A stretch of DNA of 63,010 nt, taken from a virus. Lineage: Duplodnaviria > Caudoviricetes. This document shows positions 1-63,010 of the stretch, piece by piece (the first letter of the stretch is position 1; each line of letters starts with the position of its first letter). Both the position numbers and the translations under genes were made by a program. Under the pieces are notes generated by a model, which was not told the DNA's origin, searched no databases, and saw nothing but the letters and a program-made list of their open reading frames with translations. Where the stretch lies: IMG/VR virus record IMGVR_UViG_3300044638_001695, positions 1-63,010 of that record; one strand, given 5' to 3'.

Positions 1-127
1 GGATGGTTTACACGCTAGACGGTGCATCAGCATTTGTGACAGATAATCCAAATGATTTTACAGAATTGCACAGTTGTTTTGCACTCTACACCGCACCACC
101 ACGCAAAGAATGGGTCGGGCTGACGGA
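1..127. repeat. Terminal direct repeat, left copy (identical to 62884-63010); circular assembly overlap
   Basis: ggatggtttacacgctagac...gggctgacgga occurs at both ends; length 127; an ORF reads through the junction. Confidence 0.95.
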
Positions 128-251
128 GGATGAGATGTCCGAAATCTATAACAAGAACTATGACCTATACGACACTGATATGACATACATGGACTTTTTT
201 ATTGTGCAGCGAGATGTCGAAGCCAAACTCAAGGGGAAGAACGGTGGATGA
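3..251 (+). CDS. 3' part of a modular phage protein that starts at 62601 and crosses the circular junction
   Basis: Frame continues from ...EPIAW-MVYTLDG; contains LYTAPP and EWVGLT modules common in small phage proteins. Confidence 0.8.
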   Translation: MVYTLDGASAFVTDNPNDFTELHSCFALYTAPPRKEWVGLTEDEMSEIYNKNYDLYDTDMTYMDFFIVQRDVEAKLKGKNGG

Positions 252-465
252 TGACGACTTAATTAGACGTGCAAAGATAGCATGGCACAACAACGACACT
301 CAACATATTGCGCTACCCATATACTCGACAAGCGGCACACATCTACTGGACATTGCTTTCTACAAAGAGGGGCATGAGTGGGTCGGCAGAATCAGCCACG
401 AAGATATGGTTGAGCTAGTACGGGTTGCTGAAGTTTTAAGAAAGGAGAAGAACGGTGGGAGCTAA
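244..465 (+). CDS. Hypothetical protein
   Basis: GTG start at 244 after GGGGAAGAACG, overlapping the previous stop (start revised from ORF track 202). Confidence 0.6.
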   Translation: MDDDDLIRRAKIAWHNNDTQHIALPIYSTSGTHLLDIAFYKEGHEWVGRISHEDMVELVRVAEVLRKEKNGGS

Positions 466-682
466 AACAAAACCCCCGCTGTATCGACAGACCATACCGC
501 CCGAAGATCAGGGCAAGGTTATCACTAGCAGGTACTACAGCGTTAAGCCTGAGACGCATCACTTGGGCATGGCACTTAGCCCGTACTACTACGAGTGCAA
601 CCTACGCATCGACTGGGGTATGGACGGTGGCATATACAAAGTTGAATTTCAAAACGTGGAGAAGAACGGTGGATCCATTTGA
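455..682 (+). CDS. Hypothetical protein
   Basis: AAGGAG RBS plus GTG start; coupled to neighbours. Confidence 0.65.
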   Translation: MGAKTKPPLYRQTIPPEDQGKVITSRYYSVKPETHHLGMALSPYYYECNLRIDWGMDGGIYKVEFQNVEKNGGSI

Positions 683-1106
683 TAAGAAGAAAGCCGCTGA
701 GTTTTATATCGTGGCGTGGGTAAAGGACTGGAGGTTTCATACATATCTATCGGCTATCAATGCAAAAGACATTAGGTTTGAAGATGTGCATAAGCATTAC
801 CCTTGGATGCCAGACAAGACACACTTTTATTTTAAAGATCAACTAATACGCGCATGGACAGGGATGGCGATGAGGTCTATCAACAATAAGCTTTGGGATA
901 CGGACGACAACAAGAAACGCCTGTTGTTAGCCAAGCAGATTGAGAACTGGACATCAGACAAGGTAAGCCAATCAACATCAGAAAAGCAAGACGCCTATGA
1001 GCGTAAAAAAGCGTTGATGCAAAACAGACAAACTGGATTAGGTCACAAGGCGTCAGTAGAAACTATGCGTAGAGGCAGTGGAACACACTGGAATGTTGTT
1101 AAATAA
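669..1106 (+). CDS. Hypothetical protein
   Basis: GGAG RBS plus GTG at 669 (revised from 627); open frame of 145 codons. Confidence 0.65.
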   Translation: MDPFDKKKAAEFYIVAWVKDWRFHTYLSAINAKDIRFEDVHKHYPWMPDKTHFYFKDQLIRAWTGMAMRSINNKLWDTDDNKKRLLLAKQIENWTSDKVSQSTSEKQDAYERKKALMQNRQTGLGHKASVETMRRGSGTHWNVVK

Positions 1107-1115
1107 GGATAAAAC

Positions 1116-1319
1116 ATGAGCGAAGATGAAGCATTTGAATTGTTAGAAGAAGATATCCGCCGCAGAGAATATCAAGACACACTTAAACGGGCGCAGACAG
1201 AGGCGCAGGAGTTTGTGCAGGATCATGCCGCAGAGCTAGGCATCATGACGCTACGCAAAGCTTTTGAGATAGGGTATAGGTTTGGATATTGTGACGGGAA
1301 AAGTAATGCCAAAAATTAA
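1116..1319 (+). CDS. Hypothetical protein
   Basis: AAGGA RBS, ATG start, operon position. Confidence 0.65.
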   Translation: MSEDEAFELLEEDIRRREYQDTLKRAQTEAQEFVQDHAAELGIMTLRKAFEIGYRFGYCDGKSNAKN

Positions 1320-1647
1320 TCTGAAAGCACCGGCATCAACCGAAGTGATAGGCATACTGAAGTCTTTAGAAAAGGCCACAGTAACTCAGGTTACTGAGAG
1401 ATCACAATTTTCCAACTCAACAGTTAACTCTATTATTAAAAAGTTATTAGACAAAAGAAAAGTGCATGTCAGCGGCTGGCATCGAGAAAAGAATATTGGA
1501 TGGCTCAGGTCTTTCTCATGGGGTGAAGGGCATGACCTTCCCAAGCCAAAGTATCTAGAGCCGGTCGATAAGACCGAACCCGTGCGGATCAAGGAAGTCT
1601 GGCCTCAGTGTGATGTTGCGGCTAACTGGATGAGGAATCCAATATGA
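1306..1647 (+). CDS. Winged-helix DNA-binding protein
   Basis: ATVTQVTERSQFSNSTVNSIIKKLLDKRKVHVSGW resembles a wHTH; ATG at 1306. Confidence 0.55.
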   Translation: MPKINLKAPASTEVIGILKSLEKATVTQVTERSQFSNSTVNSIIKKLLDKRKVHVSGWHREKNIGWLRSFSWGEGHDLPKPKYLEPVDKTEPVRIKEVWPQCDVAANWMRNPI

Positions 1648-1835
1648 TCAATGTAACCATAATCTACTTAGAAGATACGGAGGATGGGAATGTTCAGGTT
1701 TCCGTGGAGGCTATCGGAGATCCTGACCAATCCCTTTCCTTATGCAACGAGGTGATGCGTGAGGTAATGAAAAAACCCAAGGCAAAACTACTTTACAACA
1801 GCATCTTTACCCGCCCGCATAAACGAGTCCAGTAA
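1644..1835 (+). CDS. Hypothetical protein
   Basis: GAGGA RBS, ATGA overlap; last gene of the + block. Confidence 0.6.
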   Translation: MINVTIIYLEDTEDGNVQVSVEAIGDPDQSLSLCNEVMREVMKKPKAKLLYNSIFTRPHKRVQ

Positions 1836-2612
1836 GCTTTGCCCTGCGGCAAGAGCGCCAATCCTTAACTCTGTATCGTTAAAGTCCTCCCCCTCTACAT
1901 CAGAGAACCAAGCAGGACGATTAGCTTGCTTGGCTACCTTGATACCAGTAGCATCTCTATCCCCCACAACAAAACATTCAGGGAAATTCCTTGAGACTTC
2001 AGGGATATTCCCTGCCGAAAAGGTTACATGTATTCTGTACCTTACCCGCACGGTTTTAAGCGCCCTGCGCACCGATAACGCAGTCGCATAGCCCTCTGTA
2101 ACGATGTCGATACCTTTGTTGTCAAAGGTCGCCACAGCCCCTTTGGTGATCTGCCCTGACAGAAACTTCTTATTGCCCGTCTCGTCAATCATCTGGCAAC
2201 CAACCAAGTTCCCATTGATCCGCATGGGGATGATTAATAAGTTATTCCATACCCAACCTTTCTCCTCATCAAACCCTTTCTTGACTAAATACGGGTGGGT
2301 TTGCTTGGAACAGTTGTTAAGTATCCATGCAGCCTTGTCTGCGGCCTTCTTTTGGGCGATTTGGCGGGCTTTTGTAGCTTGGACAGCCTTTGCCCTTTCT
2401 TTCTCTAAATCACGCTTGTAGGGCGTTTCTGAGCGCCACATGATTGGCTCTTCATGAATTGCCCAATTCTGTATGAATGCCACATTACCGCTGAATTTGT
2501 ACGATCCATTCATTTTATGGGGATGGTCTACCGTAGGACACCGCACCCACTTGTCTGTAATCAGGGTCTTAATAATTAAGCCGTGCGCTTGAGCAAAAGA
2601 TTCGAATGTCAT
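1788..2612 (-). CDS. Toprim-domain DNA primase
   Basis: VTEGYATALS, VVGDRD and DFND Toprim motifs; LIIPMR..GNLVGCQMI; coupled to the helicase. Confidence 0.85.
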   Translation of the reverse strand: MTFESFAQAHGLIIKTLITDKWVRCPTVDHPHKMNGSYKFSGNVAFIQNWAIHEEPIMWRSETPYKRDLEKERAKAVQATKARQIAQKKAADKAAWILNNCSKQTHPYLVKKGFDEEKGWVWNNLLIIPMRINGNLVGCQMIDETGNKKFLSGQITKGAVATFDNKGIDIVTEGYATALSVRRALKTVRVRYRIHVTFSAGNIPEVSRNFPECFVVGDRDATGIKVAKQANRPAWFSDVEGEDFNDTELRIGALAAGQSLLDSFMRAGKDAVVK

Positions 2613-4087
2613 GCTGCTTTCGCCTTGGCTTTGGCAAACGCAATGGTTCGTGACTTGATCCAGTTCAGAACTTCAGGCGACGGATGTTTGGGAGAGGATG
2701 ATAAGCCGTTAGGTGCGCTATTGAATTTCTCTTTGTACTTGTGGTACGCCCAGCCAGTCTTGTATCCCTTGACCTGTGCATACCAAATTAACTGTGAATA
2801 GAATTCCTGATTGTTGATGACAAGCTTCTTGTTTGCGGCTTCTAACTCTTTTAGTTCGCCGGGTACAGCCTCAACCGTGGACATCCTGACCTTAACAAAG
2901 CCACACGCACCGCAAGTATCAGACTTAAATGTCCACAACACTTGGCACTTGGGACACTTAGACTCTTTCTTCTCTCGCTCTGTTGGTTCTTTCTTTGTGG
3001 CCTCACCGCCTTCCCTTAACTCTGATACGCCGTTTGCATACACCTCATCCCAGTCGTCTCTGAACCTAATGTAATTTCCGGCATGGTCAAGCCATAGGGC
3101 AAAGTCTTTGCCTTCGTGGGGGCGCAGGATCCGGCCTATCTGTTGCACATGGGAGGAGAATGACTTGGAGAAAGGTCTAGCTGATATCCCGATGCGGACA
3201 TCTGATACATCGAATCCTTTTGTCAGGATATCTGTAGCGATCAAGCCGTTGATTGCGGTGTCTGGCCTAGAGAAGTCTTCAATTGTCATTCTCTTGAAGT
3301 CGTCATCCTCTTTGTATGAGATTGATACAAAGTTATACCCTGCGGCATTGAATTGTTTCTCTAAGTCTCTGCCGTGGTCAACGCCTGAACAGAACACGAT
3401 TGTCTTCTTTGGCTCGCCAAATACTTCGTGTGTCTTTTTAACCCATTCAGAAACGATATCCCCAGTGATCTTCATGCCTCTAGTTGTGACATCATCTGCC
3501 GACCATTCGCCCGCAATCTTCTTGGCTCCTGTCATGTCAATCTCTTTGGCGATATATACCTTGAGTGGACACAACAAACCTTTCTCTACAAGTTTCTCTG
3601 TGGGTATGGCGCTTACTACATTTGTATACAGATTAGCCAATCCTTTTGTGAATGGCGTGGCGGTCAAGCCGATCACCTTCATCTGTGGATTGTCTTTTAT
3701 GTAGTCAATGATTGATTTATGTAAGACGTGGGTTTCGTCATACAAAAGAAGATCAGGCGTAGCCATCTTCTTGCGCTTTGCCAGAGTTTGTATTGAACAT
3801 ATTTGTATGCGCTCTGACGGGCGATACCGCCAGTGGCTAGACTGCATCACGCCGTGATCAATCTGATACTTGCCTAGACGCAGACTGGTTTGCTCGACAA
3901 GGACAATCCTATCCATGACCATTGCAGAACGCTGATAACTCATTGCGTACTCGTTCATGATAGCGATGGCGCACTCTGTCTTTCCTGCGCCTGTCGGAGC
4001 GTATAAAAGCTGCCGAGCATGTCCTTGTTCGAAACCTTCTTTTAACTTCTGTAATGCAGACTGCTGATGCTCTCTTAACTCAAGCAT
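2609..4087 (-). CDS. Superfamily II helicase with C-terminal Zn finger
   Basis: Walker A APTGAGKT, DETH, GLTATP, TKGFD, QQIGRILR; CPKC...CGAC. Confidence 0.92.
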   Translation of the reverse strand: MLELREHQQSALQKLKEGFEQGHARQLLYAPTGAGKTECAIAIMNEYAMSYQRSAMVMDRIVLVEQTSLRLGKYQIDHGVMQSSHWRYRPSERIQICSIQTLAKRKKMATPDLLLYDETHVLHKSIIDYIKDNPQMKVIGLTATPFTKGLANLYTNVVSAIPTEKLVEKGLLCPLKVYIAKEIDMTGAKKIAGEWSADDVTTRGMKITGDIVSEWVKKTHEVFGEPKKTIVFCSGVDHGRDLEKQFNAAGYNFVSISYKEDDDFKRMTIEDFSRPDTAINGLIATDILTKGFDVSDVRIGISARPFSKSFSSHVQQIGRILRPHEGKDFALWLDHAGNYIRFRDDWDEVYANGVSELREGGEATKKEPTEREKKESKCPKCQVLWTFKSDTCGACGFVKVRMSTVEAVPGELKELEAANKKLVINNQEFYSQLIWYAQVKGYKTGWAYHKYKEKFNSAPNGLSSSPKHPSPEVLNWIKSRTIAFAKAKAKAA

Positions 4088-4127
4088 GAGTTTCTCCTGA
4101 CCGGAAACCGCCGGACTTCGGGTTTGT

Positions 4128-4934
4128 TTAAGCTGCTACTCTTTCTGCGCGTTTCTTCCAGTAGCTGATCTGTTTAAGCATATCAGCATTCTTGGATAGA
4201 AGTTGATCTCGTGAAGACTTTAAAGCATTGTTCTCTGCCTCAAGGGTTTTGATCTGCGCTCTTAACTCTTCAACGGTAGATTGATACTGTTCTTTCTCTT
4301 CAGGTGTTACATCTAAAGCTTTAACTGCTAGCCGGTCTTTCAAGGCGGTGAGTTCTTCTGCAAGCTCTACATTCGCCGTGGCAAGTTCTTGAATGTGATC
4401 CTCTCGTGGGTCATGCACTGGCTCTTCAGCTTTGCGGCCTATGTTGTCAGTCTTGATGACTGTCTCATTGCCTTGCTTGTTAATGTATTTCTTTTCTGTT
4501 TGCTCAAGGTTCAGAGACTTTCGGATCCTGCCAACTGTCATAGCAGATACATTGCAGTGTTTGGCAATCACTCTGTCAGACCACTCAGCCCATTCCATAT
4601 CATCGAGCAATGTCATAACGGCTTTGCGTCTGTCATCTGGTGTGCGGCGCAATCCATGATCGCTATTAACACCTACCGCATACAACACGGCATCTCGTAG
4701 TGTGCCGTTCAATACATCAACTGATACATCCTCAACACCGGCTTTCTTGTATGCAAAGTAACGATGATACCCATCGACTAAGTAGTAATGAATGCCATCA
4801 AAGAACGCCGTGATGTTTGGGAATACCGTGCCATTCAATATCTCATCGGCATATTCGGTTACTACATCCTGATTGATTGATACCCGTGATTGTGTTTGCT
4901 TGTTAAGTTGTATATCTTTAATTTTCATTGTCAT
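4128..4934 (-). CDS. ParB/Srx N-terminal domain protein with HTH and coiled-coil tail
   Basis: YYLVDGYHRYFA ParB-fold motif; WSDRVIAKHCNVSAMTVGRIR HTH; C-terminal heptads. Confidence 0.8.
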   Translation of the reverse strand: MTMKIKDIQLNKQTQSRVSINQDVVTEYADEILNGTVFPNITAFFDGIHYYLVDGYHRYFAYKKAGVEDVSVDVLNGTLRDAVLYAVGVNSDHGLRRTPDDRRKAVMTLLDDMEWAEWSDRVIAKHCNVSAMTVGRIRKSLNLEQTEKKYINKQGNETVIKTDNIGRKAEEPVHDPREDHIQELATANVELAEELTALKDRLAVKALDVTPEEKEQYQSTVEELRAQIKTLEAENNALKSSRDQLLSKNADMLKQISYWKKRAERVAA

Positions 4935-5060
4935 CCTTTAGACGAGCCAAAGCCACTGCGGGTGCAGACGGCCTGTAAGTGTATGTTTTCATCCTCTTCC
5001 CCAAACCACGATCCCTCAACCGTGTGAAGCAATTCTAAACATGAATTCTGGTTATTGCAA

Positions 5061-5080
5061 TACTGTTATTTTGTACAGCT
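5061..5080. promoter_or_regulatory. Candidate SOS (LexA) box
   Basis: taCTGTtattttgtACAGct = CTGT-N8-ACAG, intergenic, upstream of the ParB-helicase-primase genes. Confidence 0.35.
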
Positions 5081-5322
5081 TATAACATTGTTAACTGAAC
5101 AACAAACTCTTCCTTCGCTTGTTGATACTCTTCGTCTACAAACGGTTTATCTAACTTCTTGTTATTAACTTGACACATGACACACACCCGTCTACCAAGG
5201 TTTGTTTCACTTACTGAGTATTTCTTTTTCTTCATGCTACTAGTTGAGTACAACTTGCACACTGTATCAAACCCAGTCCAGTAGTGTGCTGTTCCGTCGC
5301 TAACTTTCTTAATCAGATACAT
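5080..5322 (-). CDS. Hypothetical protein, possible Zn-binding
   Basis: AAGGAG RBS; H...C and CVMC residues. Confidence 0.65.
   Translation of the reverse strand: MYLIKKVSDGTAHYWTGFDTVCKLYSTSSMKKKKYSVSETNLGRRVCVMCQVNNKKLDKPFVDEEYQQAKEEFVVQLTML
5081..5093 (-). promoter_or_regulatory. Core copy of the phage palindromic operator
   Basis: Minus strand TAACAATGTTATA, identical to the core of the 60759 site. Confidence 0.5.
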
Positions 5323-5344
5323 GACAACTCCTTATGCAGATTAG

Positions 5345-5715
5345 GAAACAGAGTATAGATTTGGTCAAATACTCCCCAAAGGCGGCTCATCTGAGTCACC
5401 TTCGAGAAGAATCCAATGTCATGCGGATTTAGGGGTCCAGTTGCATGAGTTTGGGTTGCGCCTATCGAGAAATGTTCTATCGCAACTAATCAGACTGTAA
5501 GCCCCCATTGTTCGAGGCCACGTTGCCGCTCTGACCGAGCTTGACACTACGGGGCGCTTGTTTCCGGCTCTCCCACCAGATTGACCTGATGGAGCTGTTC
5601 ATCGCGTGATTCAAACCCGTAGCCGCTATCTACTCCCACGGCTGGCGCTTACGCTTAGTTCGCCACTTCCATCTGCATACCCAACGCGGTTGTCCCTGAA
5701 CGTATATGCAAATGA
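5345..5715 (-). ncRNA. Putative large structured non-coding RNA
   Basis: No credible ORF; chain of stems 5351-56/5369-74, 5455-60/5481-86, 5547-53/5616-22, 5621-25/5639-43, 5643-47/5661-65, 5674-79/5705-10; strand inferred from context. Confidence 0.55.
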
Positions 5716-5730
5716 GTTTGCGACAGCCAT

Positions 5731-5885
5731 AAAAAAACCCTTATTGAAAGATACGAGCTTTAGGCTTGGTTGCCGCATAAGAGGGATGCACGACCATCTT
5801 CTCTCAGCTTTGACGAAGCCCGCTCCTTCAATAAGGGTTCGGGTCGCTATCGTGGGCTACCGATGGGTTACCAATCCACCAGATG
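5731..5885 (-). promoter_or_regulatory. Structured leader/attenuator (c4-like architecture)
   Basis: Perfect 13-bp stem 5736-5748/5827-5839 ending in a U-tract on the minus strand; inner helix with G-U pairs favouring the minus strand. Confidence 0.6.
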
Positions 5886-5891
5886 AAACGA

Positions 5892-5920
5892 ATATTAACG
5901 GACAAATAAACAAAATGCAA
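5892..5920 (-). promoter_or_regulatory. Sigma70-type promoter
   Basis: TTGCAT-17 nt-TAATAT on the minus strand. Confidence 0.65.
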
Positions 5921-6030
5921 GTGTGGGGTCACATAAAGCAGTGTCGAAATCGGATCGGCGAAGAGTGCGAGTGCCTGCCAAGGTACTCATGGTTCCATAG
6001 CCACAGGGCGCTAACCCCTGTTCCCCACGA
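5921..6030 (-). ncRNA. Putative ~108-nt multi-stem small RNA
   Basis: Closing stem GUGGGG/CCCCAC; hairpins CAGGG-GUUAGCG-CCCUG, GAGUACCU/AGGCACUC, CAC-UGCUUUAU-GUG; TATTAT 6 nt upstream; strand uncertain. Confidence 0.5.
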
Positions 6031-6044
6031 GAAAATAATACTAC

Positions 6045-6137
6045 AAAAGGTGAAGCCCCGAACTTTTTGAGCTGGGGCTTCGGGGGATGCACGAGGAGAG
6101 TGCTCTGTCGGAGAAACAGACCAAGGAGGGACTTGGT
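6045..6137 (-). ncRNA. Putative sRNA with three CUCC-loop hairpins and a terminator
   Basis: Back-to-back hairpins 6121-6136, 6104-6120, 6089-6103 with loops UCCCUC, UUCUCCG, UCUCCUC; GC stem 6052-59/6074-81 then U4. Confidence 0.6.
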
Positions 6138-6142
6138 ATCTT

Positions 6143-6180
6143 AATGTAACAAAAAAAAGGGCAACCTACAAGATTGCCCC
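6143..6180 (-). terminator. Intrinsic terminator overlapping a promoter
   Basis: GGGCAA/TTGCCC stem plus U8; the same bases give TTGTAG-17-TACATT with extended TG. Confidence 0.7.
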
Positions 6181-6209
6181 TAAACAAGGAGATGCCCTGA
6201 ACTAGGCAC
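6151..6209 (-). ncRNA. Putative ~59-nt sRNA with exposed anti-SD
   Basis: 5' hairpin GUGCCU/GGGCAU, single-stranded CUCCUUGUUUA, then terminator. Confidence 0.5.
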
Positions 6210-6214
6210 ACTTC

Positions 6215-6252
6215 ATTCTAACAAAAAAAAAGGGAATCTTGCAGGATTCCCT
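6215..6252 (-). terminator. Intrinsic terminator after the ruvC-like gene, overlapping a promoter
   Basis: GGGAATC/GATTCCC stem plus U9; CTGCAA-18-TAGAAT with extended TG; degenerate direct repeat of 6143-6180. Confidence 0.7.
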
Positions 6253-6282
6253 CGGGTGTCCACAAAGGCTATAAATGGACAA

Positions 6283-6744
6283 TTAATTGTACCTCAACCA
6301 AAGAGCTATAAGTAAAGCGTCCGCCCTTCCATGATGTTTAGCCAGTCGTAACTGAGCGTCAGGCCATATCCTACGAGCTAACTCCAGACTGGCTTTCTTC
6401 TCCGTGCCTATAAGCCCGTGGTGCTTCTTCCATACCTGTGGGCGAACCAAGGTAAGGGTATCCCCAACAAGCGCTCCTACGGCCTCTATAGCGCCCGCTG
6501 CACGCATAAACTTCCCTGACGATGCAATGCCCTGCCCCGGCATAGTATGCACATCCTCTACGGCTATGTGGGTAGGTAGATCATTCCAGATTAACTCCAT
6601 CAACTCAACGGCATTGATACGCCCGTCTGTTGTTGGAAGATCACCACACCCTACATACAGGCCATCTTGATCAATAGCTCCCCACGCTCCGGAAGCACTG
6701 CCGGGATCAATTCCTACGAAAACTTTCTTTTCCACGCTTGACAT
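6283..6744 (-). CDS. RuvC-like Holliday junction resolvase
   Basis: VGIDPG, IAVEDV, VRPQVWKK, GRADALLIA. Confidence 0.85.
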   Translation of the reverse strand: MSSVEKKVFVGIDPGSASGAWGAIDQDGLYVGCGDLPTTDGRINAVELMELIWNDLPTHIAVEDVHTMPGQGIASSGKFMRAAGAIEAVGALVGDTLTLVRPQVWKKHHGLIGTEKKASLELARRIWPDAQLRLAKHHGRADALLIALWLRYN

Positions 6745-6767
6745 CCTTGCAACACATGAATTATGAT
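6738..6767 (+). promoter_or_regulatory. Sigma70-type promoter for the recombination block
   Basis: TTGACA-18 nt-TATGAT, overlapping the ruvC start codon. Confidence 0.55.
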
Positions 6768-6820
6768 GGGATCAATCTGTTGGTAACAGATTAAACACGA
6801 GGATAACACAGGAGAGCAGT

Positions 6821-6973
6821 ATGGACTACAGCGAATTACTGATCCGTCTGGGTCAGCACACGAACATCTATCGTTCAGCAGTGTTGAAAAAACAGTTTGA
6901 ACTGGCAAGAGAGCAAGCCGAAATCATCCACAACTTAGCGGCAGATCTTTTGTTTGTCACTAGGGGGATGTAA
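6821..6973 (+). CDS. Small hypothetical protein (50 aa, not in ORF track)
   Basis: AGGAGAG RBS; MDYSELLIRLG...; TAATG coupling to the next gene. Confidence 0.6.
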   Translation: MDYSELLIRLGQHTNIYRSAVLKKQFELAREQAEIIHNLAADLLFVTRGM

Positions 6974-7134
6974 TGAAAGCATTCTCTCTGCGTTGTGAAG
7001 ACGCATTCCATGAGCAATTCAAAGACATCTCATTTCCTGATGATGCAGCGATCCATATTTGGCGCGAGGCTTGGGTTGCTGCCCAGCAAGATATCGTCAA
7101 AATGATTGTCGAAGAAATCAAGGAAACAAAATGA
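6973..7134 (+). CDS. Small hypothetical protein (53 aa, not in ORF track)
   Basis: MKAFSLRCEDAF...IWREAW; coupled at both ends. Confidence 0.55.
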   Translation: MKAFSLRCEDAFHEQFKDISFPDDAAIHIWREAWVAAQQDIVKMIVEEIKETK

Positions 7135-7436
7135 ACGATGAACAGATTGAAAAAGAATTTGTTAAGAAAGCTAAATCTTTGTCTCTTTCTTTGATAGAAA
7201 CAATCAACAAAGAAACAGCAACAGAAGACAAAGAAATTTCTGTAAAGATTGCGCTTCTTTCTTTGACAAAAGTATCGGCAAGCGTTTTATACGCCATTCA
7301 AAGAAACGAACCGGATGACGCCGTTCTTGAATTGTTTATTGCGACTATTGTTGAATCACTCAACCACCTAGATAAAAACGATTTTGCACACGAAGAAGCT
7401 CAAGACATCATAGACAAACTAAAGAGCAAGCCATGA
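7131..7436 (+). CDS. Hypothetical protein
   Basis: AAGGA RBS, ATG 7131 (revised from 7059). Confidence 0.65.
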   Translation: MNDEQIEKEFVKKAKSLSLSLIETINKETATEDKEISVKIALLSLTKVSASVLYAIQRNEPDDAVLELFIATIVESLNHLDKNDFAHEEAQDIIDKLKSKP

Positions 7437-8314
7437 AAACCACGAACAAATTCAACTTGCCAGAGACATTTGTAAATATCTTACGCCGCCCCACATACAC
7501 AAAGGGTGGAGCAAACATCTCTGCAACAGAATTGATCAACAGTCCACGCATTGTTCAGCTTAAGAGAATCCATGATGAACGCCTTGAGCAAGATGTAGCA
7601 GACCAGATCTGGTCAATCTTTGGCACGGCAATTCACGCCGTACTAGAGCATGGCAAGGATCGAAACCATGTCGTTGAGGAAAGGCTTCATGCCGTTCTAG
7701 ACGGGTGGGCAATCTCAGGCGCTATTGATCTTCAGGTTATCGAGGAAGATGGGATAAAGGTTAGCGACTACAAGACGACCGGCGCATGGTCAGTCATGAA
7801 CGAGAAGATCGAATGGGAACAACAACTCAATATCTATGCTTGGCTTGTTGAGACTGTTAAGCAAGTTCCTGTTAAGTCTTTAAGTATTGTTGCTGTCATT
7901 CGTGACTGGAGCCGCAGGGAGGCCACTACAAGGGCGGGATACCCTGAAGCACCCGTCAAGGAAATACCCGTTTTGATTTGGTCTTACGAAGTTCGCACCC
8001 AGTTCATTAAGGACAGGATCCATGAACACGCCGCCGCATCACTTTCGGCAGAGACAAATGGTGATCTACCTCTATGTACGCCGGAGCAGATGTGGGAAAA
8101 GCCAACATCATGGGCAGTAAGAAAGGTTGGCAATGTGCGAGCAAAGCATATTTGTTACACCGAAGAGGATGCAGAAGAGAAGGCACAAGCCGCAGGTAAA
8201 GGCCATGTTATTGAAGTAAGGCCGGGCGAGAGAACGCGATGCGCTCAATACTGTCAGGTCAAAGACTTCTGCGGTCAATGGAAAGATTACAACTCAGGAA
8301 AGGAACAGTCATGA
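7433..8314 (+). CDS. PD-(D/E)XK / Cas4-like exonuclease
   Basis: GTAIHAVLE, SGAIDL, SDYKT, QQLNIYAWL, C-terminal RCAQYCQVKDFC. Confidence 0.85.
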   Translation: MKTTNKFNLPETFVNILRRPTYTKGGANISATELINSPRIVQLKRIHDERLEQDVADQIWSIFGTAIHAVLEHGKDRNHVVEERLHAVLDGWAISGAIDLQVIEEDGIKVSDYKTTGAWSVMNEKIEWEQQLNIYAWLVETVKQVPVKSLSIVAVIRDWSRREATTRAGYPEAPVKEIPVLIWSYEVRTQFIKDRIHEHAAASLSAETNGDLPLCTPEQMWEKPTSWAVRKVGNVRAKHICYTEEDAEEKAQAAGKGHVIEVRPGERTRCAQYCQVKDFCGQWKDYNSGKEQS

Positions 8315-8434
8315 ACCATATGCCGCCACTACCGGGTGATATTCGAGAGATTATTTTGTTTTATATACAAGACATTCAGGAAAGAATAAACAAAGTAGAA
8401 GCATTATTGTGTCTTAGCGACGAGGAAGAAGAAA

Positions 8435-8584
8435 ATGAAGACTAGACAAGAATTGATATTGGATTTTATGTTGGCAATGTCACCCAGAATTTTTGACGCC
8501 GACTGGTTTGATGATGAGATTACAGCGGTTGGTATTTATGCTATGGCAGAGCTTTTAGCTGATACATATTTGGAGAAACTTTGA
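8435..8584 (+). CDS. Small hypothetical protein (49 aa)
   Basis: MKTRQELILDFMLAM...; TGATG coupling to ERF. Confidence 0.55.
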   Translation: MKTRQELILDFMLAMSPRIFDADWFDDEITAVGIYAMAELLADTYLEKL

Positions 8585-9261
8585 TGGATAAGCCAATTGG
8601 TGTATACGGTAAACTTATTAAAGCTAGGGTTGCATTGCAGTCAAAGCAGATTAACAAGTCAGGCCACAATAAGTTCGCAGGATATAAGTACTTTGAATTA
8701 TCTGACTTCCTGCCAGCCGTGCAAGAAATCTTTGCAGAGATTGGCCTAGTGGACATTATTCAGTTCACCGCCGATGTAGCAACGATGCACTTGATCGACA
8801 TTACAGATGGCAGCAATGTTGTGTTCACCTCCCCTATGGGATCCGCCCAGTTAAAGGGATGCCACGAGGTGCAAAATATTGGCGCAGTTGAGACGTACCA
8901 ACGCAGATACCTTTATGTAGCAGCGATGGCTATCGTGGAGCATGACGCCCTTGATTCCTCTGAGCCTATTAAGGAAGAGAAGAAGCCTGAGCCAAAACCA
9001 AAGGCCGTACCTAAAGAACTCCCTATGAGCGGCAAGGATCCTGAGCGTGGGTGGAACATCACCGTTACTGAGGGCGCAGACTGGAAGGACAGCATTGTCT
9101 TGGGCGTTACAAATGCTTTAGACATGGCTGAAAAGCTTGCCGATGTTGAGAACATTTGGAAGGTTAACCGTCCTTTGTTTGACCGCCTCAAGGAAGACGA
9201 CAAGGCAACTTACGATGACTTGCTTTCAATGCTTGGCACACACAAACAAAAGTTTTTATAG
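8584..9261 (+). CDS. ERF-family single-strand annealing protein
   Basis: KSGHNKFAGYKYFELSD and QNIGAVETYQRRYLY...DALD. Confidence 0.85.
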   Translation: MDKPIGVYGKLIKARVALQSKQINKSGHNKFAGYKYFELSDFLPAVQEIFAEIGLVDIIQFTADVATMHLIDITDGSNVVFTSPMGSAQLKGCHEVQNIGAVETYQRRYLYVAAMAIVEHDALDSSEPIKEEKKPEPKPKAVPKELPMSGKDPERGWNITVTEGADWKDSIVLGVTNALDMAEKLADVENIWKVNRPLFDRLKEDDKATYDDLLSMLGTHKQKFL

Positions 9262-9270
9262 GAGAAGTAA

Positions 9271-9540
9271 ATGGAATATCCAAACAGCGGGGCATTGTTC
9301 CCTAACAAAAACAAGAAGTCTGAGTCGCACCCCAATGTGCGAGGCAATGTCAAGATAGAACGCTCGCTATTGAAGGAACTAATGAACGAAACAGATAACG
9401 AGTTAATCGAGATCGAGATTTCTGGATGGACAAAAGAGTTCAAAGACGGCAAGTTTCTTTCTTTAAAAGTATCCAAACCATACAAGAAAGAAGGTTACAA
9501 GCCCAAGAAAGATGATGACGAAGAATCAATTCCATTTTGA
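9271..9540 (+). CDS. Small SSB-like protein
   Basis: NSGALFPNK...HP..RG, ISGW, FLSLKVS; acidic tail DDDEESIPF; follows ERF. Confidence 0.7.
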   Translation: MEYPNSGALFPNKNKKSESHPNVRGNVKIERSLLKELMNETDNELIEIEISGWTKEFKDGKFLSLKVSKPYKKEGYKPKKDDDEESIPF

Positions 9541-9550
9541 GGAAAAACAA

Positions 9551-9754
9551 ATGATTAAAAAACGTGGACGCCCGCCCAAAGCAGTAGTAGTTACGCCCAA
9601 CTGGGAAGACCTGTGCAAAAAACTTCAAGAAGCCCTAGAGCGGCAGATTGATGAGACAGAGGAACTTGAAAACCAACGTGATCTTCTATCCTCAAATGTC
9701 CTAAAGCTTATGGGAGTAGTCGAATATCTGGAACGCAAGAATGGAAACAATTAA
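9551..9754 (+). CDS. Hypothetical coiled-coil protein with AT-hook-like KKRGRPPK
   Basis: GAGGA RBS, ATG 9551. Confidence 0.6.
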   Translation: MIKKRGRPPKAVVVTPNWEDLCKKLQEALERQIDETEELENQRDLLSSNVLKLMGVVEYLERKNGNN

Positions 9755-10160
9755 CTTCGAGGCTATCAAGATCGGGCTGAAACAGTCTAAGGACGGGTTC
9801 GTCCTAACCTTGGCTGTCCACCCTGAGGACATACCTGATGAGCTGATGCGTGATTTTGTTGGCTCTAGATATCAGGTAGTAATGGTCAGACTTGGGGATG
9901 ATGACCAACCGCTTAGCCGAGAGGGTGAGTTTCCCGGCGACCATGCGGTGAAGATGGCAGGGATGTTGTGCCGTAGCCAAGAGTTCTGGCGATGGCTACA
10001 CGACAGGGAAATGCTCATGGAGAGAAACGAAGCGGCTTGCACAGAATGGTTAATAAGCTACCTAGGGATTGAATCTAGGAAAGAACTTAAAACCAACACT
10101 GAGGCTCGCGCCCTTTTTAACCAGTTAAAGCGCAGTTTTGACGCATGGAGCAAACAATGA
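9741..10160 (+). CDS. Hypothetical protein
   Basis: 139-aa ORF in operon. Confidence 0.7.
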   Translation: METINFEAIKIGLKQSKDGFVLTLAVHPEDIPDELMRDFVGSRYQVVMVRLGDDDQPLSREGEFPGDHAVKMAGMLCRSQEFWRWLHDREMLMERNEAACTEWLISYLGIESRKELKTNTEARALFNQLKRSFDAWSKQ

Positions 10161-10441
10161 ATGACCGATTAGTCCCATACAGTGTGTATCTTTCTAAGGA
10201 ACATTACGACAAGATCCGCCTACACGCCAAGAACCGTAAGGCTTCCTCATTAGTACGAGATGCTATTACTATGATTATTGACGGCAACGACCCCTACAAA
10301 GCAGGTTACGGTCAAGCAATCCGAGACGCAATTAAGATCGTAGACGCCTGTAAAGAAGTAGAACACTTTGCCTTCAAGGGAAAATATCTCAACGATATTC
10401 TTATTGATCAAATGAAGAAGCTTGATACCAGTAGTAAATAG
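10157..10441 (+). CDS. Ribbon-helix-helix-like protein
   Basis: PYSVYLSKEHYDKIR...ASSLVRDAI pattern. Confidence 0.5.
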   Translation: MNDRLVPYSVYLSKEHYDKIRLHAKNRKASSLVRDAITMIIDGNDPYKAGYGQAIRDAIKIVDACKEVEHFAFKGKYLNDILIDQMKKLDTSSK

Positions 10442-10450
10442 GAGAAAGCA

Positions 10451-10696
10451 ATGGCAACAAAACGAAATTACACCAAAGAGTACGAGACGCAACAGCAACG
10501 CGGGGAGCTTCCTGACCGCATGGAGCGCCAACGCGCTAGGCGGGCGCTAGACGCGAAAGGAGTGTCTAGGGCAGGCAAAGATGTAGCCCACGTCAAAGCC
10601 CTCTCTAAGGGCGGTTCTAACGCAGATGGGATCAAACTTGAGTCGCCTAGAAAGAACCGTTCGTTCCCTAGGAAATCTAGTGGGGCAATGAAATGA
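10451..10696 (+). CDS. Small HNH-like protein
   Basis: GKDVAHVKALSKGGSN...KNRS. Confidence 0.65.
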   Translation: MATKRNYTKEYETQQQRGELPDRMERQRARRALDAKGVSRAGKDVAHVKALSKGGSNADGIKLESPRKNRSFPRKSSGAMK

Positions 10697-10890
10697 AAGA
10701 TGAAGAGCAACGCATCTTATTTGCAGCACTCGCCATGCTTGGCGGAGTCATACGGCATGGTGCGATGCACAAGTTTATAGCATTAGACGCTTGGGCAATG
10801 GCGGATGAAATGCTATTGGCTAGGGATGGGCAGGAAGAAGTAGGTATTACCGCAATTAAACCTAAACGTAAACCAAGGACGACAGAATGA
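10693..10890 (+). CDS. Hypothetical protein
   Basis: FAALAM...AWAMADEML motif common in small phage proteins. Confidence 0.65.
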   Translation: MKDEEQRILFAALAMLGGVIRHGAMHKFIALDAWAMADEMLLARDGQEEVGITAIKPKRKPRTTE

Positions 10891-11027
10891 AAACAATTAT
10901 CTTTGCTCTTATCATGACATTTTCATCAACTACTTTTGCCGCAATGAAGTGTGAGCGCACGCCAACAGGAACTTGTTGTTGGGACACCCAGAAAGAAGGC
11001 CCATTTCGTCCACTCTCATGTGGATAA
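10887..11027 (+). CDS. Small secreted Cys-rich peptide (46 aa, not in ORF track)
   Basis: MKTIIFALIMTFSSTTFA-AMKCERTPTGTCCWDTQKEGPFRPLSCG; AAGGA RBS, ATGA overlap. Confidence 0.6.
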   Translation: MKTIIFALIMTFSSTTFAAMKCERTPTGTCCWDTQKEGPFRPLSCG

Positions 11028-11030
11028 ATC

Positions 11031-11053
11031 ACACTGTAACACTGTTATAGTGT
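11031..11053 (+). promoter_or_regulatory. 23-bp palindromic operator / extended -10 promoter
   Basis: ACACTGTAACACTGTTATAGTGT; near-identical copies at 54496 and 60759. Confidence 0.75.
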
Positions 11054-11059
11054 AAATCC

Positions 11060-11347
11060 ATGTATAGAAACAAGAAACTCTTAGAGGTTGTCAGGCAATC
11101 CTATTGCCAGAACTGTGGCGCACAAGATGGAACAATCGTTGCGGCGCACTCAAATCAGTTACGAGACGGCAAAGGCAGGGGAATTAAAGCGGATGACTAT
11201 CGTATCGCGGCACTTTGTTTTAGATGCCACTCTGAGTTAGATCAGGGAACCAAGATGAGCAGGGCGGAGCGCGTAGAGATGTGGGAAGAGTCTCATCGCA
11301 AAACCATTGCTTGGCTGTTTGATAACGATCATATTGAGATCAAATGA
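11060..11347 (+). CDS. Zn-binding HNH-fold nuclease (YbcO/DUF1364-like)
   Basis: CQNC, VAAHSN, GKGRGIKADD, LCFRCHSELD. Confidence 0.7.
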   Translation: MYRNKKLLEVVRQSYCQNCGAQDGTIVAAHSNQLRDGKGRGIKADDYRIAALCFRCHSELDQGTKMSRAERVEMWEESHRKTIAWLFDNDHIEIK

Positions 11348-12132
11348 ATCCATACCTAATCACGGAACCGACTTGCATTAGCTTCTCTGGAGGCCGGACT
11401 TCTGCTTATATGCTTTATAAGGTGCTAGAGGCGCATGGCGGAAAGCTTCCAGACGATGCCGTGGTTTGTTTTGCTAACACCGGCAAAGAAGAGGAGGCAA
11501 CCCTGCAATTTGTGCATGACTGTGAGAAAAACTGGAACGCACCTATCGTATGGCTAGAGTACCAAGCAGAAAACCCAAAGTTTAAAGTTGTTGATTTCGA
11601 TACCGCTAGCAGGGCAGGAGAGCCGTTTGCAGCTCTGATTAAGAAGCGTAGCTACCTACCCAATCCAGTAGCCAGATTCTGCACCACGGAACTCAAGGTG
11701 CTAGCAATTGATAGGTACATGAAATCAATCGACAAGCCTGACTATGTAACTCTCGTAGGGATTCGAGCAGACGAGCCTAGACGGGTTGCAAAGATGAAAA
11801 CAAACAAAGACGAGAAGCTTACGCCTCTAGCAACAGATGGGGTAACAGAGGCAAAGGTTTGGCAATTCTGGAATCAGAATTCTTTTGATTTAACCTTGCC
11901 GAAGATCAGTGGTGCTTCTAATTGCGACCTTTGTTTCTTAAAAGGCGCGGGCATTATTGCTGGATTGATTTCTCAAAAGCCAGAACGAGCTATCTGGTGG
12001 GCAGATATGGAAAAACAAATTGGCGGCAGATTTTCTAAAGACAGGCCAACCTATGAACAGATGATGCAATACCAGAGGGATCAGATCCCCCTGTTTGATG
12101 ATGAAAGTATTGCTTGTTTCTGCGGAGATTAG
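11344..12132 (+). CDS. PAPS reductase family (PP-loop) protein
   Basis: ISFSGGRTS, FANTGKE, RFCTTELK, GIRADEPRR, NCDLCF. Confidence 0.85.
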   Translation: MNPYLITEPTCISFSGGRTSAYMLYKVLEAHGGKLPDDAVVCFANTGKEEEATLQFVHDCEKNWNAPIVWLEYQAENPKFKVVDFDTASRAGEPFAALIKKRSYLPNPVARFCTTELKVLAIDRYMKSIDKPDYVTLVGIRADEPRRVAKMKTNKDEKLTPLATDGVTEAKVWQFWNQNSFDLTLPKISGASNCDLCFLKGAGIIAGLISQKPERAIWWADMEKQIGGRFSKDRPTYEQMMQYQRDQIPLFDDESIACFCGD

Positions 12133-15100
12133 TTGTACTTCCTAACCTGATCGTTAAACTGTTTCATCATTCTAGTTTTTTGATCGTCAAGTTTCTTGAT
12201 GCGCTCAATAGGTTCTTGTTTCTCAACCATTTCTCTACGCCGTCTATTTAATTTAGATATTTCGTTCTCAAGCGTATTTGCGCGACGCCACATAGAGGCT
12301 TCTGGGTTGTTGCGCATATACTCTGTAACGCTTTCTCTGCGCTCAATGCGGCCTTTAATAGACGCCTCATGCTCAGCCATCTTGATGACGTTGCTATAGA
12401 AGCGCTGAGATATAGCAGGGGGAGAGTTGAGGTCGCCAACAATCTTACCGGCGATAGGAACCTTGTAGTCTGGCGTTTCCTTGTCTTGTATTTTATTGGA
12501 AACATAAGTCAAAATGCCGGACACTTCACGATATACGCCGCCACCAAGCTGTTTGCCTAGATAGTCAATCTGGTCTGCCGTTGGACTCAATGCGCCTCGT
12601 TTGTCCTTATCACCAAACGTAATAGTATTAATAAACTCGGCTAAGAATTGACTAATCGAAGGAGATGGATCGCGAGAAAGTTTATAACCCGGAACCGGAG
12701 ATGTTGCACGGGACTCCCTTGAGATTGGCCTACCAAAAGCGTCTTTATTCTCAATGAGAGCAACAATTGGATCTGCAACGGTAGGTGCAACCATTTGCAG
12801 AAGTCCACCGCCACCAAGCGGGTTAAATGCGTTAGCCAGCATTGTCACCGCATTAACAAGCTGTGGCGTAACCGATTGCCCTTTAGATGCTTTAGAAGCT
12901 GTCTCAAAGAATGTGCGACCAAGGTTTGGGAATATGTTGAATCCAAACGGCATAGGCCACATCACATACTTGCCGTCACCCGTTGGGATGATCAGGTTCT
13001 TTTGCTTTATAAATTCTGTTGGCTCATCTTCATCGAAACCTGCCATAGCCAAAGCAATTGCCTGAGCAATACCAATTCCAATACCAGCCGCCATGATCGT
13101 CTTGCCTTTCGGACCAGACAGTGTTTCATACAAGCGTTTTGTACCTTGAGCCGACGCATTAAAGAACGCATATAGAGAGCCAGCCGTAACGCCAAAAGTG
13201 CCTTTACGGTTAAAGTTAACGGTAATGTTCTTTGCAATGTCAGCCGCACGAGCCTTCATATCTTCTAATTGCTTTTCGCTGATTTTGCCGCCCGCATTGT
13301 TTGCTTCGGCTTCTTTCTTAAATTTATCAAGTGCTACACGATAGGCAGAAAGACGAGTGGCATTTTCCAAAACATCGTTGACATTAGAAATCCAGTTAGC
13401 AACCTTATAAGCCCCGCTCATGGTGATGCCACGATCAAGAGCTGCTAACTCACGATTAACAATGTTTGTAGATTGATTTAGTCTGGCAAACTGATCCTTG
13501 TATCCAACCTTGCCACCATGCTTTGTGAAGTCATCCCAAGATCCGTCTCCAGTATCGCTAAATGGCTTGTCAGCAGTTTGCTCACGCACAGCTTTGTAAA
13601 TGTCAGGTATAGCGGAGAACGTCCCCGTGAATACAGCATTCTTATCTTCTGCAATAGGCGTTGTGGAAAGGTTTAAACGAGCGCCCTGAATGTCACGCGC
13701 AAAGTTCCAAGCACCGAAGATAAGGTTGTATTGCGTGTTAATGGCAGAGAAGAACCGAGTAATAGGCGCAATCGTCTGCATGACAGAGCCTAGCTGCGGA
13801 ACATCCAAGCCTCGCAAAGACTGCACCATTTGCATGGAACGATCATTCTTTGGATTGAAAAACACAAATCTATCTTTCCCGTCCATCTTTACGGGTAGCA
13901 CGTAATCACCATACTTGGCTGTCGTGTCTATATATCTATCAACAACACCGGTTTCTTTGTTAAACCTTTCCTTGGTAGGTTCAGCCATGATGTTTTTAAC
14001 AAAGGCTTCTGCATCCTGCCTAGAAAGATCAAACTTATCTTCCAGTTCTGCAACTAATAGATCTTTGTTTTTAATAGCGTCTGGACTAATTGCCATCCAG
14101 TATTCTGGATTGGGATTCATAACCGCTAAGCCATATACGGCGCGGTTAACTTTTTCTTTTTCGATGCGATGAACTGCAATCTCTCTGTTAGCCGCAATGT
14201 TCGAAAGAACATCAATGACATCTTTAGCAGATCCAGTACGAGACTTGGCGTAGTCACCAACCCTGCGATAGCTTGAGCTTGGCAGAGAATAGTCACTCTC
14301 TTCACGGCGCAGAGGCACATAAAACTCAAACAGCGATTCCCAAGCTTCTTTCTGCTCTTTAGTGATGACACCGCCTTCCTCAAGCAAGTCACGAGTCTTT
14401 TTAAGAACCTCGTCTACTTTTTTGGCAAGCGACTCAAATACTTTCTTTTTAGCAGGATCAAGAGCCTTGAAATAGTCTTCTCTCTGCTGATAAGAAACGC
14501 CAGAGCCTTTATCTTGCTTGGTAGGGTCATTTGGGTTGCGTTTGGCAATAAGGTCGTTAGCCTCTTCTGCATGGCGCATCACCAAGTATTCAGTTAAGGC
14601 TTCATCGGTAATGTTGCCGTCTTTCATCTCTTTGATGATTGGGCGGAACTCAAGGCTAAGAAAGTCTTTTACCTGTCTTTCTGCCCGACCATGAGCAAGC
14701 GTTTCAGCGCGGTAAGCATTTAAGTCGTTGCCAATCTCACCAACGATTTTTGTAATTTCCTTTTGCACCAGATCTAGGTTGCGATGTTTATCGAATAACT
14801 GGATTGCTCTAGTATCTTTCCATGTCATTGGCTCTAACGATTGCCATGTTGCAGCGGGTTTTGGCTTTAATGGAAGAGACTTGGGTGCGGGCAATACGCT
14901 GGGTAGCGTTGCCTGCGAAGGCTTATTTGTTGGCTTAGGAATATTATATGTAGGCAGCATCTTTCCAACCATGCGTACATAATCCGACAACATTGGACTC
15001 TTGCGTTCTTTATCAGCATTGATGACGCTGTTAAATGTTTTGTATACGGAACTTTTGTTATCAAAACCCAAAACATTTTTTAACGCTTCAAACAAACCTT

Positions 15101-18100
15101 TTACAGATGTTTTAAACCTCTGCCATCCTCCGCCCAAATACGAAGCCATAAGAGGCTCGGCGTTCACTGCCCAAAACTCAGATGGATTAATGTATTGGTA
15201 GTATGAATAATCCGGCATTGCATCTGCTGCAAGTTGCATAGTTTCGTTGGTTGGGTTTTCAATAAAATTACCAACCGTTACAAAAAAAGCCTTTTCTTCA
15301 TCTGTCTTTGCATTTCGTGTTGCTTTAAGCAGGGACTTACCCCAAGCGTCAACCAATGCAGCTTGGGCGTCCTGAGTCATTAATTGCTCAAGAGAGTGCG
15401 TAACTTCATGGCGTAATGTAGATGGGTTTGTAGTTCCTTCTGATTCTTTGAAAAGACGCACAATTTTTGTTAACGCAAAGAATTGACCAGCCGCGTCAAG
15501 ATCGGCGGCCTTACCAGTAGCAGTCTTAACGGACAGCCTTAACCCATCCAACAGACTTGGATTTTTTTTGTACATTGCGTCAACGACATCGTAAACCTCT
15601 TGCGATATATTGCCATCTGCAAGTTCCTTTGCCGCCCGAGCCAAGAAATCAACCGGTGATGTTTTTGGTTCTTTTGTTGACTCGATGACGTCTTTTAAAT
15701 CTTGCGCTTGAAGAGACAAATATTTGTATGATTCTTTATCAAACGGCTTGCTTTTGTCTTTAACAAAACGACGCTGAATTGCTGCCAACTTTTGTTTTAA
15801 GCTTGCATACTTAGCAATATTTTCTTTGCGAATTTGTTCAGCAGAGTTGGAAGAAGCAATTTCTTGGTCAGGAAATATGGTTCTTAAATTGCTTGTTGAT
15901 TCCATAAAATCATCAAACGAATCCCATGACATATCTACCTTATCGGGATCAAGGTTGTCTACAACTTTGCCATCTTCTGTAAGGTAAAAAGTAAAACCGT
16001 CTAGCGTTTTGAACTCTTTGCTTTTGTTTTTCTTTCCGACGTTATAAAGAAACTCATCTTTAGACGCATACTTGACATCTTTAGCAAGTAAGAAGCGACC
16101 AATTTGATAAAGCTCACTAGCACTAGAGACAGGCTCACCAGTCGAGCGATCATAGAAATACCCACGACGAGATGGGTCAAAACCAACTTGAGTCCATGCG
16201 CTGTCTTTGGATAGCTCTTTTACCTTATTTAAAGTTTCTTCTGGGCTTGTGTTAACCCATTCGCCTTCTGCCGTTTGCAATGGCTCTTTGACAGGGTTGA
16301 TCCCCATGTTTAAGCTTTTTTCCTGACTCCTAGGTGCAAACGTGACGTTTTTAATATGCCCAGTGCTGGCGTATTTAATGACTTTTCCTGCCGTCTTGTA
16401 AGGAAGGCCTGTTTTCGGATCGTCGTTTGCCTTGCCTGTATGGATAGACACAACAGGAAGTCCCGCATTTAGCGCAGGAACGTCCATTCTTAATCCAACT
16501 TTTGTTCCATTTGGTATGGATTTTTCTACCCGTGCAGCGTCTACAGGATCGTGGAAAAAATCTACAATCTTTTGCAATGGAGTGGGTGGCTCTAAAACAT
16601 CCATTGAGACTTCAGCTATAGGCGTGTATTTGTCTGCGTAAGCGTTAAAGTCTTCTCTAGACATCTTCCCTTGCTGAAATAACCTACCAGCCGCTACGAC
16701 ATAAGGGTTGCGACCTTTTGGAGTCTTCTGACCTGTTATGTCCAATTCAGGCAATTCTTTTTTGTCTACAAATATATCTTTCTGACCAGTTAGGTCTTCC
16801 TCTGCCGTCTTGCCAAGCTCAAACTCGCCAGCAGCTTTCTCGCTACGGGCGGCGATATCTTTGCGGTCTTGCTCAGACTTGGCCTTAGCGTCAGCCTCAC
16901 GGTCAGCGCGAGCCTTGTCTGCGGCAGCTTTATCGGCAGCTTCTTGCTTGGCCTTTAACTCTTCTTCGCTTGGGCTTGTAAGTTCCGCTGGTGGCGGCGG
17001 TACATTAACTTGGCTAACATCTCCACGGCCTCCTTGCTTGGCTGCTTGGGCAATTGCTTTGGCGAGTTCTGATTTTGCACGGTTGTAATACTCCAATTCG
17101 GATAGGTTTTGAGCGCCTTTGATCCCGTCAATAATTGCACCGGAATCCAAACCTAGTTTTTGCATTTGCCTTTCAAGCTCAGCAACCTCGGCCTGCAACT
17201 CTGGGCTTGCCTTTGTAAATCCAATTACATTTAAGTCTTGTGGCGTGTAGCCAGCATCTAACATAATTTGCTTGGCTGTGTTTTCTACAACCTTTGCCGC
17301 TGGCACTTTAGCGGGAGCCTCGCCAAACATATCAGGCTCTTGAGAGCGCGATGCTTCGGCATTTACGTCAGTAGCAATACGACGCAAGCCTTCACCAATT
17401 TTCTTCGCAGAACGAGTATTGTTTGCAAACAATTGCAAGACTTGCTTGGCAATAGAGTCTTCGCTAATTAACTCTTGTTGAGCAATAACATCGGCTAGTT
17501 TTTGTCCTTGTCTGCTAGCATTAATAGCCATTTCAGCCGACTGAACAACTTGCGGACGTATATCGTACTCACCTGTTCCGGCAAGCTGCGCCATTTGTGG
17601 AGCCGCCTGAGATAGGCCGTTAATAATGTTAGCCGCATCAACAGACTTTGCCTCTGCTGCAAGTGAAACTAACGCATCATTGCCATAGGCTTTATAGAAA
17701 ATAGCAGCGTTTAGGCGATCATAAGCTTGGCGCGTTGGGCGTCCCTGCTTGTCAATCAACTCTTGCTGCTCGGATTGCGGCATTGCAGCAACGAATCCAC
17801 GAACCGTTTCTGGACTGATTGCTCCATCTTCACGGAACTCAAGCCCGTCAAGATCAATTCGGTTTGCATCGTTCTTAGCTCGTTCTGTTGCCGACAAAGC
17901 AAGAGTAGAGGAGGTATTGCTTTCATCCGCAATATCTTGAGTAACCTGATCCTGCGGCATAATGCGCACTAAAATCGGGTTCTTAATTCTGTTAATGACG
18001 TCCGGGCTAATGCCGTGAATATCATCCGCAAGAAGGTCTTGTTTGTACTGACCCATCGTGCCACGAACATAGCCTTCCTTGAGGCCGGCAATACGCCCGT

Positions 18101-19817
18101 TTGTGACGGCTTTGAAACCGGTAAATTCAGGGCTGGCATACTCTGGGATAGAAGATCCATCAACCGCATTGGACGCTATCAATTGATCTGCATCGACAAC
18201 AGCATATTGAACGGGTATTTTGCGGTTTGTTTTAGCGGAAACAACAGAACCCTGTCTTCCGACTTGCTGTGCTGGCAATGTTTGTGCGCCAAAGACAACT
18301 GGAGCGCCCTCAAGGAATGAGTTTGAAAATGCAACTCTTGAGTAGTCAGGCTTATTGGCTATTGCATTCATTTGCGCAATAGACGTTGGGCTGCTACGCT
18401 CACGGTTTTGTAAAATCGTATTAGCTGCAACACCACCTTCTGCAACCGGCTCTGCTGTCTCAGCGGCTTTTGGCGTCTCAACTAGTTCGCCCTTGTCATT
18501 CAATGGAATAATATCTTCTGCTGAAGGTTGCACAATTTTTGGTTGTGCAGGTTGTGCAACAGGAGGTAATGTACGCTGCTCAGCAGACTCTGGTGCAGCT
18601 CCTAGTGGAAGCTCTAACTCAGGCGGCTCTACTTGCACGGCTTGTGCCGGAGTAGCTTGTGTAATTTGTGCGGGGGTAGTTTGTGCAACTTGTGCAGGCT
18701 TAATAGGCAATTGCCCTTGACTGCGCTGAAATTCTTCTTCCATTGCAGCTTGGTCTAGCGCAACATCGGACGGTACGCCTTCAGGTAAAGCGACCGGAGG
18801 AGCGCCCGGGGGGGCGGCTGGAGGAGCAGTCTCAATTGTCTCCTGTTCTTCAGCAGGCGTCTCTGGCGCTTTTGGGGCCTGAGCAGCCATCTGACGAGCC
18901 TGATCTCGACGCATAGCTGTGCCGGGTATAGAAATTGTGCCGCCTAATATCCCGCCGCCGATAAAACTTTCTACAAATTCATTAATGGCATCCTGATCGC
19001 CTAGCGTCAGCCCTGCCTGTAATCTTTCTAAGAATTGTTGACCAACTTCTGTCATACCCTCTATGCCGCCTGTACGAGCGCCCTGAGCGCCGTAAGCCGC
19101 TGTGCTACGAACGATACCTTGCTTAGCAATTTCCGCAGCCTGAGCCTCTGTAACTTCTTTTCCGGCTTTACCAAACAATCTTTGTACGCCCGGGATCATG
19201 CGGAATGACAGGGTTTCTAGCGCGGATTGTGGAATGGCGGTAGCAATAGCGCCAGTAAGGTTGGTGTCTTCAAGCGCGAAGCCCCGTTCTTGCTGTCGCT
19301 GAAGATTAGATCCCGCAAATTGAATGGCTGATGCTAGGCCACTAATGCCTGTAGCCACTGCACCGGAAGCGCCTGCTGCTGTTGCAACGCCCGCCGCCGC
19401 AATGGGGGCGATCATGTAAGGGATAGATTGACCAAGCGTCTCAACAAATTTTCCCGAGAAATCGGTTGACCATCCGCCCTCTATGGGCTTAAACGCTTTT
19501 TTGCCTTTCTCTTCCGCCTCTTCTTGGATTTGCTTGGCTTTCTCTACGTCCATTATTCCAATACGACCAGCAAGACCTGCGAGGCCACCTTTGAGTCCCT
19601 GATAGCTCGAGTAAATAGACGTATCAAGATCACTTCGCGCACCAATGCCGGGCTGACCTTCTACGCCAAAACGATTGCGAATAGCGGCCTGTGTTGCTGC
19701 GTTAGCTTGTGTGTAATTCTCATCCTGCGGCGCATACTTGGTGAAGATGGCAGCTTTAGTCTCCTCGTTAGCGTTGACGTAATTAGGATCATTGAGAATT
19801 TCCGACAAGCTTGCCAT
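12129..19817 (-). CDS. Large polyvalent virion/ejection protein (DdrB-like ParB domain, zincin HExxH, LPD38-like C terminus)
   Basis: 2562 aa; LQNRERS/YAVVDADQLIASN/NGRIAG; LRHEVTH...EFWA; ENATRLSAY, NITVNFNRKG, YAFFNASAQG, PMPFGF, ENKDAFGRPI. Confidence 0.75.
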   Translation of the reverse strand: MASLSEILNDPNYVNANEETKAAIFTKYAPQDENYTQANAATQAAIRNRFGVEGQPGIGARSDLDTSIYSSYQGLKGGLAGLAGRIGIMDVEKAKQIQEEAEEKGKKAFKPIEGGWSTDFSGKFVETLGQSIPYMIAPIAAAGVATAAGASGAVATGISGLASAIQFAGSNLQRQQERGFALEDTNLTGAIATAIPQSALETLSFRMIPGVQRLFGKAGKEVTEAQAAEIAKQGIVRSTAAYGAQGARTGGIEGMTEVGQQFLERLQAGLTLGDQDAINEFVESFIGGGILGGTISIPGTAMRRDQARQMAAQAPKAPETPAEEQETIETAPPAAPPGAPPVALPEGVPSDVALDQAAMEEEFQRSQGQLPIKPAQVAQTTPAQITQATPAQAVQVEPPELELPLGAAPESAEQRTLPPVAQPAQPKIVQPSAEDIIPLNDKGELVETPKAAETAEPVAEGGVAANTILQNRERSSPTSIAQMNAIANKPDYSRVAFSNSFLEGAPVVFGAQTLPAQQVGRQGSVVSAKTNRKIPVQYAVVDADQLIASNAVDGSSIPEYASPEFTGFKAVTNGRIAGLKEGYVRGTMGQYKQDLLADDIHGISPDVINRIKNPILVRIMPQDQVTQDIADESNTSSTLALSATERAKNDANRIDLDGLEFREDGAISPETVRGFVAAMPQSEQQELIDKQGRPTRQAYDRLNAAIFYKAYGNDALVSLAAEAKSVDAANIINGLSQAAPQMAQLAGTGEYDIRPQVVQSAEMAINASRQGQKLADVIAQQELISEDSIAKQVLQLFANNTRSAKKIGEGLRRIATDVNAEASRSQEPDMFGEAPAKVPAAKVVENTAKQIMLDAGYTPQDLNVIGFTKASPELQAEVAELERQMQKLGLDSGAIIDGIKGAQNLSELEYYNRAKSELAKAIAQAAKQGGRGDVSQVNVPPPPAELTSPSEEELKAKQEAADKAAADKARADREADAKAKSEQDRKDIAARSEKAAGEFELGKTAEEDLTGQKDIFVDKKELPELDITGQKTPKGRNPYVVAAGRLFQQGKMSREDFNAYADKYTPIAEVSMDVLEPPTPLQKIVDFFHDPVDAARVEKSIPNGTKVGLRMDVPALNAGLPVVSIHTGKANDDPKTGLPYKTAGKVIKYASTGHIKNVTFAPRSQEKSLNMGINPVKEPLQTAEGEWVNTSPEETLNKVKELSKDSAWTQVGFDPSRRGYFYDRSTGEPVSSASELYQIGRFLLAKDVKYASKDEFLYNVGKKNKSKEFKTLDGFTFYLTEDGKVVDNLDPDKVDMSWDSFDDFMESTSNLRTIFPDQEIASSNSAEQIRKENIAKYASLKQKLAAIQRRFVKDKSKPFDKESYKYLSLQAQDLKDVIESTKEPKTSPVDFLARAAKELADGNISQEVYDVVDAMYKKNPSLLDGLRLSVKTATGKAADLDAAGQFFALTKIVRLFKESEGTTNPSTLRHEVTHSLEQLMTQDAQAALVDAWGKSLLKATRNAKTDEEKAFFVTVGNFIENPTNETMQLAADAMPDYSYYQYINPSEFWAVNAEPLMASYLGGGWQRFKTSVKGLFEALKNVLGFDNKSSVYKTFNSVINADKERKSPMLSDYVRMVGKMLPTYNIPKPTNKPSQATLPSVLPAPKSLPLKPKPAATWQSLEPMTWKDTRAIQLFDKHRNLDLVQKEITKIVGEIGNDLNAYRAETLAHGRAERQVKDFLSLEFRPIIKEMKDGNITDEALTEYLVMRHAEEANDLIAKRNPNDPTKQDKGSGVSYQQREDYFKALDPAKKKVFESLAKKVDEVLKKTRDLLEEGGVITKEQKEAWESLFEFYVPLRREESDYSLPSSSYRRVGDYAKSRTGSAKDVIDVLSNIAANREIAVHRIEKEKVNRAVYGLAVMNPNPEYWMAISPDAIKNKDLLVAELEDKFDLSRQDAEAFVKNIMAEPTKERFNKETGVVDRYIDTTAKYGDYVLPVKMDGKDRFVFFNPKNDRSMQMVQSLRGLDVPQLGSVMQTIAPITRFFSAINTQYNLIFGAWNFARDIQGARLNLSTTPIAEDKNAVFTGTFSAIPDIYKAVREQTADKPFSDTGDGSWDDFTKHGGKVGYKDQFARLNQSTNIVNRELAALDRGITMSGAYKVANWISNVNDVLENATRLSAYRVALDKFKKEAEANNAGGKISEKQLEDMKARAADIAKNITVNFNRKGTFGVTAGSLYAFFNASAQGTKRLYETLSGPKGKTIMAAGIGIGIAQAIALAMAGFDEDEPTEFIKQKNLIIPTGDGKYVMWPMPFGFNIFPNLGRTFFETASKASKGQSVTPQLVNAVTMLANAFNPLGGGGLLQMVAPTVADPIVALIENKDAFGRPISRESRATSPVPGYKLSRDPSPSISQFLAEFINTITFGDKDKRGALSPTADQIDYLGKQLGGGVYREVSGILTYVSNKIQDKETPDYKVPIAGKIVGDLNSPPAISQRFYSNVIKMAEHEASIKGRIERRESVTEYMRNNPEASMWRRANTLENEISKLNRRRREMVEKQEPIERIKKLDDQKTRMMKQFNDQVRKYN

Positions 19818-19818
19818 A

Positions 19819-21195
19819 TTAGTTTGTACGCAAAAGTGGGTTGTTAGGATCTACTCCACCAGAAGGTGCGCGGCGAGGAGGAGGAGAGGACGACCCGCCA
19901 CCAAATGACGGTGTTAATGCGTTGCCAACCATACTCCAAAACCCCGGCTGCGCAGCAGGAGCCTCAGAAGCCTCTGGAGGCGCTGGAATAAACAAGCTAG
20001 GATCAAGACCCCTGCCACGGAAAATTGGTTCAGCAATAGCGTAAATTCTACGATTAATTGTGACGTTTTCAGGATCATCTACGGCACGGCCTGATGCTTC
20101 TCTCGTTTTAATCAACGCACGAATCTCTGGGTTCATGTTCAAAGCTTGATAGGCTTGAGTGATGCGTTTGTCATCAGGGCTGATTCCTGCTCGTGCAGCA
20201 GCAGCTTGAATTTGCTCAAGCCTAATTGCATCACCAACACCGCTTGCAAGACCTTGCATAGATGGTGCATAGCTTTCTTTGCCGGCTTTAAAACCTGCCA
20301 TGCGTGATTCAGGGCCAATATCAATAAGCTGACCTTCGGCTCTTTGTCGTGCAGCAAGGGCTTGATTGCGGGTATTTTGTGCCGCCGCACCGCCACCTGC
20401 AATAGCCAATGCGGGAGTGCTACGACCAGCCATGCCTAGCAAGAAGTTTGTTAACTCAGAATCTCTATCAAACGCCGTTCTCTCTTGTATTTGACGTTCT
20501 TTAGCAGCGCGTTCTTCAGGAGTGTAGTTAGAGCCACGAGTAACTTCCTCTACACGCTGTCGATACACGTCTTCCGGTCTAAGGCCCAAGAGCGCAGCAA
20601 GTCCTGCCTGCAAACCACCGCTTTGTGCGTTGGCTTGTGGTTCAACGCGAGGTGCTTCGCGTTGAGGCTCTTGGCGTCTGGCAGCATAGGCACGGCGAGC
20701 TTCTTCTTCACCAACATTACCACCTTCATCAAATGCCACAATACCGCCACCTGCCATGCGCTGCATATTTGGAGCAGCCGCACCTGAAATCCCTGCCGAG
20801 GGTGGACGTTGTGGCATAGCATTCATTATCCCACCGGCTTGGGGTTGTGGCGCAGCTCCCATCATTCCTTGTGGCGCACCGGCAGCTTGCATCAATCGCT
20901 TTTGTGCTTCCTGCTGCTCACGCATTTTGTTCTGCATGACACCGGCTTGCTCTTGGACAACCTCTTGCTTGGTCATGTCCATGACTTGTTGTTCGCGCTG
21001 ATCGGCAACGGTAGGCGGCTTCCCACCCATCTTAAGTTGCATGTCACGCTGCGCAGATTCTTTCTCTGACTTAAGTTTCTGCAAAGCCAGCAGATCAATT
21101 AGATTCTGATTCTGTGCGTACTTTTGTTGCAGCATCTGTGGATTGCCGCGATACGCATCTACCGTTTGCTCAAGTGTCTGGTCAATACCGTACAT
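19819..21195 (-). CDS. Putative DNA ejection (internal virion) protein
   Basis: Ala/Gln/Gly-rich 458 aa; MAGGGIVAFDEGG; lies between nozzle and giant protein. Confidence 0.6.
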   Translation of the reverse strand: MYGIDQTLEQTVDAYRGNPQMLQQKYAQNQNLIDLLALQKLKSEKESAQRDMQLKMGGKPPTVADQREQQVMDMTKQEVVQEQAGVMQNKMREQQEAQKRLMQAAGAPQGMMGAAPQPQAGGIMNAMPQRPPSAGISGAAAPNMQRMAGGGIVAFDEGGNVGEEEARRAYAARRQEPQREAPRVEPQANAQSGGLQAGLAALLGLRPEDVYRQRVEEVTRGSNYTPEERAAKERQIQERTAFDRDSELTNFLLGMAGRSTPALAIAGGGAAAQNTRNQALAARQRAEGQLIDIGPESRMAGFKAGKESYAPSMQGLASGVGDAIRLEQIQAAAARAGISPDDKRITQAYQALNMNPEIRALIKTREASGRAVDDPENVTINRRIYAIAEPIFRGRGLDPSLFIPAPPEASEAPAAQPGFWSMVGNALTPSFGGGSSSPPPRRAPSGGVDPNNPLLRTN

Positions 21196-21204
21196 AGTAG
21201 TTCC

Positions 21205-22044
21205 TTAGCCGAACAGTGTTTTCAGTAAGCTTGTAATCCCACCAGCCGTGCCTGCGATATTTGATATAGCAGATGGTTGCTGGTAGGAATAAGACTGAGT
21301 GGCAAGCGGCATACCTTGGAGTAGCGACTGCTGGTATTGGACTTGTTTAAACGGATAGTCACGCTCTTCTTTAAACTGACCGTAATCCGCCGCAATACCT
21401 TCACTCTCAATGCCGCGCTGCACACCACCTAGCTCTGCTTGCCTACCGAGCGCGGTTAATCCGTACTGGTTTGCTTGGTTTTGAGCTTCCATTTGGCGCT
21501 GCTGTTCGGTGTTGAACTGTTGTTGACCCACATCGTAAGCCGTCTTGTAGCCTTGACCTGTAATTTCTGCCTGCTTGCCCATCAAGTTGCGGTTAAGTTC
21601 AGACTCCATAATGGCTTGACGACTACCACCGTAAGCACCGGCCTTAGTAAGTCTTGCCGCATCACCCATGCGTGTGATCTGAGCCTGACGGCGAGCTTCA
21701 TCTAATTGAGGATTTAACGACGCCATTAAGTACGGGTTCATGTACTGTTGGGCTGTACCTTCCGCAGTAAACGACTGAGGGTTAAATGCACCCATGTTCT
21801 GAGGCAATGCCAGCCCCGCTACGCCTTGAAACGCTTGGTTCTGTAGGTTAGACGCACCGGCTGTCAACGGCCCCATATACGCCTGATACGGCGTTTCGCT
21901 CAGAGCCTGACCCTTGCCAAGCATATTAGTTACATAAGGACCCGCCCAATTAGATAGGGACGACTCCGTGCTTAGCTGTTGACCAGCAAGCGGATCAGGA
22001 ATCGTTGGGGTGGTAGTGCCTGTGTTTGCGGGACCAGTTGCCAT
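21205..22044 (-). CDS. Putative pilot/ejection protein
   Basis: QYMNPY, AGAYGGSRQAI, Gln-rich, C-terminal Gly-rich helix. Confidence 0.6.
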   Translation of the reverse strand: MATGPANTGTTTPTIPDPLAGQQLSTESSLSNWAGPYVTNMLGKGQALSETPYQAYMGPLTAGASNLQNQAFQGVAGLALPQNMGAFNPQSFTAEGTAQQYMNPYLMASLNPQLDEARRQAQITRMGDAARLTKAGAYGGSRQAIMESELNRNLMGKQAEITGQGYKTAYDVGQQQFNTEQQRQMEAQNQANQYGLTALGRQAELGGVQRGIESEGIAADYGQFKEERDYPFKQVQYQQSLLQGMPLATQSYSYQQPSAISNIAGTAGGITSLLKTLFG

Positions 22045-22052
22045 AATTTACC

Positions 22053-22783
22053 TCAAGCCGGTAATGTTTTCTTTGGGTTAGCGGGTTTAATCTGCTTTTT
22101 CGTACCATGCGCATGCTGACGAACCCGATCCATCATGGCGTATAAAACCTTAGCACCGGCACTTGAATTGCCACTACCCAACGCACTTACAATGTCGGCG
22201 GGAACCACGAACTCACCGTGACTCAATTTAGCTTGTTGCTTGCCTTCAATCTTTGCAGGTATTTTATCAGCCATTCCATCTGTTGCGCCACCTAAATAGT
22301 AGCCAAGATTAGCTAAGCCGCCCTGTGCGTAACCAATCATACCGCCTTGTGCCGCACCGCCCACATCGTTTACAGGCACTTCAGGCGCAGGGGTTACAGG
22401 AACTACGGGTGCTTCGGGGACTACGGGGGCGGGTGCTGTAGCTTTTGGTGCATATACCATATCGGTAAAGTACCGGCGACCCATGCTTCCGGGGCGACGA
22501 TCAGCATTATAGTCAATAGGCAATTGCTGACGGGTTGCAGTAAGCGAAGGGATTCCACCCTGATAGCCCGACTTTTGTTGGCTTCCGCCAAGCATTCCAG
22601 TGCCTTGCAAAATTCCAGCAAGGGCTGTTGGACCTAGCGTGGTTAGAAGCTTGCCCCAATCCGTACCAGAACCTAATAAGGCGTTGGTTATTGCGGGTGT
22701 TTCGGTGAACATCGAATCAATTTCTTCAGGAGAATACCCTACTGGGGTAGACCCGCTACCATAATTCTCATAATCTACATCCA

Positions 22784-22787
<4 letters not shown>
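22053..22787 (-). CDS. Virion-associated protein with AxGG motifs and a DGMAD-IPA...LSHGEFVVPAD domain
   Basis: Motifs read from the translation; function inferred. Confidence 0.6.
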
Positions 22788-26781
<3,994 letters not shown>

Positions 26782-26785
<4 letters not shown>

Positions 26786-27231
26786 GCAAGCACCTTAGTG
26801 AAATTCTTTTCGTAATGCGTATAACCCAAAGACTCAATCAATCCTGTATGGTCGTGGTCTACCTTGCAGCTCATCATCACACGATTAACGCCAGCATTAC
26901 GCAATACATTTTCTGCGTACTTAAATAATGCTTTACCAATCCCGTTGCCTCTGCATTTAGGAACAACGTAATACCAATCTTCTTTGGCTATTTTATAACC
27001 AATGTGCCGCATATGATCGTACACAAAAAACCCAATCCAGCCTACCAATTCATCGCCTATCCGACAGGTAATGAGCTGATACATATCTCTTGCCATAGAG
27101 TACCGGTTCCAATTAATGTCTAGCGGTACATCAGAAAACACATTTACTTCTGCATGATGCTCAACAGCTAAGGGAGCTAACTCGTCAACAATGTCTTCGA
27201 CGCGCTCAACCCCAAACAGAGGACTCATCAT
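26782..27231 (-). CDS. GNAT family acetyltransferase
   Basis: YYVVPKCRGNGIGKALF acetyl-CoA motif A; ESLGY. Confidence 0.85.
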
Positions 27232-27893
27232 TCCAACCTAGATACATAAACAATAGAACCAATTGCCGACGGGTTAGCAGGGCGCACATAAGGAACCGCT
27301 TGTGCTGGAATGAATTCCATATAAACACCATCTACAGGACCCACAGGGTTATATGCTTGGTCAGTTGCCCACCACAGTTTAATCTCGTCGTCCTCTTGTA
27401 TTTCAAAAGTAACAGACGAATAAGCCACAATAAAAGAATAAACGCCCGCACTTTTTCTTGCTGGGACTGTAAACTTGCTTGTAGATCTGGCAACAACCGT
27501 TCCGTTTGTTTGCAACCAAATATACGCATCGTGCGCCGCATTATCTGTATTTGCAAGCTGCAAGCTGTAATCAATCTTATACACGCCAGAGTGGGCTGCT
27601 GTAGCGCTGCCAGATGGGTTTAATGTAAAACCACTGCTTGACTCTAGCGTATCCCACAAAACAAGTGTGGGTGTGTCGTTTGCCGTGGCATATTGATCTG
27701 TATTGTCGCTTGCTGAAATATGCGGCAACTCAAGGTACTGACCACCGTTGCTACCCAACAGTCCTTGGATAACAGAATCTATCTGCGCAAAATACAAACG
27801 CAAGATGTTTGAATATCTATTCTTAAAGTCGCGTGTATATACAGGCTCTGCCAATGGCAAAGCTGGTGCGCGAGTGTTTATTAACTTAGCCAC
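27228..27893 (-). CDS. Virion structural protein (beta-rich)
   Basis: GTG start overlapping the nozzle stop; APALPLA...LRLYF; GVYKIDYSLQL. Confidence 0.55.
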   Translation of the reverse strand: MAKLINTRAPALPLAEPVYTRDFKNRYSNILRLYFAQIDSVIQGLLGSNGGQYLELPHISASDNTDQYATANDTPTLVLWDTLESSSGFTLNPSGSATAAHSGVYKIDYSLQLANTDNAAHDAYIWLQTNGTVVARSTSKFTVPARKSAGVYSFIVAYSSVTFEIQEDDEIKLWWATDQAYNPVGPVDGVYMEFIPAQAVPYVRPANPSAIGSIVYVSRLE

Positions 27894-29757
27894 GTCTGCC
27901 GTCTTGCTTAACATCAACACGGGTAGCACCTGCCTGCCATGCCGTACCTAATTGATCAGACTCGTATCGCAAAATAAATTGACGACCACGAACTCGAATA
28001 AACACTTGACCCGTAAACTCCTCAATCGGCGCTTGGGCTATCCTAACCACCGGAGCGGAAGCATTACCACCCTCTGACAATGGATTATTAAACCCAGAAC
28101 CAGAGTTCTTCATTGGCTTAATGGTAAGGGTTAGCTGCGGGGTTAAAGCGCCAGTCGAGGCTCTAAACGTAACGTCAGGCAATACACGCCGTATGAACGT
28201 AAAGTAATCGCCGTCGCCAACGTCCCATTCGGCTGTCTCAATATAAGCATTAAGAGGCTCTGGAGTGGCGGTTTGTACATTATCGACACCAACTTCATGG
28301 TTTACGAGGTTGTAGTCATACGTTGCCGCAACGGGGTAATCGCTTACATCAGCACCAATCCATGCCGAACGCTCCATCGTGCCGTAGTACCAGATGTCTT
28401 CTAAGTAGTTATAGATAACGTACTTATCCACAACAGTGGAGTTAGCCGAGCAATAGAACCACCATACTTCGTTAAACGCCTCGTTAATACCGCCAAACGC
28501 TTGGTATGACTGAGACAGATTAATATCCGAGAACACATACTGCCGCAAGTCGCACCGCAGCGTCGTGACGTTACCGTCATATTTATAGAACTTGTCTACG
28601 CCCATCCAATAGGTCACACCAGACGCCACAGCTACCGCATTTGGTCCAATAACAGATATCCCGTCTGCTAAGAGTGTTGCGCCCCATACGGCTGGTGGAC
28701 CGAGGTATTGCAAGCTATATACAGACATATCAGTAAAAACAACAATTTCCTGACGAGTTTGCACCGCTGCAACAATCTCAGAACCGTGAGAAAGGATCAA
28801 ACTACCGGCTTGATTTGTTGCTGCTGGAGTCCAGTTTGCCGCATCCTCTTGGTCTGACCAGCGGATTAACATTGGGTTTTGTGTGGCTGATCCTATCTCA
28901 TTGGCTCCAAAAGCTAAAACGAATCTAGATACGTCAGACACCATAACAATATTTTGCTTGGTAGGAACATCTGACGCACCCCCCAATGAGGAAAGCAAAA
29001 CCCCTCTGACCGTAAGCCCTGAGCTTGCATCCCAATAGTAAATCCCGCCACCGCGAGAACCGAAGATTAAGTCTTCACCAAAGTTGCTTTGTGACCATAG
29101 CCGGATAGAGTTAACTGAAGATGTACCGACACCCCAAGTACCAGAACCCCATGTGCCAGCACCCCAGCCCGTCAAAGGAATCTGAATCTCTGGACCTACG
29201 TTAACTTGGTATGCCGCAACAACAGAAGCCCCGCCATCACCAACGTCTGCGCCCGTAGCATTTACACCGACATTGATTGTGTAAGTGTTTGCTGTAGGCT
29301 TTGTAACAACTTGATATTCCTTATTAAGCACCGTGGCAGTTATGTTCCCGCCAAGGCTTACTGCACTGCTAAAGGTAACAAAATCACCAATAACGCAGCC
29401 GTTAGCAGCGTCAGTAACCGTAAGCACCGCAGAGCCATTTGTAGCCGCGAATGTAGCTGTTCCGGTTGTGGTGGCACGAATGGGCGTGATGTCATAATAA
29501 AGACCGCCGTTTTGAATGTAAAACTTAAGGTTAGTGCCAACCCCAATAAGGTTAGCGCCACCTAGCGTCACCCAGTTCCATAAGGAACGGCAAACCCCAA
29601 GAAATGTACTAACCGAAAACATTTGCCAGCCGCCAATAGTCTCCGGCGTCCCGGCGCGAAAGCGAATCTTATCGCACTCGTACCAACCTGATTCCTGTTG
29701 ATATCGGGTGTTTTCGCGTGAAATTCCGGGTTTTAGCTGGAGTTTAATTAAAGGCAT
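27886..29757 (-). CDS. Tail nozzle / DNA stabilisation protein (P22 gp10-like)
   Basis: 623-aa beta-propeller-like; IRWSDQED, NEVWWFY, RVRGRQF, DVKQDGRR. Confidence 0.7.
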   Translation of the reverse strand: MPLIKLQLKPGISRENTRYQQESGWYECDKIRFRAGTPETIGGWQMFSVSTFLGVCRSLWNWVTLGGANLIGVGTNLKFYIQNGGLYYDITPIRATTTGTATFAATNGSAVLTVTDAANGCVIGDFVTFSSAVSLGGNITATVLNKEYQVVTKPTANTYTINVGVNATGADVGDGGASVVAAYQVNVGPEIQIPLTGWGAGTWGSGTWGVGTSSVNSIRLWSQSNFGEDLIFGSRGGGIYYWDASSGLTVRGVLLSSLGGASDVPTKQNIVMVSDVSRFVLAFGANEIGSATQNPMLIRWSDQEDAANWTPAATNQAGSLILSHGSEIVAAVQTRQEIVVFTDMSVYSLQYLGPPAVWGATLLADGISVIGPNAVAVASGVTYWMGVDKFYKYDGNVTTLRCDLRQYVFSDINLSQSYQAFGGINEAFNEVWWFYCSANSTVVDKYVIYNYLEDIWYYGTMERSAWIGADVSDYPVAATYDYNLVNHEVGVDNVQTATPEPLNAYIETAEWDVGDGDYFTFIRRVLPDVTFRASTGALTPQLTLTIKPMKNSGSGFNNPLSEGGNASAPVVRIAQAPIEEFTGQVFIRVRGRQFILRYESDQLGTAWQAGATRVDVKQDGRRG

Positions 29758-29760
29758 GAT

Positions 29761-30273
29761 TTACCCAAGCATAGAGGTTGCTTTGATTTTAACAGCCGCA
29801 ACCCTGTTTAGCCATCCTTTACCGAATGTCTCAAATGTATTCAGGCTGCGATAAAAGTCCTCTTTGGCTTGGCTGAACTTCTCAATCAGCTCGGCTTCAG
29901 GGATGGCGTTGACCGCAGCTAGGGTCATCGGTCCGATCCCACCGTCAGGGGTAGCTCCCACGGCAGTCTGTAGAATCTTTGCAGAACGACCACAGCCAGC
30001 GTTTACAGCAAAGTCAAAGACAAGGTAATCAATACCTGATGGCAAATCGTCGCACTTACAGGCGTCCCAGAACTTGCGCTTGTAAAGCGGTTCAACCATC
30101 TCAGGGGTCAGCGAACGCATCTCTTTCTCATTGGATTCACGCCCAACCCATTCTTCCCAGACACGCTTTGTGACGCCAAGATTGGTCATGCCGCCGGGGT
30201 CGGAAGAATGATTACTGAAGCCCCCTTCTGATGCCAACATTTGATTAAATGATTTATCCCAGTTCTCTTTCAT
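29761..30273 (-). CDS. Endolysin, glycoside hydrolase 108 with peptidoglycan-binding domain
   Basis: EGGFSNHSSDPGGMTNLGVT, FDFAVNAG, DGGIGPMTL, FGKGWLNR; ATG at 30273. Confidence 0.9.
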   Translation of the reverse strand: MKENWDKSFNQMLASEGGFSNHSSDPGGMTNLGVTKRVWEEWVGRESNEKEMRSLTPEMVEPLYKRKFWDACKCDDLPSGIDYLVFDFAVNAGCGRSAKILQTAVGATPDGGIGPMTLAAVNAIPEAELIEKFSQAKEDFYRSLNTFETFGKGWLNRVAAVKIKATSMLG

Positions 30274-30769
30274 GTTCCATCCTATGGCAGTTAGCACACA
30301 ACAAAATACATTTTGATAGTTCTTCGGCTATTTTATCAATGCCGGAATTTGCTATCATCCATGAGGGGTCACCATCTTTTTTGCCTATATGATGGAAATC
30401 ATACACAGCTATACTAAAAACTCCACCGCAGCTTTGACAACATCCACCAAGAGCATTTATAAGAGATTCTTTGATTGTTCTTTGTCTTGCCTTTTTGTAA
30501 TGATTGGCACACCGCATCCAGCCGCCTTTATTATTTAACGGCTTTCCGCAATCAATACAATCTTTCGTTCTTGTTCTAACAGGCCTATCTGAATCTTTTC
30601 CTTTTTTGTTACGCAAATAATGTGCGTTGCACAACCCCTTCGCAACAGCATCATCTTGGCATTTATCAACAAGACAAGTTCCGCGCTTTACGGACAGCTT
30701 TTCTACAGCCGCATCAAGACCAGCTTGAATTATCAAAGCTATGTCTTGCTTGGCTTTACTTGCTGCCAT
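30254..30769 (-). CDS. HNH homing endonuclease within the lysis cassette
   Basis: GLCNAHY, CIDC, CQSC, YDFHH, LLCANCHRMEH; ATG 30769 (MAASKAK). Confidence 0.85.
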   Translation of the reverse strand: MAASKAKQDIALIIQAGLDAAVEKLSVKRGTCLVDKCQDDAVAKGLCNAHYLRNKKGKDSDRPVRTRTKDCIDCGKPLNNKGGWMRCANHYKKARQRTIKESLINALGGCCQSCGGVFSIAVYDFHHIGKKDGDPSWMIANSGIDKIAEELSKCILLCANCHRMEHERELG

Positions 30770-31184
30770 TTTCGATTTCCTTTGTCTTGCGTCGTTCAAC
30801 CATATCTGCAACCTTTTCCACAGTCCTACCGCCAAAGTAGAAGGACATGATGATGATCCCCCACTGACCGAGCAGCTCAACATACTGCTTGTGGGTATCC
30901 ATGTCGAACGCTGACATCATCGCAAAGGTAAAGTAGCCACCCAGAATGATCAGAAGGGTCATAGGGCGTATATTTTTTGACAACCAAGAGTCTGATGCCA
31001 TATCTACAGCGTGACGCTTGGTAAGCTCGCCCTGTTCTTGCATATCTGCCTGCATCTTGGCAAGCTCACCTGACTGTTGTAGCTCTAGTAACTTGAGCTT
31101 GGCGGCTTCAGCAGCGTTAGCATCAGGGAATATCTTGTCGATAATCTTTGAGCCAATGTTCAGAATGTCAAGTATCGGTAACAT
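30756..31184 (-). CDS. Holin (GTA 3TM holin-like)
   Basis: IIDKIFPD, SDSWLSKNIRP, two TM segments, FYFGGRTVEK. Confidence 0.8.
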   Translation of the reverse strand: MLPILDILNIGSKIIDKIFPDANAAEAAKLKLLELQQSGELAKMQADMQEQGELTKRHAVDMASDSWLSKNIRPMTLLIILGGYFTFAMMSAFDMDTHKQYVELLGQWGIIIMSFYFGGRTVEKVADMVERRKTKEIENGSK

Positions 31185-31185
31185 A

Positions 31186-31272
31186 TTAGAACCTCACGCC
31201 TGAAAACCATGCTTTAGTTGCTGTCCACTTGGCGCTACACCAAGCCTTGAGTGCTTCCCATTTTGCTTTCAT
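31186..31272 (-). CDS. 28-aa cationic amphipathic peptide (not in ORF track)
   Basis: MKAKWEALKAWCSAKWTATKAWFSGVRF; GGAG RBS, ATGA overlap, ends 1 nt before the holin start. Confidence 0.65.
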   Translation of the reverse strand: MKAKWEALKAWCSAKWTATKAWFSGVRF

Positions 31273-31955
31273 TTGTCCATCTCCGATGCGGCTAATATCA
31301 TTCGGGTCTTAACGGATATCAAGTCCCGTGGCTCTTGTTTGAACCCTACAGCAATATACCCAGCAAACTTGCCAATCTCGTTGGGGATTGAAGCCCTGCA
31401 CATGTAAGTAACGCCCATCAGCTTTGCCCACTCACCAACAGGGCTAGATGACTCAAACGGCTTACACGCTACTTCGTTGTTTAACATTGAGACTACATCT
31501 GCATTGCGCTCAGGGCTGGCGGCAAACAGGCTAACAGTTAAACCTTCAAGCTTGTGGTTGCGCTCACCGTTTGCAATAGCTAATACCGTCGTTCGGCTGT
31601 TTGTTGCAAGATTCACCTTGTTAATCACAACCCCAACAGCATTTACCTCTTTAACTAAAGCGTTTGCCAGAGGAAGCAACTGTTCATGTTCTTTAAGCTG
31701 CGGCATCGAGCTGCTGGACTTAATCGCAGCCAAGATGACCTGACGGCTATCCCAAGCAAAGTATCCGGTAAAAGCAATCGTGGACAGCAAAATGACGGAA
31801 ACAAGTTTAAACGGATTGTCCACCCATTTAATGAGATCAAGAATCTTGTCGGTCATGTCGCGTGGCGCAGCTTTGGGAGCAGCTTTAACCACAGGCTTTC
31901 GTGCTACCGCTCGCTTCACAGGCGCTCTGGCAACGGTCTTCTTTGCCGTGACCAT
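31269..31955 (-). CDS. Single-TM protein with probable GAF-like C-terminal domain (T4 holin T-like architecture)
   Basis: Basic N terminus, TM LVSVILLSTIAFTGYFAW, YMCRASIPNEIGKFAGYIAVGF. Confidence 0.5.
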   Translation of the reverse strand: MVTAKKTVARAPVKRAVARKPVVKAAPKAAPRDMTDKILDLIKWVDNPFKLVSVILLSTIAFTGYFAWDSRQVILAAIKSSSSMPQLKEHEQLLPLANALVKEVNAVGVVINKVNLATNSRTTVLAIANGERNHKLEGLTVSLFAASPERNADVVSMLNNEVACKPFESSSPVGEWAKLMGVTYMCRASIPNEIGKFAGYIAVGFKQEPRDLISVKTRMILAASEMDK

Positions 31956-32209
31956 TACTTATCGACCTTTGAGTCGAGCTTATCAAATATACGGTCTAAC
32001 AGCATTTCGATGCGATCAAAGCGCTTGTCCATATCTGCCCGCAGGCTCTCGACCTCAGACTTCTTGACATAATTCTCGCTCATGTGAAGCTCAAGCCTGC
32101 CAATATCGTTCTTGAGCTTCTCGACGGCGTCCCACAATTGGCGGCAAAACCACCCACCGACTGCAAGTAATGCTCCTGCGCCCAAGTTAATTAGATATTG
32201 CCAGTCCAT
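31955..32209 (-). CDS. Small TM plus coiled-coil protein (lysis-associated)
   Basis: INLGAGALLAVGGWF then heptads ENYVKK...RFDRIE. Confidence 0.65.
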   Translation of the reverse strand: MDWQYLINLGAGALLAVGGWFCRQLWDAVEKLKNDIGRLELHMSENYVKKSEVESLRADMDKRFDRIEMLLDRIFDKLDSKVDK

Positions 32210-32328
32210 TATGTATCCTTAAACACCGCAAAGATTACCCAAGGGATCAAGGCGGTCATAACAATCAAAATAACCGGAAGCAAAAAGATTGCTCCCAGCA
32301 AGCAAACGCTATTCTTAAGTAGGTTCAA
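32209..32328 (-). CDS. Possible 39-aa hydrophobic peptide (not in ORF track)
   Basis: TTG start; NLLKNSVCLLGAIFLLPVILIVMTALIPWVIFAVFKDT; TAATG coupling; weak RBS. Confidence 0.4.
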   Translation of the reverse strand: MNLLKNSVCLLGAIFLLPVILIVMTALIPWVIFAVFKDT

Positions 32329-32857
32329 CAGGCTCTACAAGCGCAACAGGTGGTACATAGTTAGGATCATGCGCCCAAGTAACTGGCGGTAAAGCCGCAA
32401 GCTCTGCGACCGTCGTGCAATTGGTAATAGCGATAATTTGTGCGTCACACTGTGTGCGGATTTCTTGACGCCAAGTGTTCCAATCCGTCGGGATGGCTGA
32501 CTTGGTTTCGTAGCCCTTGACCACACGCCAATCGCTTGGGAGCAGGATTGTGTACGCCTGTTGCTGAACGGCTGTCACGGCGTTGTTTTGCAGCGTGAAC
32601 AGGTCTTTTGGCGTGGCAGTATAGGTTACGTTCACGACGTTAAGCAGTGGGTCATACACAGGCGCGTTCTGGGTTACCCAGTAGTAAACATCTGAGGGCT
32701 GTGCGCCGTACACCACATCGACCATGCCGATAGCCGCTTTTTCTTCGGGGCTAGACAGGTTGCACCAGTTTTGAGCGTACTGAAGTCCATCCCATGTGAA
32801 GGCTGTGCCAGCGGGTACTAGGAGGGCGATCAAGCCGTTGGAGATTATTGCAAACAT
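32315..32857 (-). CDS. Tail fibre assembly chaperone-like protein
   Basis: SPEEKAAIG, LLPSDWRV, WRQEIR; follows fibre genes. Confidence 0.65.
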   Translation of the reverse strand: MFAIISNGLIALLVPAGTAFTWDGLQYAQNWCNLSSPEEKAAIGMVDVVYGAQPSDVYYWVTQNAPVYDPLLNVVNVTYTATPKDLFTLQNNAVTAVQQQAYTILLPSDWRVVKGYETKSAIPTDWNTWRQEIRTQCDAQIIAITNCTTVAELAALPPVTWAHDPNYVPPVALVEPVEPT

Positions 32858-32859
32858 AA

Positions 32860-33372
32860 CTACCTCGCTAAATATGAAATGGCTTTGAGCATTAAATCAG
32901 GGCTATCTTTAAGTAGCCCTATCCCTCTATTACACGCATCACAGAGCAATCCACGCACTCGACCTGATGTATGGCAATGGTCGATGTTTAATCGCTTCTT
33001 GTGATGGTCTGGCGGTGGTAAACTGCATATAGCGCAAAGACCTTTTTGACTTTCCAGCATTGCATCATATTCAAAAAAACCAATGCCGTAATTCTTTTTC
33101 ATTTGGTACTCAAGGTCGTATTCTTTTGACCGACTACGACCATGCTTATATGCAGGACTACCTTCACCTTTTCTACGCTGCAAACACCCACAAGACTGCG
33201 CTCTGCCCGTAGTCATTTGACCAAAGCCGATTACCTTTTCAGTGCCACAATCACACAACACTCGATATTTATAGCTACCGTTTTTAGACTTTTCTTGAGT
33301 CTGCTCCAATAGCGTAAGCATTGCTATCTTTGTGCCTGACTGGTCTTTATGGAATCTTCCTTGTGGCATCAT
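32860..33372 (-). CDS. Endonuclease VII-type homing endonuclease
   Basis: CDCG, SCGC, QKGLCAIC, IDHCHTSGRVRGLLCDACNRGIG. Confidence 0.85.
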   Translation of the reverse strand: MMPQGRFHKDQSGTKIAMLTLLEQTQEKSKNGSYKYRVLCDCGTEKVIGFGQMTTGRAQSCGCLQRRKGEGSPAYKHGRSRSKEYDLEYQMKKNYGIGFFEYDAMLESQKGLCAICSLPPPDHHKKRLNIDHCHTSGRVRGLLCDACNRGIGLLKDSPDLMLKAISYLAR

Positions 33373-33377
33373 ATTCC

Positions 33378-35747
33378 TTAGCGGGCAAGAGCGTTGCGAA
33401 ACGGCGATTCGGCAAATGCGGCATAAATATAAGTATTGCTTGTATTTATTGAACCGTCAATACCTCTAATTTTGAAACCGTTGCTTAGAAAGTCTATTCC
33501 AACTGCGTTAGTATCTGTAAATTCTGCGCCTGAAGTATTTGGAGATAGTTTTGAGTTAGATACGTTGTATGCGTTTCTAGCCGTATCTTCAATAATCCAA
33601 TCATTTGCGCTAGTTGTTGATTTAATTAGAACAAACTTAGGTCTAAACCCAAGATACGCAAATGGGCCATCACCCGAACCATTACCTGCATAGCTACCAA
33701 ACGCTGAGTATCCTGCTATGGGTGTCCAGCAGTAGGCGACTTGGGTTTGACCGCTACTGTTTATGTTGCTGCTTGTGCCGATACTAAAGACGGATGAACT
33801 AGGTAATGTGCTATTCCAAACCGTTGCGGCGGTTGCGCTTGCATTTGTTAGGTTTAAATAAATATAGCCAGTTGCGCCAAGTGCTGTGTGCCAGCTAATC
33901 CAGTTATCAGCAGAATTTCGTGGTTTGGTAATAATCAAACTAGGAGCAACACCCAACCCATGCCCAACAGTCGCATTAGCACCCGTACCCGTATACGTCA
34001 CCACACTAAACCCAGCACTAGCATTAACGCTTACAGTCGATGTGATTGAGCCGTTGGTGTTGGAAGATGTTGTGCCTTGTCCTGCTTGCCATTGCCAGCC
34101 GACGTAAGTTTGACCGCTACCCGCATTATTTACAGTTGAGTCTGAACTTGTACCAAGCGTAAACCCGTTTGAATTAAACGATAACAAACCTTGTGTTTGC
34201 GTAACTTCAGCGGCTGTCGAGTTTGATGCAAGTTGTTTATTTGCGCCGCGAACGCTGTCAAACAACGCGTGTTCATAAGCATTTGTTCTTGATTTGCCCC
34301 ATACTAAATCTGGTTTAAAGCCTGCAGCGTTTGTTATGACGTTTGTTGCACCTGTCCCAGCCCACAGGTTTATATCCATCACCGTATTGCCTTGCAAGAT
34401 AGTGCTAGTCGGCAAGTTAAACGTGTTCAGGGCTACAAAGCCTGATGGGGGTGTGTAGGCAAATGGTTGCTGTCCAAAATTAACAGATTGTGCGTTATTG
34501 GTTGTATAAAAGCCAAACATAGGCGCAAATGGTGCACTAATGTTAATAGTCGTACCGCCGCTATTAACAAGCGTATTGTTTTTGTAAAAATATATTTTGT
34601 TGGCATCTACATCTACAGCCACGCCAACAATATCGTTTAATGCAAGCGTTGCAAAACCAGATGTTGTTGTGCCGTTATTGTTTATAACGCCGTTTTCGTT
34701 GTATAAAACATCGCCAGCACCCTCTGTAGACAAAGATGCTGTTGTGGTTGTCAACCCCATGCTGAAGTTATTTGCCGATCCTGTGTTCTTGGTTTCCCAA
34801 TAAAACTTACCTGTGGATGGCAATGCAATGCTTGCACGAATTTGTGCGTTTCCTGTGCCGCCTGTATTTGTGCAAACCATGTTTGCATTTGATGTTACAA
34901 GGTTTGTATTAGCACGATCTAACGGATTCAACACAGTATAGTTAGCCGCCGTAGCACTTGTCAGCGTAGGCACATCGGTCATTGAGTCGTATGTAACGCC
35001 ACTCGTAATGCTGATGTTTGTTGTAACCCAATAGTTACCATTGCCACTAAAGTCTTTGCCCAAGCCTACGTTGCTGCTTGTGGTCAGCGCGGAGTTGTCT
35101 GTGAATGGTAAGTACGCCCCGTTTGTGCCATACGTGCCGCTGTATCGTGCTGGCTGCCACACGCCTGTTGTGGAACTGTACGAACCAAATGATGTTGGCG
35201 TAAGCGCTTGGCCGTCAATAAAATATGTTTCTGCCAAGTAGCCATCAAAACAACCGTACGATAAATGCGCTAATGAAATATAAGTAGCAGCGGCTTGATT
35301 GACAGCCCCATCAAAATTTAATGATGGATCAAACGTAGAAGAAAACGCTGTAACTTGCGTTCCGTTTACATAAATTTTTACACGATTTGACGCTGTGGCT
35401 TGAGTTGTATCCCACGCAACAACAATGTGATACCAAGCTGAAGGATCACGAAATACTTGTGTTGTTGTTCGCCATGCAACGGAATATGCAGTAAATGTAA
35501 AAGTATTAGAAGAACTGAAACCAATATTTGCAAAAGTTGCATCGGTTGTATTTGCCGGACCCGAAACTAATATATTTTGATTTGACCCAAGCGACCCACG
35601 TTTAACCCAAAAACTTAACGTCCAAGTTTTACGGTTACCGCTAGCAAAAGTACGCCCTAAAGTCGCACTCGCACTAGACCTAAACCGCAGCGAGCGTGTG
35701 AGGTTGTAGCCTGTGGATGCAGAGTTACCGCCTAATACTGTTAGCAT
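33378..35747 (-). CDS. Tail fibre / receptor-binding protein with ConA-like lectin and SPRY-like domains
   Basis: SLRFRSS, FRDPSAWYHIVVAWDTT, GKFYWE, VGVAVDVD, GFKPDLVWGK, YIYAAFAE. Confidence 0.8.
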   Translation of the reverse strand: MLTVLGGNSASTGYNLTRSLRFRSSASATLGRTFASGNRKTWTLSFWVKRGSLGSNQNILVSGPANTTDATFANIGFSSSNTFTFTAYSVAWRTTTQVFRDPSAWYHIVVAWDTTQATASNRVKIYVNGTQVTAFSSTFDPSLNFDGAVNQAAATYISLAHLSYGCFDGYLAETYFIDGQALTPTSFGSYSSTTGVWQPARYSGTYGTNGAYLPFTDNSALTTSSNVGLGKDFSGNGNYWVTTNISITSGVTYDSMTDVPTLTSATAANYTVLNPLDRANTNLVTSNANMVCTNTGGTGNAQIRASIALPSTGKFYWETKNTGSANNFSMGLTTTTASLSTEGAGDVLYNENGVINNNGTTTSGFATLALNDIVGVAVDVDANKIYFYKNNTLVNSGGTTINISAPFAPMFGFYTTNNAQSVNFGQQPFAYTPPSGFVALNTFNLPTSTILQGNTVMDINLWAGTGATNVITNAAGFKPDLVWGKSRTNAYEHALFDSVRGANKQLASNSTAAEVTQTQGLLSFNSNGFTLGTSSDSTVNNAGSGQTYVGWQWQAGQGTTSSNTNGSITSTVSVNASAGFSVVTYTGTGANATVGHGLGVAPSLIITKPRNSADNWISWHTALGATGYIYLNLTNASATAATVWNSTLPSSSVFSIGTSSNINSSGQTQVAYCWTPIAGYSAFGSYAGNGSGDGPFAYLGFRPKFVLIKSTTSANDWIIEDTARNAYNVSNSKLSPNTSGAEFTDTNAVGIDFLSNGFKIRGIDGSINTSNTYIYAAFAESPFRNALAR

Positions 35748-36058
35748 TATTCAGCCCAAGGTAAGGGTGAGGGTTGTGGGGCTACAACCTTTTGCGCGTC
35801 AATCTGAGCTTGTACCTCGGCTTCCCAACTGGCAATACGGTCAACACCAGCAGCGTCTTGAGTCCAGCCAATAGCTTGGGCTTCAGTCACTTGAGCGTAT
35901 GGCGTGTAGTTGTTTAGGTCAGCGGGAAGCAGGTTGAGCGAATAACTGACTTGACCTGTCAATCCGTTTTGCGTGTCTGACAACGTAAAGTTAGTCATTG
36001 TCACCGTGTCAGGTTTGACATCATTAGTGACCATCATTGAGTTAATTGTCCACTTCAT
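35747..36058 (-). CDS. Tail-associated protein
   Basis: ATG 36058 (MKWTINSM); TPYAQVTEAQAIGW, PLPW. Confidence 0.65.
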   Translation of the reverse strand: MKWTINSMMVTNDVKPDTVTMTNFTLSDTQNGLTGQVSYSLNLLPADLNNYTPYAQVTEAQAIGWTQDAAGVDRIASWEAEVQAQIDAQKVVAPQPSPLPWAE

Positions 36059-37866
36059 TACGCCACCGCCTGTGAGATGCCTTGTTGATAGAGGTTTGTG
36101 CCATCGCTCCTGAATACGAAGTAGTCCTTTGCGCCTGCTGCCGTGGACAAGGTTGGTGCTGTACCGCCAGCCCACTTGAATACTGCGTTCCATGTAAGCG
36201 TGTTGCTACCAGCGTTTTGTATCACAGCCAGAGCGTAGAAGCCACCGTTCTTTAGGTTCGTTGGTGCGCCCATCGTTCTATTTGACGATACAAACGTAAA
36301 CGTAGCGACTTGACCGCCAGCCGTGCCTGTGTTCCAAGCAATTGTAGCTGCATCAGTAAGCGTCAGGTTAGGCGAGTATGCCGAATCCACAACAACATAC
36401 CCATCGCCTTTTGGTGTCAGGGTAATGTCAACGTTGGTGTCTGAGCCTTGAGCAGATAATGTAGTTGTCGCTCCTGTAGCCCCACCCGTTACCTGTAGAT
36501 AATTAACAGCGGAGGCTGTGTGGGCTATTACAAATTGTTGCAGTCTTGATGGAAACTCACCATTTGTATAAAAAAGATGATTGCCCGTACCTTTCGAATA
36601 ATATTCAAGAAAAATATTTGTATCCGAACCTTTTGCATATATCTGCGGAGAACCCGTAGTCGCTTGCCCTCGAATTTCTACATAATTCACCGCACTAGCA
36701 ACAGGCGTGACACGCAGGGATTCTGCGCCGGGGGCTGCGCCTAGGGAGATTGCTCCTGATTGAATTGCAAGTCTGGTTACATATCCTGCGTTTACATCAC
36801 GAAAATAAGCATTTCCGTTAACATCAAAATATGTAGCGTTGGCATTAAAGTCCGAACTAAACGCATTAACCACAGTACCGTTGTTTGTGTAGTAGCCAGT
36901 TGAACCTGTAGCCGTAGTGTTGTTATATACGTTTCCACCAGTTACATCTAATTTCCCACTATTTGTGGTAGTGCCAATCCCCACATTACCATTAAAGAAG
37001 TTAGCAGCCGAACCCGCAGCGTAAAAGTTCCAACGTCCTGTTCCTGCACCTATGTTGCCGTAGAAACCAAAGTTGTTAGTTGCGCTTGTCATGGTATTTT
37101 CAGCATAAATACCGTATTGGTTTGTAACTGTGCCTGTAAATGTACCGGGATTCATGTACATATGAGCAAGAGCCGTAACAGTAGCTCCTGCTGCAACAGT
37201 CGGACTTGATAATATCAATATGCCATTTGCTGTTACATCTGATTGAATTGCTCCAGTAATACCAATTGCGTTGGCGCTTGTACCGCCTGTAATATTTTTA
37301 GATATATTCAAGTTATTAGTTGCAGAACTTGAACCAATCCCAACATTGCCCGTGTCATCAATCGTAACCGCTGAGTTTTGGATAATCTTGCCCGTTGTGC
37401 CGTCAAACCGTGCAATAGCGTTATCCGTAGCGGAGGCAGGACCGACCACATCGCCGCCCAAACCGCCGCCACTGACCACGTTCGTGCCATCGCAATACAA
37501 CAGCGCAGTTGATCCGTTAGGAACCGAAATCCCTGTACCCGCAGAAGTCTTAAGCGTTACTGCGTAGCCGCCTGTTACCGAGTTTTTGATAATGTAGACT
37601 TTAGATGCCGCAGGACAGATTACCGTAGCCGCCGCACCCGGTGCGCCTGAACATTGTAGGATGGCACAACGTGCTTCGTCTGTGGTTCCATCGGCAGTAG
37701 TCAGCGTATGACTAGCGGTAGTCCATGTATTAATCGTGGCAAGACCAGCAACAGCCTGCTCAACCATAGAAGTAATGTTGTTATTTACAACATCGCCCCA
37801 AGCGCCGTTTAGTTCACCTGTTACGGGAAGAGCAAGCTTAAGTATCGGGGTATACGCGGTTGTCAT
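36058..37866 (-). CDS. Tail fibre protein
   Basis: LALPVTGEL..WG, GPASATDNAIARFDGTTGK, GNVGIG repeats, duplicated ASAVNY...GSDTN module. Confidence 0.8.
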   Translation of the reverse strand: MTTAYTPILKLALPVTGELNGAWGDVVNNNITSMVEQAVAGLATINTWTTASHTLTTADGTTDEARCAILQCSGAPGAAATVICPAASKVYIIKNSVTGGYAVTLKTSAGTGISVPNGSTALLYCDGTNVVSGGGLGGDVVGPASATDNAIARFDGTTGKIIQNSAVTIDDTGNVGIGSSSATNNLNISKNITGGTSANAIGITGAIQSDVTANGILILSSPTVAAGATVTALAHMYMNPGTFTGTVTNQYGIYAENTMTSATNNFGFYGNIGAGTGRWNFYAAGSAANFFNGNVGIGTTTNSGKLDVTGGNVYNNTTATGSTGYYTNNGTVVNAFSSDFNANATYFDVNGNAYFRDVNAGYVTRLAIQSGAISLGAAPGAESLRVTPVASAVNYVEIRGQATTGSPQIYAKGSDTNIFLEYYSKGTGNHLFYTNGEFPSRLQQFVIAHTASAVNYLQVTGGATGATTTLSAQGSDTNVDITLTPKGDGYVVVDSAYSPNLTLTDAATIAWNTGTAGGQVATFTFVSSNRTMGAPTNLKNGGFYALAVIQNAGSNTLTWNAVFKWAGGTAPTLSTAAGAKDYFVFRSDGTNLYQQGISQAVA

Positions 37867-37875
37867 ATTCAGTCC

Positions 37876-38631
37876 TTACGTCGTGGCAATATCTTGCCAA
37901 TTTGATGTTTGAGCATCGTTGATATTTTGCCAGTTAGCGTTCTGGTTGTCATCTATTAATTCCCATAACGGCCTTGACGTCAGTTGATCCGAAATCGTTA
38001 CACCTTCAGACACCGCTGTTGCAAACACCATTATCGCGTTAAAAGCTTCTACCACCTGCGTAGCCTCGTTAACCGAAGCCACAAAATTCATTTGCGCACT
38101 GATTGCATCGCTTGCCACCGACAGCTCATTAACACTTGCACCAAGTACGTTCTGTACAACTACCTCATCTGAACCCGTAGCCGTGTCTTCAAACGATACA
38201 AAGAACGCAAAACCTACATCTAATGCTTCACTACCTACCGCGCTCTCGCTCACAGACGAGGCAAAATTCATAGCACCAGAACTTACATCAGAAGCTGTAG
38301 TCGTCTCATCTACTGATACCGCAAAATCCATTTTAGCCGCGTTTACCTCAGACCCAACCACCGCTTCTGCAACCGATGCTTCAAATGTACCTAGACTGCT
38401 AGACGCATCAGACACAACGGCGGACTCCGTAACGGCTGAATTAAACGCGCTTCCTGCCACTACCGTTGCATCTACAGAGGTACTGCTTTCTGTTACAGCC
38501 GAGTTAAACACGCTTCCTGCTACTACGGTTGCATCAACTGATGTGCTGGTTTCGGACACGGATCGGTCATAGACGGACATACCCCATCCGGCTTCACCCC
38601 AAGTGCCAGAACCCCAGCCGCCTTCAGCCAT
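37876..38631 (-). CDS. Acidic repetitive virion protein (~21-aa periodicity)
   Basis: N-terminal GWGSGTWGEAGWG; SVDATVVAGSxFNSAVTES repeated. Confidence 0.6.
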   Translation of the reverse strand: MAEGGWGSGTWGEAGWGMSVYDRSVSETSTSVDATVVAGSVFNSAVTESSTSVDATVVAGSAFNSAVTESAVVSDASSSLGTFEASVAEAVVGSEVNAAKMDFAVSVDETTTASDVSSGAMNFASSVSESAVGSEALDVGFAFFVSFEDTATGSDEVVVQNVLGASVNELSVASDAISAQMNFVASVNEATQVVEAFNAIMVFATAVSEGVTISDQLTSRPLWELIDDNQNANWQNINDAQTSNWQDIATT

Positions 38632-38632
38632 C

Positions 38633-38797
38633 TTAGACCGCTACAAGCTGAGCTTCGTCGAACCACCGTTGCTGCGTCCCGCGATCATCCGCCCATTCAA
38701 CCAAACATTGAACAGTGCCATCCTCAAGCATACGCATGGCTACGATAGGACCGCTAGGAGTCGCAACATTTAACTTAACCACATCACCTTTTTTCAT
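38633..38797 (-). CDS. Small SH3-like protein (54 aa, not in ORF track)
   Basis: MKKGDVVKL...CLVEW...QRWFDEAQL; AAGGA RBS. Confidence 0.65.
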   Translation of the reverse strand: MKKGDVVKLNVATPSGPIVAMRMLEDGTVQCLVEWADDRGTQQRWFDEAQLVAV

Positions 38798-38806
38798 GTT
38801 CATTCC

Positions 38807-39388
38807 TTATGCAGCATCAAGGCTAAAGGTGTAAGTAACATTAAGCTGGTCACCAGACGCAACAGAACGATCACCGGGGGCGGCAAAGTCAGAAGCAGAG
38901 AACAGTACGCCGGTTGTGCCACTTTTAGTGTTGTTGCTAATCAGAAACGCACCACCAACCGTAGCTGTCGCATCGATTGTGAAAGCCGATGGCGATGCCG
39001 AGTTTGTGATAACCGATGGGTCTGCTGTAGTCGCAGCGGCGAATGTAGCGGCTGGGCGCGTTGCATTGCTGTAAGGAACAATCTCTGTCCACCCAGCGTG
39101 AGAAGCTGCGGTATCACCTGCTGCTGGCGTATTGGAGGCTGCTGCGCCATATAGACCAATGTACCAAGTAGCTGTATAAGAGCTGCCTGAAAAATACTTG
39201 TCGTTCATGTCTTTTAAGCCGACGTTTACAACGAGGTTCTTTAGGTTCTCTTCCCACTTAACTTGACCATCAGCACCAATACACTGAACGGTATAGACGC
39301 CACCTGCGGCGACTTTATCTTGTGCGCCAACAGTGCGGGTAAGTGCCGCTGAAATTTTATCGCTTGACGATGCTTGATTAACTAACAT
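38807..39388 (-). CDS. Virion structural protein
   Basis: VKWEE..KNLVVNVG, WYIGL, GVLFSA, GDQLNVTY. Confidence 0.7.
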   Translation of the reverse strand: MLVNQASSSDKISAALTRTVGAQDKVAAGGVYTVQCIGADGQVKWEENLKNLVVNVGLKDMNDKYFSGSSYTATWYIGLYGAAASNTPAAGDTAASHAGWTEIVPYSNATRPAATFAAATTADPSVITNSASPSAFTIDATATVGGAFLISNNTKSGTTGVLFSASDFAAPGDRSVASGDQLNVTYTFSLDAA

Positions 39389-39399
39389 GAAAAACTCCT

Positions 39400-39831
39400 T
39401 TAAGCTGAACGCACGATTGCATTTTGGAAATCGGCTAGTGGAAAATTAATAACAAAGTTGCCACTAGACGTAGTTTTATCTTCACCGAAATCTAGTACGG
39501 CGATAGCAGGGTTTGTAACACCATCTGCCTTATAAATAAGCGCACCACGCGCAGTGATTGACGTAACAGGCCAAGTCACCGTTGCAAAGCTAATGAACGC
39601 CACACTATTAGATAGCGTTGGGTATGTAGAAATAGTAAGAACCTGCCCACCGGCGGTATACCCAGTGCCAGATGATTCGTCTGCGGTAGAGTACGCCGTA
39701 GTGTTTTGATTAAGCGTTGCGGCAGAGGTGTATAACGCTACTTTAAATACTTGCGTAGTCGTGCTGCTAAAGTTAAACACACCCTCTAGCAAGCCGCGCT
39801 TATACGAATCAACAATCGTTTGCGTAATCAT
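39400..39831 (-). CDS. Virion structural protein
   Basis: FKVALYTS, GTGYTAGG, ARGALIY, VLDFG.DK. Confidence 0.7.
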   Translation of the reverse strand: MITQTIVDSYKRGLLEGVFNFSSTTTQVFKVALYTSAATLNQNTTAYSTADESSGTGYTAGGQVLTISTYPTLSNSVAFISFATVTWPVTSITARGALIYKADGVTNPAIAVLDFGEDKTTSSGNFVINFPLADFQNAIVRSA

Positions 39832-40478
39832 GTCACATCCTGACGAAACTGACCCGAACGATACGCATCTTGACGCTGCTTGCCATCACCCAACTGCTTG
39901 AGCAACATAATAGACTGAAGATACAGTTTCTCGTAGAACGCAACCACATCAGGCTCGCCCTTGATAAACCGTATTGCTTCAATCAATGCGCCGTTAAGTA
40001 GCGCCGAATCAAAGTTATCGCCAAGCCATGATGTTCCGGCTGTGACAATCGACTCAGGGTAGTAGAAGTAATGAAGCTCTGCCGTATAAACAGCATCTGG
40101 CGTCGGACCGAGGATCAATGTCAGCTCAGTGTCGTCATTGCTATTCGGACCAAAGATTGCATAATACTTTGGCGTACCGGTGCTTGTAGGCGTTGGATAG
40201 GCTTGACGGATAAAGTTCACATCTTTGTTTAACAAGAACTCATACGCACCATTTGCCTTGACGATAGCCAAGGAATACACCGATAAGAAATCGGTTGGAG
40301 CGGATAGATACTTGTTGTTCGTCGATGTTACGCCCGTGACGTTCTTACGCAGGTTTGATATCTGAACAGTGTTGTAGATTTTCTGTTCAGCTTGCTTTGT
40401 AAACATAGCCAATTCATCTACCGTGAAAGAGTTCTCACAGATGTCAGCAATGTTTGTACAAAGTTCAGCGTAGTTCAT
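39828..40478 (-). CDS. Head-tail adaptor-like protein
   Basis: MNYAEL, QAEQKIY, GTPKYYA, LGPTPD, LLNGALIEA. Confidence 0.65.
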   Translation of the reverse strand: MNYAELCTNIADICENSFTVDELAMFTKQAEQKIYNTVQISNLRKNVTGVTSTNNKYLSAPTDFLSVYSLAIVKANGAYEFLLNKDVNFIRQAYPTPTSTGTPKYYAIFGPNSNDDTELTLILGPTPDAVYTAELHYFYYPESIVTAGTSWLGDNFDSALLNGALIEAIRFIKGEPDVVAFYEKLYLQSIMLLKQLGDGKQRQDAYRSGQFRQDVT

Positions 40479-40762
40479 GCCATCGGACCCCGTGCCATCT
40501 TACCTTTCGTCTGCGCTTTACCACCGCGCACTTGAATGCCGCTAGTTTTGGTTGGCGTATTTCTGTTGCCAACACTCACTCGCATAGCTTCTGTTGAGCA
40601 ATTAACTTGATTGCTCGACAAAGTGTTAGGATCAACACCGCCAGATACCGCAGCTTGCGCTGCGGCTGAATCAATCTTTTTACCTGTCATGGTGTGCGGC
40701 TCTGCGTAAACAGAAGCGGGACCCACTTCTTTGCCCATCATTTTTTGGCTATATTTACCCAT
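40475..40762 (-). CDS. Small basic protein
   Basis: C terminus GIQVRGGKAQTKGKMARGPMA. Confidence 0.7.
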   Translation of the reverse strand: MGKYSQKMMGKEVGPASVYAEPHTMTGKKIDSAAAQAAVSGGVDPNTLSSNQVNCSTEAMRVSVGNRNTPTKTSGIQVRGGKAQTKGKMARGPMA

Positions 40763-40764
40763 GA

Positions 40765-40944
40765 TTACCCCTGATTAGCGACTTTGGCTAGACCACGACC
40801 CATCTTCTTCATGGCTTCAGAAGTCACACCTGCTGACTTTTTGCCGCCCTTCATCCCCATGACTTTTGCGCCATCAGAACCCAAGTTCTGCACATCAGTC
40901 TTACCTTTTTTTGCTACGCCATCAGCGCCACGTTTATATGCCAT
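40765..40944 (-). CDS. Small basic protein (59 aa, not in ORF track)
   Basis: MAYKRGADGVAKKGKT...MKKMGRGLAKVANQG; AGGAG RBS. Confidence 0.7.
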   Translation of the reverse strand: MAYKRGADGVAKKGKTDVQNLGSDGAKVMGMKGGKKSAGVTSEAMKKMGRGLAKVANQG

Positions 40945-40953
40945 GATCGGCTC

Positions 40954-41259
40954 CTAAGAAATAGTAACTTGCCCAACGAAAGAAGTAGTCGTTACACCAA
41001 CTGCTTGTATTACTTGCGACCGACTCTGCGGATATCCGGTAAAGTCTGGACGTGGATTACGAATTGCTTGCGGGTCATCTACAGGCCACATACCAAGCTG
41101 AAGCTGCGGCTGGTCTGGACTCCAGCACTCATTACAAGCTTTAATATTGGTAGTCTTCGTCTTAACAATTAGATAGCGTAGTGTCCGTAGTTTATACCGA
41201 AAGCCACAGATATCACACTCCGCAATCGCTTTACTATCAGACGCAAACTTATTACCCAC
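40954..41259 (-). CDS. Zn-finger hypothetical protein
   Basis: AECDICGF, CNECW.PDQPQL, DPQAIRNPRPD. Confidence 0.7.
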   Translation of the reverse strand: MGNKFASDSKAIAECDICGFRYKLRTLRYLIVKTKTTNIKACNECWSPDQPQLQLGMWPVDDPQAIRNPRPDFTGYPQSRSQVIQAVGVTTTSFVGQVTIS

Positions 41260-41261
41260 AA

Positions 41262-41969
41262 CTAGCTCCGGATACCGGTAATGCGTGGCACAAAACGCAC
41301 AGACGCTTTCTCACGATCCTCACCCGCAGCTAACTCAAATTGAAACTCGTACTCTTGTTTTAACATCGGCATACGCGGTGCTAACTCCGGATACTTCATG
41401 GCGATGTAATACGCCAAGCCAGCAGAGATTGCCGGTAAGAATCGGAAGTTTGCGTCTTGGGTGTTTGCACCCGTGCCAGCATCGTCGATACGACGCATAC
41501 GCCAATATTTAAAAACGTAGTAAGGGTCTAATGCCGTACCTTGGTTAGGAACAGGCCATACAACAATCTTAGGGTTATCCCTGAGTCTGCGAACCCATAC
41601 CTGAATGGGGCGGCCTTGAGCTAATTTGTTAGGGATTGTTGCGTAAGTAGATACGCTAATACGAGATATGGTGAGGTCAGACTGGGTGGAGTAGTTACCT
41701 GCGCCTGTACGGATAACATGATCCATTATATCAATCGTATCGGCAGGGAGGTCATACTCAGCTTGACCTTGGATAAGATCAATCTCACCCTCGTCAATCG
41801 TCCACATGTTAATGCCACGGTTTTGAAACTCGATGGTCATTAGGTTCATAGACCGTGTGGCGGTGCGAAGATCATAACCTGTACGCAGTTCTCGACCAGC
41901 GCGTTCAAACGCCTCTTCAGCCAATTCAGCGAAGTCTAGATTAAATGCGGTGGTTCCAGAAACAGCCAT
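41262..41969 (-). CDS. Head-tail adaptor / tail tubular A-like protein
   Basis: EEAFERAG, NRGINMWT, IPNK..QGRP, VWPVP, LAYYIA. Confidence 0.65.
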   Translation of the reverse strand: MAVSGTTAFNLDFAELAEEAFERAGRELRTGYDLRTATRSMNLMTIEFQNRGINMWTIDEGEIDLIQGQAEYDLPADTIDIMDHVIRTGAGNYSTQSDLTISRISVSTYATIPNKLAQGRPIQVWVRRLRDNPKIVVWPVPNQGTALDPYYVFKYWRMRRIDDAGTGANTQDANFRFLPAISAGLAYYIAMKYPELAPRMPMLKQEYEFQFELAAGEDREKASVRFVPRITGIRS

Positions 41970-42202
41970 TATCTAAACCCCGATGTTTTCTTAGCAATAC
42001 GTTTTGGTTGAGCTACAAACTGCTTACCCGCCGCTTTACCTTTACGCTTGGCTTTGGTTGTAGCGGCATACTCAGCAGGGGTCAACGCATCAATAGCCTT
42101 CTTTGGCAAATACCGCTCTCCAGTCTCTGACGACTTTTTGCCTGACTTGGTTGTCCATTTCTGGTCACCCCAATCTTTTAGCGATTTTTGCGGAGCTTTC
42201 AA
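41969..42202 (-). CDS. Small basic protein
   Basis: QKSLKDWGDQKWTTKSG, ERYLPKKA, GKQFVAQP. Confidence 0.7.
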   Translation of the reverse strand: MKAPQKSLKDWGDQKWTTKSGKKSSETGERYLPKKAIDALTPAEYAATTKAKRKGKAAGKQFVAQPKRIAKKTSGFR

Positions 42203-42474
42203 TCCTTGTACCCCCCGCCTGCTTCTTTGTACTTCTTAGCTACTAACTGCGCCTTACGCGCTGACCACTGACCTGCATTCGTACCGTGAGTTGCTGCGGC
42301 TTTTACTTGGGACACAATCCTCTTGCGAAGACTGGGCTTTGTGTAATTGCCAGCAGCGTTCACTTTGCCACCTTCAGCAAACATCTGAAACTTGTCACCG
42401 TCCTTACGGCGCATGGTTTTACCCTTCGGCATCTTTGACGGCAGGATTGCACCCATACCACGGCTTGCTCTCAT
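42199..42474 (-). CDS. Small basic protein with FAEGG motif
   Basis: MFAEGGKV; NYTKPSLRK, GQWSARKAQL, GGGYK. Confidence 0.7.
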   Translation of the reverse strand: MRASRGMGAILPSKMPKGKTMRRKDGDKFQMFAEGGKVNAAGNYTKPSLRKRIVSQVKAAATHGTNAGQWSARKAQLVAKKYKEAGGGYKD

Positions 42475-42746
42475 CGCATTACCTTTGCTTTTTTAGGAGC
42501 AGCCTTTTTAGTTAGAAACATCTTCTCAACCATTTCTATCCGCTGCGGCTTGGTTGTAACTTTGTTAATGATACTTTTCCGTTTGGCGGAAGTTTGATCT
42601 TTATCGTAAAAGCCAGCTTTTTCTAGCGCCTTCTTATTGACCGGACTAGATACCTTACCGCCCTTCTTCATGTAACCCATCTTATTGCGTACTTCAGTGG
42701 GTAACTTTGCAAGTCCGGGGTTGCTGTCTTTATCAATGGGTTTCAT
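42471..42746 (-). CDS. Small basic protein with MKKGG motif
   Basis: ATG 42746; NPGLAKLPTEVRNKMGYMKKGGKV. Confidence 0.65.
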   Translation of the reverse strand: MKPIDKDSNPGLAKLPTEVRNKMGYMKKGGKVSSPVNKKALEKAGFYDKDQTSAKRKSIINKVTTKPQRIEMVEKMFLTKKAAPKKAKVMR

Positions 42747-43087
42747 ACCATACGACCTTTTGTTTTGCCGCGAATAGCACAACCATCGGCTCGTTTAGAT
42801 GCACCAGATTTAACTGACCCACCTTTCTTGTAGTCACGTTTCTTAGTGTAGTCGTAACCTGCATCGGTTGCTGCACGCATATCACGATACTCTTGTGTAT
42901 CGTCGTCTGTTGGGGGATTACCGCTTAGATCCACTGGAGGAAGACTCTTTACGCCTTCCTTCATTCGCTGACGTTGAATAAAGTCTTTTGCAAACTCATC
43001 TGCGCTCTTGCCGCCACGAATCCGCTCAGCAGCTAATTGCGCCATTTCGTTTTGCTTGTCGATCTGTGCTTGACGTTTTGGATCCAT
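42743..43087 (-). CDS. Small protein with shared C-terminal tail, copy 1
   Basis: DYKKGGSVKSGASKRADGCAIRGKTKGRMV. Confidence 0.75.
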   Translation of the reverse strand: MDPKRQAQIDKQNEMAQLAAERIRGGKSADEFAKDFIQRQRMKEGVKSLPPVDLSGNPPTDDDTQEYRDMRAATDAGYDYTKKRDYKKGGSVKSGASKRADGCAIRGKTKGRMV

Positions 43088-43089
43088 GA

Positions 43090-43644
43090 TTACACCATCC
43101 TGCCTTTTGTTTTGCCACGGACAGCGCAGCCGTCGCCACGCTTAGATGCTGAAGATTTAACTGAGCCACCTTTCTTAAATGATCCTTCCACAGCCCTACC
43201 TGCTCGAACGGCTTCTGCGCGACTTCTACGAGCATTGCCAGTATTGCGCATTATCATATCAATCAAATCACCAACAGGACCGGGGCGGTCAAAACTACCG
43301 CGACTAGGTGGAGGACGACGGTTTGCGCCGGGCGTTGCCGATGGACCTTCTTCTGGCATCTCTACGAATTCCGCAGGAGCGGCAGGCAAAGGACGCGCAG
43401 GGATAACTCTACGAGGGGCAACAGGCACAGGACGCGCTTCAGGCATACGAACCTCACGACCCATCAGATCAGCCGCTTGGCGATCCGATAAAGTACCCGC
43501 CATGCGTAAAGCTTCAGCACGGTCTTCGGAGGAAATGCGTTCGTTGCGACCTGCGCGTAAACCCGCATCAACGTCAGCTTGTGTTAGACCTGCATCAATA
43601 TCAGCTTGCGTCATTCCGCCAGAAGCATAGCGTTTCTTTTTCAT
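43090..43644 (-). CDS. Small protein with shared C-terminal tail, copy 2
   Basis: N-terminal RYASGG; SFKKGGSVKSSASKRGDGCAVRGKTKGRMV. Confidence 0.75.
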   Translation of the reverse strand: MKKKRYASGGMTQADIDAGLTQADVDAGLRAGRNERISSEDRAEALRMAGTLSDRQAADLMGREVRMPEARPVPVAPRRVIPARPLPAAPAEFVEMPEEGPSATPGANRRPPPSRGSFDRPGPVGDLIDMIMRNTGNARRSRAEAVRAGRAVEGSFKKGGSVKSSASKRGDGCAVRGKTKGRMV

Positions 43645-43937
43645 AACATTTTTCCTTTGGTTTTGCCCTTAACACAGCACCCATCTGCTCGCTTGGAAGC
43701 AGAACCAACTTTGCCACCTTTAGCCATTTTCTGTGGCTCGTCAAAAGGCAATGCACCCGGAGTGATCTTGCCCATAGACTGTAGGCTGCGTGGACGTGGA
43801 GCACCCATTAGTGCGCCCATGCCGGGTGTTTTCATTTTCATTGGTGCGCGACGACCCTTATCGCGCAAGGCTTTAGAAAAAGCAGGGGATGCTGGGACAT
43901 CGGGGTCATCAACAGATTGGGTTGGAACCATTGCCAT
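43641..43937 (-). CDS. Small protein with shared C-terminal tail, copy 3
   Basis: KMAKGGKVGSASKRADGCCVKGKTKGKML. Confidence 0.75.
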   Translation of the reverse strand: MAMVPTQSVDDPDVPASPAFSKALRDKGRRAPMKMKTPGMGALMGAPRPRSLQSMGKITPGALPFDEPQKMAKGGKVGSASKRADGCCVKGKTKGKML

Positions 43938-43946
43938 GATATTTCC

Positions 43947-44360
43947 TTAACAGGCGCGTCCGCCGCGATTCATTTTAATCATCTTACCTTGGGTTTTTCC
44001 CTTGGATTCGATGCCGCCGCCTTTAGCCATCTTAGTCATGCCGCCACTCTTGGCAGCAAAAGCTGGAACCTTTTTGCCATCTTTCATAACCATTGGCATG
44101 CCGCCTTTTTTAAGCGCTGCCATATCGGTTTTCTTGCCGCCGTGCATTTGCTTGTCGTGCATACCAACGGCTTTTTTGACCATGGCTTTGTCTTGTTTCA
44201 TGTCGCTTTTCATAGCACCACCCTCTTTGAATTTACGGCCTTTATCGGCCTCGTTAAAGTCTTTACCAACGGACTGTGATACACCAACTTTCTTAGCAAA
44301 CGATGGACTGTGGGCAATCGCCGCCATGAAATTAGCTTGTTTTTTTGAGCTAGAGGGCAT
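43947..44360 (-). CDS. Lys/Met/Gly-rich protein with five xxGG motifs
   Basis: ATG 44360 (MPSSSKKQ); FKEGG, LKKGG, AKSGG, MAKGG, MNRGG; KGKTQGKM. Confidence 0.7.
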   Translation of the reverse strand: MPSSSKKQANFMAAIAHSPSFAKKVGVSQSVGKDFNEADKGRKFKEGGAMKSDMKQDKAMVKKAVGMHDKQMHGGKKTDMAALKKGGMPMVMKDGKKVPAFAAKSGGMTKMAKGGGIESKGKTQGKMIKMNRGGRAC

Positions 44361-44614
44361 CAGCATTTCCACCGTTTGAGGCTTGCAGCCTTGCGTGTAG
44401 GTTGACCCTTTTCGTCTTTCATCGGGCCGGGCATACCTGACATTCTGGCACAAAACGACTTCTTACGAGGACCACCTTCTGGCTGTGGAGCCTTTAGGTT
44501 TGATCCAGTCGCAGCATTGTATTTGGCGCGTCCTTTGGCGGTTAAACCAGCCCCCTTGGATACGGGTAGCTTTTCGCCACGACCGATAGCCAGAGAGGGG
44601 GTTTTCTTAGCCAT
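44360..44614 (-). CDS. Small basic conserved phage protein
   Basis: ATG 44614; GLTAKGRAKYN, RKKSFCARM, SLKRWKC. Confidence 0.7.
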   Translation of the reverse strand: MAKKTPSLAIGRGEKLPVSKGAGLTAKGRAKYNAATGSNLKAPQPEGGPRKKSFCARMSGMPGPMKDEKGQPTRKAASLKRWKC

Positions 44615-44882
44615 AGAACACCGTAGCAGTAGCACTAGACAACGTAACGTGAATATCCGTGCGGCAGAGGATACCTTCGCCGGGGATAATGACGTTGACT
44701 GTGCCAGCCGCAGCAGGAGCCGTATAAGAGAAGACTGTGGCTCCACCAGAACCTCCGTCTTTAATGACGACTGTGCCGCCTGTAGCGAACGCCACAAGAA
44801 CGCCTTTTAGTCGAGCTGACGCTGCGTATGCAGTGCCCGTGGTGGTGCGCTCGGCTGCTTTTACATCATATTGCATAGCCAT
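44607..44882 (-). CDS. Small beta-rich virion protein
   Basis: MQYDVKA, IPGEGI, TVFYG. Confidence 0.7.
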   Translation of the reverse strand: MAMQYDVKAAERTTTGTAYAASARLKGVLVAFATGGTVVIKDGGSGGATVFSYTAPAAAGTVNVIIPGEGILCRTDIHVTLSSATATVFYG

Positions 44883-44891
44883 AATTAGCTC

Positions 44892-45050
44892 CTACTGTTC
44901 TTGCGTTTCTTCTGGCGCTTCTAAGCGATTGATAAGCATTTGATAGGCCGCAACAGTTGCTTTTGATTGAAGGAGGAAGACTTCAGCCTTCCCCGCCTCT
45001 TTCTGCAACTCGGCAATCTCTGCTTCCAGAAATTCCTTGGTAATCTGCAT
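44892..45050 (-). CDS. Small coiled-coil protein (52 aa, not in ORF track)
   Basis: MQITKEFLEAEIAELQKE...; TAATG coupling. Confidence 0.6.
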   Translation of the reverse strand: MQITKEFLEAEIAELQKEAGKAEVFLLQSKATVAAYQMLINRLEAPEETQEQ

Positions 45051-45628
45051 TATGTATTCGTTGTGGTCAACATAATGTAGTAAGCAGTGCCAGCGCTGTC
45101 CACAATCTTCAATGAGTTTGTAGCAGCGCCCTGCGTATTTGCCGTTACCATCGCAGAAGGAACATTAAACAAGTTAGCAACCGTACCCGATCCACTGTTC
45201 GTAAAACGAATAAACGAAGCGTTAGTCCAAGTACCGCCAGACGCAAAATCAGAGTCAGCTTGAATAGCTGCGATTGTGCCGCCGGGGTTAGTAGAACTGC
45301 CACCCAATGTAGCGCGAAGCGCGTTACCAGCACCAGAAATAGTGCCCGAGCCATTAATTGACAAGCTAACGTGAGCACCGTTAATTGTGCCGCCTGTTGC
45401 GCCGCCTACGCCTGTCACTCTGGTCAAGGCGCGGATTGTTTCACCGGAACCTGTTGAAGTGAATGTTAAGCGGGAGTAATTTAAACGCGTATCGCCGGTT
45501 GTAGCCGAAGAAGTTGCGTAAGCGGAGTCAATGTTTTGAGCGGTAGTTACAACAATAGGGTCAGTGTCTGTGCCAGAAACAAAACCGTTAAGCGATTTGA
45601 CTGGGCCGCTGAATGTGGTCAATGCCAT
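45050..45628 (-). CDS. Putative capsid-associated fibre/decoration protein
   Basis: MALTTFSGPVKSLNGF; Gly/Thr/Ser-rich; AAGGA RBS. Confidence 0.65.
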   Translation of the reverse strand: MALTTFSGPVKSLNGFVSGTDTDPIVVTTAQNIDSAYATSSATTGDTRLNYSRLTFTSTGSGETIRALTRVTGVGGATGGTINGAHVSLSINGSGTISGAGNALRATLGGSSTNPGGTIAAIQADSDFASGGTWTNASFIRFTNSGSGTVANLFNVPSAMVTANTQGAATNSLKIVDSAGTAYYIMLTTTNT

Positions 45629-45642
45629 GATAATTCCTTGTA

Positions 45643-45714
45643 TATGCAGTACTTCGCCTTATAGTCTCTGCATCGTCCGCTGGGGCGGTCTATAAGGCTG
45701 GAGGTTCCCAGATA
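45643..45714 (-). ncRNA. Putative double-pseudoknot leader RNA
   Basis: 9-bp stem 45656-64/45690-98; hairpin CCGC-CCCA-GCGG; CUGGG/CCCAG and AUGCAG/CUGCAU cross-pairings. Confidence 0.6.
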
Positions 45715-45719
45715 TGCTA

Positions 45720-45748
45720 TTTATACGCTTTATTTAGTTATGGTGCAA
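45720..45748 (-). promoter_or_regulatory. Sigma70-type promoter
   Basis: TTGCAC-17 nt-TATAAA. Confidence 0.55.
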
Positions 45749-46634
45749 GGAGTTTGTTTGCAATTAAGTCTTTATCGGTTTGCGTCTGTGTTGCGCCGAT
45801 GCCACCATAGCTAAACGTATAGCCCGCCAATCGCCCCTTGGATAACGGCTTGCCAGATTTAAGGGCGCGATTCAACGTAGGCATTTTTAAACCGTAATAG
45901 CTTAGTACGGCAGTCAAGCTAGGAAACAAGATTCCATCAGGCATGACAAAGACGGTTTTGCTCATCTTGGCTTTTGATTCCGCCGTATGCTTGCGACCCT
46001 CCCAATGGCTGTAATGGCCGGCTTCTGCGGCGGCACGTATCTTTGCCTTACCTTCTTCAGAAATCGTTCTGGGAGCCTTTTTGATGCCTCTCTGGGAATC
46101 GCCTATCTTTTTACGTGTCTCTTCGTCTCGAGTTTTGCCGAGCCAAGGTTTGACGGGATTGGCTAGTTTGCTGGCGCTGATTTTAGCTTTGGCTTCGGCT
46201 GTGTGAGCAACGCCTACGCGAGGGTGATTAAAGTAATCCTCTGCGTAAAATTCTTTCAGAGAAGTAGAAATCTTTTGCTTTTGCGGATCGCCCATTGCTC
46301 TGCCGTAATTAGGGGTTGCTTCAGCGGGGGCATCCCTCCAAGGGGCGTCTGATCTATATCCAGAGTTGTAGCAATATGGCTTTCCTACGTGTTCTTTTAA
46401 ATAACGATCTTCTATTTCCTGTAGGTTTAATAAATCTGGCACTTCTTCAATAACCACAAAATCAAATTTTGCCTCACCGTACTTGTTCCAAGCGGCCTGC
46501 AAATGTTTACAGTGGTGTCGATTGCCACGCAATAATTTGCGATGTTGACGGAAACGCACTTTTTTATGGATGGTGCTACCTACGTAAAATTTATCGTTAA
46601 CAAGGTTAACAATCTTGTAAATAACTTGGCTCAT
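45738..46634 (-). CDS. Free-standing GIY-YIG homing endonuclease with NUMOD3 repeats
   Basis: VIYKIVNLVNDKFYVGS, RFRQH, LQAAWNKYG; HTAEAKAKIS, HTAESKAKMS. Confidence 0.9.
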   Translation of the reverse strand: MSQVIYKIVNLVNDKFYVGSTIHKKVRFRQHRKLLRGNRHHCKHLQAAWNKYGEAKFDFVVIEEVPDLLNLQEIEDRYLKEHVGKPYCYNSGYRSDAPWRDAPAEATPNYGRAMGDPQKQKISTSLKEFYAEDYFNHPRVGVAHTAEAKAKISASKLANPVKPWLGKTRDEETRKKIGDSQRGIKKAPRTISEEGKAKIRAAAEAGHYSHWEGRKHTAESKAKMSKTVFVMPDGILFPSLTAVLSYYGLKMPTLNRALKSGKPLSKGRLAGYTFSYGGIGATQTQTDKDLIANKLLAP

Positions 46635-46666
46635 TACTATCTCCGGTACAAAGCTAATGAGACTCT

Positions 46667-46695
46667 AATGTACCATCGGTACTCGCGCGTGTCAA
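46667..46695 (-). promoter_or_regulatory. Sigma70 promoter of the endonuclease gene
   Basis: TTGACA-17 nt-TACATT with extended TG. Confidence 0.7.
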
Positions 46696-46702
46696 CAACA
46701 AT

Positions 46703-46726
46703 AAAAAACCCCTCCGAAGAGGGGTT
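46703..46726 (-). terminator. Intrinsic terminator after the major capsid gene
   Basis: AACCCCT-CUUCGG-AGGGGTT then U-tract. Confidence 0.85.
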
Positions 46727-46758
46727 CCAATCTAGCGTAAACGCTTGATTTATAAGGC

Positions 46759-47667
46759 TTAGGCTCCGGGTGAACCGAAGATACCCAGCGGATCGCTCAC
46801 TCCAAACGAGTACCGCTCTCGTGCTTTATAACGACTGTTCCCTGTATCAAAATCGGAATCCATTCCTGTTTGCATTGGAGTGCGGACGAAATGTTTCAGA
46901 CCGTTAGGCACGTCAGTCAACAGGAACCAAGCATTGGTGTCGGTCAGGTAGTTATTGATTGTGTAACCACCGGGGATCGAACCGTTGTTCTCGATTGCGT
47001 TGATGTCGTTATCAGCCGTACCAACACGCAGTTTTGTTTCGAGCAAACGAGTTGCCACGAACTGAAGTGCTGGAGGAATGACCAACTTGGTTGGCTTAGC
47101 GGCGATCAGCAGACCACGTTCGTCTGTCCACGCTGCGATCTGAATAACGGCGGCTTCCAAGGAAGTCTCGTTCAGGTCCGCTGCAACAGAAGGACGGTTG
47201 CTGTTTACACCGCCAGAAACCAGCGGATGTGCAGTCGAGCAAAGGACTTGACCGTCACCGTAGGTATAACCAGCAGCAAATGCGTTGTTAAGGATATTAG
47301 CTGCCTTAACCTGCTTGGTGTATGCCATACCGCGAGCCAATGCTTTGGTGTAACGTGACGACAGGCTGTCGTACAGGTTATCTTCAATCGCTTCTTCAGT
47401 GATCGAAAAGCCCATTGCGATGGTTTCGTGGTTGTAACGTGCCGTCCAAGCTTCCTGCGCGTTGTCATAAGCCATCGCAGCGCCTTCATTCTTGACAGGA
47501 GCAGCGTTAAAGCCCGACAGCTTGGTTTCTTCTTCGAACGAACGCTCTGAAGATTCTGTTTCAAAAATCTCTTTGTGTTGTTCGCCGTACTTTTTGTACT
47601 CAAGACCAAACAAGGCGTTCAAGCCCGGAAGGAGTTCTTTAAGTAGTTGTGCGCGTGAAATAGCCAT
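46759..47667 (-). CDS. Major capsid protein
   Basis: MAISRAQLLKELLPGLNALFGLEY, FSITEEAIEDNLY, LVIPPAL, YKARERYSFG; follows scaffold, has its own terminator. Confidence 0.88.
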   Translation of the reverse strand: MAISRAQLLKELLPGLNALFGLEYKKYGEQHKEIFETESSERSFEEETKLSGFNAAPVKNEGAAMAYDNAQEAWTARYNHETIAMGFSITEEAIEDNLYDSLSSRYTKALARGMAYTKQVKAANILNNAFAAGYTYGDGQVLCSTAHPLVSGGVNSNRPSVAADLNETSLEAAVIQIAAWTDERGLLIAAKPTKLVIPPALQFVATRLLETKLRVGTADNDINAIENNGSIPGGYTINNYLTDTNAWFLLTDVPNGLKHFVRTPMQTGMDSDFDTGNSRYKARERYSFGVSDPLGIFGSPGA

Positions 47668-47678
47668 GATTTAGCTCC

Positions 47679-48284
47679 TTATACGCCGGTTGCGTTGTTG
47701 TACTGGTGCATGCCAAAGTTGATCTTGACGATCACTTCTGGGAACACATCAGCAGCAGTTGCTGTATCTCGAACCACATCAATAATACGAATAGGCAGAG
47801 TGTTGGTTGTGGCAGTCGAGTCCAAAAGAGCTACTTTCGAGTCACCAGTGATGGTCGAACCAGCGTTTTGAACCAGAGTAGCGTTGTTACCGATGGCGCT
47901 GATACCAACACCAGTGATAACGGTTGTGCCAGAAACAACGGCAACTTGAAACAGCGTATCAGGATCATCTGCAACGACTGCAAAAATCTTCGTGCCAGAC
48001 TTGATAGCGGTGCTAGCAGGATAATATTGCTGTTGTTGGATCTGACCTGTTGATGCGTTGGTGAAACTTACACCAAGAAACACGCCGACAGGAGTAGCCG
48101 TAGTCGTACCGGCGTCCTTTTCGATTGTGCCATCAGAAACACGCTTGACGAGATCACCGTAGAAAATGTCAGTAGCATAGCCACTAGCAATTTCCATTAG
48201 GCGGGTTGCTCCGGAGAACACCTGCCCACCGATCAAGTTGATCGGCTTTAGCCCGTAAGGGGCGCTTACAGTTGGATAAGCCAT
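47679..48284 (-). CDS. Capsid-associated (cement/decoration) protein
   Basis: APYGLKP, IFYGDLV, VADDPD..F; directly upstream of the capsid gene. Confidence 0.6.
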   Translation of the reverse strand: MAYPTVSAPYGLKPINLIGGQVFSGATRLMEIASGYATDIFYGDLVKRVSDGTIEKDAGTTTATPVGVFLGVSFTNASTGQIQQQQYYPASTAIKSGTKIFAVVADDPDTLFQVAVVSGTTVITGVGISAIGNNATLVQNAGSTITGDSKVALLDSTATTNTLPIRIIDVVRDTATAADVFPEVIVKINFGMHQYNNATGV

Positions 48285-48293
48285 TTAAGACTC

Positions 48294-48749
48294 CTAAGTT
48301 TGATTACCGGATCCGAAAGTAACCCTTGATTTACGCTCACTAAAGAGCGGCATCGTGGGATTATTTTCTTTCATAAAGTTATTATCTACAGCCCGCATCT
48401 GATTTTCACTCTTTTGTTGAATGGAATCGTCACGAGCCTTGACACGTTCTGCCGGTTGTTTGCATAACATCAGCCCACCAATCACGATGTTGTCCTTAAA
48501 CTGACCGTTTTCGACAATCAGAATCTGGATTTCGGGATGGTCTGCTGCCTTGCAAGGTTCCCAGCCAGAACGAATTTGTGTGGAAAAGTTCGTAGCATCA
48601 GCTTCGCCGCGTGTCGCGATACGCACCCAATGAAATCTCCATCCTGCCTGCGGTTTAGGGCTTGGCAAGGTTTCGGGATCCAGCCATGCTTGAGGGCGGG
48701 ATTCGGTTTCACGAGTTTGTAGATCTTGAGGTAAACGATTTTGAGCCAT
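48294..48749 (-). CDS. Conserved head-module protein
   Basis: GWRFHWVR, GWEP, GGLMLCK. Confidence 0.7.
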   Translation of the reverse strand: MAQNRLPQDLQTRETESRPQAWLDPETLPSPKPQAGWRFHWVRIATRGEADATNFSTQIRSGWEPCKAADHPEIQILIVENGQFKDNIVIGGLMLCKQPAERVKARDDSIQQKSENQMRAVDNNFMKENNPTMPLFSERKSRVTFGSGNQT

Positions 48750-48751
48750 GA

Positions 48752-49729
48752 TTATTTCCTTTGTCCTAAAGCAACCTGTTTGGCGTATTCTTCAAGCGGA
48801 ACTCCAAGCCGTTTAGCCAGAGCTACCGAAGATGGGGTCAGCACAATCTTTTTTGGCGCGGTGCTGCGCGTTGCGGGAGCGACTACGTTAGATTTCTGTC
48901 TTGGTTTTTCAACCTCAACTTCCTCGGCGTCGTCAAACTCGTCGGGAAAAACTTGTCGCATGCGAGAATTGATCTTCTCGTAGTATTCATCTGAGCGAGG
49001 GTCTAAGCCCTGTTTTACTAATTTCTGGTGCAACCCCAGAGCAAAGCTCGTCATCTCGTCATCCGAGCCAAACCATGAATTTTGTTTCTGCCAATTCACA
49101 GCTTTCTCGTCAACTTGCGGACTTGGGGCGGTTTGTTGCTGTTTTACTTCAACTTCTGGTGTTTGTACAGCGGGTAAGCGAAAATTATTTACACGATCAG
49201 CTTTGATTTTAGCCGCAGTCAATTCATCTTGCGCTGCAACAACGGCATCAGAATCACCCGATTCGTAGGCGATTTTGTATTTAGCCTTGGCTTGCTCTAC
49301 CTCTGTAGCAGTAGCGCGTTTAGCCTGCTCAAGAAGGACTTCTTGGTTCTTTCCAACCGTACCTTTTAGATTTTTGTTCTCCTCAAGGATCTGCTGGGCG
49401 AATCGAATAGCCTCTTCTTTCTCGCGGAAAGCTGTCTCTTTTGCGCGACGTTCGTCATGATAGCCCTTGGTTAAGTGGCTCATGCGTTTACGCACTTTTT
49501 CGGAGTAACCCTCTAGTTCTTCATCCGTTGGGTCTTCCGGAGGGTCAGATGGTTTGCGGTTGCGATCCTGTGGTGGGGTGTCATCCACAATTTCGATCTC
49601 AACCTCTGGTTTTTTGTCTTCTGGGACATCAACTTCTACCTCTTTTTCAGAGGCGCGGCCTTCTACTTCTACTTTAAAGTCTTGCTTGTCTAGGTCTTCA
49701 AACCCAAACTCGACTGGTTCCATAGCCAT
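48752..49729 (-). CDS. Scaffolding protein
   Basis: Acidic coiled coil; NSWFG, AKRLGVPLEEYAK C terminus. Confidence 0.7.
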   Translation of the reverse strand: MAMEPVEFGFEDLDKQDFKVEVEGRASEKEVEVDVPEDKKPEVEIEIVDDTPPQDRNRKPSDPPEDPTDEELEGYSEKVRKRMSHLTKGYHDERRAKETAFREKEEAIRFAQQILEENKNLKGTVGKNQEVLLEQAKRATATEVEQAKAKYKIAYESGDSDAVVAAQDELTAAKIKADRVNNFRLPAVQTPEVEVKQQQTAPSPQVDEKAVNWQKQNSWFGSDDEMTSFALGLHQKLVKQGLDPRSDEYYEKINSRMRQVFPDEFDDAEEVEVEKPRQKSNVVAPATRSTAPKKIVLTPSSVALAKRLGVPLEEYAKQVALGQRK

Positions 49730-49739
49730 AATTTATCCT

Positions 49740-50120
49740 TTAAATAGCACGCGAAACACCACGCGGATCGGCAACAACAGCTTCAATGCTGTCATCGTTT
49801 ATCAAACGTAATTCCTGACCATTGACGTGAAGTCTTGTGCCAGTGTGAGGGCGGATCACTACATAATCACCAATTTCGCACCACGGTCCGTTAGGAAACC
49901 GGTCTTTATCGCTATAGGCTTCTGCACCCATATCTAATACCAGCCCAACAGTGGTCATGATTCGTTCTTCGTTCAGAGTACGATCTGCCTTAAGAATACC
50001 TGAGTCAAACTCTTTCTCAATCGTAGGCAATGCGATAAGCAAACGGTAGCCAACAGGCTTAGGTAGCTGTTGTTCCATTTCTGCTTCGGTTACTTCGACT
50101 TGTTCAGTCATTGTCGTCAT
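49740..50120 (-). CDS. groES: GroES-like co-chaperonin
   Basis: PKPVGYRLLI, SGIL, GPWCEIGDYV, RLINDDSIEAVV. Confidence 0.8.
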   Translation of the reverse strand: MTTMTEQVEVTEAEMEQQLPKPVGYRLLIALPTIEKEFDSGILKADRTLNEERIMTTVGLVLDMGAEAYSDKDRFPNGPWCEIGDYVVIRPHTGTRLHVNGQELRLINDDSIEAVVADPRGVSRAI

Positions 50121-50301
50121 CCATATAGTTACGAGCAAGGTCAAGAATTTCACGCTGCGCCAGACTTAGACCTGTAATCAGTCCGCACATATTCCGGTAA
50201 TGGGTGTAATCTTTACAACCCCCATCAGCCATGAACTCGGTAGCAGAGCTTTTATGCTCGTTTAACTTTTTAATCAGCGCGTCAAAGACGGTGTTTGCCA
50301 T
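50104..50301 (-). CDS. Hypothetical protein
   Basis: 65-aa ORF between portal and GroES. Confidence 0.7.
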   Translation of the reverse strand: MANTVFDALIKKLNEHKSSATEFMADGGCKDYTHYRNMCGLITGLSLAQREILDLARNYMDDDND

Positions 50302-50303
50302 AT

Positions 50304-52691
50304 TTATTCACCCTTTTTGTTAGAACTCATGTAAGTCTTTAAGAAATCCATTTTGTTCTTGTTTGTTGCTTGCTTACCTTGCAGTGCAAGGCGGTTTGCT
50401 TCATTCTCAGCAGAAACACCTAGTTTCTGTTTCTCAAGCTCAAGCTTAGCGGCGGCAAGTGCGACATCTGCCTTATCTTTCTCGGCCTTACGCTGCACGT
50501 CGGACTGCTTGATTTGAACTTCTGCTTGCTGCAACTGGAACAACGGATCTTGCTGTTGTTGTTGAGCTTGCTGTTGCGCTGCTTCCTGTTGGTGAATCTG
50601 CGTGAGTTGTTGTCCAGCATCGGCAACCAGTCTAGCCAACTGAACTTCAATCTCTTCTGGCAGCTCTTCATCAGGAGCGGGTAGTGTGACACCAAGTCTT
50701 TCTTCAATCTGCTTGCGATACTTAAATGCCAAGTGCTCTGCGATGTGGGCTTGGAGGGAAGCCATCATCTGTTGAGCCATTGGGTTTTGTCCCATCGTCT
50801 GCGCAATCATTGGGTCTTGCATAAACGATGTATGCGCCATGAGGTGAGCGTCTTGGTCTTGGTAGATAAACGCTTTAACAGGCTTGCCGATAAGAATTGC
50901 CATGTTCTCCGATACGGGATCTTTTGGCTTTTGGTCATCAGTCGTCGGTACAAGTTTGTCGGCATTCTTAATGCCTAGAACCTCAATCATCTGACGGTGC
51001 AACTGTGGCAAGTCATAAATCTGTGGAGCTTGTTGCGCCATCTGTAATACGGCTTGGTACTGAACGACTCGTTGCGCCATTGTGCTGCTGTTAGGATCAC
51101 TAACAGGGATGACATCAACCATCGCATAATCTGACTTCTTAGCGCGTGGCTCGCCTTCGTCTGGCTGATACTCATACTCTTCTGGCGCATAGTCTGCCAT
51201 GATAGCTTTGAGTAATTTAAACTCTTGCTTCATTGCGTAATGAACACGAGACTGCACTGCTGCCATAGGTTTGAGGGTGCGCTCAAGTAAGGCAAGAGTT
51301 GTTCCAACAGGGGCGTTTGCGCTCATGTCAGAAATGTTCATATCACTGATTGCGCCTAGACGACGGCCTTCGTCGGTGATGCGTTGTAACAAGGTTAGAA
51401 GCGTTTGGCTTGGCTCCTTGTACGGCATCATTAGGATATTGTCTTTAATGCTTCCGCTAGGTACATCTACATCACGGAATTCGCCGGGGGCGATAGGTGT
51501 GTCGTCACCCTTTACCCGCAGACCGCGAGACTTAAGACCACCGGGAAGATTAGCAAGAGTGCCAGCATCAACAAGCTGACGAATAATAGAAGTACCTGCA
51601 CGGGCGTATCCTCCAATAATGTGGATCAACCCCATACCGTAAAAGCCAAAGCCGGGGACATATACATAATGCACAAAGTGCTGACGCTTAAGTCTTAACT
51701 CATCATCTGGATTCCAATTACGGCGAATAGCCAATACGGTAGAAGTGCTGCGTTCAATCGTAATAACATAAGGTTTAGCAAGATCATCTTCATCGTCTAC
51801 TCCGGGAATGTTGTAGTCGATGTGTATCTCACACAGCGCATAGCGTTCATCATCAGACAGTGTGTAGCCGCCCTCTTCTGCTTTACGCTTTTCGATATCT
51901 GTATGGAACGTCTCTGGCTCGCCTAAGTCTACATCGCAGTAAAAACCACTAGCTTGAAGTTTCTTGACTTCGTTCTTAGTCTTGCGCATGATGTGTGTCA
52001 CGCGCTCAGCACTCTCAATATGGGACGCGCCATAAGGCACAATCACGTCCTCGGCGGGAATGTAGATCGAGACTTGACGGTTTAAGCTTGGGTCAAAATA
52101 AACTTTCTTAAACGCTGAGCCAGCCAACCCAAGTGAATACAACGCACGCTCATGCTCAGGGCGGTATTCCACCATGACATCAGTCAGCTCATAGTTCATG
52201 TCATTTTGGACACGCTTGGCTGCGTCTTCTTTCTCTTTTGTGATCTTGCCGATAATCTGCGTTCTTACAGGACCGGCAGCCGGGAAAGTCTCGGACATTG
52301 CTTCGGCTTGGAATCTTATTGCGGCTTCTGCTAATACTGTAGAGTAAACCCCGCAAGCATCTTGCCAAGGTTCTGTGCGCTCTTCGTACTTAAAGCCTAA
52401 GACATCTAAGCCCTTGACATAAGTATCAGCCCAGTCTTTACGACTGTTCACGTCTGCATCGACAAGCTCAAGTAACTCAGAGGCAAGTGATTGAAGTTCG
52501 CCGTCATCGAGAATCTCTGCAATGTTTTCGTTAAACTCGCTGTCTTCTTCTAGTTCTTTTTCTGGAATGAGCGTAATTTCTACGCTGCCATCAGATAGAG
52601 TGACCATCTCAGGGTTAACAATATCTATTTCGAGTGCGGCTTCGTCTTGATCGTCTATTCCAAGAGGGGCGGCGTACAGACCTTTTTCCAT
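50304..52691 (-). CDS. Portal protein
   Basis: 795 aa after TerL; GSAFKKVYFD, PGFGFYGMG, QLVDAGTL, Gln-rich coiled-coil tail. Confidence 0.88.
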   Translation of the reverse strand: MEKGLYAAPLGIDDQDEAALEIDIVNPEMVTLSDGSVEITLIPEKELEEDSEFNENIAEILDDGELQSLASELLELVDADVNSRKDWADTYVKGLDVLGFKYEERTEPWQDACGVYSTVLAEAAIRFQAEAMSETFPAAGPVRTQIIGKITKEKEDAAKRVQNDMNYELTDVMVEYRPEHERALYSLGLAGSAFKKVYFDPSLNRQVSIYIPAEDVIVPYGASHIESAERVTHIMRKTKNEVKKLQASGFYCDVDLGEPETFHTDIEKRKAEEGGYTLSDDERYALCEIHIDYNIPGVDDEDDLAKPYVITIERSTSTVLAIRRNWNPDDELRLKRQHFVHYVYVPGFGFYGMGLIHIIGGYARAGTSIIRQLVDAGTLANLPGGLKSRGLRVKGDDTPIAPGEFRDVDVPSGSIKDNILMMPYKEPSQTLLTLLQRITDEGRRLGAISDMNISDMSANAPVGTTLALLERTLKPMAAVQSRVHYAMKQEFKLLKAIMADYAPEEYEYQPDEGEPRAKKSDYAMVDVIPVSDPNSSTMAQRVVQYQAVLQMAQQAPQIYDLPQLHRQMIEVLGIKNADKLVPTTDDQKPKDPVSENMAILIGKPVKAFIYQDQDAHLMAHTSFMQDPMIAQTMGQNPMAQQMMASLQAHIAEHLAFKYRKQIEERLGVTLPAPDEELPEEIEVQLARLVADAGQQLTQIHQQEAAQQQAQQQQQDPLFQLQQAEVQIKQSDVQRKAEKDKADVALAAAKLELEKQKLGVSAENEANRLALQGKQATNKNKMDFLKTYMSSNKKGE

Positions 52692-52700
52692 GACTTATCC

Positions 52701-54197
52701 TTAGTAGTAAGCGCCTTTGCGCCTAAATGATCTTGGTTCATCTATTTCATCCGTTTGTAAGCGAATGAACCCGCCTTTGCGGAAACGAAGTAAAGCTTGA
52801 CTTGTACTATCTACAAAGTCATCGTGATCCGAGTTTGGAAATGCTGCTAATTCTTCTATCACTTCTTCTGCCCATCTCTTTGGGGGAGCCCATACCTTTC
52901 CGGATGCAAATAAGTCGGATATAGCGTTAACGCGCACAATCTTATCATTACCCCTAGTCGGCGTAAACTCCTGAACCGGTATGCCCATCGCCCGTAACTC
53001 ATAAATCAGTGGCGCACCAGAGGCTTTGGCTTCCACAATAAACGAATCTGGCTCCCATTCTTTGTAGTATTTCATGGCAATTTCCTTTAACTCCGGAAAC
53101 TCCATCCTCTTTTTAAAGGCGTCTAATAAAATAAGATTAGGATCTTCTGGGTTCTCGTTTGGGTAGAAAACACCCCAAGTCGTACATGCCGAATAGTCAG
53201 CCCTCTCGCTTTTTGAGAATGCCGTATCCCAGCTCTGTAAGATATATTCACATGGAGGAGGCTCTTCTTTCTCCCACAGCTTCCACCAATCTCTCTTAAT
53301 TAACGCACCCTCTTCGGACGTTGGGCTTTGTTGGTACTGAGCATTCCACTTTGCCGGAGGGAGTTCATCTCTGAGAGCGTCTAATTCCTCGTAGCTCCAA
53401 AACTCAGGCCAAAGAGGGTTGCCGGAAGGTAAGATTGCCGGAAATTCAATTAGCTCCCAAGTCTCGCCGTCTCTCTCCATTGAGCTTTGTAAGATCCTGC
53501 CCGTTAAGTCTTTCTTCGACCAGCGCGTCATAACAATCACAATTGACCCACCCGGCTGAAGACGCTGCCGAGGACCTGAGGTGTACCATTCATACACAGA
53601 GTCAAATATCTCAGGGGAAGATGCCGCTAGCTTCGCCTCTTGTTCAGAGTGTGGGTCATCAATAATCAAAAGGTCAGCACCCTTACCCGTTACCGTACCT
53701 CCAACCCCAATAGCAAAATACTCGCCGTTGTGATTAGTTGACCATCGTCCCGCTGCTTTCGAGTCTTGTCTCAAGCTTACATTCGGGAAAACTTTGGCGT
53801 ATTGCTCACTCCCTACTAAGTTCCTCACCTTACGTCCAAATCCCGTCGCCAATTCCGCCGTGTTCGAACACTGGATAATCTTCTTATTAGGATACTTCCC
53901 TAAAAACCAAGCCGGTAAAAGGTAGCTTGCAAACTCAGACTTCGTATGTCGCGGGGGCATATTAATGATCAGTCTCTTTAACCTTCCTTCCGCAATATCT
54001 TGAAACTTCTTTGCCATCACCTTATGGTGTCGCCCATTCACAAACCCGGGCCACATCTCATTTGTGTAAGCCATAAAGTCTTTCTGAGCCTTCTCTCGTT
54101 TAACAGAAGACTCGTAATCCGCAAGCATAGCCAAGAACCCTTCTTGCTCAGCCGCCGGTAAGCTCTCTATGGCTTTCGTGATCTCATCTAAATTCAT
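52701..54197 (-). CDS. terL: Terminase large subunit
   Basis: INMPPRHTKS, LLIIDDPH, MTRW, QSWDTA, VEAKASG, HDDFVDS. Confidence 0.95.
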   Translation of the reverse strand: MNLDEITKAIESLPAAEQEGFLAMLADYESSVKREKAQKDFMAYTNEMWPGFVNGRHHKVMAKKFQDIAEGRLKRLIINMPPRHTKSEFASYLLPAWFLGKYPNKKIIQCSNTAELATGFGRKVRNLVGSEQYAKVFPNVSLRQDSKAAGRWSTNHNGEYFAIGVGGTVTGKGADLLIIDDPHSEQEAKLAASSPEIFDSVYEWYTSGPRQRLQPGGSIVIVMTRWSKKDLTGRILQSSMERDGETWELIEFPAILPSGNPLWPEFWSYEELDALRDELPPAKWNAQYQQSPTSEEGALIKRDWWKLWEKEEPPPCEYILQSWDTAFSKSERADYSACTTWGVFYPNENPEDPNLILLDAFKKRMEFPELKEIAMKYYKEWEPDSFIVEAKASGAPLIYELRAMGIPVQEFTPTRGNDKIVRVNAISDLFASGKVWAPPKRWAEEVIEELAAFPNSDHDDFVDSTSQALLRFRKGGFIRLQTDEIDEPRSFRRKGAYY

Positions 54198-54445
54198 ATA
54201 TTCTTAAACTTAATCCAAGAAGGCCGAACACTTCTTCCACGATTAGGAACCCTCTTACAAGCCCCACTCTCACATAACCTCTTAACCATCCTATGCACAT
54301 TAGACCTACTCTTATCTCCAGTAAGTAACATAATGTCATCTATAGAAGGACCAAACCCAAACCTCTTCCACCACTCCTCTATAACCATATATATCTCTTT
54401 CTGTCTCTCAGTCATAATCTTCTCTATACACTCTTCCCGTTTCAT
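54194..54445 (-). CDS. LexA-type DNA-binding domain-only protein
   Basis: MTERQKEIY...GFGPSIDDI...KSRSNVHRMVKRLCESG...RSVR; no peptidase domain. Confidence 0.75.
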   Translation of the reverse strand: MKREECIEKIMTERQKEIYMVIEEWWKRFGFGPSIDDIMLLTGDKSRSNVHRMVKRLCESGACKRVPNRGRSVRPSWIKFKNI

Positions 54446-54495
54446 AAAATATACCCCCCCACCCTTTTGTATCCAAAATCATAAGGGGGGTGTTT

Positions 54496-54518
54496 ACACT
54501 ATAACAATGTTACAGTGT
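54496..54518 (-). promoter_or_regulatory. 23-bp palindromic operator / extended -10 promoter
   Basis: Minus strand ACACTGTAACATTGTTATAGTGT, 50 bp upstream of the LexA-like gene. Confidence 0.75.
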
Positions 54519-55286
54519 GTTTGATTTATCCGGATATACATGGGGGGCCTCTTCATTGGATTTTTGATTGGGTGATTCGTGTGGATCTGATTTTTGTGAT
54601 GTTGATTCGTGTGGAATACTATGTATATAGTCCATAGGGTACTCAACGCCTAAGTCGGGGGGTGCGGGTACGGTGGGGTCGTCATCCGGCTGATTCTGAT
54701 TCTCTGGCGGCGTCTCGTTTAACTCGGCGAGTAATGAGTCAGCGTCATCGTTGACTGTGATATCTTCGGCTTGGGTATTCATTACAGTCTTAAGCTGATC
54801 TAATAGGCGTTGACGGATATCGTCTGACTTATGTACTACTAAGGTTTCCTTTCTATCTAAGAATAGTCCAACCTCTGCTACGCTTCCCAGTAGTTTGAGA
54901 CAAGCCACCCTTTGTGCTGGGGGAAACTCTTCGTCTAATACATGCTTGGTTAACTGAGATACGACTAGGGATCTCAATTGAGTAGGGGTTTGGTATTCCT
55001 CGTATGCTTTCTGGGCTCTAAAGGACTCCACTGCTACTTGTATTCTCTCATCCGTTGATAGAACACTCGCACGACTTCCTACACTCTTGGGACTACCCTT
55101 AGCACCATAGGCTTTCCTATATGCTCCTACCTTAGTGCCTTTACCTAATGCTAGCTCTTTAGCGAACTCTATTTGTCTATTAGTAAGGTTGACAGGAGAA
55201 CCACTAGCTCCCCTTAGTAACTCACTCATAGGGATTTGTTCTAGTCCTCTCTCTATCTGTTCTCTACTGAGTTTCAACTTAGCCAT
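54510..55286 (-). CDS. terS: Terminase small subunit
   Basis: LTNRQIEFAKELA...AYRKAY HTH; RVACLKLLG..GLF; upstream of terL. Confidence 0.7.
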   Translation of the reverse strand: MAKLKLSREQIERGLEQIPMSELLRGASGSPVNLTNRQIEFAKELALGKGTKVGAYRKAYGAKGSPKSVGSRASVLSTDERIQVAVESFRAQKAYEEYQTPTQLRSLVVSQLTKHVLDEEFPPAQRVACLKLLGSVAEVGLFLDRKETLVVHKSDDIRQRLLDQLKTVMNTQAEDITVNDDADSLLAELNETPPENQNQPDDDPTVPAPPDLGVEYPMDYIHSIPHESTSQKSDPHESPNQKSNEEAPHVYPDKSNTL

Positions 55287-55330
55287 AAAAATATGCGGGA
55301 TTTTAGGTTTCGGGTTTCTTAACTGGGGAA

Positions 55331-55346
55331 TGTTCCACGTGAAACA
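55331..55346. promoter_or_regulatory. parS: parS site (chromosomal consensus, one mismatch)
   Basis: TGTTCCACGTGAAACA. Confidence 0.8.
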
Positions 55347-55479
55347 TGGGGTACAAAAGAAGAATATACGATTACTGGGGGAATGTACAGCACCCTAGGA
55401 ACGATTTAAACCCACCGCCACGCCTTTTATGGCTTAGTTGATACCTAGACATAGGGCAAAACAACGCTTACTTTTTATA

Positions 55480-55495
55480 TGTTTCACGTGAAACA
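55480..55495. promoter_or_regulatory. parS: parS site (perfect consensus)
   Basis: TGTTTCACGTGAAACA. Confidence 0.85.
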
Positions 55496-55624
55496 ATCCT
55501 AATCATATTAGGGTAAACACCTAGAAAATAATTGATAATTATATGTATTGAGATGCAATAGGTGTGATCTAATTAACCAATGCAATACATCAATATTTAT
55601 TAACCATGTATAGGAGTAGTAACT

Positions 55625-56883
55625 ATGAGCATAACGACACAACCTTACGTTATCAATAAATTGACTTTCTTTCGACGTGTTATCCCCACACGCTCCGCAA
55701 AGCTGAACACTTTCGAAGTGTTTCCATCTGAACAGCACAAATTAAACATTGTTAGAACAAGCCTAGAAACCCCTACAGGCACAGCCCATAGTGTCGGCTT
55801 TGTGTTTGATGGTGTCGCTTATCACCTTGAATCAGAAATGAAATTCACCCCAAACCAACCGGAGTAATACACCATGAAAACCACAATAAACGGCATCACA
55901 ATAGAGATCGAACAATATGACGATTCTTCAAATTGTTTCCTCTCTTATAAAAAATATGATTCTTCCCTAGCACTCGCTGAGGACTTGGGAGGTTTTGAGG
56001 ACAGCGACACAGGAGAGATACACCCAATTGATCCGGCAACGCTTTATAAAATTTCAGCTTGGGCTTATGCCAACGGATACTGAGGAACAATGACAATGAA
56101 CATTACCGTATCAATCAAGAGCCACTACGGCACACAGTACATATACCCCGTTTGCGATGCCGCTCAAAAGCTTTGCGACCTTACTGGAAAGAAAACCCTC
56201 AGCCAACGGGATATTGGCATCATTAAATACCTAGGTTATTCCATCAACGTACAACAGCCGGAGATTACATTGTGAACAATCAAACCCTTTTAGACTTACT
56301 CACTCTTGCCCTTCCCTATGTTGAGGACTGCGCCGAGAATACAGACTATAAACCCGCCGCCGTTCAGGCACTCGCCGACCGCATACGGGCAGAAATTAAC
56401 GCAAGCGATTGGGACTATTACGAGTTTTCAATAGGAGAGCATTTTGTCCCCGCCATTATCAATGGCGACTACACCGGATTAAACGACACCGAAGAAAGAC
56501 AGTTAGATAAATTTTTAGCTGAATATAAAAATGGTCACTGGGGATATGAGGACTTAATAGGATTCTCTGAGGACTGCAGGACTTGCGAAGTATGCGACCA
56601 ATACACCAAAACAATGCAATTGCGCTTTCACTTTAAACAATCAGACAGAGGTTAAGCCATGACACGCAAAGACTACGAACTTATCGCCGCCGTTTTAAAA
56701 CGATACACCGACACAGACAACGCCCACATCGAACACATGGCAGAAACGGACTTCGAACCATCAGACACAGACCGAGCCAGATCGAGCCGCACCCGTCTTA
56801 TTATGCGGGATATTGCAACCGCACTAGAAACAGAAAACCCCCACTTTAATCGTATAACATTCTATAAGGCTTGCGGACTATGA
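55625..56883 (+). CDS. First five early genes: 55625-55867, 55874-56083, 56090-56275, 56272-56655, 56659-56883 (hypothetical)
   Basis: Tightly packed + strand ORFs with GGAG/GAGG RBS after the AT-rich divergent region. Confidence 0.65.
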
Positions 56884-57035
56884 CCGACCACCACACCCCA
56901 CAACGCCAAGCATGGCTTAGGACTCTGCAACCCCGTCCATTTCTTGCAGATACCGCCGCCGCACTATTAGCCGTCCTTGCTTTACTCGCCGCCCTTTTTG
57001 TTTTATAAATACAATACACGAGATCCGGAGAAATC

Positions 57036-57329
57036 ATGTCACACCAACAAGAGGCACTACAGCGTGCGACCACTTCGCAAAGCTTCAGCAACTATCCCCT
57101 AATCATTCAGGGCTTCAGCGAGCGAGGCATCCCGCCCGAACAGATCCGCCCCCGAGAGAATGTTTTTACTTTCAACGCTTGGAGACAACTCAGCCGCACC
57201 GTAAAGAAGGGAGAGAAGGGAGTGCAGATTATTACTTGGATACCCTGCGAGAAGGACGGCGAGAAGTTTATGCGACCAAAGACTACTACCGTTTTCCACA
57301 TTACCCAAACTCAGGAGCTAACAAAATGA
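57036..57329 (+). CDS. ArdC-like N-terminal ssDNA-binding domain protein
   Basis: VFTFNAWRQLSRTVKKGEKG, TVFHITQT. Confidence 0.75.
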   Translation: MSHQQEALQRATTSQSFSNYPLIIQGFSERGIPPEQIRPRENVFTFNAWRQLSRTVKKGEKGVQIITWIPCEKDGEKFMRPKTTTVFHITQTQELTK

Positions 57330-57652
57330 TCCAGACCATTAATATATTTGATTTTCGGGACGCGTTTCACCGCATGGGGCGAACTGAGCAATTCAGTAAC
57401 GCCGCCCTGAAAGTTATTTTCGACTACATCGAAGACTACGAACGGGACACAGGCGAACAGGTCGAGCTAGACCCGATAGCTATTTGTTGCGACTGGGCAG
57501 AAGACACGCCCGAAGGTATCGCACACGACCACGACATAGACCTAGAGGGAGTAGAAGAGGACGATATCCACTCCGCCGTAATGGAGTACCTCTGCGACTC
57601 GACACACGCCGAAGACACAGGAACGGGCACGATTGTTTACATCAAATTCTAA
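57326..57652 (+). CDS. Acidic hypothetical protein
   Basis: ATG 57326; DFRDAF, FS..AL..IFDY, ELDPIAICCDWAE. Confidence 0.7.
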   Translation: MIQTINIFDFRDAFHRMGRTEQFSNAALKVIFDYIEDYERDTGEQVELDPIAICCDWAEDTPEGIAHDHDIDLEGVEEDDIHSAVMEYLCDSTHAEDTGTGTIVYIKF

Positions 57653-57968
57653 GAGGCACGCCATGCAAACCGACCTTATGAAATTGTCAAATAGTCTTTT
57701 CGACCTGTCGAGGGACTGTCCCAAGGAATACGAAACCGTATTAATTGAGGCATCAATAGCACTTATGAAAATCAACACCGCAACCGAGGCACACCATGCA
57801 ATCAATTAACTATATTCACCAAGAACTAATTACAGTTTGCCCTTTCCCGCCCGAGAACGAGCCGCATTTTATTATCCAGATCCGCTCATTTTCCGGACGA
57901 AAGACCAAGCATATAAACATTACGCCCGAGCAGTTTAAAAAGATCGAGCGAATTCTAGAGGGTTTGCC

Positions 57969-58946
57969 ATGCTAAGAGATCTAGCCGCCGCAGTAATCGA
58001 AACCCTACCCGCTCAGTCCGGCACACTTTATGCCGCCTTGATGGGGCAGGGATGCACGCTCAGCCAATACGAGCAGATCCTAGAAGCACTCACCGAGACC
58101 GGACTAATACGGCAGGACGGGCAGTTAATCGACAGCACGCCACAGGGTAAAAGCTTTTTACTACTGGCATCAAAAGGCTAATTTTTGGGAATTCCCTACA
58201 CGCAAAAAAGGACTACAAAATGCAAATCTCTTACCACAAAAAACATCCAGTCAAAGGTTGGCATCATGTTATTACGGCAGACGCAAAAGACCCGCACGCA
58301 TGGCGCACCGATCAAGACCAATTTGTAATTCAATTTATAAAGAAAACAGGCGCAGGAGTTGTCACAATGGGCGCATCAATGTGGGAGGTCAAGAAATGAT
58401 TCGATCCGGCTCTTGGGTAATCGTCAACCGACAAACAGGCGAGGCAATACTGGAAACCTTCAGCGAAAAGGTAACTAAGGCTATCAACACAAAAAAGTAT
58501 CAGGTAATGACAGCATACGACTACCTATGCAAACTCAACGCAAACATCAAGGCACAACGATGAAACACCTATTCAACATATGGCTACAAGGTCAGCACTC
58601 GGTAACGACCATTATGGCAAACAGCGCACAGCAAGCCGCTACTATTTTTATTGCTCGCAATGATCTAGAAATAGCAGAAGATCATCCAGACCTAAACATC
58701 AAGCAGATTTATTAAAAGGCTATCAAAATGAAATACGAAACCAAGTGCTGTACTGTTTTCGATATACCAAGCGATCCGCTTGCCCGTAAGGTGCATTTTT
58801 ATGATGTAACTATTGCGCTGAATTCTTGGGATGAAAACGAAGACGCAGAGGACGAGCAGATTTTCTTTTATATGGACGGGCAACCACTAGAAGTCGGCAT
58901 GATTTTAGGTGATGGCTTTGTAGTTTCACACATTGACGAGGAATAA
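57969..58946 (+). CDS. Small early genes: 57969-58181, ~58396-58563, 58560-58715, 58728-58946 (hypothetical)
   Basis: Packed + strand ORFs; starts approximate. Confidence 0.55.
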
Positions 58947-58949
58947 TAA

Positions 58950-59111
58950 ATGAACATCACACCAGACCAAATTAGCAAGATCAGAGAAGCAATGCACCTC
59001 GCAGGGTACTTTGCAGAAAACCCAAGCAAAGAGCAAACCGCCCAAGACAGGTCAACAGTTAGAACGGCATGGGAAGTAATTTATTCAATCGAACGAGGAG
59101 AGCAAGAATGA
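58950..59111 (+). CDS. MNIT-family paralog 1 (53 aa, not in ORF track)
   Basis: MNITPDQISKIREAMHLAGYF...DRSTVRTAWEVIYSIE. Confidence 0.7.
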   Translation: MNITPDQISKIREAMHLAGYFAENPSKEQTAQDRSTVRTAWEVIYSIERGEQE

Positions 59112-59281
59112 AAACCTACCAAGTAACTATCAAAGCAGTTATTACAAAGACTTTCGAAGTGGAGTGCGAAGAGGAGGGGCAAGCATACGAGGAGGCGTGC
59201 GAGTTATTTAGCTGTGATTGTGATGGGGTTGACGAGGACTATGAACAAGACGCAATTTCAATTAAAGAGGTGACAGCATGA
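59108..59281 (+). CDS. Small acidic protein, similar to 60827-61012
   Basis: MKTYQVTIKAVITKTFEVECEEEGQAYEEA versus MKNYEVTLIATVRKVIPVRANDGNEAMDIA. Confidence 0.65.
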   Translation: MKTYQVTIKAVITKTFEVECEEEGQAYEEACELFSCDCDGVDEDYEQDAISIKEVTA

Positions 59282-59451
59282 ACATTACAAAAGAGCAATT
59301 TCAAGCAATCGAATGGGCACTCACTCTTGCAGAGTATTTTGTAGCCGATCAAGAGCCATCTAATGATTGTCATAAGGATGATTTAGAAACCCTGACAAAT
59401 GCACAGAAAGCCATTGCAGAGGTTCGTAAACAAAATGAGGTGACAACATGA
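59278..59451 (+). CDS. MNIT-family paralog 2 (57 aa, not in ORF track)
   Basis: MNITKEQFQAIEWALTLAEYF. Confidence 0.7.
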   Translation: MNITKEQFQAIEWALTLAEYFVADQEPSNDCHKDDLETLTNAQKAIAEVRKQNEVTT

Positions 59452-59621
59452 ACATCACGCCGGAACAACTAAGCACAATCAGATCCGCTCTATGGCTTGC
59501 AGGGTGGCTTGTCACAGACTCAGAAAAAGACGGGTACATCGAACTACTTGAATCCGACAGAGCCACTGTTAAGAAGGCTTGGGATACCGTCTATCAAATA
59601 GAACTAGGGGTAACAGCATGA
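59448..59621 (+). CDS. MNIT-family paralog 3 (57 aa, not in ORF track)
   Basis: MNITPEQLSTIRSALWLAGWL...DRATVKKAWDTVYQIE. Confidence 0.7.
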   Translation: MNITPEQLSTIRSALWLAGWLVTDSEKDGYIELLESDRATVKKAWDTVYQIELGVTA

Positions 59622-60745
59622 AGATAACGCTCAGGGACTACCAAACAAAAGAGTTTGTTAATTCAATAGGTATCGTTGACAAAGGGGTGTTTGTATTAGA
59701 AAAACCTAGCCCGACTTGGTATCGAGAGTACGCCGAGGCTTTGTATTTTATTAACAATGCCGATGCAATGACCGGAGTTATTGCCGATGACTGGACAGAT
59801 GACTACGAAACACCAATCAAACCCTACATGACTTACGAGGTGACAGAATGAACGCTATAAACACAATCCAATCACTTATCAACCTGATATACGAACTCTA
59901 TCCTGACGATCCGGCGATGTACGACTGCGAGGCAATCATTCAGAACGCACAAGAAACTATCAAACAACTAAAGGAACTAGCATGAAAGAACTCGAACAGA
60001 AGTGGACTAACGATATCGCCGCCTTGCTAGTCGGCAAAAAGATCACCAAGGTACGCTACATGACCGAGGCAGAGCGGGACGAGATCGGATGGTACGCCCG
60101 TCCGATTGTGATCGTATTGGATGACGGCACAGCACTATACCCAAGCCGAGACGATGAAGGTAACGATGCAGGATCAATCTTTACCAACAACGATTCACTT
60201 CCAACTATCCCTGTTTTTTGAGAGGCAAGCATGAGCGAATTTTATATAGACGATAGCCAATTCAACGGACTGGACAGCGATGCACCAGACCAAGGGATAA
60301 TCATTGAGGCGCTGAAAGATGTTGCTGACAAGCTAGATTCTGAGGGCGTGTGGTGCTGTAAAGGCAACTATCAAATGCACTTTTGGAGTGATGAAGAAAA
60401 ACCACAAACAATATTCTCTAACGCCTTTGTCCTATCAAATCCTGACGATCCAAACGACTCAACCACAGAAAACTATTCCTATTACTTTGAGATCAAGAGA
60501 GCATCATGAAAACAAACCTAGAACTAGCGCAAGACTTTGCCATCGAGCAATGCCTATCCGACTACCCACCAGAGGCTACCTACGCAGAGATATACGAGTG
60601 GATAGAGAATGGCACAGAGGACGAGGACGGCAGTCGGTTAGTCACGCCTTGGGAGCCGCTCGAATACTGCGACATATTGCACATCATGGACAACATGGTC
60701 AGCGCAGTCGCAAGGCTATTAGACAAACATAAATTGTCGAGTTAG
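59618..60745 (+). CDS. Small early genes: 59618-59851, 59848-59985, 59982-60221, 60231-60509, 60506-60745 (hypothetical)
   Basis: Chain of RBS-bearing ORFs, mostly ATGA-coupled. Confidence 0.6.
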
Positions 60746-60758
60746 CAAAAAGCTATTC

Positions 60759-60781
60759 ACACTGTAACAATGTTATAGTGT
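60759..60781 (+). promoter_or_regulatory. 23-bp palindromic operator / extended -10 promoter
   Basis: ACACTGTAACAATGTTATAGTGT in an intergenic gap. Confidence 0.75.
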
Positions 60782-60826
60782 AATATAACAGATGAGCGAG
60801 TGCTTAACTATGTCAGTGGAGATGCT

Positions 60827-61361
60827 ATGAAAAACTACGAAGTAACATTGATCGCAACAGTACGGAAGGTTATCCCTGTGAGAGCTAATGATGGTAACGA
60901 GGCGATGGATATTGCCGCAGAAGAGATAACCTCTGGTGATATAGACCTAAGTGACTGGGAGGTTCTTGAAATTGGCGTTGATGACGCAGAGGAAACTTAT
61001 GAAGAAGACTAATCCAATACATGTGGTCAAGCCGCTAACAATGTTTACGCTTAAGCAAGTGGCTACTAGACCTAGATGCCTAGATATTCTCACTATGCCT
61101 AGCCGTATGGGCGGCGCATTGTTCTACCCAAAGGAGATTTAAATGACGGTGAAAGTAAAGATCGGTTCAGCATATGAACCTAAGTGGTTCGAACGCCGCT
61201 ACACCCAAGGTACTTATTCGGCTAAGAACATACCACCCTGCGAGGAAACAGCGTGGCTACAGAACGCCATGCTAGGCACATACAAACCTAAGATTCGGCA
61301 TAAGGCTATTTTGTTTCTGATTGGATCCGCTGTGGGGATCTACTGTTTAGCCTATCTATGA
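60827..61361 (+). CDS. Small genes: 60827-61012, 60999-61142, 61143-61361 (last has a C-terminal TM)
   Basis: RBS-bearing packed ORFs. Confidence 0.55.
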
Positions 61362-61463
61362 CAAACATACTGCTAGCTTTTGCTGTCGTGACTAGATCAA
61401 TCCTGTTAGTAGGATTGGTTACTGCGCTCATCATATGGCTATCACTAAAGATCGGAGATTGAA

Positions 61464-61754
61464 ATGAAGAGACTAATCGTTGGGGCTTTACTGATTGTCG
61501 CATCAACCGCATACGCTGAAACATGGCGTACACCTAACACTAACGGCGGCTACATCGTCATTACTAGCAGAGACTGTCCAGAGTATCCGAACAAAGGACT
61601 GCGCTCAGGATATACATACATTCAAGGCGGCAGGACGCTGACATTTTGTTGGGCATTCATTGATGGAATGATTAAAGCTCTATACAAAGACGGGACTGAG
61701 TATATGTACAACCCCGCAAACTTTGAGAAGATTCCGGCAGGGAGACAAGGATGA
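61464..61754 (+). CDS. Secreted/periplasmic protein
   Basis: Signal peptide MKRLIVGALLIVASTAYA; two Cys. Confidence 0.7.
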   Translation: MKRLIVGALLIVASTAYAETWRTPNTNGGYIVITSRDCPEYPNKGLRSGYTYIQGGRTLTFCWAFIDGMIKALYKDGTEYMYNPANFEKIPAGRQG

Positions 61755-62604
61755 ACAGGGACATGAGGGACTACAAACAGCTATTGAGGGTGCTAGAGAA
61801 CGGCTACATGATGACTCATGATGAAATGAAACAGGTGGCAGAGATCATTAAGGTGCTGAAGGCTGACGCAGATAGGTATCGTTGGCTTAATCGTTCAACA
61901 GCCCAGTTGTTTATGGTGACTGACAAAGAGATGGACGAGCAGGTTGACCGAGCGATGAACGGGGGGCGGGAATGAACGAAGGATTTATAACTTTTATATT
62001 TTTTATTGTCTGGTCGGTCGGCATCTTTAACCTTGGGTGCTATGTCGGTGAGCGGGATGCGAAAGAGGAGATGCAAAGATGAACGAACGAATCAAAGCGC
62101 TTGCTGAACAGGCGGGGTTATGGCCTGCTGTTACCGATGTATTCCCAAAAGAACTTGAACACTTTGCAGAGCTAGTTCTTCAAAACTACGCTAGTCAATT
62201 GATAACTGACGCAGAACAAGCAAGGAAAGATGAGCGTGAGGCGTGTGCGAGGTTGTGTGATAAATATCAGGCAGAAACGATCAGAGCAAGGGGTAGGAAA
62301 TGAATTATGAATCCGTTGTGTTTGCTTTATCTACTTTTTTGATTTTTGCTTCGGTGTTTGCGGGCATTGTCTATTGTTTGATTCTGATTAAAGAACTGTG
62401 GCAAAAACACCGTGGGGGAAAAAGATGAACGATATTTTTTTAGTTGTTCGGGCGCTCAAAGAAGTAGTGAGCGAGCCGCATTGGTATGACGTTGACTGCG
62501 TTGACGAGGGTTACCGAGCCGCTCTTAGGCTAGAGCAGTTAAAGCCTGTGATGGTCTTGTCAACAGGAACAAAACTCTACGCACTAGACGAGGAGACGAA
62601 ATGA
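61751..62604 (+). CDS. Small genes: 61751-61975, 62079-62303, 62425-62604 plus short hydrophobic ORFs
   Basis: DADRYRWL and MNERIKALAEQAG...EREACA motifs common in phage proteins. Confidence 0.6.
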
Positions 62605-63010
62605 GCCGTGAAATTATGCAGCAAGCGTTGGCTAAGTTTGAAAGCCTGTGGGAGATTGGCATTGATGCTGTTTATAAGGTTGAGTTACTTCCTGAGATTC
62701 GCGCCCTACGCCAAGCCATCGAGCAAGCAGAGAAGCAAGAGCCTGTGGCGTGGATGGTTCGTGATTCTATTGATGGCTCTTGGTATCCGTGCGCTTTTGA
62801 AAACCCAGCAGGAGCAATTAAAGGTGAGAGTAAACCTCTATATGCCGTACCACAACAAGCAGAGAAACAAGAACCCATAGCTTGGATGGTTTACACGCTA
62901 GACGGTGCATCAGCATTTGTGACAGATAATCCAAATGATTTTACAGAATTGCACAGTTGTTTTGCACTCTACACCGCACCACCACGCAAAGAATGGGTCG
63001 GGCTGACGGA
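62601..63010 (+). CDS. 5' part of the junction-spanning modular protein (continues to 251)
   Basis: GAGGAG RBS, ATG 62601; MSREIMQQAL...AEKQEPVAWMV...AEKQEPIAWMV; no stop before the window end. Confidence 0.8.
   Translation, partial: MSREIMQQALAKFESLWEIGIDAVYKVELLPEIRALRQAIEQAEKQEPVAWMVRDSIDGSWYPCAFENPAGAIKGESKPLYAVPQQAEKQEPIAWMVYTLDGASAFVTDNPNDFTELHSCFALYTAPPRKEWVGLT
62884..63010. repeat. Terminal direct repeat, right copy
   Basis: Identical to 1-127. Confidence 0.95.

Follow-up and report, generated by a model that had tools for sequence, protein, structure and literature searches.

The array of predicted RNA elements that follows a RuvC-like gene in an uncultured freshwater phage raises the question of whether such a phage encodes small RNAs of its own and, if so, what these RNAs would do. 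The window analysed here, i.e., the whole stretch of 63,010 nucleotides, carries this array on its minus strand, 3′ of the RuvC-like gene, in the order terminator 1, TG-extended -10, element A, TG-extended -10 and sRNA-B. An earlier note, made from the letters alone, had described tandem sRNA genes with loops resembling the anti-Shine-Dalgarno sequence, and all the parts that it described were found at their places on the minus strand.

The RuvC-like Holliday-junction resolvase gene (6283..6744, minus strand), whose 3′ end precedes the array, shows 36-40% identity in tblastn to genes annotated as crossover junction endodeoxyribonuclease or Holliday junction resolvase; a Pfam search with it gave no match, and it served as bait for retrieving related loci. 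A search of the window for tRNA and tmRNA genes returned none. Right after the RuvC stop codon lies an extra hairpin, GTCCA...TGGAC (6258..6280), present in the window and in the related loci L173 and L174 only. It is followed by terminator 1 (6223..6253; 9-bp stem GAGGGAATC/GATTCCCTT, loop CTGCAA, 9 T), found in the window and L173/L174 and missing from L002 and L175. The U-tract of terminator 1 carries the putative promoter of element A, a TG-extended -10 (TGTTAGAAT, 6215..6223). Element A (6151..6209), called sRNA-A in the earlier note, comprises hairpin A (6192..6209) with a conserved GUUCA loop, a free single-stranded CUCCUUG (6185..6191) and, at its 3′ end, terminator 2 (6151..6181). The U-tract of terminator 2 carries the TG-extended -10 of the putative sRNA-B promoter (TGTTACATT, 6143..6151), with a -35-like TTGTAG inside the terminator loop. 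sRNA-B itself (about 6044..6137, about 94 nt) consists of hairpins 1 (6120..6137, loop UCCCUC), 2 (6105..6119, loop UUCUCCG) and 3 (6089..6103, loop UCUCCUC), a single-stranded AUCCCCC (6082..6088) and terminator 3 (6052..6081), followed by the tail ACCUUUUGU. All these features are read on the minus strand.

We identified 12 further copies of sRNA-B in related uncultured phage contigs (13 with that of the window), all located 3′ of RuvC-like genes that are 62-88% identical. Their scores with the covariance model R1, built for sRNA-B, range from 55.8 to 104.6 bits, and the window copy scores 101.3 bits. Standard pairs fill 95.3% of the 258 pair cells of the 13 copies, and both sides have changed in 9 of the 22 pairs, a number reached by 2 of 500 shuffles; since the family is small and its 13 members are related, these covariation counts do not represent independent events. 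The covariation score is 0.265 versus 0.143, slid controls reaching at most 0.092, and helix 3 is weakly supported (78% of its cells paired). In all 13 homologues, the CU-rich motifs are predicted to be exposed, with a mean unpaired probability of 0.89 versus 0.33 at other positions, and pyrimidines make up 74-96% of the unpaired nucleotides of the body. The number of hairpins varies from one to three per copy, and the CUCC, CCCUC or CCCC motifs are kept in loops or single strands. The check proposed earlier, i.e., whether loops stay while stems covary, thus had a positive outcome. The homologues measure 86-103 nt and share no conserved reading frame, two of them having stops in all six frames. 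Having its own promoter and its own intrinsic terminator, free of ORFs and conserved with covariation, sRNA-B presents the features of an independent gene, as the earlier note had proposed. On this comparative evidence, sRNA-B is a real, conserved, non-coding RNA gene with exposed CU-rich loops.

A search with R1 over 196 sources (L006, L012, L127-L172, L174, L176-L178, L183, L185, L186 and L252 onwards being left out) retrieved only the 13 known members. In blastn, positions 5300-6300 gave no match among 50,697 phage records. The pattern CCAAGNCCCTCCTTGGTC occurs in 45 stretches of IMG/VR. Five are genuine copies from contigs that had been retrieved before, and the remaining 40 were rejected as coding matches in unrelated high-GC phages. 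Rfam 15 gave no match at gathering scores over the whole window. The best sub-threshold matches between 5000 and 6400 were ncr1241 (26.3 bits for a gathering score of 60), suhB/mmgR (20.3 for 41) and Bp1_781 (18.4 for 80), and nothing usable appeared at E values up to 10, the sX13, CsrB/RsmZ and ar14 models included. Judged by these models, sRNA-B belongs to no Rfam family. Turning to possible hosts, R1 found nothing in four genomes, and among 151 genomes of a single order, three had matches of 27-34 bits, which were rejected as homologues (one is a tRNA 3′ end plus a terminator, the two others copies of a C-rich stretch plus a terminator). The terminase relatives (53-58% identical) belong to phages of different hosts, i.e., Pelagibacter phages and a 'Gammaproteobacteria' phage, and cyanophage terminases are 48% identical.

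The motifs of sRNA-B (UCCCUC, UCUCC, UCUCCUC and CCCCC) are similar to CCUCC, the core of the 16S anti-Shine-Dalgarno sequence, suggesting the following mechanism. The host RNA polymerase most likely starts at the TG-extended -10, which in the window phage sits on the U-tract of the terminator before it, and transcription would run from the foot of hairpin 1 to terminator 3. The resulting RNA would display three or four pyrimidine-rich motifs in hairpin loops or single strands, which most likely act in trans by pairing with purine-rich Shine-Dalgarno or G-rich stretches of ribosome-binding sites, and such pairing on host or phage mRNAs would block the binding of the 30S subunit. Other sRNAs with C-rich loops act by blocking ribosome-binding sites, several of them independently of Hfq. 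By analogy, sRNA-B probably blocks ribosome-binding sites, and silencing of translation is plausible; we infer the action in trans and the identity of the targets. To this reading as a whole, an independent phage sRNA whose pyrimidine motifs pair in trans with ribosome-binding sites and keep the 30S subunit away, we give an even chance.

The phage genes do use Shine-Dalgarno sequences, 78% of them having an anti-Shine-Dalgarno duplex below -4 kcal/mol. In the pairing test with loop oligonucleotides, on which the target comparison is based, the pairing of every loop is much stronger in start regions than in coding controls (p from 7e-8 to 2e-20). The 16S anti-Shine-Dalgarno sequence gives the same pattern, including the bias for early over late genes. 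An accessibility-corrected scan is crude because long duplexes dominate it, a reversed sRNA control reaching -9.7 kcal/mol on one start region; the strongest phage site in this crude scan is a 10-bp match at 59093-59102 with a net energy of -13.1 kcal/mol, in front of the gene whose start lies at 59108. This was also the best of the sites listed in the earlier note. In L002, the one relative in which its conservation was compared, the orthologue has a different Shine-Dalgarno sequence instead, despite a hairpin 3 identical to that of the window. The four ribosome-binding-site matches that had been listed do exist and lie before start codons, but their specificity is no better than that of the 16S anti-Shine-Dalgarno sequence. 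The listed phage targets are not specific.

No specific conserved mRNA target was found in the target scans, and several similar short motifs are presented in loops; both points would suit a decoy whose pyrimidine loops bind a host or phage RNA-binding protein, titrating or recruiting it. Candidates would be Rho, with its preference for C-rich RNA, ribosomal protein S1, and proteins of the cold-shock or KH-domain type. We nevertheless consider a protein decoy unlikely. No candidate protein was identified, and the genes neighbouring sRNA-B are replication and recombination genes; the motifs of some homologues are single-stranded, which suits base pairing at least equally well; and the known C-rich-loop sRNAs work via pairing.

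The promoters of the array bear on a second alternative. A scan with the sigma-70 consensus called neither of them because their -35 hexamers are weak, and they were assigned because a TG-extended -10 is present and conserved. The sequence TTTTTGNTANANT occurs at three sites of the 63-kb genome (0.39 expected), two of which are the -10 sites of the array. The more general motif TGnTAnAnT is rarer than expected genome-wide (20 sites versus 37); it is found before hairpin 1 of sRNA-B in all 13 copies, at a fixed gap of 5-6 nt. This promoter lies on the U-tract of a preceding terminator in 8 of the 13 copies, and in most of these cases the terminator loop has a TTG at the distance of a -35. The terminator that doubles as a promoter, as claimed previously, is thus genuine, the overlap recurring among homologues. 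The same claim had presented terminators 1 and 2 as two degenerate repeats; since their alignment is loose apart from the T-run and the GTTAnAnT segment that they share, a true repeat is not demonstrated.

With three intrinsic terminators within 210 nt, the array could also serve transcription punctuation only, as a stack of terminators and of 3′ structures with a stabilising role, which insulates the RuvC operon from RNA genes further downstream and whose product does not act in trans. Element A forms a 3′ UTR in relatives (see below), and a 190-nt contig from a lake metatranscriptome, covering 6109-6185 and 6277-6339 in an L002-like form, spans from the RuvC-like gene into sRNA-B; being assembled, this contig carries no information on ends or strand. 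In RNA-library runs, the fraction of sampled words present was at most 0.05, and the matches are assembled contigs, in which gaps in coverage carry no meaning. The transcription of sRNA-B and its 5′ and 3′ ends are what we infer from sequence. We regard pure punctuation as doubtful, slightly more so than the decoy: the promoter stands alone at 5 of the 13 loci, which have the promoter and body of sRNA-B without any upstream terminator; the loops are conserved while the stems covary, and terminators need neither; and the extended -10 never changes and keeps a fixed distance, although TGnTAnAnT is depleted in the genome.

Element A has a different history from that of sRNA-B. Hairpin A is present in eight loci with covarying stems, and CUCCUUG in four of these eight. 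In six loci (L002, L175, L007, L004, L008 and L181), element A comes right after the RuvC stop codon or overlaps it. Its -10 is found in the window and L173/L174 only; TAGAAT is present in L173/L174 too, but about 60 nt from terminator 1. The weak suhB/mmgR likeness mentioned above (20.3 bits, below the gathering score of 41) falls on element A. In the relatives, element A provides the RuvC-like gene with its 3′ UTR and terminator, and it is not a paralogue of sRNA-B, of which the covariance model finds a single copy in the window. Speaking of tandem sRNA genes was therefore an overstatement. The proposal that sRNA-A is a gene of its own keeps the -10 of the window and L173/L174 in its favour, and the six other loci speak against it. 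Ancestrally, element A belongs to the RuvC-like gene as its 3′ UTR plus terminator, and in the lineage of the window an inserted module of hairpin, terminator and -10 may yield a separate element A transcript of about 60 nt.

The array belongs to a 960-nt island that also contains two widespread unannotated phage RNAs on the minus strand. The first, ncRNA-C (5923..6040), has a -10-like TATTAT (6040-6035) right behind the tail of terminator 3 and a predicted RNA at about 6028-5923, closed by GUGGGG/CCCCAC. It gave 105 distinct pattern matches in IMG/VR, 67 of which share flanking conserved blocks. The second, ncRNA-D (5731..5920), has a predicted promoter TTGCAT-17-TAATAT (5920-5892), an RNA at about 5884-5731 and a strong terminator, and across 46 sequences 16 of its 30 predicted pairs have both partners changed. 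An 18-mer of ncRNA-D had 23 matches in a set of one genome per species, none with a flanking conserved motif. Neither RNA has an Rfam match. These data suggest that at least two RNA families without an Rfam entry are widespread among phages.

Such a compact arrangement of genes would also fit sRNA-B being a cis element or precursor, either co-transcribed with ncRNA-C and ncRNA-D or masking Shine-Dalgarno sequences with its loops in a read-through RNA. Read-through of terminator 3 is plausible because its U-tract is short and interrupted (CCUUUUGU), and the next -10-like element follows directly. We find this improbable, a little below the punctuation reading: about 100 other phage contigs have ncRNA-C and ncRNA-D but lack sRNA-B, and R1 in 100 sources matched only the window and three refetched loci already known to carry it. 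ncRNA-D has a promoter of its own of the TTGACA-17-TATAAT type, and the nearest gene led by a Shine-Dalgarno sequence is about 720 nt away (the example of a masked site would be that of an 80-aa gene at 5322).

The strand is the point on which the last alternative depends. Terminators 1 and 2 were recovered by the terminator scan, which also marked hairpins A and 1; each of these calls is on the minus strand, and the plus strand gave no terminator between 6040 and 6260. A 243-nt stretch folds with z = -5.51 on the minus strand (0 of 200 shuffles as good) and z = -2.54 on the plus strand (3 of 200). Among the pair cells of the 13 copies, 17 are G-U and two are A-C on the minus strand, and standard pairing falls from 95.3% to 89.5% when the copies are read as the plus strand. 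In each of the 13 copies, it is only on the minus strand that U-tracts follow the stems. Because of these U-tracts and G-U pairs, sRNA-B is predicted to be transcribed from the minus strand, and the terminator scan and promoter conservation agree with this part of the earlier note. A plus-strand RNA acting as a CsrA/RsmA sponge, which the complements of the loops (GAGGGA, CGGAGAA and GAGGAGA) would allow by holding GGA in hairpin loops, is very improbable, the plus strand between 6040 and 6260 also being devoid of promoters and no match to CsrB, RsmY or RsmZ being found in Rfam.

The preferred reading, an sRNA pairing with ribosome-binding sites, finds parallels in several known systems, since sRNA-B has the class feature of C-rich-loop sRNAs, i.e., a number of exposed C/U-rich motifs, in loops or single strands. 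As described for Xanthomonas, sX13 has three C-rich loops, recognizes G-rich motifs near start sites and is Hfq-independent, and repression of mRNAs with such motifs in or close to the ribosome-binding site has been proposed or shown for it (PMC3771888). sRNA-B resembles it in its size of about 100 nt and its three stable stem-loops with C-rich motifs. Unlike sX13, which in that description is chromosomal with an unstructured 5′ region and CCCC/CCCCC loops, sRNA-B is phage-borne, starts with a 5′ hairpin and has CUCC-type loops, its run of five C being single-stranded and not in a loop. Homology to sX13 is not supported, because a match is absent from the Rfam search at E values up to 10. The earlier note had also invoked cuckoo RNAs. 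These alphaproteobacterial RNAs (RSs0680/CcsR, ar14/NfeR1) have an anti-Shine-Dalgarno-like motif, CCUCCUCCC, in each hairpin loop, and their family model describes two to four neighbouring hairpins, each 24-50 nt long and with a loop of 9-27 nt (PMC4615179). sRNA-B shares with them, as described there, adjacent hairpins, a pyrimidine loop motif and a varying number of modules. It is not a member of this type: it is carried by phages, lacks CCUCCUCCC and an Rfam match, and its three adjacent hairpins (15-18 nt, loops of 6-7 nt) are below the sizes of the family. No match to CCTCCTCCC with at most one mismatch was found inside 6040-6260, all eight matches in the window lying elsewhere.

In RNAIII, UCCC loops bind ribosome-binding sites (PMC4615179), and sRNA-B is similar to the RNAIII of this account in having redundant UCCC/C-rich motifs, displayed in more than one loop or single strand, which may pair with ribosome-binding sites. 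Further sRNAs of Gram-positive bacteria reported to have C-rich or UCCC loops are LhrC, which is multicopy (PMC4132741), 6C (PMC6486639) and SprX (PMC4005690). RNAIII, LhrC, 6C and SprX differ from sRNA-B in coming from unrelated lineages, with no sequence or model similarity, sRNA-B being found in freshwater phages that are apparently not integrated. SprX, for its part, is carried on a converting phage. Closest in being encoded by phages, the c4 antisense RNA of P1 and P7 pairs through its loop sequences around a ribosome-binding site and blocks translation (PMC12197685); as described, c4 targets one phage mRNA (ant) through dedicated complementarity, whereas the motifs of sRNA-B are generic and anti-Shine-Dalgarno-like. 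A catalogue of structured RNAs from IMG/VR lists 8,495 candidates (PMC10690425). Six strings from sRNA-B, ncRNA-C and ncRNA-D had no occurrence in its supplements, files 1, 2 and 4 apart, which may include alignments and lay outside the string search.

The generic nature of the motifs allows a bolder version of the preferred reading, which we consider unlikely, on a par with the decoy: the phage would make an RNA that imitates the 16S anti-Shine-Dalgarno sequence, from a copyable terminator-promoter cassette, and with it tie up Shine-Dalgarno sites on a large scale. A virulent freshwater phage could in this way shut off host translation, or shut down its own early genes with strong Shine-Dalgarno sequences, by means of RNA only. 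The island with A, B, C and D, of which C and D are structured RNAs widespread among phages, would then be a modular 'RNA toolkit', and copies of the cassette could give rise to new sRNA genes.

To our knowledge, phage regulatory RNAs are known mostly from the prophages of a few pathogens. Here, a clade of uncultured lake phages has a conserved sRNA showing the hallmarks of C-rich-loop RNAs that target ribosome-binding sites. It is encoded in a compact array in which the U-tract of a terminator doubles as the spacer of the next TG-extended promoter, and in which element A, a 3′ UTR in some relatives, is possibly a separate unit in the window. If sRNA-B acts as inferred, generic mimicry of the anti-Shine-Dalgarno sequence would serve the control of translation by the phage, and the terminator-promoter cassette would offer an easy way of turning a 3′ UTR into an sRNA gene.

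Homologues of sRNA-B, the ~94-nt putative small RNA at ~6137-6044 on the minus strand (hairpins 1 to 3, a C-run and terminator 3), were sought with the RuvC-like resolvase (6283-6744, minus strand) as a query, which retrieved 20 related loci from IMG/VR and 80 from metagenomes (designated by L-numbers). A homologue lies directly downstream only at loci whose RuvC is 62-88% identical; loci with a more distant RuvC have protein genes in its place. Once re-fetched contigs were dropped, the set comprised 13 distinct sequences (the window, L173, L002, L175, L007, L003, L005, L179, L180, L182, L004, L008 and L181). The covariance model built from these 13 sequences scores them at 55.8-104.6 bits and, over 196 sources, detected nothing beyond them except terminator-only fragments and an 11.9-bit match in L018. 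No conserved reading frame was found in the homologues, and no Rfam family matched sRNA-B. Two near-identical bacterial stretches from different places in one genome (L394 and L397, genome G023), composed of a single-stranded CUCCCCUCCC, a hairpin with the loop CUCACCC and a terminator, were matched weakly by the model (33-34 bits); they were not accepted as homologues and may correspond to an unrelated host C-rich sRNA.

In the model-guided alignment of the 13 sequences, standard pairs occupy 95.3% of 258 pair cells, both sides have changed in 9 of 22 pairs (equalled by 2 of 500 shuffles) and the covariation score is 0.265 (0.143 for shuffles, at most 0.092 when partners were slid), values that lean toward the structure and do not count independent events, because the sequences are related to one another and were aligned by fitting them to the model. 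Hairpin 1 is closed by ACCAAG/CUUGGU in one group and by GCCGAU/AUCGGC in another, with three compensated positions and a G-U intermediate in L002; the stem of hairpin 2 is either CUGU/ACAG or CUUCC/GGAAG, and GAAGCC in the terminator becomes GAAUCC with a compensating change in its partner. Helix 3, at 78% paired, is weak; eight homologues lack it and have the CU-rich segment single-stranded instead. The first loop contains UCCCUC, ACCCUC, CCCC, UCCCCC or ACCCCCUC, the second UCUCC or UCCCUC, and the third motif is UCUCCUC, CCCCUC or a single-stranded UCUCCUU, followed by a single-stranded C4-C5 run. The mean unpaired probability is 0.89 for the pyrimidine motifs versus 0.33 for other positions, and pyrimidines make up 74-96% of the unpaired body nucleotides in every homologue. 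The display of pyrimidine motifs is a constant feature of the family, kept while stems covary, as the earlier note had proposed to check.

All the elements described in that note were found on the minus strand. A terminator scan of this strand called terminator 1 (6253-6223) and terminator 2, and flagged hairpins A and 1, while nothing was called on the plus strand of the same stretch. The 243-nt region has a fold z-score of -5.51 on the minus strand (0 of 200 shuffles equally good) and of -2.54 on the plus strand. Minus-strand transcription is further supported by U-rich tails 3' of terminator 3 in all 13 homologues and by an excess of G-U (17) over A-C (2) among the pair cells, so that pairing would fall to 89.5% if the opposite strand were read; for both reasons, the alternative of a plus-strand RNA with GGA loops is disfavoured. 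An assembled contig from a lake metatranscriptome, with an L002-like arrangement, runs from the 3' end of RuvC across terminator 2 and half-way through sRNA-B; it shows presence in an RNA library, neither strand nor ends being readable from a contig.

The motif TGnTAnAnT is present in all 13 homologues, ending 5-6 nt 5' of hairpin 1, and a start ~7 nt downstream of this -10 element would place the 5' end of sRNA-B at the foot of hairpin 1. The proposed overlap of terminator and promoter is real in 8 of the 13, where the U-tract of the upstream terminator forms the spacer; seven of these eight have a TTG within the terminator loop at -35 distance. The remaining five have the same promoter after the RuvC gene with no terminator between; a TTG (TTGCAG, TTGTCG or TTGTCT) lies at -35 distance in four of these. 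What is conserved is therefore the promoter, and the terminator overlap is a packaging of it that recurs. Of the composite 'T-run, TG, n, TAnAnT', three copies are found in the genome where 0.39 would be expected; two of them are the array sites. Plain TGnTAnAnT is rarer than expected genome-wide (20 sites versus 37), one reading of which is that the genome avoids stray copies. A consensus sigma-70 scan called neither array promoter because their -35 hexamers are weak.

The picture of tandem sRNA genes holds for sRNA-B, which is conserved with its promoter, but only in part for element A (6209-6151, minus strand), formed by hairpin A, CUCCUUG and terminator 2. Since the covariance model detects sRNA-B only once in the window, the two elements are not paralogues. 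Hairpin A, with a conserved GUUCA loop and covarying stems, is followed by a terminator at eight loci, four of which have the single-stranded CUCCUUG. It begins directly after the RuvC stop codon in L007, L004, L008 and L181; in L002 and L175 the stop codon falls within its loop, so that translation termination and the 3' hairpin overlap. At these six loci, element A is the RuvC 3' UTR and terminator. The RuvC-like frame of L002 (~2058) and L175 (~1975) is at least three codons longer than that of the window and ends at the TAG in the loop. An additional hairpin, terminator 1 and TAGAAT separate RuvC from element A in the window and L173/L174 alone, the distance from terminator 1 to TAGAAT being ~60 nt in L173/L174. 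An independent ~60-nt transcript from the TG-extended -10 is plausible in the window, and is the least secure point of the earlier proposal. As for the degenerate repeats, terminators 1 and 2 do have in common a T-run and a GTTAnAnT...AAG segment, and align loosely elsewhere; duplication of a terminator-promoter cassette is possible.

The phage genes are SD-led, and the loop oligonucleotides pair far better with the 20 nt 5' of start codons than with coding controls (p 7e-8 to 2e-20). The 16S anti-SD gives the same start-region pattern, including a modest preference for small early genes. An accessibility-corrected search returned one outstanding site, the RBS of a 57-aa gene at 59108, where 10 bases in a row could pair with hairpin 3. 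The net energy there is -13.1 kcal/mol, compared with -4.8 for the top one of 150 coding controls and -9.7 for a reversed-sequence control at another start region. In L002, the orthologue (75% identity) has a different RBS, CUGGGGGU, which would pair over at most 7 bp, with the C-run, although hairpin 3 is identical. The specific phage targets first suggested are therefore unsupported, and what is supported is a generic complementarity of the loops to Shine-Dalgarno sequences.

The mechanism that analogy best supports is one in which sRNA-B would act in trans, occluding ribosome-binding sites of host or phage mRNAs, whether specifically or by bulk titration. Its short, interrupted U-tail at terminator 3 fits an Hfq-independent RNA, given the character of the 3' tails that Hfq normally binds. 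Other phages also encode RNAs that block ribosome-binding sites, among them SprX of a staphylococcal converting phage. Another is c4 of P1/P7, described in a review (PMC12197685). One analogue, sX13, has three C-rich loops and G-rich targets near start sites and does not need Hfq (PMC3771888); the cuckoo and RNAIII groups offer further analogues (PMC4615179). sRNA-B is not itself of the cuckoo type: it differs from that family in two defining features, the motif and the loop size (PMC4615179), and its architecture alone places it in the functional class of C-rich-loop sRNAs. Searches of open-access text turned up neither a multi-loop anti-SD-like sRNA from an environmental phage nor the terminator-promoter cassette arrangement.

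The IMG/VR virus record is complete at 63,010 bp and has terminal repeats (an exact 127-bp repeat is common to both ends; G+C 46.6%); the stretch occurs in sequencing runs from lake, freshwater and drinking-water metagenomes. At the large terminase the phage shares 53-58% identity with Pelagibacter phages HTVC027P and HTVC023P, phage 023Pt_psg01 and phage DSL-LC04, and 48% with some cyanophages, relatives that place it in an aquatic group of roughly 60-kb phages. Genes near the RNA array have replication and recombination functions: besides the resolvase, a ParB-like protein, an SF2 helicase and a Toprim protein further along on the minus strand, and a PD-(D/E)XK nuclease and an ERF recombinase nearby on the plus strand. 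The largest gene (12129-19817, minus strand) encodes a polyvalent protein of 2,562 aa with a ddrB-like ParB domain and an LPD38 domain. A 21-bp palindrome, CACTRTAACANTGTTAYAGTG, has three intergenic copies (11031-11053, 54496-54518 and 60759-60781); each half is a TGTTAYAGT extended -10-like motif, on opposite strands, and it is probably a phage operator or divergent promoter element.

No other segment of the genome goes so long without a credible gene as 5323-6282; the ORFs listed there cut through conserved RNA structures, and no Pfam family was found for them (the plus-strand ORF was the one scanned). Directly 3' of terminator 3, on the same strand, are two more RNA genes, neither with a match in Rfam. 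ncRNA-C (~6028-5923, region 5923-6040, minus strand) is ~105 nt long, with GUGGGG/CCCCAC closing it. The blocks conserved in this RNA (the hairpin CAGGGG-UUAGCG-CCCUG, CCUUGGCAGGCACnnGCACUCU and, adjoining the 3' strand, the hairpin CUGCUUUAUG) are common to 67 of the 105 distinct IMG/VR matches of a 15-specified-base pattern, and these 67 look homologous. ncRNA-D (~5884-5731, region 5731-5920, minus strand), ~150 nt long, has its own sigma-70 promoter (TTGCAT-17-TAATAT) and ends in a strong terminator. An 18-mer from it is present in 105 stretches of IMG/VR; ~80 distinct ones contain the whole RNA, and a TTGACA/TATAAT-type promoter is visible ahead of most of these; none of the 23 matches in species-representative genomes is ncRNA-D. 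Both sides have changed in 16 of 30 predicted pairs (46 sequences). Either GGCUUGG, from the first hairpin loop, or GGCUUCGU could pair with ACCAAGCC, which hints at alternative folds or a pseudoknot. Beyond ncRNA-D, 5323-5730 on the minus strand adds ~400 nt without a clear gene. A 34-codon ORF there (MAVANSFAYTFRDNRVGYADGSGEL...), whose ATG abuts the ncRNA-D terminator, is conserved in L007 apart from one synonymous change and one from V to A, and may encode a small protein, with no Shine-Dalgarno sequence ahead of it; a lake metatranscriptome contig of 151 nt spans 5455-5602. Only within its small clade does sRNA-B occur together with ncRNA-C or ncRNA-D. Given these neighbours and this restricted distribution, sRNA-B lies in a modular island of phage RNA genes, which merits study in its own right.
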